Source of the DNA: an uncultured archaeon | GTDB taxonomy: Archaea > Asgardarchaeota > Thorarchaeia > Thorarchaeales > Thorarchaeaceae | DNA: 32,000 nucleotides | Direction of reading: 5' to 3' | NCBI GenBank assembly: GCA_964354495.1 | Contig: CAYHAA010000002.1 | Coordinates: 120,001-152,000 of the forward strand | Shown here: in pieces, positions 1 through 32,000 of the stretch | Position numbering within the stretch: position 1 is the stretch's first letter | Layout: every line of letters starts with the position of its first letter | Notes under the pieces: model-generated | What the model saw: only the letters and a program-made list of their open reading frames with translations | The model's database searches: none | What the model was told of the DNA's origin: nothing | Program-made: the position numbers and the translations under genes

Positions 1-131
1 CGGATCAGTACCATGCTCAAGTCTTCGAAGTATCAGCAAAGACAGGGGAGGGTGTAAGCCAGATGTTCGAGGCAGCAGGCAAAGTTCTCTCAGAGCGAAG
101 CACTAAAACTAGTTCCGGAGTTGAACACTGA
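1..131 (+). CDS. 3' end of a Ras-superfamily (Rab-like) small GTPase, partial, running off the left edge
   Basis: The frame starting at nt 3 reads DQYHAQVFEVSAKTGEGVSQMFEAAGKVLSERSTKTSSGVEH* (TGA 129-131). FEVSAKTGEGV is a G5 (ExSAK) motif followed by the terminal helix. It is not in the ORF track because it is truncated. Confidence 0.8.
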   Translation, partial: DQYHAQVFEVSAKTGEGVSQMFEAAGKVLSERSTKTSSGVEH

Positions 132-227
132 GTCAATCCTGAATCGATTTGTACGCAGTATCATTAAATATCGCCTAGTATTCCTTAATCAAGGACCACT
201 AGCAGATCGCAAGACGGAGACCTAGGC

Positions 228-488
228 TTGGCAAAAGTGAAACTCAGACCGTTTGCTTGTCCCTCCTGTGGGCAAGGCAAACTGGTCTATGTGGAAGTCG
301 ATGAATTGACTATCACAAGAGCGAAACGGTTTCCAACCATCGTGCAAGCCAAGTGTGGAAAGGGCCATCCTTTGGTTGTCTTTGTCGATGCGAACTTTCA
401 AGTTCGAGATGTCGAAGCTTCAGCTGTGGCGACGGAAGAGGAAAAAGACGCAGTCGAGAAGACAAAGGGCTGGTTCGAGTCATTCTAG
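228..488 (+). CDS. Small zinc-binding protein (CxxC...C-x3-H), function unknown
   Basis: TTG start with GGAGAC upstream. CPSC (C11, C14) and CGKGH (C43, H47), beta-rich core LVVFVDANFQVRDVE, acidic then aromatic C-tail. Confidence 0.75.
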   Translation: MAKVKLRPFACPSCGQGKLVYVEVDELTITRAKRFPTIVQAKCGKGHPLVVFVDANFQVRDVEASAVATEEEKDAVEKTKGWFESF

Positions 489-653
489 TCGTGAGATGCT
501 ACGAGGTTCAAGAGGCAGTGGAAAACGAATGGCATGTGCCACTACGTGGGCATTTCGTTGCTTACGAATGGAAGTCTAGTGTTACGCTCGGACTCGAACA
601 CGAAGCTCCATGGTGCAGACGTGGATAGCACATGGTAACGGGGACTAAACACG

Positions 654-1088
654 ATGTATGGAATCTTCGTCATCAATGATGCGGGTGAAACAATCGCTTC
701 CGTAGGATGGGAGAACCTCGAAGGCGACACGGCACTTATTGGTGGATTTGTCTCGGCACTACAGATGTTCATCAAGAAGATTTCCGGAAACGAGATGAAC
801 GAACTCCTTTTTGGCGAACTCAAGTTGCTTATCGGAAAAGCTGGAGACAACTATATTGTGACACTGCACTCGGTTGATGACAAAGAAGCCAAAGCCCACA
901 ATCGAGAGGTCATCAAATTCGTCACTGAACGGGGTGACGAGATCGATGACGGTGTTCTCATCTTGGTCAACGAGATGATATCCGGTGAAACTACTCCTGA
1001 GGAAGAAGAGAAGGTGCGTCGCGGCGTACGCGAATGGACAAGCGGAGCAGGTACGGCTGCAAAAGAGTGGGGAAAGAAGGTGTTTTAG
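654..1088 (+). CDS. Longin-like (longin/roadblock-type) domain protein
   Basis: The pattern beta-beta (YGIFVINDAGETIAS), helix (LIGGFVSALQMFIKKIS), beta-beta-beta (MNELLFGELKLLIGKAGDNYIVTLHS), helix is the longin topology, followed by a C-terminal extension. The fold is assigned by eye. Confidence 0.65.
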   Translation: MYGIFVINDAGETIASVGWENLEGDTALIGGFVSALQMFIKKISGNEMNELLFGELKLLIGKAGDNYIVTLHSVDDKEAKAHNREVIKFVTERGDEIDDGVLILVNEMISGETTPEEEEKVRRGVREWTSGAGTAAKEWGKKVF

Positions 1089-1100
1089 GAGGACAAGTTC

Positions 1101-2516
1101 ATGGAAGTATACGAGATAGCATATGTGTTTCTTGGACTGGCAACATTAGTGGCCGCTGGAACCATTATTAACTATAGTCACAAGAGATCCGTAGCATCTC
1201 CGGACCCTGAGATTAAGAAAGCCTTCAGACCGCTCTATATCTTCGCCATCGGTCTAATCGTTTTTGGAATTGGAGCTCTGCTTACATTCCTCGTGCGCAA
1301 CAATCAGATTTTCCCATGGGATGATACTTCTTTCGTCAGATTGCATAATCCGTACCTGAGATATTACACGATATTCTATGTATTCACTCTTGTTGAGTTG
1401 TTCTTCCTGACTATCGCAGCTGCGATGATTCTGAAACAATGGTTGATTTCTGTATTCATGGCCATTATGATTCTTATTGCGTTTCTTCTAATCTTCAATG
1501 CTGTTCTAATCGTCGAAGACATGAGAACAAGCAATGTGGCGGAATTCTATATCAATTTTGGTAACGTATTGAGTATAATTCTGCTATCTGCAAATGCTGC
1601 CCTTTTTTCATGGATAGCAAATGATACAAGAAGGAGCACTAGCATGGCATTGGGCTACGCTATGATTGTGCAAGTCCTAGCAGTTCCACGTTTCTATGCA
1701 ATACTGCCAACAGAACTGATATTCGCAATTACTGTCTTCGCACTTATGGGTCCAGCAATGATTGCTTTTGCGTTTCTGCGGCCGGACCAGAAGATATCAG
1801 TTGAACTCCTTGGTTATGGCGCCAGCTTTGCTGGGCCGGTTGTCATCTTCGCCAGTCTCATTTCGGCAGAACTTATCTCTAATCCCTTTATTGTTATTAT
1901 AGCAGTATTTGGAGCAATAGCTATTGCCTTGGCGACTGGAACAGCTTCATACGCCTATGGCAGGTGGAGAGAGACTCGTCAGCTGCCTACAGCATTACTG
2001 ATGGTCATCTTCGCAGCTATAGCGGCAGGACAAATGATTGGCATGTTGGGTACCTTTCAGGTACTGCCGAACCTATGGTCAATTTACTTTGATTTTGCCG
2101 TGACTTCCTTTGCACTGGCTGTTTTCACATCTGTGGGAATCATGGCAGCCGGATATCGCACCTTGGCGTCATTACCCCTACTAGTCTATCTGCCAACAGC
2201 GATACTCATTACTCAACGCTTTCCGAATTCAATCAGCCAGGCGTTTCTTGATTACGCCTATCTCGCAATTCCGGCGATGCTGTTCTTCTTCGTACCAGTG
2301 TTCCTTTTTGCAGGAGCTTGGAGGAGAATGAAGAAAGCTGGAACTGCTGGGAGAATGAGACCACTGGGGATGTCGGTTGGATTATTGCTGTTCTTAATAA
2401 TCAGAGTCGCTTCTCTTCTCGCCGACATTCAATTTGGAGATCCTGGTTACGGATTGGTGGCAATTGCGCTTGCAGTCCTCTGGTTGTCAATCACTGGCAG
2501 ACTCGATAGATACTAG
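1101..2516 (+). CDS. Polytopic membrane protein, about 15 TM helices, apparent internal duplication of a 7TM unit
   Basis: 471 aa, GGAGG SD at 1088-1092, starts 12 nt after the longin stop. About 15 hydrophobic segments counted by eye, with short loops and no soluble domain. Confidence 0.85.
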   Translation: MEVYEIAYVFLGLATLVAAGTIINYSHKRSVASPDPEIKKAFRPLYIFAIGLIVFGIGALLTFLVRNNQIFPWDDTSFVRLHNPYLRYYTIFYVFTLVELFFLTIAAAMILKQWLISVFMAIMILIAFLLIFNAVLIVEDMRTSNVAEFYINFGNVLSIILLSANAALFSWIANDTRRSTSMALGYAMIVQVLAVPRFYAILPTELIFAITVFALMGPAMIAFAFLRPDQKISVELLGYGASFAGPVVIFASLISAELISNPFIVIIAVFGAIAIALATGTASYAYGRWRETRQLPTALLMVIFAAIAAGQMIGMLGTFQVLPNLWSIYFDFAVTSFALAVFTSVGIMAAGYRTLASLPLLVYLPTAILITQRFPNSISQAFLDYAYLAIPAMLFFFVPVFLFAGAWRRMKKAGTAGRMRPLGMSVGLLLFLIIRVASLLADIQFGDPGYGLVAIALAVLWLSITGRLDRY

Positions 2517-2634
2517 TACGAAGCATAGTGCCGTTCTGTCTCTCATGACTTGGATGGCGTGATAGCCTGCACTCATCTTTCAGAGAACTCTAGAAACAAA
2601 CGTATTTCTACTCTAATATGAGAGAAAGTATGCT

Positions 2635-3402
2635 ATGCAATTCGAGAGTATCGTCATCAGAGTCTTTGATGCTGATTTCATGTTCTTCGACCTTGCATTG
2701 ACCGGGCTCTGGATTCTTCTACTCTACAAGAAGGGTCTCATAGTACCGTTACTATTCGGCTTCTTTGGAATCTTAGTGAATTTCATCGTTGACTATTTCT
2801 ACTGGTACAGCATTCTTGGCATTCGAACAGTTGAGGGGTTGCCAAGTTGGATGTCGCCATTGGGTTTTTTCGTGTACTTCTCAATCACATATGGCATGAT
2901 ACAATACTCATATGTCCAGGTCATGTTCATACGTAGACCTGAGCAACCAAGGACTGAAAGGGAAAATCGAATAAAGTGGTCACTATTCCTCTTCACAGGT
3001 TGGCTTGCAATAGGTCTTCTATCGAACGTTATCCCAATCAACGATTCCGAAGTGACAGTAGCACGAGTCATGACGGAACAACGAATCACTGAGGTCTATG
3101 CTGTCATTGCTGAATACGCTCTATTGTTCCTACTAGCAGTCAAGAAGAAATTCGAACTGAGTCCTAAGCGGATGTTGTATGTTTTTCTTGTCGGTATCTT
3201 TGTTCACTTCTCCATGGAGATTACTCTTGTACTGTCTGGAATGAGGGCATCAAGCGTCTTTGACATTCTCTTCAATAGCGTCTTTGAGTTCAACACCGGA
3301 ACACCAATCCTCTATCTCATGATGTTTGCACTCATCTCCTGCGTTGAGAAACTCAAAAAGAGGACTCCTCAGGGCTTACCGACAGAGTCTAGGAGACATT
3401 GA
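2635..3402 (+). CDS. Hypothetical membrane protein (about 6-7 TM) with weak internal two-fold repeat
   Basis: 255 aa, hydrophobic. The repeat is LLLYKKG...FGFFGILVNFIVDY versus LLAVKKK...VFLVGIFVHFSMEI. Confidence 0.8.
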   Translation: MQFESIVIRVFDADFMFFDLALTGLWILLLYKKGLIVPLLFGFFGILVNFIVDYFYWYSILGIRTVEGLPSWMSPLGFFVYFSITYGMIQYSYVQVMFIRRPEQPRTERENRIKWSLFLFTGWLAIGLLSNVIPINDSEVTVARVMTEQRITEVYAVIAEYALLFLLAVKKKFELSPKRMLYVFLVGIFVHFSMEITLVLSGMRASSVFDILFNSVFEFNTGTPILYLMMFALISCVEKLKKRTPQGLPTESRRH

Positions 3403-3499
3403 AATCTTTACTCATGAGCTGGGACTCACAATCAGCTGCAGAAGACACTCTAGACAGAGGAATAGGACAGATGACGACTGAGTGAAATCCATCTCGGTA

Positions 3500-6133
3500 T
3501 CAGTCCCTGAAATCTTGATTCTCATATTCATTGGGATCGGCATCAAAGGTTGTCTTGCAGTATGGGCTGCAGAAGTAGTACTTCTTCCCCTTGTACTCAC
3601 TAGTCAGTGATGCGCTGGCAATCTCGACATCCATCTTACATATTGGGTCTATCGCTACTTTGGGTACATTCGGCACAGTCTGTTTCTCTCCCGGAACATC
3701 AACTATGTCTTTTGGTTCAAAACGCCCAAGTAGTAGAGCATTAGATACAACGCTCACACTTGACAGTGCCATTGCGAGACCCGCGAACTCAGGTCGAAGC
3801 GCAAGTCCAGTGAATGGAAAGAAGACACCTGCTGCGACGGGCACCAAAATCATGTTGTAAATGAGGGCCCAGAAGAAACCTTGGCGGATCTTTGAAACAG
3901 TTCTTCGACCCAGCTCAATACCTGATACGACATCGGTCAGTTCATTGCGAACCAGGACTATGTCACCAGTTTCGACTGAAACATCGGTCCCCGAACCAAG
4001 AGCTATTCCGACATCTGCCTGAGCAAGAGCAGGAGCGTCATTGACACCGTCTCCTACAAAGGCCACTGTCTTGCCCTCATCTTGAAGTCTTTTGACATTC
4101 TCAGCTTTCTCGCTTGGAAGAACCTCGAAGAGGACGTTGGAAATACCAAGTCTCTCAGCAATTGCGTATGCTGTTCGCTTCTTGTCTCCTGTTATCATCC
4201 ATATCTCTATGCCAAGTTGCTTCAACGCATCGATGGCATACGTTGAGCTTGACTTTAACGGATCAGATATTGCAGCAAGAGCCAATGCACTCGAATCTGC
4301 CGCAGCAAAGACCGTTGTCTTGGCTTGTTTTTCTAGCTCCTCTGCGTGAGTTTCAAGCTGGCTGATATCCACTCCGTTTTCGTTCATGAAACGACTGCTG
4401 CCCACAAGAACTGTTATTCCATTGATTATCGAAGTCACACCCCGGCCAGAATGCGATTGAAATTCCATCGGTTTTGTAATATGAACATCCATCTCCTCTG
4501 CATAGCGCACAATTGCCTCAGCAAGGGGATGCTCACTTCCTTTCTCAACAGAAGCCATGAGCGCGAGCGCGTCCTCGCTCTTCACTTTCGGTGCCGTGAT
4601 GAAGTCAGTCACAGCAGGTCGTCCAATGGTCAGAGTTCCTGTCTTATCGAAGACAATCGTATCAATGTTAGGAATTGTCTCTAGCCCTGCTCCATTCTTA
4701 ATGAGAATACCATTCTGAGCCCCCTTCCCAAGGCCGACCATGATTGCAGTTGGTGTCGCAAGACCCAATGCACAAGGACATGCTGCGACAATGACAGCAG
4801 TTGTGAAATTGAGGGCAACGTCCCAAGTTACACCGCCCAAGAATACCCATCCAAGAAATGTAGCCAACCCGATTATGAGAACAATTGGCACAAAGTACTC
4901 TGCTATAGCATCAGCTTTCCGTTGAATTGGAGGTTTTTGTGTTTGGGCCTCCTCGACTAAACGGACTATCTGTGAGAGTGCAGTGTCTTGTCCGACCTTC
5001 GTAGCTCTAATCCGGAGCAAGCCGTTCTTGTTAATTGTAGCTCCGATCACCTGGTCGCCAATATTCTTCTCCACCGGAATTGATTCACCAGTGATCATCG
5101 ACTCATCAACCGATGACTTGCCTTCAGAGACTTGACCATCAACAGGGATTTTGTCGCCAGGTTTGATGACCAATAGATCCCCGACTTCAACATCCTCTGC
5201 TGGGATGGTAACCTCCTCCCCATTCCTAATAACCACAGCAACTGTGGCTTGAAGGTCCATTAGACTACGTATCGCTATTGAGGTTCTTCCTTTCGCATAT
5301 GCCTCTAGCCACCTGCCAAGAAGAATGAAGGTGATTAGCGCAGCTGATGTATCATAGAACGACATGTAGCCCGTGAGAAAGAATGTTGCAGCCACTGAAT
5401 AGAAATATGCAACACTCGTTCCAAGCATGATGAGAGTATCCATGTTCGTCTTGCCATGAACTAGTGCTCTGAAACTGGACCGATAGAATGGATAACCTGC
5501 AATGAACTGAATCGGTGTCGCAAGAATGAACATGATCAGGTCCAAAGGAAGTCCGGCGGGAAGGAGTGCACTTCCGAAAGTCATGAACATAATCGGAATA
5601 GTGAGAATGAGCGCGAAGACAAACCGGTATTTGAAATACTTAATCTCTTCTTCCCTTGCAAGGGTCTCCCTATCGACACCCGAAACTGTACTTTCTCCAA
5701 TTTCGAATCCTAATGAATGCAATTGGCGGCGCACAATCTTGGGAGTCAATAGGTCTTCATCATACTCTACAAGGACACGGCCTGACTCCGAGTATGTACT
5801 CACTGATATTGCACCAGTAAGAGCTTCTATCGACTCAGCAATCCCATTCCATTGGCCATCTCTGGGAGCAGGCTCAAGCGTGAGAGTCATCACAGAGCGT
5901 TTTGCGCGGTAGCCGCTGGATTCGACAGCTCTCTCCAATGCGGATCTGTCAGTCTTCGCTGACTCGAACTCAACCACTGCCTTCTCATCCAAGAGGCTGA
6001 CTGTTGCATGTATGACTCCATCCTGACTCATCAGCGATTTCTCAACGGTAGCTACACAAGATGCACAATGCATGCCTTCAATCTTCATGGATATGCGTTC
6101 TTTGCCATCACCGACTGTAGTCTGCGCGCTCAT
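3500..6133 (-). CDS. copA: Cu(I)-transporting P1B-type ATPase with N-terminal HMA domain and C-terminal YHS/TRASH domain
   Basis: GMHCASC metal-binding domain, TGES, CPC in TM6, DKTGT phosphorylation site, [12 protein letters not shown] and MALSS Cu(I) ligands, and C-terminal DPICKMDV...YYFCSPYC. Start set at ATG 6133 because the GTG at 6145 lies within the GGTGG SD. Confidence 0.97.
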
Positions 6134-6186
6134 GATATCGTCCACCTAAAGCACAGCAAATAAACAATAGTTAATACCATATGCGC

Positions 6187-6194
6187 TTTATAAA
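6187..6194 (-). promoter_or_regulatory. Putative TATA box for copA
   Basis: TTTATAAA about 54 nt upstream of the ATG in a short AT-rich intergenic region. Confidence 0.5.
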
Positions 6195-6224
6195 TCCTAG
6201 GATGCTGCCATGAAAACGCAGCCA

Positions 6225-6830
6225 TCATCCAATGAAGAAGTCGCTCTCCTTCTTCCCCTCAGCCTCGTCCATCAAGCGCAATAGCTCTGTGAAAGCATCT
6301 TGGATCCCATCTCCGGTCTTGGCACTGGTTTCGCGAAAGATAGCGGGAACTCCAAGTTTGTTAATGAAGTACTTAGTGAAGTCCTTGCCCTCCTCAGTTG
6401 TCACATACTTGGACTTGTCAAGTGAATACCGCAGGTCTGTCTTGTTTCCAATAATGACAGTGGGTGGCAATGGACCCATATTCTTGAAAGCCTCAACTAG
6501 CCACTTGGAGGCATTCTCGAACGTTGACCGATTCACTACTGAGTATACCAACAGAATGCCATTGCAGCCCGAATAATAGTGGCCTCTGACTTTCTCGAAT
6601 GTTGGCTGACCAGCAAGATCCCAAATGATGAATTTTACGATATCCTGGTTAAACAAGACCCGCTTTGTCGCCAAGTCAACACCAATCGTAGCAATGTGAC
6701 CTTCAATGAACTCCTCGCCAAGATAGTTGCGGCGGATACTAGTTTTGCCAACTGCGCCGTCCCCTATGAGAACTGCCTTCAAAATTATGCTGCCATCATC
6801 TTGGTCCTTCACTATACGGTACCCTCGCAT
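6225..6830 (-). CDS. Rab-like small GTPase
   Basis: G1 GDGAVGKT, G2 ATIGVDL, G3 WDLAGQ, G4 NKTD and G5 ETSAK are all present, with RabF-like segments IGVDL, KFIIW, YYSGC and LVYSV. Confidence 0.95.
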   Translation of the reverse strand: MRGYRIVKDQDDGSIILKAVLIGDGAVGKTSIRRNYLGEEFIEGHIATIGVDLATKRVLFNQDIVKFIIWDLAGQPTFEKVRGHYYSGCNGILLVYSVVNRSTFENASKWLVEAFKNMGPLPPTVIIGNKTDLRYSLDKSKYVTTEEGKDFTKYFINKLGVPAIFRETSAKTGDGIQDAFTELLRLMDEAEGKKESDFFIG

Positions 6831-6953
6831 TCATAGAATCGTGGGCTTTCATTTGCATTGGGTTGGTAAGAACCTCCCAATTCCACGCGTTACAATACTT
6901 CATGGCCTCACGCAAATAAGGTTAGCGATATGATAGGTTCGGATATGTCATTG

Positions 6954-7421
6954 TTACACCTGATCCACAGGATTCATCGAAGGATCTTGTTCATCTTCGG
7001 TAGTTTTCTTCGGATTCTTGGAATCAAGTCCTTCATACCTTCTATTGAATCGCCTTAATCCAATGTACAGAAGCCAGTAGACCCCCGCCATAAGCAGAAT
7101 AGGCGGAAAATGCCAGAGGACAATGAAGCTGAATGTCGAAATCGAGAGAGGAGTCCCTTCGTAAACATAAGTTGTTAGTCGCAGCTCATCTCCGCCAGTA
7201 AGTTTGACAAGGATGGAAAAACTGTAGAAAAATGTGGCCACATACATATCCCATCCAGCATCATTCACGTCCTCTTTATCGATAACGAACTGAGCAACTA
7301 CTCTTGCCTCATCACCTACTGCGGTCCATGGATTGTTTATTGTCATTTCACCAGTATAATTTGTTTCTGTCATCACTGTTGCCTGGAATACCAGCTCCTG
7401 AAAATCAGCAACAGATCCCAC
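6954..7421 (-). CDS. Hypothetical protein with C-terminal TM anchor; 5' end uncertain, possibly a truncated remnant
   Basis: Beta-rich segment, then TM FIVLWHFPPILLMAGVYWLLYIGL, then RRFNRR. The frame stays open to nt 7547 with no further ATG/GTG/TTG, and there is no signal peptide. Confidence 0.55.
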   Translation of the reverse strand: MGSVADFQELVFQATVMTETNYTGEMTINNPWTAVGDEARVVAQFVIDKEDVNDAGWDMYVATFFYSFSILVKLTGGDELRLTTYVYEGTPLSISTFSFIVLWHFPPILLMAGVYWLLYIGLRRFNRRYEGLDSKNPKKTTEDEQDPSMNPVDQV

Positions 7422-7503
7422 TTCAAGAAGCCTTAGAACAAAGTATAATTCTGAAACGGAATCAGTTGTCCAAAAATCATAGTGAAATGAGGGCGGATCA
7501 AGA

Positions 7504-8532
7504 ATGAGAATGCTGCTATTCGTGGGTGTCTTGGTAGCGATATTGCTCTATTCGATTGGATTTGATGGGACGTACATGTCAGATGACATAGAATCAGTGA
7601 GCAATTCAAGGCCCAGTCAAACCTACACACCTCATGCTCCGATGGTCATAGACTCCAACGATGATTTTGCCAGTGAAGGTTGGTCGGGGGGAGGAATTCA
7701 AGGCAATCCCTATACGATTGAGTGGCTCGAATTCACAAGCGCAATTGACGAAGCATGCATAAGTATAAGCATGACAACCGCTTGGTTCAGAATTCGGTAC
7801 TGCTGTTTTGCTCCAACCGATTTTGCTTATGCTGTTACCCTATGGAATGTTTCAAATGGTGAAATCCTGCATTGCATTACAGCTGAACCTGCAGGGATTA
7901 TCTCAGTCGGCCTGTCCTCAGACATTCAGCTAGGACAGCTAGAATTACATGGAACATGCATAATCATGGAGTACTCCTGGATGTGTAGTGTTTCAGAGTG
8001 TAATACCTATTACGCGCCTGGAGATGGCGTGTTTTTCAATGGTTGCAGTCAAATGACAGTTGAAGGATGCGAAATCTCGTTTTCCACAGCAGCTGGAATC
8101 TCTCTAGCAGATACAGGATATTCATCATTTCTTGACAACATCATCTATGAGAATTCTATGGAACCGATATTCATCACTGGGACCTCTTCCGAAAATCAAA
8201 TTTACAATAATGAGATTCATTTAGTTTCTTACTGGGAAGCCAAGGATGACGGAGTCACTAACTACTGGGACAATGGTGTGTCTATAGGGAATATGTGGTC
8301 GGATTATGATGGGACTGGCTATTACTACGTCCCCGGTTCAGCCGGGTCCATTGACCATTATCCAAGAGTGATATCTTCGACTACAAATACAACGAATACT
8401 TCACCGGGACCTGCAGAGGTCTTGATAACAACTTGGGCACCAATGGATATGTCAGTGAGGGTCATACTGGCAGTGTCAATTGGAATGCTATATGGCGCTC
8501 TCGTTATCATAATCATCAAACGACTCAGGTAA
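7504..8532 (+). CDS. Secreted, membrane-anchored right-handed beta-helix (NosD/pectin-lyase-like) surface protein
   Basis: N-terminal signal peptide, cap TPHAPMVIDSNDDF...GNPYTIE, beta-helix repeats (FLDNIIYEN, QIYNNEI), end cap GNMWSDYDGTGYYYVPGSAGSIDHYP, Thr-rich linker and C-terminal TM plus KRLR. Confidence 0.8.
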   Translation: MRMLLFVGVLVAILLYSIGFDGTYMSDDIESVSNSRPSQTYTPHAPMVIDSNDDFASEGWSGGGIQGNPYTIEWLEFTSAIDEACISISMTTAWFRIRYCCFAPTDFAYAVTLWNVSNGEILHCITAEPAGIISVGLSSDIQLGQLELHGTCIIMEYSWMCSVSECNTYYAPGDGVFFNGCSQMTVEGCEISFSTAAGISLADTGYSSFLDNIIYENSMEPIFITGTSSENQIYNNEIHLVSYWEAKDDGVTNYWDNGVSIGNMWSDYDGTGYYYVPGSAGSIDHYPRVISSTTNTTNTSPGPAEVLITTWAPMDMSVRVILAVSIGMLYGALVIIIIKRLR

Positions 8533-8635
8533 AGAAACAGCTGCATTCATTCTTCATTCATTGACATCAACAGGTCCTGAAGGAGCAGGGTCGTTTTCGC
8601 TGAAGTGACGGAAAGAAGAGATGTCCGTTGAATGT

Positions 8636-9319
8636 TTAGATCTTCTTGGAACCTTCTCGAATTACAAGTTTGGTCATCCTATCTCGATGAGTTTCGAAGT
8701 ATCTAGCGACTAACTCAGGTTCCCTCTTACTTAACTCACGTAAAACCCACCCGGCAGCCTTTCCAACAAAGAACTCCTCGTCAGAGATGTGAGGCGTGAC
8801 TCCATCAAGTATCCTCTTGCTATATTCCTGTCTGTATTGAGCCTTTAGTGATAGGTAGAGATAAGGCAACACTGAACAGCGGCGCCTCCAGAAGTTCTCA
8901 GACTTGCGCCATGACTTGATGACATTCTCTACCTCAGGGTCGCGAAGTAAGAGGATTCCAATTGTGGGAGAGCAGAGAGGGTCGGTGATCCCCCACGTAT
9001 CAGCTTCGTCAATCCAAGAGTCAGCGATTCCTAAAGCCACAATAACATCGCCTTTCCGCGCGTATTCCCTCATAACATCGATTGCTGCAGCTCGAGTTTC
9101 AAAAGTCTTGGTATTCCACAGCATCTTCATGAGAACAGGCAAATCATCAATCAACAGGTTGTGGATATTCGCCTTCACAATCCGATGGATGCCCGGGAGC
9201 TCAACTCCTATGAAGGCAAGACTTGATGTCCTAAGATAGCTGGCCGACCTCGCTTTTCTTTCCGAATTGCCACTCGACTCAAGCTCTGAGTAAATACGTC
9301 CGCATACCTGTTCAATCAC
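8636..9319 (-). CDS. alkD: AlkD-family (HEAT-like repeat) DNA alkylation repair glycosylase
   Basis: FIGV-x-LP, W-GIT-D (W/D pair), ENFWRRR (W-x2-R) and EFFVGKAAGWVLRE match the AlkD active-site pattern. GTG start. Confidence 0.85.
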   Translation of the reverse strand: MIEQVCGRIYSELESSGNSERKARSASYLRTSSLAFIGVELPGIHRIVKANIHNLLIDDLPVLMKMLWNTKTFETRAAAIDVMREYARKGDVIVALGIADSWIDEADTWGITDPLCSPTIGILLLRDPEVENVIKSWRKSENFWRRRCSVLPYLYLSLKAQYRQEYSKRILDGVTPHISDEEFFVGKAAGWVLRELSKREPELVARYFETHRDRMTKLVIREGSKKI

Positions 9320-9403
9320 ATCTTAGAAAGTGTGTGACTCTGATATAACAATGCTTGGTCTTCAAATGCTTGTCGAAGACTCTCTAGCAAGTAACTGAAC
9401 CAC

Positions 9404-10450
9404 TCAGGTGCCCTGGAGGAAGGACATATCCGCCTTCTTGAAAGCAGCGAACGCGCTCTTGCCTTTCTTTTCGTCGAGTGCTTTCGCATATGACTGGAGA
9501 GTCTTGAGAGATGTCATGCCGCCAAGAGCATCATCAAATGAAATCTTCAGAGCCCAGACGGGCTCACCTGTGACCGGAATGCGCTCCCGCAACCAACCGG
9601 TGGGAGTCATGAGCTTGTTCCTCTCCCGAGTGAAAAACTCCATCTCAGAGAGAATGCCTATTCCAGACATTACGTCAAGCCATCGTTTCCAAGCATCTTC
9701 ACTAGTGGGAAAACCTGATGTTCCTGTCTTATTCGCATTAATCGTTATCGAGTCAACTGAAACCTTTGTATCTTTCAATGTTCCATAACTCGCTATGATC
9801 CACAGAAGACGGAGCAGGACTTCGCGATGAACAATGAGTAGCTCCTGACCTGCGATTGTATCGATATCGCTCAAGCCGAGGGAGGATGTGATGACTTTGG
9901 AGAGAGCATTATGGAGTGCCAGATACGCTGTGCTCTTCTTGTCCATCTTCACCTTGGGAAACGCCAGTGTCTTTGGCGTTTTCAGATCGACTCCTTCCAC
10001 TTCACGAATTTGGTCAGGACCAAGACCAGCTCGTATTTCATCGAGGGCCTTCTTTCCTTCGTAGGGTCTTAGGTATACTTGATACTTGTCATTCGGGATA
10101 GGTTCGCCTAGACGTTCTTCTGCTTCTTGTACCCTATCAACACGATTCATCGCTTGGATTTTATCACACGGGTACCTTGAACAAAACGCACAATTCTCAA
10201 AATGATTATGAAAGGCACACTTACGGGAAGGGCAACCTCTGATGAAGTTGTGGACTCCTACATCCTTTGCTAGTTTCTCATTCGGCGTTTGACAGCCTTG
10301 ACAGGGATTCTTCGCTGGCGTGAATCCCAAATACCTCTTTGCATCCTCGACATATGACTCCCACTCTCCTGGGCTTTGATTCGTTCGAATCCAATGACCC
10401 CACGGGCATATTGAGCACAAATTCCCACACTTGCTGATTACTGGTTTCAT
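9404..10450 (-). CDS. DUF3795-type Cys-rich N-terminal domain fused to an uncharacterised C-terminal domain
   Basis: CGNLCSICP...CQGC...CPSRKC...NCAFCSRYPC pattern in the first ~105 aa. The remainder is not recognised. Confidence 0.75.
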   Translation of the reverse strand: MKPVISKCGNLCSICPWGHWIRTNQSPGEWESYVEDAKRYLGFTPAKNPCQGCQTPNEKLAKDVGVHNFIRGCPSRKCAFHNHFENCAFCSRYPCDKIQAMNRVDRVQEAEERLGEPIPNDKYQVYLRPYEGKKALDEIRAGLGPDQIREVEGVDLKTPKTLAFPKVKMDKKSTAYLALHNALSKVITSSLGLSDIDTIAGQELLIVHREVLLRLLWIIASYGTLKDTKVSVDSITINANKTGTSGFPTSEDAWKRWLDVMSGIGILSEMEFFTRERNKLMTPTGWLRERIPVTGEPVWALKISFDDALGGMTSLKTLQSYAKALDEKKGKSAFAAFKKADMSFLQGT

Positions 10451-10502
10451 GATCCCGACATCTCCGTTTTTCCAGCTCGTAAGAGCACAATAATCTCCCT
10501 CC

Positions 10503-10510
10503 TATTAATA
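10503..10510 (-). promoter_or_regulatory. Putative TATA box for the DUF3795/alkD genes
   Basis: TATTAATA about 55 nt upstream of ATG 10450. Confidence 0.4.
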
Positions 10511-10530
10511 AGCAACGCGTGGTTGTCAAT

Positions 10531-10544
10531 TGCGACTAGTCGCA
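10531..10544. promoter_or_regulatory. Perfect 14-bp palindrome, candidate operator
   Basis: TGCGACTAGTCGCA is its own reverse complement and lies in the divergent intergenic region between DNA-repair genes. Confidence 0.45.
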
Positions 10545-10713
10545 CACAAAATGGGACTTTCCACTGATGGATCATGGAGAACAAAACGAAGAATCAGGTG
10601 ACTGGGATTTTATGGTGGGATATTAGTTCCGCACGATTCCGAAATCTTCTTCAACTGACTGACCAAATAGAACCGGGTTTGCCACCAAGCGCCATCATAT
10701 GGAGACAACTGGG

Positions 10714-11556
10714 ATGAGTGTTGAGCTACCTGAAGCAATGATTCTTGCTGAGCAAATGACAAAGACGTTACTCGGCAAACAAATCAAAGCATGTGAAATG
10801 TGGGACTATGAGAAACTGCAGAAAATCGGGTTCTTCAATAAAGACATCAAAGAATTCAATCGCCTCATAGGCTGTAAGATAGCGTCAATTCATCAGCGCG
10901 GAAACGTGATTCGCATTCAATTGAATAAAAAACTGAATCTCGTGTTGAGTCCGGACTATGGGGCAGAAATCCTCTACCATTCATCCGAGGAGTCACTGCC
11001 AAAGAAGCATCATTTGAAAGTCGGCTTTGCAGATGGCTCATATCTGACAATAAGGCAGACAGGCATGGGGATGATATACTGTGCAGCAGACAATGAGGTC
11101 AATAATCTATATGTTGTCAAACGGGATTTCTCAGAAACTCCGTCCCCTATTGGAGAGAATCAATTCACCTTCGACAAATTCACTGAGCTACTGGATAAAA
11201 GGGGTCAGAACATCAAGGCAGCTCTCGTCGGAAAGACTGCAGTTGTAGTAGGTCTAAGTAATGCTGCATTTCAAGAGATAATCTACAAAGCAGGAATCCA
11301 TCCAAAGAGGAACACCTCCACATTATCAGAGAGTGAGAAACACGCCGTCTTCGAGGCTATGAAGGAGATTCTCAATGCACGCGTTTCTTCAGGTGGAAAG
11401 GAAAACTGGATTGACCTCTATGGAAAACCAGGGCGTCATACTCCAGTAATGGGTTCCAACATGAAGGACAAGAGCTGTCCTCAATGCGGGGCAAGAATTG
11501 AGATGATAGCTCATGGAGGCGGTCAGGTCTACTTCTGTCCAAGATGTCAGAAATGA
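10714..11556 (+). CDS. Fpg/Nei (MutM-like) family protein with divergent active site
   Basis: ELPE N-terminal motif, H2TH (GLSNAAFQEIIYKAGIHP) and C-terminal zinc finger CPQC...FCPRCQK. Start set at ATG 10714 (GGAG SD at 10701); the ORF track starts at 10699. Confidence 0.88.
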   Translation: MSVELPEAMILAEQMTKTLLGKQIKACEMWDYEKLQKIGFFNKDIKEFNRLIGCKIASIHQRGNVIRIQLNKKLNLVLSPDYGAEILYHSSEESLPKKHHLKVGFADGSYLTIRQTGMGMIYCAADNEVNNLYVVKRDFSETPSPIGENQFTFDKFTELLDKRGQNIKAALVGKTAVVVGLSNAAFQEIIYKAGIHPKRNTSTLSESEKHAVFEAMKEILNARVSSGGKENWIDLYGKPGRHTPVMGSNMKDKSCPQCGARIEMIAHGGGQVYFCPRCQK

Positions 11557-11641
11557 GGAGTCCTGATGACTTAGGAGAACAGAATGAGGCAGACTAGCAA
11601 TAATGAAATAGTCCTCTACTTCTCCTTTTGACCGTCGTGAA

Positions 11642-12382
11642 ATGGTAGATCTATTCTTTGGAGACTTGACCCTTCCGGATGTCACAATGGCAGCTGCAAC
11701 TGGAGTAGTTGCTTCACTGGTTTTGACAGTTGCATACTACATGGCGTCGTCAGGGAGACCTAGATGGAAGGCAAGAAAACTCGTTCATGCTTCAATGGGT
11801 ACTGTTGTGGGTCTTACTCTTGTGGGATACTCGAATTTGAGCGGGCCGACATTGGCGGCAGCAATCTTCTTGTTCATTCTCTTTTACGCCTGGGCTCACA
11901 AGAGCGAGCTCATCTGGGACTTGCTGCTCGCAGGCAGTCGTGAGGGCGAATCTCGCGCGAATACATTCATGGCAGGTCTAATGGGCATGATTTCCTTTGG
12001 CACCGTTTTCCTTTTGTTTTTCTCCAGACCAGAGATTTTCGTGGCGGCTATCCTCGCTGTTGCATGGGGAGATGCAGCCGGAGAGGTGATAGGGAGGCCT
12101 TATGGAGGCAGAGTCTTCAAACGTAGGTTCCGGAATAAAACAGTCGAGGGGAGCATTGGCGTATTCATATTCACCGTTCTCTCAATCTTGGCATCGTTGG
12201 TCGCTTATTCTCCGGACACATGCATTTCTTGTGTCTTTCCTCTAGTTCTCATAGTAGCGGCCTGTGCCACAATTGCTGAAGTTCTCAGTATTGGATGGAC
12301 TGACAACTTCTTTATCCCTATGGTAACGGCCATAGCTATGTGGTTGTTTATCTTTCCAGGAATAATCCTTCTTCCACTGTAG
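11642..12382 (+). CDS. CTP-dependent polyprenol kinase family protein (dolichol/phytol kinase-like)
   Basis: ARKLVH, WGDAAGEVIGRPYG, NKTVEGS and terminal E...DNFFIP motifs in a multi-TM protein. Substrate is not determinable. Confidence 0.85.
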   Translation: MVDLFFGDLTLPDVTMAAATGVVASLVLTVAYYMASSGRPRWKARKLVHASMGTVVGLTLVGYSNLSGPTLAAAIFLFILFYAWAHKSELIWDLLLAGSREGESRANTFMAGLMGMISFGTVFLLFFSRPEIFVAAILAVAWGDAAGEVIGRPYGGRVFKRRFRNKTVEGSIGVFIFTVLSILASLVAYSPDTCISCVFPLVLIVAACATIAEVLSIGWTDNFFIPMVTAIAMWLFIFPGIILLPL

Positions 12383-12388
12383 ATTAGC

Positions 12389-13297
12389 TCAAATCTGACC
12401 CCAATCACTGATGCGTTCTATGCCTGACTCGCCAAGTTCACAGACAAGTTTGAGTTCTGCAAGTATGCCAGACCATCCAACATCATAGCCAATGACAGCA
12501 GAGGGTGACTTGAAACCGTGATGATGGACGGTGACCAGGGTATGATCATTGACCTCTTCGAACCGAACATTCACGAGGGTCTCAGGCTCATCGCCATGTA
12601 CCCACGAGAATTCCAGCTCCTTGTCAGGAATCATTTTCTTGAATACTACAGGACCCTTTCCTTCAGCCCACCATGTGTATATTCCAGCGTACTGCCTATC
12701 CACAACCGGTCGGTCCGCCCTGATGAAGTGTTTCAGTTTTTCAGGATTCGTCCACACATCAAAGGGCAATGAAGGTGGCGTCTTACAGATGACACTAAGC
12801 CGGACATCCACAGGGTCATAACGCGTGACTCTGAGAGGATGATAATCTTCGTAGTCAAATCGCAAGGCGGGAGCGCCTAGTTCAACCGCACTCTTGAAAT
12901 TGGCCAAAAGCAAGTTCCAGTGCTCAGGCAAATGATAGTTTCTCGCTGAAACTGGTACTGCGCCATGGTTGACCTGTATCATTGTGCCAGGACCTATTGG
13001 ATTGAATCGGATGACCAAGAGGGTATCGACCCCCATGATTCTCCAGCTCAGGAGGAGGATCTTCTTCTGTTTGACTTCCTTAATCTCCCACTGATTTGCT
13101 ATCTCAGGAGTTGTGGGCGCATTTGGTCCAAGAAACCTGATTGCACCTCCAACGCGAATGTCAGCACTTATCTCATTCCCCAGCCAGAGAAGCATCATGA
13201 TCGGGTCAAGGAATGCCGCCCAGACTTCGTCTAGGGGTCTGGAGATGCGTATCTGAAGGTGAATCACTGGAAGTATGTCTTCCTTTGGTTCGGCCAT
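12389..13297 (-). CDS. Tandem SRPBCC (START/AHSA1-like) domain protein
   Basis: Two repeats: VWAAFLDP...WNLLLANFKSAVELG and FDVWTNP...WSGILAELKLVCELG. Start at ATG 13297 after the GGTGG SD. Confidence 0.85.
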   Translation of the reverse strand: MAEPKEDILPVIHLQIRISRPLDEVWAAFLDPIMMLLWLGNEISADIRVGGAIRFLGPNAPTTPEIANQWEIKEVKQKKILLLSWRIMGVDTLLVIRFNPIGPGTMIQVNHGAVPVSARNYHLPEHWNLLLANFKSAVELGAPALRFDYEDYHPLRVTRYDPVDVRLSVICKTPPSLPFDVWTNPEKLKHFIRADRPVVDRQYAGIYTWWAEGKGPVVFKKMIPDKELEFSWVHGDEPETLVNVRFEEVNDHTLVTVHHHGFKSPSAVIGYDVGWSGILAELKLVCELGESGIERISDWGQI

Positions 13298-13487
13298 GGT
13301 ATCCACCTTGTAGCAATTTGATTGAGCAGTTCACCCTTATCTCTGTGATGGTAGATAACCATTGTCATGAAATCTAAGGCAATTTCAATTCACCTCTTTC
13401 TGAGAAGACATCAATGACAAGGGTAATATCCAGTCTCCTGCATTTCAAGTAGTGAACAGCTTAGTCTAGGCTTGAGGTGGAGAGGCA

Positions 13488-14822
13488 TTGAAGATACGGG
13501 TCTTGGTAGTAGATGATGATGAGGACCTTCTCTTTCTTGCCACTAAGTTCTTTGAGAAAGAAGACCAGTCGTTTGAACTAGTTGGGGCCAATACTGACCA
13601 AGAGGCTCTTCAGAAGCTTGAGGAGGAGGAGTTTGACGCGATTGTTTGTGACCACTATCTCGGTCCCCACAGCATGACAGGTCTTGGTCTTCTCGAATGG
13701 GTGAGAGAGGGGAATCCCAATATTCCTTTCATCATCTTCACTGGGCGAAGTCAAGAGGCTGTTGCCATACGAGCTCTCAATCTTGGAGCAGACTACTATC
13801 TGAAGAAAGGAACGGATGAGGTGCGTGAGCTCTTCAGCCAAATAGCTTTGCGAATCAAATCAGAAGTAGAACAGAGAAGGACTGGAGAGGCACTTGAAGC
13901 TGCATACACTGACCTTGAGAAACGTGTCGCAGAGCGCACAGCAGAACTTGAGGAGATGAATGAGCGCCTCATCCACGAAATAGACGAACGCCAAAAAGCG
14001 GAGAGCTCACTGTTGATACAACAGGAATTGGGAAACACTCTTTGTCGGGCTGGAAACCTAACAGATGCACTGGATGCAATTCTCAAGACTGCAGTGCAGC
14101 TTGAAGGTGTTGATAGCGGAGGTATCTATCTGCTAGATGGTCAGACAGGCAAATCCGGATTCTCCTCAAACCATGGTCTTTCGGCTCAGTTTCTTCGCAG
14201 CTTCTTCAAGGAGAACAAGAATCCGTCCATCGATGGGCCAATCTATTTGTCGAAATCAGATATTCAATCATCCACTATCGTTGAAGGGAAAGACAAGAGT
14301 CTCACTGCAGCAGCCATCATACCAGTTCAGTCTGAGGACAAGACGGTCGCAATTCTGAATCTGGTATCGCACACCCATGATGAGATACCTGAGAGGGTTA
14401 GACGTGCGCTAGAGGCGATTTCGATTCAGATAGCAGCATACATGACGAGAATCAGTGCGGAGAACATAATCTCAGAATCAAAATCCGGGGTTGAAGCAGT
14501 CACAGAACTACTAGATGACATGTTTCTAATTGTCAGCAAGGACTTCAATGTTCTTTATGCGAATAGCGCAGTTCTTGAACGGTTTGGATTGTCCCTGAAT
14601 GCCTTATCGAAGAAGCACTTTCAGGAACTTTACGATAGCCAAAGGACGGAGGAAGTCGCATCGAGCCTGCGGCAAGCATTTAATGGCAAAAGCGTGACTC
14701 TGGATGCTCCTTTGGGCCTTGATGGCGGGGCTGACTTGAGAGTCACCACTAGAATCGCCAAGGCAATGCATGATAACCAAGAAGTACTTTATGCAATCGT
14801 GCACGAAATCAAGTCCCAATAA
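13488..14822 (+). CDS. Response-regulator receiver + signalling helix + GAF + PAS protein with no output domain
   Basis: REC: VVDDDED, phospho-acceptor CDHYL, FTGRS, ADYYLKK. Coiled coil LEKRVAERTAEL, GAF (DSGGIYL...AAIIPV...VAILNL) and C-terminal PAS (VLYANSA). TTG start, GAGGTGG upstream. Confidence 0.88.
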   Translation: MKIRVLVVDDDEDLLFLATKFFEKEDQSFELVGANTDQEALQKLEEEEFDAIVCDHYLGPHSMTGLGLLEWVREGNPNIPFIIFTGRSQEAVAIRALNLGADYYLKKGTDEVRELFSQIALRIKSEVEQRRTGEALEAAYTDLEKRVAERTAELEEMNERLIHEIDERQKAESSLLIQQELGNTLCRAGNLTDALDAILKTAVQLEGVDSGGIYLLDGQTGKSGFSSNHGLSAQFLRSFFKENKNPSIDGPIYLSKSDIQSSTIVEGKDKSLTAAAIIPVQSEDKTVAILNLVSHTHDEIPERVRRALEAISIQIAAYMTRISAENIISESKSGVEAVTELLDDMFLIVSKDFNVLYANSAVLERFGLSLNALSKKHFQELYDSQRTEEVASSLRQAFNGKSVTLDAPLGLDGGADLRVTTRIAKAMHDNQEVLYAIVHEIKSQ

Positions 14823-14908
14823 TCATAAATAGTCAGTTGGGAGTAAGAAGATGAATGCAAGCCAACTCTGGCACGCCGCATAATTCAACCCAAGGTTGTT
14901 AAGATGGT

Positions 14909-15391
14909 ATGGGTGAAACTAACGGTTTCATGAAGGGACCCGCGACGAGACTCTTTGAAAAGGTTGCTCGATGGATAGGGCTCTCATCGAATGCAGGACC
15001 AGTTCTTGCAGCGTTCTTCCTTGAACAATACGGCACAGCTAAGAAACTCAGCTCAGAAGATATCTGTCGGATCACCGGCTATTCCAGAGCTAATGCAGGT
15101 CTCATCATCTCCCAGCTGGAAGCCCTCGGGGTCATTGAGGGAGCAAGAGACTACGACCAGACAGGTCGCGGTAGAAAGCGTGTTCTCTACTCAATCACTG
15201 GAAGTTTCACAGAAGTCTTCGAGATAGGAGTCATTAGCATGCAGGATAGGCTTGATGGAATGATAAGAGACTTGGATACCATAGAGAACCTCGATTCATC
15301 CTTCAAGCAATCTCTGACTCATTTACTCAAGGAAGTAAGGACAGCAGTAGAGAACGGGCGAGAAGATCTGCAGATGACAGTCTCCCGGTAA
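14909..15391 (+). CDS. GbsR/MarR-like winged-helix transcriptional regulator
   Basis: HTH SSEDICRITGYSRANAGLIISQLEALGVIE, wing GRGRKRVLY and C-terminal helical dimerisation region. Confidence 0.8.
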   Translation: MGETNGFMKGPATRLFEKVARWIGLSSNAGPVLAAFFLEQYGTAKKLSSEDICRITGYSRANAGLIISQLEALGVIEGARDYDQTGRGRKRVLYSITGSFTEVFEIGVISMQDRLDGMIRDLDTIENLDSSFKQSLTHLLKEVRTAVENGREDLQMTVSR

Positions 15392-15401
15392 TGCAATCTG
15401 T

Positions 15402-15671
15402 CTATTTCTGCAGATAATCTCTCATGACTTCGACTAGTGGTCTGTCTGTAAGAATCGTTTCTACACACCAGTCAACGCAAGATGTCGGAAGTCGCACTAT
15501 GCGTTTCTTGCAGTTCTTTTCGGCTTTCCCATGCTTCCTCACGTTGTTCCAACACCATGGCGGCGGAAGAAAAACACTCACTTGTCTGTGGCACTCTTTT
15601 GGTCGCGTTTCTGCAGTTACAGGCGACTCAAGATGCCTAGGGTCTGCAATACATAAGGAGAAAAAGAACAA
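15402..15671 (-). CDS. Possible small protein with ribbon-helix-helix-like C-terminus
   Basis: Fills a 320-nt gap. C-terminal KRIVRLP...DRPLVEVMRDYL resembles RHH spacing. Start uncertain and coding status unproven. Confidence 0.3.
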   Translation of the reverse strand: MFFFSLCIADPRHLESPVTAETRPKECHRQVSVFLPPPWCWNNVRKHGKAEKNCKKRIVRLPTSCVDWCVETILTDRPLVEVMRDYLQK

Positions 15672-15712
15672 ATGGCAATACCATTTAGTCTAATCAAAAG
15701 AGGCTCTAGCTG

Positions 15713-17539
15713 ATGGCTTCTGAACATCAAAACGGAAACAGTATGGATTTCGATTCTCTCGAAGAGCTGCTCCGACACCGAGTTCTGCTAGAGTCTTTGA
15801 GTGAAGGCTTCGGAGTTGTTGACGAGAAGAACGCCTTCTCCTATGTTAATAGGAGATTTGGTGAATTGCTTGGCTACTCTACAGGGGAGATGATTGGTAA
15901 ACCAATATCTGAGTTCCTCGACAAACACAATCGCGAGGCTCAGCGCGAACACATCTCCAAACGTGCGCAAGGGCTGACATCGAAATATGAACTACATTGG
16001 ATATCTAAATCGCAACGCATAATTCCGACACTTGTTTCAGGTGTGCCAATAATTGATAAGAAGGGCCATTTCAGGGGTTCATTTGCAGTAATCACTGATC
16101 TATCCGGCTATAGAGCATCAGAGAAAAAGTACCGGATGTTGGCAGAGCAGTCACTACAAGGGCTGACAGTCATTCAGAACGAAAAATACGTGTATGTCAA
16201 CCCAGCGTTTGGTAAGATAGTAGGGTATACTCCGGAAGAGATTGTTGCCATGCCATCTGACATCGCATGGGATTTGATCTATCCCGAAGATAAGGGACTC
16301 CTTCTGAAGATTGCTCAAAACAGAGATTCAGGCAAACCAGTGCCAATGCCTTACATGTACCGATTCGTCCACAGAGACGGAAGCGTCAGATGGGTTGAGG
16401 CATTCTCAGGGAGTATTGAGTACGAAGGTGCATTAGCACTACAGGTCCTCATTATCGACATAACCGATGTTAAGGAGTTCGAGGAGAATCTCAAGAAGTC
16501 CGAGGCAAAGTACCGGAATTTGGCGGAGCAATCACCGCAGGGCATCACTATCATGGCAGAGAACAGGTTCCTCTACTACAATCCAGCATTCAAGGAACTT
16601 GTCGGATATGACGATGACGAATTAAGGCGTATGTCTGTTGATGACACATGGAATCTGGTGCATCCGGATGACCGAGAGGATCTCACAAAAAGAATACGTG
16701 ACAAAACTGCGGGGAGAGCAATTGCCCCAAGATACGAGTATCGATACGTGAGGAAGAATGGAGAGGTTCGATGGGTAGAGAGCTATTCCAGCCAAGTTGA
16801 ATATGACGGACAGCCAGCAATTCAGACGGTCATAGTCGACATCACTGGAAGACGGCAATCAGAGAGGGAGTTAAGGTCTGCAAAAGACAGAGCCCTCCTC
16901 TATCTGGATCTCATGGGGCACGACCTGACGCAGCAGCTACAAGTCATTCTCAATAGCGCAGCGCTCATGATGAATGCAACAGATGAAAGCGTCCAAAACT
17001 CATTCTACAAAGTCATAGGTGATGCAATAAAGCGTTGCTCAAGAATCATTCAAGAGGCAAATTCGACAGAGCAGCTCCTTTCAGTGCCGCTCATTGAGAG
17101 ATCCTTGACACAGGCAGTCACAACTTGCGTAGAAGCCATGTCACATGCTGAGAACATCACCTTTGAAACACTGATCATGGGAGGAAACGCCAGAGTAATG
17201 GCGGATGAATATCTCGAGCTTATGGTCTCCAATATTCTGATGAACTCTGTGGAACACAATGTCAAGGAGCGGAAGAAGGTCTGGATTCGCCTTGAACCAT
17301 CAGGTCCAGACTATCTCCTCTCCATCAGTGATGACGGGCCGGGCATTCCGGATTCTACGAAGGCAGGACTATTCGATATGTCACGGAGATTCGGAGGATT
17401 GGGTCTCCACACTGTGAATCACCTTGTTGAGAAATACGGCGGCAGAATCGAACTCCATGATAGAGTGCCAGAACATTATTCTCATGGGCTCGAAGTAAGA
17501 ATATGGCTTCCAATGCTCATCAAACAGGAAGAGGAGTGA
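15713..17539 (+). CDS. Soluble sensor histidine kinase with three PAS domains
   Basis: Three PAS repeats (YVNRRF, YVNPAF, YYNPAF), H-box LMGHDL, N-box NILMNSVEH, G1 SDDGPGI and G2 GGLGL. No TM segments. Confidence 0.95.
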   Translation: MASEHQNGNSMDFDSLEELLRHRVLLESLSEGFGVVDEKNAFSYVNRRFGELLGYSTGEMIGKPISEFLDKHNREAQREHISKRAQGLTSKYELHWISKSQRIIPTLVSGVPIIDKKGHFRGSFAVITDLSGYRASEKKYRMLAEQSLQGLTVIQNEKYVYVNPAFGKIVGYTPEEIVAMPSDIAWDLIYPEDKGLLLKIAQNRDSGKPVPMPYMYRFVHRDGSVRWVEAFSGSIEYEGALALQVLIIDITDVKEFEENLKKSEAKYRNLAEQSPQGITIMAENRFLYYNPAFKELVGYDDDELRRMSVDDTWNLVHPDDREDLTKRIRDKTAGRAIAPRYEYRYVRKNGEVRWVESYSSQVEYDGQPAIQTVIVDITGRRQSERELRSAKDRALLYLDLMGHDLTQQLQVILNSAALMMNATDESVQNSFYKVIGDAIKRCSRIIQEANSTEQLLSVPLIERSLTQAVTTCVEAMSHAENITFETLIMGGNARVMADEYLELMVSNILMNSVEHNVKERKKVWIRLEPSGPDYLLSISDDGPGIPDSTKAGLFDMSRRFGGLGLHTVNHLVEKYGGRIELHDRVPEHYSHGLEVRIWLPMLIKQEEE

Positions 17540-17627
17540 TTGCACTACACTGCAAATCAGGTCATTCCAACCTGTTGTATCATGTAGGTGCGTGAGAGAG
17601 TTTTTTGCAGCCGCGAAGTCATCTCTT

Positions 17628-18479
17628 TCATCCATTGATTACTTTGATGTCATCATCACTTCTTGACCCGAAACCGATTTCCACTGCGCGTTTGATCTGA
17701 GGGATACTCCATGCATCCATCTTTAGTTTGTTATCACCATTGCAGCATTGGATCGTACGGACCCCTTCAACATCTATGGCTACCATATCGCCGCTTGCCA
17801 GGATCAGATTCGGAGTAGAACATGTGCCTGACGCAGGACCACCAGTAATGAAGCAGGTTCTTGCATCCATCACAACCAAGTCAGGTTTGAAATACGATGC
17901 GATATCTGCAATCTTCGGCTCTAGGTCATGCATGTGCATTTTAATCCGTTCTGAAGGCTTCAACCAACCCACGAATAGCTTCATGCTCCCTGTGTATCTA
18001 GCCAGGAAATGGGTCTTGAGGCAGGGCGCAAGAACCGTCTTCCCACGGTCCAATAGAGGTCTTCCGATTGAACCACTCCTCATGTATTTCCCCTTCGGAA
18101 AATCCACCTTGACCCAATCATGCTCATCGAGGAAAATCAACTCTGCATCCAGTTCTTGGGCAATCTCTGTTAGACCCATCGATTCGGCTACTTCACGCGT
18201 GGAGAGCCGCATCATTGAACTATCGATGATCTTGACTTTTCCAGCTCCAGCCTCCAGAATCAGTTCGCCAAGTGCTTTTATGAATTGGGGGTCGCTTGAG
18301 GCAGGATAGGGGTCTGCTGTGTTAAGATTCGGTTTGATGGTTGCAGTATCATCCCTGCTAATGACCTTCTCAAATCCACCAATCAACCTCACAGCTTCTT
18401 CGATAGTGTGCTTTAGGTCTCCAGAGAATGGAATCTTACTTACAAGATACCGGCCGTCAGCCATATACGGTGAATTCAC
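17628..18479 (-). CDS. DUF362 domain protein (putative Fe-S protein)
   Basis: IKPNL, DPQFIKAL, LKTH...TGSMKLFVG and D(MV)AID motifs. An alternative start is ATG 18464. Confidence 0.85.
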   Translation of the reverse strand: MNSPYMADGRYLVSKIPFSGDLKHTIEEAVRLIGGFEKVISRDDTATIKPNLNTADPYPASSDPQFIKALGELILEAGAGKVKIIDSSMMRLSTREVAESMGLTEIAQELDAELIFLDEHDWVKVDFPKGKYMRSGSIGRPLLDRGKTVLAPCLKTHFLARYTGSMKLFVGWLKPSERIKMHMHDLEPKIADIASYFKPDLVVMDARTCFITGGPASGTCSTPNLILASGDMVAIDVEGVRTIQCCNGDNKLKMDAWSIPQIKRAVEIGFGSRSDDDIKVING

Positions 18480-18622
18480 TATGATTCCTCTTCTGCCATA
18501 TAGATCTCGAGTATGAAATGCTTTACTGTAGAGCTCAGCGCTTCTCCGATTCTCCGCAATATCAATAAGGCTAGCAAGAAATCAGAATGGCAGCGTAGCA
18601 GAATCATTAGAGAGGGTTTCTC

Positions 18623-19336
18623 ATGGCCAAAGAAAGCGGCTACTCGTTTGGATTACTGATTCCGATTGCTGTCCTACTTATCGTAATGTTTGGAATTGGT
18701 GAAAGATGGCTACTGGTTCCGATTGCCATCCTATTGCTCATCTTCATTGGGGATTTCTTCGAGACCAGCCAAATCAAGAAACGAGAAGAACAGGTCCACC
18801 ACTGGAAAGTTCAGGAACCTGCTGCAGACACGTTAGGATACACGCCAGACCAATCCACCACTGAAGCAAAACCCATCTATGACCAGAAGAAACAGAAGGA
18901 TCAAGGGGTGACATGCGGAACACTGGTTCCAACCATTATTGTGGGATGGCTATACTGGGAGTCGCGGTCTTGGGTGTTCCTCATTCCGCTCCTCTTCCTA
19001 GTCATCGGGCTGATTGAGAGTCTATTGAGTAGTGTGAGGGGGAAATCAAGAATTAGAGAGGAAATAGAGAGAGAGAAGGTAGGGACAGTGTCGGATCTAT
19101 CAGACAAGACTGGTCTGCCTGAGGAGAGGATACGGCAGCATATAGTGACTGAAAAGAGAAGCGGCTCAACAGACATTTGGTTTGATCCATCATCCGGGGA
19201 AATCACTCATTCACCAGTTCGTGCAGCTGATGAGCGAGTCAGGTCGTCAGTTGGCTGCTCATATTGCGGATTTGCTCTGAGGCCTGAAGATAGGTACTGC
19301 CCCTTCTGTGGCGCGCCAATCAAGGTCACTGAATGA
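18623..19336 (+). CDS. Membrane protein with two hydrophobic hairpins, a winged-helix-like region and a C-terminal zinc ribbon
   Basis: Two similar hydrophobic blocks, VSDLSDKTGLPEERIRQHI (HTH-like) and CSYC...CPFC. Confidence 0.75.
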   Translation: MAKESGYSFGLLIPIAVLLIVMFGIGERWLLVPIAILLLIFIGDFFETSQIKKREEQVHHWKVQEPAADTLGYTPDQSTTEAKPIYDQKKQKDQGVTCGTLVPTIIVGWLYWESRSWVFLIPLLFLVIGLIESLLSSVRGKSRIREEIEREKVGTVSDLSDKTGLPEERIRQHIVTEKRSGSTDIWFDPSSGEITHSPVRAADERVRSSVGCSYCGFALRPEDRYCPFCGAPIKVTE

Positions 19337-19421
19337 GTCTTCCTTCTGCCATTCGATTGGATTCTTTGTCAAAGGAAGCACAAAAGAACAGGTTAATATC
19401 TTCTTAATTATTGTTAATAGT

Positions 19422-20351
19422 ATGTTTCTAGAACTTGAAAAAAGATTAGTTGAAGTGGTCCAGCGAGTTGTTCCATGTGTCGTAAGTGTTTCAACAACAC
19501 ACCTGGCACGAACGCATCTTTCAAACATAGTCCCTGTTCAGGGTCAGGGCTCAGGTGTCATCCTGTCGAATAGGGGTTTTGTTGTTACCAACGCTCATGT
19601 TGTGGAAGGAGCCCGAGATGTGGAAGTGACTCTCCATCAGGGACAGACTTACAAGGCGGTCGTCGTTGGAGAATCTAAGACGAGAGACCTTGCCATCCTA
19701 AAGATTGATGCAGAAGGACTCGTTCCAATAGAGATGGGAAACTCGAGTTCCCTCAAAGTCGGTCAATTTGCCATCGCCATTGGGAATCCGCTTGGTCTCG
19801 GTTCCTCTGTGACTCTAGGGCTGGTCAGTGCAGTAGATAGGACCATTCAGGGCGAGAGCTCATTCCTAGAGGGCCTGATTCAGACTTCAGCCCAGATCAA
19901 TCCAGGCAACAGTGGCGGCGCCCTTGTGGACTCTGACGGAAAGCTCATCGGAGTTCCGACTGCTATGATTCCATGGAGCCAAGGTATAGGCTTTGCCATT
20001 GGAGTAGATGCCCTAAAGGATGTCTTCGACGAACTCATAGAGACTGGCACCGTAAGAACTCCCTGGATGGGCATTGTTGGCGTCACATTGAACAAAGGGA
20101 TAGCATCTCACTATGGACTAGCAATGGACAAAGGAGCACTATTACTAGAGGTACCGAAAGGGCCATCGCGTGCTGCAGGTCTTCGACCAGGCGACGTCAT
20201 TATCGCTATCGATGAAGGAGAAATAAACGGCATGGAAGACCTCAGAAAAAAAGTCCTGCGAGGCAAGCTTGGTCAGAAACTCCGAGTGAGATTGTCCAGG
20301 GAACATGACGTACTCGAAACATATGTTGAATTGATATCAGCTCCCCAGTGA
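19422..20351 (+). CDS. htrA: HtrA/DegP-family serine protease with one PDZ domain
   Basis: GSGVI, TNAHVV (His), RDLAILK (Asp), INPGNSGGAL (Ser) and PWMGIVG...GLRPGDVII (PDZ). Start moved to ATG 19422 because the 19308 start overlaps the upstream gene. Confidence 0.93.
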   Translation: MFLELEKRLVEVVQRVVPCVVSVSTTHLARTHLSNIVPVQGQGSGVILSNRGFVVTNAHVVEGARDVEVTLHQGQTYKAVVVGESKTRDLAILKIDAEGLVPIEMGNSSSLKVGQFAIAIGNPLGLGSSVTLGLVSAVDRTIQGESSFLEGLIQTSAQINPGNSGGALVDSDGKLIGVPTAMIPWSQGIGFAIGVDALKDVFDELIETGTVRTPWMGIVGVTLNKGIASHYGLAMDKGALLLEVPKGPSRAAGLRPGDVIIAIDEGEINGMEDLRKKVLRGKLGQKLRVRLSREHDVLETYVELISAPQ

Positions 20352-20352
20352 A

Positions 20353-21258
20353 TCAGAAGCCAATCAAGACAAGTACGACTCCGAGAAGTGCTGCCGTGAT
20401 TCCGATCACTGCGAGTGGAGTCAGGTTCTCTTTGAGGATTAGTACTGATACGGGTATTGCGAAGAGAGGAGCTGTTGACGAGATGACAGACATAATTGTA
20501 GCACCCACTGAAGCGACTGCGGTAACGAAGAGAAGCGAGCCTACACCCATTCCGAAGAAACCTGCAATACTGACCAAGGCGACAGCCTTGCTTGTTGGCT
20601 TTGTCATCCCCTGATGCTTGGCAACCGCAAACAAAGGGATGAATGCAATGGAGCCAAAGAGTACTCGTACAAGATTGCCGCCGATGGGATCAACGCCTTC
20701 AATACCAACCTGCAGAGCAATTATTCCTACTGCATATAGGACTGATGTCAGTAAGGCACCAGCAATTCCCCACAGGTCGAACCTACGCGGTGCATCATCG
20801 TCCTTTCCTTTTCTATTCTGCTCATTCGACAGTAGAATAACACCGAGAACAGCAATGATTACTCCAGCAAGTCTTGAGAGGATCGGGGGCTCGCCAAGAA
20901 AAACGATGGTGAGAAAGTAAGTGATGATAGGAAAAGACATAGCAATAGGGAATGCATAAGAAACCCCAATTCGTTCTTGGCTCCAGAGATATACTGTGTC
21001 TCCAATCACCGCACCCAATATGGCAGAGGTGGCCAGAAGGGCTATTGCCACGAGCGGGAGGAATACAGAGTCAATACCAGGCAGGAGAATCACCATGAGA
21101 GCCATGAGGGGCAATGCAACCCACATCTTGATCGAACTTGCAGCAACCGGTCCAATCTCTCTGGCCTGAGAGCGATAGACAACCACTGACAATCCGTAGA
21201 GGGCTGTTCCTAGGAGACCTATCAAGCTGCCAATAAGAAACTCTGGGGTGACCTGCAT
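20353..21258 (-). CDS. EamA/DMT-family transporter (paralogue 1)
   Basis: About 10 TM in two repeats, with GDTVYLWSQERIGVSYAFPI and PLFAIPVSVLILKE motifs. Confidence 0.9.
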   Translation of the reverse strand: MQVTPEFLIGSLIGLLGTALYGLSVVVYRSQAREIGPVAASSIKMWVALPLMALMVILLPGIDSVFLPLVAIALLATSAILGAVIGDTVYLWSQERIGVSYAFPIAMSFPIITYFLTIVFLGEPPILSRLAGVIIAVLGVILLSNEQNRKGKDDDAPRRFDLWGIAGALLTSVLYAVGIIALQVGIEGVDPIGGNLVRVLFGSIAFIPLFAVAKHQGMTKPTSKAVALVSIAGFFGMGVGSLLFVTAVASVGATIMSVISSTAPLFAIPVSVLILKENLTPLAVIGITAALLGVVLVLIGF

Positions 21259-21394
21259 GAAGACCCGCGGGAGGTATCCTACCCTAATATTCTATCGGAA
21301 GGACCCAGAGAAGCGGTTGCAGTCACTCTGTTTGGCGTATGTGATAAAGTACTTATAGAAACTCACAATCCCCGAGCAACAGGTGTTTACGCAT

Positions 21395-21526
21395 GCTCAC
21401 AGGACTTAAGCGGGACTAACACCCGAGCGCGGACTCCTTCTCACTCGGGTCTGACCGAATCCGAGCGAATCTGCTGAGCTAGTCAAACACTAGCATTCTC
21501 ACCCGCCATCGGGGGAGGTTATACCA
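21395..21526 (+). promoter_or_regulatory. Candidate structured 5' leader with alternative pairings over the SD of the ABC operon
   Basis: Hairpins 21421-27/21444-50 and 21478-83/21489-94, long-range 21410-14/21502-06, and an SD-covering hairpin at 21497-21518. Function is inferred. Confidence 0.4.
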
Positions 21527-22519
21527 TTGAATCAGAATGCTGTAGAGATACGAGACCTTTCGAAGACATTCATCAGCGTCAGAAGACGGGCGATAGTCAT
21601 CCCCGTTGAAAAGACGAAAGCAGATGCATTAAGGTCAATCACAATGGACATTCCGAAAGGTCAGACCTACGGCCTCTTAGGGCCAAACGGGGCAGGGAAA
21701 ACGACACTCATAAAATGCCTCGCGACTCTCGTGCTGCCAAGTTCAGGAACCGCCAGAGTGAACGGCTATGATGTTCTCAAGGAGTCCACATATGCCAGAG
21801 CATCAATGGGCGTATGCCAAGGTAATGAACGATCAATCTATTGGAAACTGAGCGCGCGAGAGAATTTGATTTTCTTCGCCAAGCTGTATCGAATGTCACA
21901 AAGCGAGGCAAGGGAGAGAGCTGACGAGCTTCTGGGAAGAATGGGATTGCTTGATAGGGCTGACGAGAAGACTGAGAACTTGTCACATGGCATGCGGATG
22001 AAAATAGTATTCGCCAGAGCGCTATTGCATGACCCTCCAATCTTGCTACTCGACGAACCGACTCAGGGGCTGGACCCGACTTTCGCTGCAGATCTTCGCA
22101 GGTTCATCAAGGAACAACTCAGGGATAGGACCATACTGCTGACGACACACTATATGCACGAAGCAGATATGCTATGCGACAAGATTGCACTCATAGATGA
22201 GGGGGAACTCAAGAGCTTCGGTACTCCGAAAGAACTCAAAGAAGAGGTAAGGGACTATGATAGTCTGCACATGAAGCTCGTGGGGACGCCTGATATCGAG
22301 ACGATCAAAGGTATGGACACGGTGATGTCAGCCTCTTATAGTACCCGAAACGGACACTCAGAGCTCGTTGTGACTGCCCAGGACGGCTACGAGCTTGCCT
22401 ACCAGCTTCTTTCACTCATGCACAACACACCAGGAGTCAGGGTCGAGCATTTCGAGGTCAAAGAACCAACACTAGATGACGTATTCATGAAACTAACCGG
22501 CAGGAGGATTGAGGATTGA
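21527..22519 (+). CDS. ABC-2/DrrA-type exporter ATP-binding subunit
   Basis: Walker A GPNGAGKTT, signature LSHGM, Walker B ILLLDEPT, H-loop LLTTH and C-terminal EPTLDDVFMKLTG. TTG start with GGGGGAGG SD. Confidence 0.95.
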   Translation: MNQNAVEIRDLSKTFISVRRRAIVIPVEKTKADALRSITMDIPKGQTYGLLGPNGAGKTTLIKCLATLVLPSSGTARVNGYDVLKESTYARASMGVCQGNERSIYWKLSARENLIFFAKLYRMSQSEARERADELLGRMGLLDRADEKTENLSHGMRMKIVFARALLHDPPILLLDEPTQGLDPTFAADLRRFIKEQLRDRTILLTTHYMHEADMLCDKIALIDEGELKSFGTPKELKEEVRDYDSLHMKLVGTPDIETIKGMDTVMSASYSTRNGHSELVVTAQDGYELAYQLLSLMHNTPGVRVEHFEVKEPTLDDVFMKLTGRRIED

Positions 22520-23415
22520 CGCTAGCCGAAGACGCTACTCCTGAGGTTGAGAGAATCAAGACACCGTATCTCTCAACTTTCAAACCCAGATTGATGGATT
22601 GGAGCGCAGCTAAGGTCTTCGCTCTAAAGAACCTCAGGATTGCGATACGCTATCCGACCAATTTCCTGATATGGGGAATCCTCCCGCTGCTGTGGTATGC
22701 ACCCTATATCCTCATGATGATAGCAATTGCAGGGCCAGGTACAAGTCAGTCATTCACAGAGCTGTCGGGCTTCGATGACTTCATCACATTCTCAATCATC
22801 GCAGTCTTCGTCTATCAGTATGTTGACAAGAGCATCTGGTCAGTCGGAAACAACTTCCGCTGGGAGCAATTCTCAGGCACTCTTGAGCCACTCTTCGTGA
22901 CTCCAGTGCCGCGAATCAGTATCCTAGTGGGAGCAGCGTTCTCAGACACCCTACAATGCACGTTCTCGGCAACGGTCCTACTGGTGATCTCCTCGTTGCT
23001 TTTCGGAGTGAGCTACGCAATCACAATGGTATCTCCCATAGTAGTGATGCTGACCATGATGGTCTTCGCCCTCTACGGATTCAGCTTCACGATTGCTGGT
23101 CTTATCCTCGTGTTTAAGGATCCAAGTGTGCTGACGGAGTTGATATCGAACATCACGTATGTCCTTTCACCAATAACGTACCCATTACAGGCATTACCAG
23201 CCGCAGCCAGATATGCTGCAATACTTGTCCCATCCACGATTGCCATCGTAACCATCCGTGAACTGGCAATCACAGGCCTCTTTCAACCCCTCTCATTCCT
23301 TCAAGCCTTTGTGTCTATGCTTGGCCTAGTGATAGGTTTCTGGGTGCTAGGCGTGCTGGCGTTCAGGTGGGGAGAGAAATGGACAAAGGAGAAAGGAAGT
23401 ATGGGAGGTTTCTGA
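22516..23415 (+). CDS. ABC-2 type permease
   Basis: About 6 TM with WEQFSGTLEPLFVTP motif. TTGA start/stop overlap with the ATPase. Confidence 0.9.
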   Translation: MTLAEDATPEVERIKTPYLSTFKPRLMDWSAAKVFALKNLRIAIRYPTNFLIWGILPLLWYAPYILMMIAIAGPGTSQSFTELSGFDDFITFSIIAVFVYQYVDKSIWSVGNNFRWEQFSGTLEPLFVTPVPRISILVGAAFSDTLQCTFSATVLLVISSLLFGVSYAITMVSPIVVMLTMMVFALYGFSFTIAGLILVFKDPSVLTELISNITYVLSPITYPLQALPAAARYAAILVPSTIAIVTIRELAITGLFQPLSFLQAFVSMLGLVIGFWVLGVLAFRWGEKWTKEKGSMGGF

Positions 23416-23416
23416 C

Positions 23417-24292
23417 ATGAAGCACGAGGAGACCGAGTCGTTTCGAAGAATGTGGGCTCGTGCGGGCATTAGAGCTGAAGCCAAGGCTGCCTGGGCCATC
23501 TCGGTCAACATATGGAAGATAGAGCTGAGTTACCCACTAAGCGTGCTCTGGTTCATTGTCATGCCCTTTCTATGGTTCATCCCTATGCTTATCACGGGAT
23601 CCGCTGTCGCGGGAGGAACTGAGTCCGAAGTACTCAACGACCTCGTAGGTACAAGGGACTGGGTGACCTACATCGCTGTAGGGACGTCCATCGTTGGTCT
23701 GACAATCAGCATCATGTGGGGGACTGGATTCTCGCTCAGGAGAGAGCAAAACTCTGGGACGCTGGAGACGCTCATGAGTACGCCCATGGGAAGAAGCACG
23801 CTCGTCTGGGGCTCGATGCTCCACAATCTGCAACACGGTGGTCTCGGAGTCATTCTGCAACTCAGTGCGGCAGTCATATTTTTCGGAGTCACAATTAACG
23901 CGTGGGGCATATTTCCAGCGTTGGGCATCATTGCGCTCGCAGTCATCGGTCTACAGGGTGTTGCCTTTGCGGTTACGTGCATCGTCCTGCTGGCGAAACA
24001 GGGTTGGATGATTGTCGAGTTCATCTCAAGCGGGCTACTCCTTATAGCACCGATGTCGTATCCACTCTCCGTGCTGCCGCCAGTACTGCAGTATGTTGGG
24101 ATGGCATCGCCCTTGACGTGGAGCGTTGAGGGATTCAGAGGCTTCTTGATGAACGGCCTAGCATATCAGGGCGTTGTTCAAGCTGTAGTTACGCTAATCG
24201 TTCTCGACGTGATCTTCTTTGCCTTTGGTGCCTTGATGTTCAAGTACACGGAGCGCTATGTCAGAGCGAAAGGAGCACTTGAGCAGTTCTGA
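23417..24292 (+). CDS. ABC-2 type permease (second)
   Basis: About 6 TM with REQNSGTLETLMSTP, and YPLSVLP...SPLTW motifs. Starts 1 nt after the previous stop. Confidence 0.9.
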   Translation: MKHEETESFRRMWARAGIRAEAKAAWAISVNIWKIELSYPLSVLWFIVMPFLWFIPMLITGSAVAGGTESEVLNDLVGTRDWVTYIAVGTSIVGLTISIMWGTGFSLRREQNSGTLETLMSTPMGRSTLVWGSMLHNLQHGGLGVILQLSAAVIFFGVTINAWGIFPALGIIALAVIGLQGVAFAVTCIVLLAKQGWMIVEFISSGLLLIAPMSYPLSVLPPVLQYVGMASPLTWSVEGFRGFLMNGLAYQGVVQAVVTLIVLDVIFFAFGALMFKYTERYVRAKGALEQF

Positions 24293-24425
24293 GGATAAGA
24301 TGATATTAATCAGGCGACCCGGGTGACCACATGCCATCCAAGCTATTTCTCCTGCACCAGGGTGATGACTTAATAGATGAACGGACTCATAGTGTTATTA
24401 GGTAGGAATCTCGCGATAGGCACAT

Positions 24426-25340
24426 ATGCAGATCACTTCAGAAACCTATCTCATCGGTATCATTCTGGCAGTGGTAGCTACAATCTTCTTCTCCGTCACG
24501 AATGTCATCTACAAGAGAATGAGCGATGAGATCAGCGTCATGGATATCATGGTTTCTCGAATGTGGGTAAGTCTGCCTGTTTCCTACTTCTTTGCTGTGA
24601 TTGCGGCTGGGTCGTACCGAATCGTGATTCCATTGCAGGCGATGTTCCCCCTAGCATTCTCAATGATCATTGGTATTGTAATTGGGGATGCAATGTATTT
24701 CCTCAGCCAAGAACGCATTGGCGTTACACGAGCTTTTCCAATATCAATGAGCTATCCTCTTATGGTGTATGCTTTGACAGCGTATTTCCTGGGAGAACCA
24801 ATAATTCCACAGAGAGTACTTGGAACCTTTGTTGTAGTAGCGGGAGTAGGTCTGGTCGCCAGAACAGCAAAGAAAGAGAACTCAGAGGAATCGCCAAGAT
24901 GGGATAGACATGATATGAGGATAGGTCTCCTCCTAGCATTTCTCACTCTCGTTGCATGGGCGCTAAGTGACGCGATCTTCCAATTCGGTCTCATTGGAGT
25001 GGGAGCTGCTGAAGCGAACTTCTTCCGAACGCTCTTTGCATCTGCTGCGCTTGTTCCTTTCTTCATATTCTCCCTACGAAACAACAGAGCTCTTCCTGCC
25101 AAAAGGACTATTGTCTATGCTACTCTAACGGGGTTAGTCGGGATGAGTTTCGCAATTCTTGCTGGGAGTTATGCAGTAAAATTCCTGGGCGCCACAGTCG
25201 CTTCGATAATAATCGCATCCGGACCTGCCCTAACATTGCCGCTCTCTGTGTTCTTTCTGGGCGAGATAGCAAATAGGAGTGTCTTGACTGGCACAACATT
25301 GACGATTATGGGAGTCATACTTGTAACTGCAATATTCTGA
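24426..25340 (+). CDS. EamA/DMT-family transporter (paralogue 2)
   Basis: About 10 TM with GDAMYFLSQERIGVTRAFPI. Clearly related to 20353..21258. Confidence 0.9.
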   Translation: MQITSETYLIGIILAVVATIFFSVTNVIYKRMSDEISVMDIMVSRMWVSLPVSYFFAVIAAGSYRIVIPLQAMFPLAFSMIIGIVIGDAMYFLSQERIGVTRAFPISMSYPLMVYALTAYFLGEPIIPQRVLGTFVVVAGVGLVARTAKKENSEESPRWDRHDMRIGLLLAFLTLVAWALSDAIFQFGLIGVGAAEANFFRTLFASAALVPFFIFSLRNNRALPAKRTIVYATLTGLVGMSFAILAGSYAVKFLGATVASIIIASGPALTLPLSVFFLGEIANRSVLTGTTLTIMGVILVTAIF

Positions 25341-25556
25341 AAGAACCAGTGAATAGGGCGTTCCAGGTTCTCTCAAGTTCATATGCGGTTCATGCAGAAT
25401 CTAGCATATTGTTGAGAATCACCGAGACATTGTGCTAGCTAGACTGGTATGTGGAAGCTCTTTTAGTTCAGAGAACGAAGCTCAGAACGTATTTGAATAA
25501 TACCAGCTAGGAGTGGAGCTCTTATTCTACAAGGTTCGATCGGGGGACTTGTTTCA

Positions 25557-26663
25557 TTGGCAATAGCACTGATTATCATGGCATGTTGCGGCCTGGGCGC
25601 GCTTGGTCAGGCACCTGCAAAAGCACAACAAGAAGGGTCGTACCAAGCTGAGTCGGCCAAGAGGGATAGACCACAGTCAACTTCGAAGGAAAAGAGCCAA
25701 CAGACTGCTACACTACTAGAGAAGTGGATCACATGGTCGGGAGAAGGATTGAGGCCCGGGTATACACCACCGATGCTACCTGTGATGCAGGAGACAAAAC
25801 CAATTCCTGGCTTGGCTCGCTCATTAGAAGTGCATAGGTCATACTCACAGCCTGAAGAGCAGCCTGTGAAGGCAGTGCGCGGAGGAGAATTCATTGGCAA
25901 CCGGATGCGATACAAGGTCAAGGTGTTGAATGAGTCCAGGTATACCATAACAGATGTGAGGGTCTTCCTCATCTCGTACCCAACCGAGTCTCTGAAACTG
26001 GTAAGCCAAGATGACGATGCATACTACACAAAGATCGAACCGGGAGGTTTTCGAAGTCCCTCATTCGACTTTCTGCCAACGCATGACTGCGTTCAGGGGG
26101 AGATCAGTGCAGGAGTGTCATATGTCGACATGACGGGTCAACCGCACACGCTAGCAACCAAGCCATTTGTCATTCGCTCAGTCTGTGACCTCCTGATACC
26201 AGATCAGATAGAACCAAAGGAGTTCGCACTCAGGCTTAAAAGTCTTGAGTGTGGTGAGATTGTCGTGAAGGTCACTGACTGGACACCTGAAGAGATGTAC
26301 GAAAAGGCACTGCGCATTGTTGAGGACGCGAATTTCTACGAAGTGGATAGCCGCACAGAAACCAAGGATGGCGTCATCCATGCGAAAATCAGTGGACTCG
26401 CCAAGGGGAAATACACCGGCAAGAGCGTCGCAGTGGAGCTGCATATTACTGGGCCTTCTAGCAAGAAGGGAGCTAGCTGCAAGATTAAGGTGTCAGGCGA
26501 AGACCAAGCAATGATACTGCCTGCGATAGACGACCTGCGTGAGCGTCTTAACGCTTGGCTATGCCCCATGTGTTCAAGCCCATTGACCCTTGAAAACGTC
26601 CAAGACCTGAAGGCAGGCAAGGCTGTGGTGTGTCCCTTCTGCAGTGTTTCGATAGGACGATAG
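25557..26663 (+). CDS. Probable N-terminally membrane-anchored protein with adaptin/gamma-COP appendage-like (Ig + platform) domains and a C-terminal zinc ribbon
   Basis: Hydrophobic N-terminus, low-complexity linker, beta-sandwich (RMRYKVKVLN...VSYVD), alpha/beta platform-like region and CPMC...CPFC. The frame is open upstream to 25497, so the start is uncertain. The CDS is well supported; the fold call is by eye. Confidence 0.6.
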   Translation: MAIALIIMACCGLGALGQAPAKAQQEGSYQAESAKRDRPQSTSKEKSQQTATLLEKWITWSGEGLRPGYTPPMLPVMQETKPIPGLARSLEVHRSYSQPEEQPVKAVRGGEFIGNRMRYKVKVLNESRYTITDVRVFLISYPTESLKLVSQDDDAYYTKIEPGGFRSPSFDFLPTHDCVQGEISAGVSYVDMTGQPHTLATKPFVIRSVCDLLIPDQIEPKEFALRLKSLECGEIVVKVTDWTPEEMYEKALRIVEDANFYEVDSRTETKDGVIHAKISGLAKGKYTGKSVAVELHITGPSSKKGASCKIKVSGEDQAMILPAIDDLRERLNAWLCPMCSSPLTLENVQDLKAGKAVVCPFCSVSIGR

Positions 26664-26678
26664 GGGGTACCTGGCGTT

Positions 26679-27029
26679 CTGCAGTACTCATCGCTGTATA
26701 ACCTACTAGGTTGGCTAGTCTTTAGCGGACCGCTCCTCTGTTGGATTGAGCTGCTCATTCTCGAAAGAAGGAAGGCTTCAGCAGCAGCAATGACATACTC
26801 ATTTGGAGCAGTTCTGAGTTTCTGGGGTCCAGGGATGATAATGATTGTTGCGGATTTCATTGAGTTGACGCGCTGGACAAATCTGATTGGACATATCGGG
26901 GGTTATCTATTGATGCTCCTTGCACTCATCCAGCATTACTTTGACCTGAGGAAGAGTAGAATCTTGGCAGAAGAAAATAATAGTTCACTAGAAGAGCAAT
27001 TCACCTGTGTGCACCGAACACCCAGATGA
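26679..27029 (+). CDS. Small 3-TM membrane protein, start uncertain
   Basis: The frame is open from 26664, directly after the TAG of the previous gene and in the same frame. It contains a further TM (LYNLLGWLVFSGPLLCWIELLIL) upstream of the first ATG at 26790. CTG 26679 or GTT 26676 are candidate starts. Confidence 0.55.
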   Translation: MQYSSLYNLLGWLVFSGPLLCWIELLILERRKASAAAMTYSFGAVLSFWGPGMIMIVADFIELTRWTNLIGHIGGYLLMLLALIQHYFDLRKSRILAEENNSSLEEQFTCVHRTPR

Positions 27030-27059
27030 AATACTCAAGAACAGCTGTTCTGTCCGTGA

Positions 27060-27725
27060 CTATGCGAATCCTCGACTCAAACCTGCGCCACCTGCGCCGA
27101 ACTTAATCTGAGTATACCTCGCATCCTTACCGGGTTCCTCTCCTTTCAACTCACGCTTCAACTTTTCATAACAGCTTTCACAAGTTGATTCGAGTTGGAA
27201 CTTAGACTTGTTGAGTTTAAGCGAATCCTTGCCAAGCCCTTCGACGAAGTCGTGCGGTACTAGCAAGTCAATGTCAGGCGCTGCGTGTATTTTTTTCTGA
27301 AACGCATCGAAGATGCCACCGCCAACAACCAACGAAAGATGGCTGGCAGTATCAAACCAGAGATCAACGACATGACCTATCTCGAAGCCATCTGAATCAA
27401 CGACCTTGCGCTTCGCAAGTTTCGAGAATTTCACGTCGGTCTTTGCAATGACTTCCTTATCTATCGTTTTGCATAGCGAGTCGCTATCGATTCTTAGGTA
27501 CACTCTGTCTGAAACACTATCAATATCGGACACGCTGCAGACAGGGTCAATATCAGGACGAGCTCCAATCGCCTCTAGGAGCTCTTCGACCCTCCCGCCT
27601 CCAAGGATAAGATACTTCAAATCAAGCCTGTTGCCAGAAACACTGAAGATTCCGTCGGACACTACACCAATCTTCTCACCATTCGAATCTATAACATCCT
27701 TGTTCCTGATCTCGCCATATTTCAT
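27060..27725 (-). CDS. Tandem PRC-barrel domain protein
   Basis: Two repeats: NKDVIDSNGEKIGVVSD...LILGGG...PDID and KRKVVDSDGFEIGHVVD...LVVGGG...PDID. Start set at ATG 27725 (MKYG). Confidence 0.88.
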   Translation of the reverse strand: MKYGEIRNKDVIDSNGEKIGVVSDGIFSVSGNRLDLKYLILGGGRVEELLEAIGARPDIDPVCSVSDIDSVSDRVYLRIDSDSLCKTIDKEVIAKTDVKFSKLAKRKVVDSDGFEIGHVVDLWFDTASHLSLVVGGGIFDAFQKKIHAAPDIDLLVPHDFVEGLGKDSLKLNKSKFQLESTCESCYEKLKRELKGEEPGKDARYTQIKFGAGGAGLSRGFA

Positions 27726-27775
27726 ATTGCAACACTGAATCATAGTAACCACACACTACAATACACAATTGTTAA

Positions 27776-27783
27776 TATATAAA
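27776..27783 (-). promoter_or_regulatory. Putative TATA box for the PRC-barrel gene
   Basis: TTTATATA on the minus strand about 50 nt upstream of ATG 27725. Confidence 0.45.
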
Positions 27784-27881
27784 ATTTCCCCTTTTCTCGG
27801 AGAACCCGAAAGCTCTGGAGATGTGACTCTAAAAGAAAGACGATGAGAACCCAGTCAGGGCTCACCAGCAAGTCTAGAGAA

Positions 27882-28184
27882 TTAGTACACTTCTCGAGGG
27901 CTTTCTCGCAATCTGTCCGGTAATTTACCGCCTTCACCAACGACTTCAAGGTCGTGGTCTCGGCCCACTCGACCACCATCATTGCATAGGAACCCCGATT
28001 TGGTGATTCCGCGTGCCTGACGCTCAGCAGCACGGCGAGCAATCATGCTCTTCCCAGCAGGGACAGTCATTACTAGCTTCTTTTTGCTCCCGTCAATTGC
28101 CAGAAGAATGGCACTATCTGCAGAGTTGCGCGTGGTCTCAAAGAACTGAGAGGTCGACTCATTAAACTCAAGGTAGACTGGCAT
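27882..28184 (-). CDS. Small protein, probable single gelsolin-like domain
   Basis: Order of elements: strand SAILLAID, strand KKLVMTVP, long helix KSMIARRAAERQARGITK, strand LEVVGEG, short helix. This matches the gelsolin-domain pattern by eye. Confidence 0.5.
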   Translation of the reverse strand: MPVYLEFNESTSQFFETTRNSADSAILLAIDGSKKKLVMTVPAGKSMIARRAAERQARGITKSGFLCNDGGRVGRDHDLEVVGEGGKLPDRLRESPREVY

Positions 28185-28276
28185 TAGGATTCTAGTCCTC
28201 CAATGGCTATGACAGTTCTATTTCTCAGCTGAGTGCATATTAATGAATCTCGCGCGAGTTCCAAACCATTCTATGC

Positions 28277-28960
28277 CTATAGCAAGTGAGCTGTACCACA
28301 ATGTGGACAGACAACAGCGTCATCAAAATCGCCTGGTAGTGGCAACGGTGCATCGCAGTTCTGGCATTTCAGTTCCTTAATTTGAGTCCGGTCCACTTGT
28401 GTGAGTTTTATTTTGAAGACCCTCTCTGCAACATCTTGAATGGTCTTTCCGACCCTCTGAGCCGCACGCGCAATTTCACTGCGTTCAGGATCCGTGAGAG
28501 ACCCCAAGCCAACCGCCTGAAACACGCCATCAATGGCTCTTCCGATTTTACCGATTACTGAGCCCGCTTTCCAAGCAATGACGTCCGGGGTGTGCAATTC
28601 ATAGATCTCAGAATCAGGGTGACTTGGAAGTTCATATCCGCTCTCCCAATCAACTCGATCAGAAGTTTCGGGTGCAAGAGGAGTACCACAACTTGGACAG
28701 GTGAGTCTCCAGTCGGGTTTCTTGAACCAACCTCTCTTTATCTTCTTCTCGCCAATATCGTACCAGCATCTTTTGTGAGCAATCTTCCCGCAATTCGGGC
28801 ACGCAAAGAGGTGGTACATATCAGGACTGGCTTTGGTCTTGGTTCCAGTATGGACCTTTAGGTAAGCCAAGTCATTGTCTGTCCAGTTGAGCAGATAACG
28901 ACCACAGATGAAGCATACCTTTCCATCGAGTTTGTTCATCTTCTCAGGAGTGATTCGCAT
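28277..28960 (-). CDS. C4HC3 (PHD/RING-like, Prok-RING-like) zinc finger protein with C-terminal zinc ribbon
   Basis: C-x2-C-x34-C-x2-C-x4-H-x2-C-x22-C-x2-C, then a helical region, then CQNC...CPHC. Start ATG 28960 or 28939. Confidence 0.75.
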   Translation of the reverse strand: MRITPEKMNKLDGKVCFICGRYLLNWTDNDLAYLKVHTGTKTKASPDMYHLFACPNCGKIAHKRCWYDIGEKKIKRGWFKKPDWRLTCPSCGTPLAPETSDRVDWESGYELPSHPDSEIYELHTPDVIAWKAGSVIGKIGRAIDGVFQAVGLGSLTDPERSEIARAAQRVGKTIQDVAERVFKIKLTQVDRTQIKELKCQNCDAPLPLPGDFDDAVVCPHCGTAHLL

Positions 28961-29107
28961 AGTAGATTGCCTCAGTCTACGGAAGGTAAACGAGGATATA
29001 AGAACCTTACAACTGATGCAAAATCCAGATTCGAAACTGACGAGTCGTGAAATCATGGATGCCGAAACTCTATTAGCAGGCTTTGTCACTTCGTTGAAAT
29101 CAGCTTC

Positions 29108-31843
29108 TTGATGTCAGAGGAGGTATCAAAGATTAGCAGCACTACGCTCGTTGTTGATTTGAACGATATTGATGCGAAAGCTCTGTCTGCAACGGGAGGA
29201 AAAGCCTCGAATCTGTCATTGTTGGCAAGATCAGGTTTCAGGGTGCCCAAGGGGTTTGTTGTAACTACTGAAGCATACTCCAAGTTCACTCAGTTGAATG
29301 ACCTCAACAGCCTGGCCAGTCGGTATCTAAAGAATATCACTCATAGAGATATGGAAAACCTTGGTCAAGTTACTGCAGACATGAGAAGACGGGTCGAGGA
29401 AGCTACTCTACCAGATGATCTTGTTGCTGCAGTAAAGTCAGCATATGTACTGATGGGTTCAGGACCTGTGGCCATCAGGTCTTCTGCAACGGCAGAGGAT
29501 TTGCCTGATGCTTCATTTGCCGGCCAGTATGATACTTCGCTCTATATAGAGGGAATAGATGATGTTCTAAAACACATCAAGCATTGTTTCAGTTCGATGT
29601 GGACTGAACGAGCAGTTGCCTACCGAGAAGAGAATCATATTCCTCATGAACAGGTCCGATTGGCAGTTGTGATTCAATCAATGGTGAATGCAAGATGCGC
29701 TGGTGCGTTGTTCACAAATAACCCTCTGTCCGACTCCAATAACGAAATGATAATTGAGTCCAACTTCGGTCTTGGTGAATCTGTGGTGTCTGGATATACA
29801 GTCCCAGATAGGTACGTCGTATCGAAGGGTACTTCCAGACCAAGGGAATATTCTCTCATCAGTCGGGAAATAGGCTCTAAGGACATCATGGTTGAGAGAG
29901 CATCGACGGGAGAAGGTGTTCAGCAGTCAAGCATAGGATTTGAAATGAGCCAACAATCATCATTAGATGATTGGCAGGTCATCAGATTGGCTGAACTGGG
30001 TGACTCAATTGAGGAGTTCTTTGAATCACCTCAAGATGTCGAATGGGCAATTGACCAGCAGGGAGAAATCCATCTCCTGCAATCCCGTCCAATAACGGCT
30101 AAGGCAAGAATAATGGGCAAAGACAAGGACGAGATCTTCTGGACTCGAGGATACGCCGACGATTACTGGAACGATCCCGTGACGCCTCTATTCTACAGCC
30201 TGCTAGGGGACCAGATAACATACATTGTGAACATCGAAGCTAATGCAGTAATGGGCTACAAGAATATGCCCGATACGCTTCTCAAGCTCTACAAGGGACA
30301 TGCCTACTTCAATCTCGACGTGCTTCGCACGAAGGTCGTGAATGAGATGCCGCCGTTCATCAGATCAGACGATGTGATGAATTACTTCCCAGAGGGATCT
30401 GGACCGTACGGCAAGGATACCATGAGGAAACTCCCCTTCGCCCTCCCAACGAGAATCATGGCCGAGATTCGAGTGATGCTACTTGATGCCGATGGCAGTA
30501 TGACGAAGACAAACTCAGCGTACGAAAAATGGACAAAAGAGACCTTCGAGCCAGCATGCAAGGTCTTCGACTCGAAGCTGGAAAGCCTAAGGGAAAACGG
30601 CACCCTAGAGGATTATATTGAGATTGCAGATGACCTAGATAAGACGATGATGCGTCACTTTAGAATGGTCAGGTACGGTCTTCCAGTTCATACGCTCGGC
30701 ATGAATCTGATCACCAATTATCTGCTAAAGCGATGGTTGGGCGAAAAGGCTGCAACTACACTGTATCCGATTCTTCTCTCTGGTCTCAAACACAAGACCC
30801 GCGAAACCAATAGGAGAATCGATGAGCTTGCTTCAATCATTCGAGATAGTCCTGAACTCACGAGAATCTTGCAGGACGTTCCTTCTCAGGATCTTCTGGT
30901 TCATTTCCGAAGACAACCTGAGGCGGGTTCTCTGTTTATGACGAAGTTCGATGAGTTCATGGTTGACCTAGGTGACCGTGGTTTCACGAGAGAGCCATAC
31001 TTCCCGAGATGGAGAGAGCATCCAGCCTATGTTTTTGACATACTGAAGTCACTCGTGTCTGAGGGATCAAGAAACCTGAAGCAAGGAGAAGAAGATCTGG
31101 CACAAAAGCGTGCGAAAGCCGAGAAGCTGGTAGTAGAGGTAATTCGCGCTCAGAGATATGGCCCCATCAAAAAGATGCTCTTCTCAACCATCCTAGGAAT
31201 GGCAAGAACTTATGTCTGCTTCAGGGAGAATCAGAGGTTCAATCTTGACCGCTGGATCACTCGTGAGAGAAATGCATACCTCGAGATTGGCAAGCAACTT
31301 GTCAAGAAAGGATACTTTGGAGAGCCAAAACATGTGTTCTTCCTCTTTAGAAATGAGTTGAGAGGGGTAGTGAGGGGCAAATCGAAACTTGATAAAGAGA
31401 ATGTCAAAAGCCTTGTTGCGGAACGCTACGAGGAATTCCTCAAGTATGAGAACATCACGCCCCCAAAGTTTCTGCATGGCGATAGAGAGTTTGATGACCC
31501 AATACCGACATCTGCCGAAGGTTTCAAGGGAATGCCTGCAAGTCACGGATTGGTTACGGGGCAGGTACGTGTGTTAGCGAGCGTTGAGGAAGTTCCACAG
31601 GTGCGAGCTGGTGAAATACTGATCGTGCCGCGAACAGATCCCGGATGGACTCCGGTCTTTTCCAAAATAGGGGGTCTTATCACAGAAACTGGAGGAATTC
31701 TCTCTCATGGTGCAGTGGTAGCACGCGAGTTTGGCATTCCTGCTGTCACTAATGTGCGGAATGCCTGCCAGGTTTTCAAAACAGGACAAAGAGTGACAGT
31801 AGACGGAAATAAGGGAATTGTACTTAGGCTTGATTCGGAGTGA
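29108..31843 (+). CDS. PEP-synthase-superfamily phosphotransferase with Rph-type architecture (ATP-grasp, substrate domain, phospho-His swivel)
   Basis: GGKASNL, AIRSSATAEDLPDASFAGQYDT, QDVEWAI and LQSRPIT at the N-terminus, and TETGGILSHGAVVAREFGIP at the extreme C-terminus. No PEP-binding barrel. Alternative start ATG 29111. Confidence 0.9.
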   Translation: MMSEEVSKISSTTLVVDLNDIDAKALSATGGKASNLSLLARSGFRVPKGFVVTTEAYSKFTQLNDLNSLASRYLKNITHRDMENLGQVTADMRRRVEEATLPDDLVAAVKSAYVLMGSGPVAIRSSATAEDLPDASFAGQYDTSLYIEGIDDVLKHIKHCFSSMWTERAVAYREENHIPHEQVRLAVVIQSMVNARCAGALFTNNPLSDSNNEMIIESNFGLGESVVSGYTVPDRYVVSKGTSRPREYSLISREIGSKDIMVERASTGEGVQQSSIGFEMSQQSSLDDWQVIRLAELGDSIEEFFESPQDVEWAIDQQGEIHLLQSRPITAKARIMGKDKDEIFWTRGYADDYWNDPVTPLFYSLLGDQITYIVNIEANAVMGYKNMPDTLLKLYKGHAYFNLDVLRTKVVNEMPPFIRSDDVMNYFPEGSGPYGKDTMRKLPFALPTRIMAEIRVMLLDADGSMTKTNSAYEKWTKETFEPACKVFDSKLESLRENGTLEDYIEIADDLDKTMMRHFRMVRYGLPVHTLGMNLITNYLLKRWLGEKAATTLYPILLSGLKHKTRETNRRIDELASIIRDSPELTRILQDVPSQDLLVHFRRQPEAGSLFMTKFDEFMVDLGDRGFTREPYFPRWREHPAYVFDILKSLVSEGSRNLKQGEEDLAQKRAKAEKLVVEVIRAQRYGPIKKMLFSTILGMARTYVCFRENQRFNLDRWITRERNAYLEIGKQLVKKGYFGEPKHVFFLFRNELRGVVRGKSKLDKENVKSLVAERYEEFLKYENITPPKFLHGDREFDDPIPTSAEGFKGMPASHGLVTGQVRVLASVEEVPQVRAGEILIVPRTDPGWTPVFSKIGGLITETGGILSHGAVVAREFGIPAVTNVRNACQVFKTGQRVTVDGNKGIVLRLDSE

Positions 31844-31848
31844 CCATC

Positions 31849-32000
31849 ATGGAACCATTGACCCATAGACCAACGTCGAGACATCATCAATGGAATGAGA
31901 GCTACTACTTCATCTTCTACGACAAGGACAACAACATTGGCGGTATGAGTAGATTGGGCTTCAAGCCCAACAAGAAGGAAGGTATGACATTCTTCTTCTT
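31849..32000 (+). CDS. 5' end of a WNESxYF-motif protein (AttH/CrtC/tocopherol-cyclase-like beta fold inferred), partial
   Basis: MEPLTHRPTSRHHQWNESYYFIFYDKDNNIGGMSRLGFKPNKKEGMTFFF..., starting 5 nt after the phosphotransferase stop with GGAGTGA SD, and running off the right edge. Confidence 0.7.
   Translation, partial: MEPLTHRPTSRHHQWNESYYFIFYDKDNNIGGMSRLGFKPNKKEGMTFFF

Follow-up and report, generated by a model that had tools for sequence, protein, structure and literature searches.

A four-gene Asgard cluster as a candidate membrane-associated small-GTPase switch module with a tandem-7TM protein

A Rab-like GTPase, a small predicted zinc-ribbon protein, a single-domain longin-fold protein (p144) and a 15-helix membrane protein (the TM protein) are encoded together in Thorarchaeia and in other Asgard archaea. 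We regard it as about evenly balanced whether these four genes form one membrane-associated small-GTPase switch module on a tandem-7TM platform, in which the longin protein most likely acts in a GEF-like manner. In Asgard archaea the Ras-superfamily GTPases and the longin/roadblock proteins number in the dozens, and for most, to our knowledge, the matching of regulators to GTPases and their place in the cell have yet to be established. The pairing of a GTPase with a longin/roadblock protein is a known theme; a dedicated four-gene module with a tandem-7TM partner is apparently undescribed. We found no description of it in the searchable literature, but most subscription journals were outside our reach, so an earlier description may exist. 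In a cultured Lokiarchaeon, GTPase genes generally lie outside operons with roadblock, longin or TRAPPC3 genes, so that matching GTPases to their GAPs and GEFs from genome layout is hard, and no membrane targeting was seen for the Asgard proteins tested in human cells (PMC10933270). The module is a rare exception, in that one GTPase subfamily, a longin, a putative zinc-binding cofactor and a membrane protein have gone as a set through inheritance, rearrangement, duplication and loss. The route by which an un-lipidated archaeal Rab-like GTPase arrives at a membrane, and its regulation there, thus become a question of four-protein reconstitution. The module indicates a particular GTPase system linked to the membrane and open to test, whose function we infer, in the closest prokaryotic relatives of eukaryotes.

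The window is a 32,000-nt stretch of contig CAYHAA010000002.1 (positions 120,001 to 152,000) from an uncultured archaeon of the Thorarchaeaceae (assembly GCA_964354495.1), and the four genes occupy its beginning (Table 1). The source names of the closest homologs likewise indicate an Asgard archaeon of the Thorarchaeota type. An earlier note, made from the letters of the window, had described four co-oriented genes here, namely the tail of a small GTPase carrying FEVSAKTG, an 86-aa zinc protein, a longin-like protein of 144 aa and, 12 nt later, a protein of about 15 TM helices. This description holds up throughout. All four ORFs are on the plus strand, and 12 nt separate the longin stop from the TM-protein ORF. 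The first bases of the window lie in the interior of the GTPase gene, which upstream DNA completes to 186 aa, with a start at contig position 119571, 430 nt upstream of the window. The zinc, longin and 15-helix assignments are borne out by the alignments and AF2 models described below. The co-orientation is far beyond chance, because 36 of 38 assessable clusters, drawn from many genomes, link these four families.

Table 1. Features of the four-gene cluster (nucleotide positions in the window; residue positions in the TM protein)
Feature	Position	Strand	Basis or content
Rab-like GTPase, 3' end (last 42 codons + stop)	1..131, ORF 3-131	+	contains FEVSAKTG
86-aa predicted zinc beta-ribbon protein (C3H, CPxC ... 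C-x3-H)	228..488	+	ORF + ortholog alignment
144-aa single-domain protein, predicted longin fold (p144)	654..1088	+	ORF + AF2 model
471-aa membrane protein, 15 predicted helices (TM protein)	1101..2516	+	ORF + AF2 model
TM protein, first predicted 7TM unit	about residues 3-226		AF2 model
TM protein, predicted linker helix	residues 235-255		AF2 model
TM protein, second predicted 7TM unit	residues 262-465		AF2 model

By its sequence, the GTPase is a Rab-like member of the Ras superfamily. It matches Pfam Ras (PF00071) at 1.3e-39 and 135.8 bits (cut-off 21.6) and has all the G motifs, including the catalytic Gln, as well as a Gly at the Ras-G12 position. Across 30 orthologs, GEGGVGKT, T44, WDLGGQ, GNKID and SAK are invariant or nearly so, and the closest solved structures are those of Rab18, Rab14, Rab21 and Thor-Rab (7EZB). 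It is not a eukaryotic Rab sensu stricto, as it has no C-terminal Cys motif for geranylgeranylation; no C-terminal Cys is conserved in the 30 orthologs, the protein of the window ends in ...TKTSSGVEH, and an N-terminal Gly signal was not found in the GTPase. Thor-Rab likewise has no C-terminal Cys motif (PMC10933270). In a tree, 30 module-linked GTPases group as one clade (support 99/96), in which the non-Thor members branch at the base; 14 other Ras-like paralogs from this genome fall outside it. The cluster GTPase scores 292 bits, against at most 159 for the paralogs, and on these sequence comparisons it appears to be dedicated to the module.

The linkage of the four genes, for which the earlier note had proposed a synteny comparison, is kept across Asgard genomes, also where the gene order differs. 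The order is GTPase-Zn-longin-TM in 14 clusters and Zn-longin-TM-GTPase in 20, while in 2 more the GTPase gene is on the opposite strand and adjoins the TM gene; the Zn gene is always directly upstream of the longin gene. We found the module in Thorarchaeia, in Atabeyarchaeia and in one further Asgard family. In the type-B clusters the intergenic gaps are about 1-20 nt, and the TM, longin and Zn trees all separate the same 13-member paralog group from type B, with support of 99, 98 and 99. Within single genomes the module has undergone two or three duplications, every copy keeping a cognate set, and some genomes carry three copies; the paralogous modules of one genome are of types A, A' and B. 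Over 52 genomes, a strong longin match and the TM family each occur in 50, and both occur in 48. In the two genomes that have the TM family alone, the TM gene lies at the edge of a contig, and the two with longin only have decayed modules from which the TM gene and the tail of the longin gene have been deleted. About half of the Thorarchaeial genomes carry the module (12 of the 24 high-quality ones), from which we conclude that it is dispensable. The most divergent TM relatives are found alone or with a GTPase only, and thus a TM protein need not be accompanied by the longin and Zn proteins. Among the flanking genes, no fifth conserved gene is common to the different arrangements. Genes for GDPD, AsnC-type ligand-binding, GNAT and wHTH proteins each recur within a single arrangement only, and the GDPD phosphodiesterase gene flanks 11 type-B loci on the opposite strand.

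The AF2 model of the TM protein (pLDDT 91.8, pTM 0.88) has its 15 helices arranged as 7+1+7, and an hhalign comparison shows that one half is homologous to the other (probability 91.5%, E 8.5e-7). In the model, the C-terminal half has a GPCR/7TM-type fold. Residues 254-470 align with ADGRL3 in VIA at Z 15.0 (rmsd 3.9, 205 residues), a value within the range reached by unrelated helical bundles, and the top 50 VIA rows for this half are all GPCR-fold chains (48 receptors and 2 designed soluble GPCR-like folds, Z 10.6-15.0, about 200 residues aligned). PAQR and HisKA_7TM models are similar to this half as well, and the GPCR likeness is therefore generic. The VIA search covered the C-terminal half, so the 7TM nature of the N-terminal half follows from its homology to the C-terminal one. 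The earlier note had named a transporter fold as evidence that would count against its reading, and none was significant; MATE, oxidase and other Foldseek rows have TM-scores of 0.11-0.22, and there is no Pfam or NCBIfam match above threshold, which leaves some room for a transporter of a new kind.

The order of the helices and the distribution of K+R (12 in inside loops versus 3 in outside loops) place the N-terminus of the TM protein on the outer side of the membrane and its C-terminus on the inner side. The positions of at least 85% identity (n=22) are biased to the cytoplasmic side: 18 belong to the cytoplasmic tail or to helix ends on that side, 3 are in the middle of the membrane and 1 is on the outer side. 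Conserved cytoplasmic loops lie around residues 225-239, 284-297, 407-423 and 461-469. The C-terminal motif TGR-[LA]-D-R is conserved. The outer face gives no sign of a conserved ligand site, with 1-2% of positions at 80% identity or more, and the conserved mid-membrane residues are Gly, Phe and Pro, none of them charged or metal-binding; a PAQR-type His/Asp site is not conserved in the family. The tandem-7TM architecture is kept at 20-30% identity across Asgard lineages. None of 30 members matches a Pfam family, NCBIfam has none above threshold for the TM protein, and only 70 representative clusters were found among 1.84 billion proteins. From these results we take the TM protein to represent a membrane-protein family that is new, narrow in its distribution and characterized by a pair of GPCR-like bundles. 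We rejected three other assignments. Membership of the GPCR families (7tm_1/2/3 and others) is not found in Pfam, and the adjacent GTPase is a small Rab-like one and not a G-alpha subunit. LYCHOS/GPR155 is too weak a whole-chain Foldseek match (E 0.03, TM-score 0.28-0.30) to support a relationship and serves as an analogy only. DUF2339 is the automatic name of the top AFDB match (TM-score 0.59), and no family member matches Pfam DUF2339.

As modelled, p144 is a longin domain, of a topology without an N-terminal helix. Its AF2 model (pLDDT 73.6) runs b1-b2-a1-b3-b4-b5-a2-a3 followed by a C-terminal helix, and DSSP of the model places the elements at E3-7, E13-17, H26-42, E49-53, E56-63, E66-73, H79-93 and H99-110. 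The VIA and Foldseek matches agree with this topology. The best VIA match is the longin domain of VAMP7 (Z 9.8, rmsd 2.8, 102 residues aligned), next come Sec22 and TRAPPC4 (each Z 9.4) and then sigma-adaptins, and Foldseek supports the longin fold at E 1e-4. The C-terminal tail is conserved as [DE]-W-[GA]-[KS]-K-[VM]-[FL]. With 144 aa and one longin domain, p144 is not a tri-longin-domain RabGEF subunit.

Several sequence comparisons bear on the kind of longin that p144 is. The family PF19036, the first longin domain (LD1) of FUZ, MON1 and HPS1, is matched below threshold by 8 of 30 p144 orthologs (best E 0.0015). The p144 of the window itself has no PF19036 match and no Pfam or NCBIfam family above threshold, and a search of PDB sequences with the longin alignment profile gave MON1 LD1 as its best match, below threshold at E about 2. 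Among the nearest p144 relatives outside the module, 4 of 8 sampled are fusions in which the longin precedes a Ras/Arf-type GTPase domain. One of these fusions passes the PF19036 cut-off (27.8 vs 26.1 bits) and matches the p144 profile at about 1e-20. Because p144 itself is below the PF19036 threshold, its assignment to the GEF type goes by way of the fold and this intermediate sequence. Together they suggest that p144 is related to the first longin domain of the Mon1/Fuzzy/HPS1-type Rab exchange factors, and that this Mon1/Fuzzy-type domain has single-domain archaeal relatives.

The 86-aa protein is a predicted zinc ribbon with two knuckles, C11-x2-C14 and C43-x3-H47, which together would supply the four Cys/His ligands of a metal site. 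C11, C14 and C43 are invariant and H47 is nearly so in 30 orthologs. Its C-terminal tail is also conserved, as K-x-x-W-[FM]-[DE]-S-[FL]. No Pfam, NCBIfam or PDB family matches it above threshold; Pfam zinc ribbons match below threshold only, the alignment profile run against PDB sequences finds zinc fingers at chance level only, and a protein-atlas look-up returns archaeal hypothetical clusters only.

The earlier note had proposed a receptor-like membrane protein with a cognate GEF/adaptor and a GTPase switch. This reading has partial support, in that three of its own checks, on conserved synteny, on a longin fold for the 144-aa protein and on a transporter fold for the membrane protein, turned out in its favour. 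From the modelled folds, linkage, co-duplication, co-occurrence, cytoplasmic conservation bias and fusions, we infer the physical contacts, the direction of action (GEF over GAP), whether the 7TM protein senses anything, and what follows downstream. The tandem-7TM protein would be a membrane-embedded platform and possibly a sensor. The longin and Zn proteins would dock on its conserved cytoplasmic face, probably by the Trp-containing tails that are conserved at their C-termini. The longin domain would bind the dedicated Rab-like GTPase and set its nucleotide state, most likely by GEF-like exchange, and would thereby control the membrane recruitment of a GTPase that has no lipid anchor of its own. 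A complex prediction for the longin, Zn and TM proteins, with the TM protein as the scored partner, gave a score of 0.19 (mark 0.32), which weighs neither for nor against contacts among them.

The same complex could also work with the opposite sign, in that the longin protein would be MglB-like and either GTPase-activating or sensing of the GTP state (a switch-off), or would be a scaffold as Ragulator is for the Rag GTPases. MglB, MglC, LAMTOR2/3 and Asgard roadblocks nearly match the longins in the fold search (Z about 7-8), Robl_LC7 and MAPKK1_Int are each weakly matched by two p144 orthologs, the MglA/MglB operon is a precedent (PMC10933270), and the GTPase, which keeps its catalytic Gln and has Gly at the Ras-G12 position, is expected to be responsive to a GAP. 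We consider this unlikely on topology, because p144 starts at b1 (residue 3) and has two helices after b5 and a tail helix, which is longin and not roadblock, and which led us to reject Roadblock/LC7 (MglB-like) as its class. The extent of the alignments argues the same way, as roadblock chains align with p144 over 87-93 residues (Z 7-8.2) and longins over 100-112. Moreover, the sole recurrent Pfam family is the GEF-type LD1, PF19036, which a close relative passes. An exchange-type longin is our preferred reading.

Other explanations concern the membrane protein or the linkage itself. If the TM protein were an effector, that is, a transporter, lipid-handling protein or enzyme of a new kind gated by the GTPase while the longin and Zn proteins regulate the GTPase, it would resemble SLC38A9, a polytopic transporter beside the roadblock/longin-GTPase system Ragulator-Rag. 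It would also account for the GTPase being the only retained neighbour of the TM gene in one divergent relative, and would suit the weak likeness to LYCHOS/GPR155 and the GDPD gene at the type-B flanks. Neither Pfam, NCBIfam nor the fold gives a transporter or enzyme match at a meaningful score, however, the mid-membrane residues and the absence of a conserved PAQR-type site do not favour it, and the GDPD neighbour is on the opposite strand in one arrangement only, so that we think an effector rather improbable. A mere anchor for the soluble trio, replacing lipid modification of the GTPase with no sensing or transport, has a small chance of being correct; it fits a GTPase without lipidation signals and a conservation restricted to the cytoplasmic face while the outer face varies. 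But 15 helices in a tandem-7TM architecture kept at such low identity are much structure for a tether, and repeated duplication with a cognate set per copy suggests a specificity like that of paralogous signalling systems. Finally, the genes might be neighbours through inherited order alone, with no joint function, since related MAGs of a single class supply most of the clusters, synteny among relatives is inherited, and the flanking housekeeping genes are locally conserved too. This we regard as very improbable, because the linkage outlasts the move of the GTPase gene to the other cluster end and to the opposite strand as well as duplication of the whole module, because the module is present in three Asgard lineages with no flanking gene common to its arrangements, because the TM and longin families are present or absent together, and because longin and GTPase are fused in one protein in relatives. 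The preferred reading remains a joint switch module on a tandem-7TM platform.

Among known systems, the tri-longin Rab GEFs (Mon1-Ccz1, Fuzzy-Inturned/CPLANE and HPS1-HPS4/BLOC-3) combine longin domains with a Rab-like GTPase as the module does, and all are fold matches of p144 in VIA (CPLANE Z 8.5, BLOC-3 Z 7.3, Mon1-Ccz1 Z 7.3). They have three longin domains where p144 has one, the module encodes no second longin subunit, and the partners of p144 are instead a zinc ribbon and a polytopic membrane protein. In SR-beta with the SRX domain of SR-alpha, a longin domain is likewise bound to a small GTPase at a membrane (SRX-p144 Z 6.6 in VIA), but SR-beta is Arf-like, has its own TM anchor and serves protein targeting, with no sequence relationship and another gene context. 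MglA-MglB and other Ras-like GTPase/Roadblock-LC7 operons join a small GTPase to a protein of the roadblock/longin superfamily, and MglB is similar to p144 in fold (Z about 8, VIA); the module differs in its longin topology, in a Rab-like GTPase with the canonical Gln, and in the additional Zn-ribbon and tandem-7TM genes. Passages of Liu et al. (bioRxiv 10.1101/2020.10.19.343400) describe an Asgard operon of a LAMTOR1-like roadblock protein, a Rab-like GTPase and a DENN-domain protein with a proposed GEF role. As there described, it is, like the module, a conserved Asgard neighbourhood of a Rab-like GTPase and a roadblock/longin-superfamily protein, but it contains no zinc ribbon or tandem-7TM protein and the module contains no DENN protein; the present module is not described in those passages.

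GPCRs, PAQR/HlyIII and HisKA_7TM proteins share with the TM protein a bundle of seven helices that starts on the outer side of the membrane and ends on the inner side. A further likeness to such receptors is that the conservation of the TM protein lies on its cytoplasmic face, with a GTPase gene beside its own. Unlike GPCRs and PAQRs, it has two 7TM units and an extra helix and no membership by sequence, and the module has no heterotrimeric G protein, conserved outer pocket or PAQR metal site. It is doubtful that the TM protein is a true receptor, read on its cytoplasmic side by a Mon1/Fuzzy-like longin and a zinc-ribbon cofactor that load the Rab-like GTPase; if it were, a seven-helix receptor would signal to a small GTPase in a prokaryote.

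The Ragulator-Rag/SLC38A9 and LYCHOS/GATOR1 systems of eukaryotic lysosomal nutrient signalling have no sequence homology to the module, and the Rag GTPases form heterodimers and include roadblock domains where the module GTPase is single-domain and Rab-like. LYCHOS/GPR155, a fusion of a transporter with a GPCR-like 7TM domain, is the top, weak, whole-chain Foldseek match of the TM protein, and the Nprl2 longin of GATOR1 is among the p144 fold matches (Z 8.3, VIA). On our preferred reading the logic is the same, in that a polytopic membrane protein acts alongside roadblock/longin proteins, by which a small GTPase is controlled at a membrane. If the receptor pathway were true, it would pre-date, and could model, the eukaryotic coupling of membrane proteins to GTPases through longin/roadblock platforms, as in Ragulator/SLC38A9, LYCHOS/GATOR1 and the recruitment of Rab GEFs.

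The window spans G000:C2:120001-152000. The 3.3-Mb, 97.7%-complete assembly of G000, the Thorarchaeota-type genome under study, carries the four co-oriented genes that an earlier note on this DNA had described, all confirmed as + strand ORFs and separated by gaps of 96, 165, and 12 nt. The small GTPase, which the earlier note had recognized from its tail at the window start, is completed by the upstream DNA to a protein of 186 aa that matches Pfam Ras at 1.3e-39. Conservation covers all of its G motifs as well as the switch-I Thr and the catalytic Gln, its closest solved structures are Rab18, Rab14, Rab21, and the Thor-Rab crystal structure 7EZB, and no lipidation signal was found at either end. 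A second Ras-like ORF in the window matches the profile of the module GTPase at E 1.4e-37; the tree places it among other paralogs and outside the module clade.

To examine linkage, we extracted the surroundings (about 11 kb) of 40 TM-family genes in 35 genomes and mapped the four families in each. Contig ends truncate two clusters, which makes them unassessable; all four genes are present in 36 of the 38 counted. The proposed four-gene linkage is conserved across Asgard genomes. Of the two exceptions, one cluster (L046) has no GTPase within 4 kb, and the other (L049) is a longin-TM pair directly after a complete cluster. The window's order, GTPase-Zn-longin-TM (type A), occurs in 14 clusters and Zn-longin-TM-GTPase (type B), with intergenic gaps of about 1-20 nt, in 20, while in two the GTPase gene is next to the TM gene on the opposite strand; the Zn-longin-TM trio is invariant and lies on one strand. 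Atabeyarchaeia (WXG46844.1) and one further Asgard family likewise have type B. We found no flanking gene common to the different arrangements.

Features in and around the window and at other fetched loci (L, locus; G, genome)
Feature	Location	Strand	Remark
Small GTPase, tail	window 1-131	+	
Zn protein, 86 aa	window 228-488	+	
Longin protein, 144 aa	window 654-1088	+	
Tandem-7TM protein, 471 aa	window 1101-2516	+	
Polytopic membrane protein, 255 aa, no family	window 2635-3402	+	118 nt downstream of TM gene
Heavy-metal P-type ATPase, 881 aa, CopA-like	window 3500-6145	-	From motifs visible in translation only: N-terminal metal-binding domains, Cys-rich C-terminal extension
Second Ras-like small GTPase, 201 aa	window 6225-6830	-	About 4 kb downstream of module, past the ATPase
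Membrane protein, 392 aa	L002:8863-10041	-	Upstream of window; repeated two-helix hairpins; weak PEN-2 match, 2.9e-6
GDPD gene	L050:3141-3998	+	6.5e-47
Longin-like/membrane protein pair	L084:5315-6642	+	G100, another Asgard family
Longin-TackOD1 fusion	L097:823-1956	+	G087; PF18551, 2.1e-31
Second-tier longin paralog	G000:C5:73754-75616	+	Outside window; E 9.5e-25; in every genome of the genus

Among the neighbors, the 255-aa protein has homologs of 46-85% identity in the corresponding place at three further type-A loci (L033 and L035, same genus; L044, another genus), but most clusters lack one; this may reflect an accessory gene that is present only now and then, or mere local synteny. The glycerophosphodiester phosphodiesterase (GDPD) gene and its homologs adjoin the GTPase end of the module on the opposite strand at 11 type-B loci from several Thorarchaeial genera, which may reflect no more than synteny or may hint at a link to lipids. 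The 392-aa hairpin-repeat protein appears unrelated to the module.

The linked GTPases (n=30) form one clade with support 99/96 that excludes 14 other Ras-like G000 paralogs and within which the non-Thor members are basal. Because the same group of 13 clusters separates from type B in the TM, longin, and Zn trees (support 99, 98, and 99) and single genomes, such as G065 and G067, hold three copies, the module was duplicated as one unit. Two genomes of one genus have an extra longin gene immediately after a complete type-B cluster (L049, G024; L051, G022), and behind that gene lies a second TM gene in L049 and only TM-gene fragments in L051; these are tandem, partly decayed module duplications. 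Among 400 Asgard genomes, 50 have the TM family, 50 match the longin strongly (E ≤ 1e-31), and 48 have both. In the two TM-only genomes the TM gene is at a contig edge, and the two longin-only genomes contain decayed modules in which a deletion took the TM gene along with the C-terminal Trp tail of the longin; the Zn gene and GTPase are intact in one (G008, L089), and the 5′ part of the GTPase gene, encoding its N-terminal half, is also deleted in the other (G060, L090). The module is accessory, being absent from about half of Thorarchaeial genomes.

None of the Zn, longin, and TM proteins matches a Pfam or NCBIfam family above threshold. In the 86-aa protein, C11, C14, and C43 are invariant and H47 is nearly so, in keeping with its description as a Zn protein, and matches to zinc-ribbon families are scattered and all sub-threshold; from these residues and matches, we predict a C3H zinc beta-ribbon outside the known families.

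The 144-aa protein was modelled from an alignment with 47 relatives (pLDDT 73.6) and has the topology b1-b2-a1-b3-b4-b5-a2-a3, followed by a low-confidence C-terminal helix. This is the longin topology, and the best structural matches are longin domains, as had been suggested: VAMP7 (top, Z 9.8), Sec22, TRAPPC4, sigma-adaptins, Fuzzy, and Nprl2, with roadblock proteins scoring slightly lower over fewer residues. PF19036, the first longin domain of FUZ/MON1/HPS1, matches weakly in 8 of 30 orthologs. The nearest non-module relatives have profile E values of about 1e-17 to 1e-20, and in four of the eight sampled, an N-terminal longin is fused to a Ras/Arf-type GTPase domain; one longin among these fusions exceeds the Pfam cut-off for PF19036. 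Another fusion joins a domain like the 144-aa longin to TackOD1, a zinc-ribbon-rich output domain, and echoes the Zn-ribbon/longin adjacency of the module. The G000 paralog on contig C5 follows a roadblock-like ORF of 143 aa and an ORF of 309 aa, has no accompanying membrane protein, and is a separate soluble longin module.

The predicted structure of the 471-aa protein (pLDDT 91.8) gives 15 helices, matching the approximately 15 expected, and fold searches returned no transporter fold at a meaningful score. The order of the helices and the charges of the loops (K+R, 12 inside and 3 outside) predict an outside N-terminus and an inside C-terminus. TM1-5 align to TM9-13 of the same protein (hhalign probability 91.5%, E 8.5e-7), and because its two halves are thus homologous, the architecture is 7TM, linker helix, and 7TM. 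Residues 254-470 align to ADGRL3 over 205 residues (Z 15.0, rmsd 3.9), a range of Z that unrelated helical bundles can reach in the VIA search, and for that reason we read the model as a generic heptahelical receptor-like fold. The best 50 VIA matches are all GPCR-fold chains (48 receptors and 2 designed soluble GPCR-like folds), and PAQR and HisKA_7TM models superpose too. The family is very small, comprising 70 representative clusters among 1.84 billion proteins, and its most divergent relatives have only a GTPase neighbor or none. Of the 22 positions at least 85% identical, 18 lie on the cytoplasmic side, either at the ends of helices or in the tail with its conserved motif TGR-[LA]-D-R, three are mid-membrane, and one is on the outer side; they do not point to a conserved ligand site on the outside, and the conserved cytoplasmic side fits a candidate docking surface for cytoplasmic partners.

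Possible single-unit relatives also occur. Three loci of Jordarchaeia/Freyarchaeota (L081-L083; G205, G206, G208) encode stand-alone 266-aa membrane proteins with weak similarity to the C-terminal 7TM unit (E about 1e-10, small database), with no module genes nearby. L084 encodes a longin-like protein of 218 aa, which has a long helical tail, and 12 nt further on a 219-aa membrane protein weakly resembling one TM-protein half (E about 1e-7). Neither a GTPase nor a Zn gene adjoins these two genes, which may be related to the longin-7TM pair as a version with a single unit.

At their C-termini, the Zn protein and the longin each carry a conserved Trp-containing tail. That of the longin has pLDDT below 50 in the model, as would be expected of a peptide that folds upon binding. 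Taken together, the cytoplasmic conservation of the TM protein, the Trp tails, the PF19036 matches, and the longin-GTPase fusions support a GTPase partnership of the Mon1/Fuzzy LD1 type for the longin, and are compatible with the TM protein being the membrane platform of the module. The interpretation in the earlier note, a possible receptor-like membrane protein with a cognate GEF/adaptor and GTPase switch, is supported in part, namely in what it predicted for gene order and protein structure.

The pairing of small GTPases with roadblock or longin proteins is well known from MglA-MglB and Asgard surveys. Our literature search found no description of a four-gene GTPase/Zn/longin/tandem-7TM module. 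Cultured Lokiarchaeon GTPase genes lie generally outside operons of putative regulators (Tran et al., PMC10933270), and '7TM proteins' and 'a class C GPCR' appear among the Asgard-eukaryote structural clusters of a 2026 preprint, without the context of the present module. The Asgard operon described by Liu et al. (bioRxiv 10.1101/2020.10.19.343400), in which a Rab-like GTPase is joined by a DENN protein and a LAMTOR1-like roadblock, differs in its components from the present module. We regard the module as a form of the known GTPase-longin regulatory theme, here with a dedicated zinc-ribbon cofactor and a new tandem-7TM membrane partner, both in predicted roles.

Follow-up and report, generated by a model that had tools for sequence, protein, structure and literature searches.

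A plus-strand frame at 25497-26663 of the window, by which the whole analysed stretch of 32,000 nucleotides of Thorarchaeota DNA is meant, raises the question of whether it encodes an ear domain of the coat-adaptor type that is tethered directly to the membrane. Translation of the plus-strand frame 25383-26663 and of the ORF 25557-26663 recovered all peptides reported in the initial annotation, in the same order. A hydrophobic stretch running to IIMACC is followed by an 86-residue linker rich in Q, P, E and S, a beta block beginning with VKAVRGGEF, an alpha/beta block beginning with EPKEFALRLK, and CPMC-x19-CPFC at the C-terminus. The gene frame is open from 25497 to 26663, with a TGA at 25494-25496 just before it. 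A word-indexed search with the gene product retrieved 278 homologues at E<=1e-3 with identities of 55-77%, and an exhaustive HMMER search gave 397 matches. The invariant columns in the alignment of the family (A1) include all four cysteines of the ribbon and number dozens more. Among the residues that are invariant in the family are RGGE, EPGGFRSP, a D-C / C-D pair, GKYTGK and GEDxAM. The frame is a real, strongly conserved Thorarchaeota gene, and a chance ORF is ruled out. The sequencing runs examined for expression contained short contigs of relatives only, among them a 186-nt contig from a wetland metatranscriptome run that covers 26521-26706 and spans the stop codon, which is not proof of transcription.

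The gene comprises the following features, all on the plus strand:

25509-25518, plus strand: Shine-Dalgarno-like AGGAGTGGAG, read in the sequence 5' of the probable start
25524-25526, plus strand: probable start codon ATT (M-L-Q..., 379 aa), with TTG 25557 and ATG 25578 as alternatives
25533-25607, plus strand: single transmembrane anchor, 25 residues without charge, Cys-Cys close to its cytoplasmic end, N-out/C-in by prediction
25608-25865, plus strand: Q/P/E/S/K-rich cytoplasmic linker, variable and predicted to be disordered
25800-25814, plus strand: short conserved linker motif P-I-P-G-(V/L), from alignment A1
25866-26183, plus strand: first subdomain of the ear, an Ig-like beta-sandwich (P0001 residues 104-209, model pLDDT >90)
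26193-26552, plus strand: platform subdomain, beta-alpha-beta4-alpha (residues 213-332, secondary structure of the model)
26562-26663, plus strand: C-terminal four-Cys zinc ribbon (CPMC...CPFC) and TAG stop

Between 25497 and 25556 the gene frame is devoid of ATG, GTG and TTG. Canonical in-frame starts are TTG 25557 (368 aa) and ATG 25578 (361 aa), the latter being the sole ATG and the beginning of the database gene call P0002. An AGGAG is situated 10 nt ahead of ATT 25524, and AAGGAG occurs at the matching relative place in the orthologous loci L006 and L021. In alignment A1, the I-L-Q encoded at 25524 is aligned to homologue N-termini reading M-L-Q, M-Q or V-L-Q, and the ortholog in L021 carries ATA-CTT-CAG at the equivalent site, behind AAGGAG. 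Judged from this sequence context, translation probably starts at the non-canonical ATT 25524. The hydrophobic segment is kept by starts at or before 25557 only and is lost from ATG 25578; thus the database start removes the membrane anchor from the called protein.

The anchor segment reaches 2.59 in its top 19-residue Kyte-Doolittle window and is flanked by no K or R on its N-terminal side and by six in the 30 residues that follow. This positive-inside charge pattern is repeated in 28 homologues, 26 of which carry a Cys inside the segment. The N-terminal membrane anchor of the initial annotation is therefore backed by its conservation and by the charge pattern as a feature of the family, predicted to be N-out/C-in, but in case of the window's own gene it would require a start at ATT or TTG. 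A lipoprotein reading of IMAC-C was rejected, since a basic n-region is missing, no consistent lipobox is present in the homologues, and both the N-out/C-in charge pattern and the zinc-binding C-terminal part speak against it. The Pro/Gln-rich linker noted previously is present as well. Its pLDDT is <50 in the full-length model, and both length and sequence vary across alignment A1, except for the P-I-P-G-(V/L) motif, with I83 and G85 invariant and conservation of at least 90% at P82, P84 and V86. The long type I relatives lack this motif in their linkers.

A domain-only AlphaFold model (md877e717c17d; pLDDT 93.6, pTM 0.75) was searched against the PDB with Foldseek, and the 14 best matches are all AP-2 or COPI appendages, headed by COPI 9qpq_H (E 9.7e-11, TM 0.66/0.73, rmsd 3.6 Å, 240 columns). 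In VIA, the same structure scored Z 17.9 (rmsd 3.1 Å, 224/243 residues). The alpha/beta2-adaptin and beta/gamma-COP appendages range from Z 13.5 to 17.9 over 205-224 residues (alpha ears ~15, beta2 ear 14.5, gamma-COP 14.0), as compared to 12.6 for the best single-domain match; for the alpha and beta2 ears (Z 14.5-15), TM is ~0.5. Due to the extent of the match to 9qpq_H over both lobes, the two subdomains as well as their mutual orientation agree. Considered separately, the sandwich lobe matches the GAE domains 3mnm and 2ymt at Z 9.2-9.6, and many unrelated Ig-like sandwiches reach Z 10-12 against it. The platform lobe is closest to the AP-4 beta platform 2mj7 (Z 13.2, rmsd 2.4 Å, 113 residues), with KA1 domains below it at Z 10-11 and rmsd 2.5 Å. 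An independent search by language model and a shape search of the Atlas likewise led to eukaryotic alpha-adaptin appendage clusters (cosine 0.77; TM 0.55-0.60). On the basis of the model, the cytoplasmic domain is confidently predicted to fold as a bilobed coat-adaptor ear with sandwich and platform in a fixed arrangement. This is in good agreement with the Ig-like plus platform fold originally suggested, as both lobes align to the adaptin and COP appendages and the two-subdomain match goes beyond a generic Ig fold.

Other folds were considered and rejected. An arrestin- or Spo0M-like reading yields TM values of 0.22-0.25 only. Sec23 and Sec24 are built in the order zinc finger, vWA trunk, beta-sandwich, helical and gelsolin domains, so the order of domains is wrong, and the model is devoid of a trunk, helical or gelsolin part. 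The resemblance consists of sub-threshold zf-Sec23_Sec24 matches on the ribbon (E 0.04-0.08) and of a sandwich-only match to ArnAB 8s05_B at Z 9.8. The zinc ribbon that had been placed behind the ear is found there with four invariant cysteines in A1 (C336, C339, C359, and C362) and a pLDDT of 85-93; Pfam ribbon families match it below threshold only.

At the sequence level, the Pfam scan of the protein gave no adaptin/COP appendage family (PF02883, PF02296, PF09066, COP) at E<=0.1. In the scan of 58 family members, no such appendage is among the 25 families most often matched at E<=1, with weak GAE_BBS1 matches in 10 members. Searches of PDB sequences with phmmer and the family profile returned nothing significant, the best matches being Pex19 (E 0.11) and arrestin (E 0.6), and none of nine module-bearing proteins from four other Asgard families reach PF02883 at E<=0.01.

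The ear-plus-zinc-ribbon module is not restricted to this gene. It forms the C-terminus of many Asgard proteins, comprising type I surface and polytopic membrane proteins as well as soluble proteins with HEAT, PCI/Vps28-C, TPR, LRR or zinc-ribbon-repeat regions. The module-bearing family occurs in 70 of the 76 genomes searched from the window's own family and in 63 of 68 from a second Asgard family, with smaller shares in five others, and copy numbers range from 1 to 8 per genome, frequently in tandem. In the same genome, a paralogue at L003:1471-2691 on the minus strand combines HEAT_2, linker and ear, and a further protein of 758 aa joins zinc-ribbon repeats to the ear. Profile A2 matches a DDRGK/UFM1-ligase/PCI protein with borderline VPS28 in L009 at E 9.7e-21. 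The module thus appears as a mobile domain of Asgard archaea, whose cytoplasmic location is suggested by the positive-inside pattern, the zinc ribbon, and soluble paralogues, zinc-rich or with HEAT, that this genome encodes as well. With respect to the genomic context, Pfam scans of window ORFs of at least 120 aa, apart from the Fpg-like ORF 10699-11556, revealed no coat or ESCRT gene (Vps4, Snf7). Transporters, two-component proteins, a PRC-barrel protein and others were found instead, and a Ras-family GTPase is located 19 kb away. EamA, PRC-barrel, zinc-ribbon protein and Rph-like kinase genes are conserved neighbours, but were not accepted as operon partners because the synteny is confined to one family, within Thorarchaeota.

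Considering these data, the gene probably encodes a bitopic Thorarchaeota protein with anchor, linker, ear fold and ribbon that would act, by analogy, as an interaction platform. A very short outside N-terminus would be followed by one transmembrane helix, a flexible cytoplasmic linker of ~85 residues, the ear and the zinc ribbon. The role would most likely be that of a membrane-proximal platform for protein-protein interactions joining membrane proteins to soluble machinery, by analogy to eukaryotic ears, and the window's gene would represent a "headless" form that presents the platform alone. Gene, conservation, fold, domain order, distribution and topology signals are documented by the present data; hub function and identity of the partners, like homology to eukaryotic ears, are what we infer.

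Two of the alternatives concern the anchor and the ear themselves. If translation started from ATG 25578 and the upstream hydrophobic codons remained untranslated, the protein would be soluble. Gene callers picked this codon as the only ATG, and the resulting N-terminus contains no hydrophobic window (KD 0.15). We regard this as highly improbable, because the upstream in-frame codons align with the anchors of 27 homologues, L-Q motif included, the AGGAG lies ahead of ATT 25524, and orthologs have an ATG, GTG or ATA start at the equivalent site, preceded by the same AAGGAG. As regards the ear, the modelled two-lobe structure leads us to assume common ancestry with the eukaryotic domains. The resemblance could also be convergent, or so ancient as to be meaningless, with a common Ig-like sandwich placed beside a common TBP/KA1-like domain in a protein of non-coat function, for which KA1-like binding of acidic lipids or signalling would be examples. 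KA1 is a stand-alone beta-alpha-beta4-alpha domain that ends a kinase and binds acidic lipids; at this gene, no kinase context for a KA1-like second lobe was found. The missing Pfam and PDB sequence signal of adaptin ears, the fit of KA1 to the second lobe and the Z scores commonly attained by unrelated sandwiches are all compatible with convergence. We nevertheless consider it unlikely, since same-orientation two-lobe matches exceed all single-lobe matches (Z 17.9 versus 12.6; TM 0.73 for the 243-residue target), the AP-4 platform outscores KA1, and GAE_BBS1 is weakly matched in part of the family. Furthermore, Eme et al. (PMC10307638, supplement) assigned Loki and Hel relatives of this layout to PF02883.

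Other alternatives concern the use of the module. The minimal proto-adaptor proposed in the initial annotation is not supported by the present data, in which no adaptin Pfam model is matched, no partner is evident and no coat or ESCRT gene was seen among the scanned ORFs of the window. Due to the fact that the wider family carries the ear mostly on cytoplasmic tails of other membrane proteins, a tag on the cargo or receptor side fits no worse than an adaptor. In the manner of death or TIR domains, by which receptors and adaptors are paired, the ear could also be a homotypic or heterotypic pairing domain, with ears on membrane tails binding those of the soluble HEAT, PCI/Vps28-C and zinc-ribbon-repeat paralogues. 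The occurrence of one domain on both receptor-like tails and soluble scaffold proteins would suit such pairing, as would the number of copies per genome and their tandem arrangement. Eukaryotic ears bind short linear motifs and, to our knowledge, do not bind each other, and we therefore judge pairing to be quite improbable. If pairing applied, the headless protein would either offer a docking site or act as a competitor. It is tempting to speculate, though the idea is doubtful, that the module is a primordial sorting handle on cargo which is read by soluble paralogues and passed on to ESCRT- or coat-like machinery, and from which eukaryotic ears descended. In that case, dozens of surface and polytopic proteins together with the headless anchors would show the same cytoplasmic ear, and the readers would be the soluble HEAT, PCI/Vps28-C or zinc-ribbon-repeat paralogues. 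Returning to the favoured interaction platform, eukaryotic vesicle coats use their ears as hubs to recruit partners, and its greater importance would lie in an ear wired directly to membranes and to many surface-protein tails. The module folds well and its small size permits expression, so that structures and partner hunts are feasible.

Archaeal ears have already been published (Eme et al. 2023, PMC10307638; Makarova et al. 2024, PMC11188069), so the Thorarchaeota gene is a further example and its value as a single gene is confirmatory. The structure-based Asgard surveys PMC12962969 and PMC13734099 mention appendages in neither case. Eme et al. treat the standalone Alpha_adaptinC2 (PF02883) proteins of Asgard archaea, listed in supplementary file 5, as soluble domains and do not discuss membrane tethering. 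Its Lokiarchaeales entries are about 330 aa long and end with the ear followed by a CxxC...CxxC ribbon, and its Helarchaeales entries carry an ectodomain and a transmembrane segment ahead of the ear. The entries considered were all from Lokiarchaeales or Helarchaeales, with no Thorarchaeia among them, and unlike them the Thor family stays below PF02883 in hmmscan.

Makarova et al. described archaeal adaptin appendage region proteins with two lobes, IG plus TBP, including Meth_adaptin proteins that carry either a zinc ribbon or, attached via a transmembrane linker, a GOLD domain, as well as Asgard proteins combining Vps28-C, longin or PCI with the appendage (PMC11188069). The Thorarchaeota protein shares the IG plus TBP arrangement, with the ribbon or transmembrane linker being present in some of the published proteins, and the profile A2 match mentioned above links it to their PCI plus Vps28-C architecture. 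In contrast to these proteins, it is encoded in a window whose scanned ORFs include no ESCRT gene, is headless with about 3-7 residues outside, and carries the subfamily-specific PIPG(V/L) motif.

The GAE plus platform region of BBSome BBS9 (6vbu_9) gives a two-lobe match at Z 11.7 over 171-190 residues, accompanied by the weak GAE_BBS1 Pfam signal, but scores under the COPI and AP-2 ears; in BBS proteins, a beta-propeller precedes the region and a helical domain follows. The ears of COPI beta/gamma-COP and AP-2 alpha/beta2 (9qpq_H, 1pzd/1r4x, 1b9k/1w80, 1e42) are alike in the sandwich-then-platform order, the relative orientation, the size of about 235 residues, the placement behind a flexible linker, and the location on the cytoplasmic face of a membrane system. 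The structural alignments show 10-16% identity, and no sequence similarity is detectable. Whereas the eukaryotic ear is borne by the hinge of a HEAT/alpha-solenoid trunk within a heterotetramer, the Thorarchaeota ear is predicted to be carried by a transmembrane helix and linker, and it is extended by an additional C-terminal zinc ribbon.

The forward-strand frame that is open from the stop codon at 25494-25496 to the TAG at 26661-26663 encodes, on translation, a hydrophobic stretch with a terminal Cys-Cys, followed by a Q/P/E/S-rich linker of 86 residues. Behind the linker come a block rich in beta structure, one of alpha/beta type and finally a CPMC...CPFC ribbon. All peptides quoted in the initial annotation are encoded exactly in this frame between 25497 and 26663. 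Two start positions were called:

start TTG 25557, +, mechanically predicted ORF of 368 aa (P0001)
start ATG 25578, +, database gene call of 361 aa (P0002)

This is a real gene, as shown by 278 homologues (E<=1e-3, 55-77% identity, labelled nearly exclusively as Thorarchaeota) obtained by a word-indexed search and by 397 matches that HMMER returned when run exhaustively against 1.84 billion representatives.

The full-length model reaches only a mediocre pLDDT of 72, owing to the disordered linker and to an uncertain segment between the two lobes. Its top Foldseek matches are AP-2 alpha ears, COPI and the beta2 ear (E ~2e-8, 236-245 columns). A Foldseek-independent aligner matched both lobes with BBS9 (Z 11.7), gamma-COP (9.7), the alpha ear (9.3) and the beta2 ear (9.3), and single lobes with numerous Ig-like sandwiches and with KA1 domains (Z 10-11). 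Residues 96-368 were then refolded on an alignment of 58 diverse sequences restricted to the module, i.e., ear plus zinc ribbon. The resulting model has pLDDT 93.6, without any segment below 50, and pTM 0.75, and all its 14 top Foldseek matches are AP-2 alpha/beta2 or COPI appendages. The best of these, 9qpq_H (E 9.7e-11, TM 0.66 by query and 0.73 by target, rmsd 3.6 Å, 240 columns), is presumably a beta-COP appendage, as judged from its residue numbers 722-953, and was aligned by VIA-align over 224 of 243 residues (Z 17.9, rmsd 3.1 Å). It is followed by seven alpha-ear entries (Z ~15, 210 residues), the beta2 ear (14.5) and gamma-COP (14.0); a platform-only entry, the AP-4 beta appendage, scores Z 13.2 over 113 residues (rmsd 2.4 Å) and the highest unrelated single-lobe match, a TRAP-beta sandwich, Z 12.6. 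A language-model search and an Atlas shape search, which are independent of Foldseek and the PDB but, in kind, not of each other, both retrieved the family's own clusters first and eukaryotic alpha-adaptin appendage clusters next, at cosine 0.77 (a lead only) and at TM 0.55-0.60 over 205-216 residues, respectively. Both ear subdomains are thus present in the model, arranged in the order known from ears and oriented toward each other in an ear-like manner. This supports the two-lobe ear fold proposed in the initial annotation; the model is not a generic Ig fold devoid of a platform. The match to coat ears is unusually clean.

Sequence methods do not reach the eukaryotic families. An hmmscan of the protein, and of 58 members of the family at E<=1, yielded zinc-ribbon families and weak sub-threshold matches only, among the 58 members GAE_BBS1 (10/58, best E 0.0032) and zf-Sec23_Sec24 (12/58). 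The family profile found no significant match among PDB sequences, and module-bearing proteins of four other Asgard families did not match PF02883. A putative common descent of the module and the coat ears therefore rests on structure and architecture.

Residues ~100-368 recur as a C-terminal module in proteins of 264 to 2,867 residues. The long members carry extracellular-type domains (NosD/beta-helix, PKD, Big_13, DUF2341, PQQ or SBBP propellers) and, according to a hydropathy scan, usually consist of an N-terminal signal-like segment, an ectodomain, one transmembrane helix with an R/K cluster immediately behind it, a linker of 40-80 residues and the module. In other members three to six transmembrane helices, or none, precede the module. 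A search of 301 genomes from the phylum detected it in 70/76 members of the window's own family, with one to eight matches each and often in tandem. Three other families have it in 63/68, 5/5 and 6/7 genomes, and several more that were searched gave no match (0/28, 0/19 and 0/21 genomes). Partners in those other lineages are DDRGK/UFM1-ligase/PCI with a borderline Vps28-C match, HEAT repeats with a ribbon, LRR with PCI, TPR, and winged helices. The window's genome contains three copies, namely the headless gene under study and two paralogues:

L002:1471-3747, -, G000:C9, 758-aa zinc-ribbon-repeat-ear protein (next gene at L002:3-1394, -)
L003:1471-2691, -, G000:C1, 406-aa protein of HEAT_2, linker and ear

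The 758-aa protein is soluble, has some eight CxxC...C..H zinc repeats ahead of ear and ribbon, and is the form of the module that is best conserved in almost all genomes of the family (E ~1e-120). The gene next to it encodes another zinc-repeat protein. The HEAT-ear protein shares 26% identity with the window module across both lobes (E 2e-18); its gene converges with that of a Ras-family GTPase (L003:885-1460, +) and diverges from a WD40 gene (L003:2718-3644, +).

Considering the N-terminus, 28 aligned headless homologues begin with M-L-Q, M-Q or V-L-Q, a few residues ahead of a hydrophobic segment of ~20-25 residues, and the I-L-Q of the window (ATT-CTA-CAA, 25524-25532) lies in register with them. 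This ATT is preceded by AGGAG at a distance of 10 nt and by another GGAG at 5 nt, and in orthologous loci AAGGAG in the equivalent position precedes ATG-CAA (L006) or ATA-CTT-CAG (L021); further orthologues have ATG or GTG at this site.

window 25509-25532, start region, near-cognate ATT behind AGGAG
L021:3022-3047, start region of an orthologue, near-cognate ATA behind AAGGAG
L006:7983-8006, start region of an orthologue, ATG behind AAGGAG
window 25578-25589, +, Cys-Cys of the anchor

Due to this alignment and the conserved upstream motif we infer initiation at ATT 25524, which would give a protein of 379 aa, with TTG 25557 as fallback. The best 19-residue Kyte-Doolittle window is 2.59 from ATT, 2.0 from TTG and only 0.15 from ATG 25578, so that the annotated version lacks an anchor. 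Gene callers selected either a downstream ATG that deletes the anchor or a far-upstream start. Nearly no K/R precede the hydrophobic segment in the 28 homologues and one to nine follow within 20 residues, a positive-inside signature that predicts an N-out/C-in anchor. These observations support the membrane anchor proposed in the initial annotation, provided that translation begins at ATT 25524 or TTG 25557. A cytoplasmic location of the remaining protein is consistent with the four invariant ribbon cysteines and the soluble zinc-ribbon-repeat and HEAT paralogues in the same genome. In 26 of the 28 homologues, one to three Cys occur toward the cytoplasmic end of the transmembrane segment, a placement that resembles eukaryotic juxtamembrane acylation sites; we know of no archaeal equivalent.

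Two further conserved elements stand out:

window 25800-25814, +, P-I-P-G-(V/L), invariant in the otherwise variable, disordered linker
window 26085-26093 and 26181-26189, D177-C178-V179 and V209-C210-D211 (P0001) of the sandwich

PIPG(V/L) is confined to the headless subfamily, type I relatives lacking it, and may represent a short linear interaction motif; no docking on the ear is seen in the full-length AlphaFold model. The D-C and C-D pairs are invariant or at least 90% conserved in the 58 diverse members and might be adjacent, e.g., as a metal or redox site.

The anatomy of an anchored ear with a zinc ribbon we hold to be very probable. More tentatively, with somewhat less than even chances, the module may act as a cytoplasmic protein-interaction platform, by analogy to ears in eukaryotes: many different membrane proteins would display it at the inner face of the membrane, and the window gene would be the headless version displaying the platform alone. 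The minimal proto-adaptor of the initial annotation is a hypothetical role. Homotypic pairing of modules would be a further possibility, given that the same domain is carried by receptor-like tails as well as by soluble scaffold proteins.

Near the ear gene, EamA, PRC-barrel, zinc-ribbon-protein and Rph-like kinase genes recur, which is conserved synteny within Thorarchaeota. One block next to the ear gene or genes is kept in four Thorarchaeota loci, probably by descent:

window 27060-31843, and L005, L006 and L021: double PRC-barrel protein (-), 100-aa protein (-), multi-zinc-ribbon protein (-), Rph-like PPDK_N/PEP-utilizer kinase (+)

No partner gene is evident from the neighbourhood, and Pfam scans of ORFs of at least 120 aa in the window, except for the Fpg-like ORF 10699-11556, revealed no ESCRT genes. 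Directly downstream lies a small hydrophobic ORF (26676-27029, +; 79 aa from ATG 26790); a called counterpart of 72 aa exists at L006:9248-9466, but not in L005 or L021. About 18-19 kb upstream of the ear gene are the genes of a small GTPase of the Ras/Rab family (6225-6830, -) and of a 342-aa NosD/beta-helix protein (7504-8532, +).

The family lends itself well to opening up Asgard membrane biology by experiment. In the literature searched, we found no discussion of the Thorarchaeal subfamily, of the headless anchored form or of how widely membrane proteins use the module as their inner tail, and two recent structure-based Asgard surveys (PMC12962969, PMC13734099) do not mention appendages. 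Asgard homologues of all AP/COPI domains, including standalone Alpha_adaptinC2 and B2-adapt-app_C that are sparse and unfused to Adaptin_N, were reported by Eme et al. 2023 (PMC10307638), and the entries examined in their supplementary list comprise ~330-aa Lokiarchaeales proteins with a terminal zinc ribbon and Helarchaeales proteins whose ear follows an ectodomain and a transmembrane segment, none of them being from Thorarchaeia. Makarova et al. 2024 (PMC11188069) described archaeal "adaptin appendage regions" with IG and TBP lobes, one with a zinc ribbon and one tied to a GOLD domain via a transmembrane linker, as well as Asgard Vps28-C/longin/PCI proteins bearing the region. From both reports, archaeal ears are thus already known as a kind.
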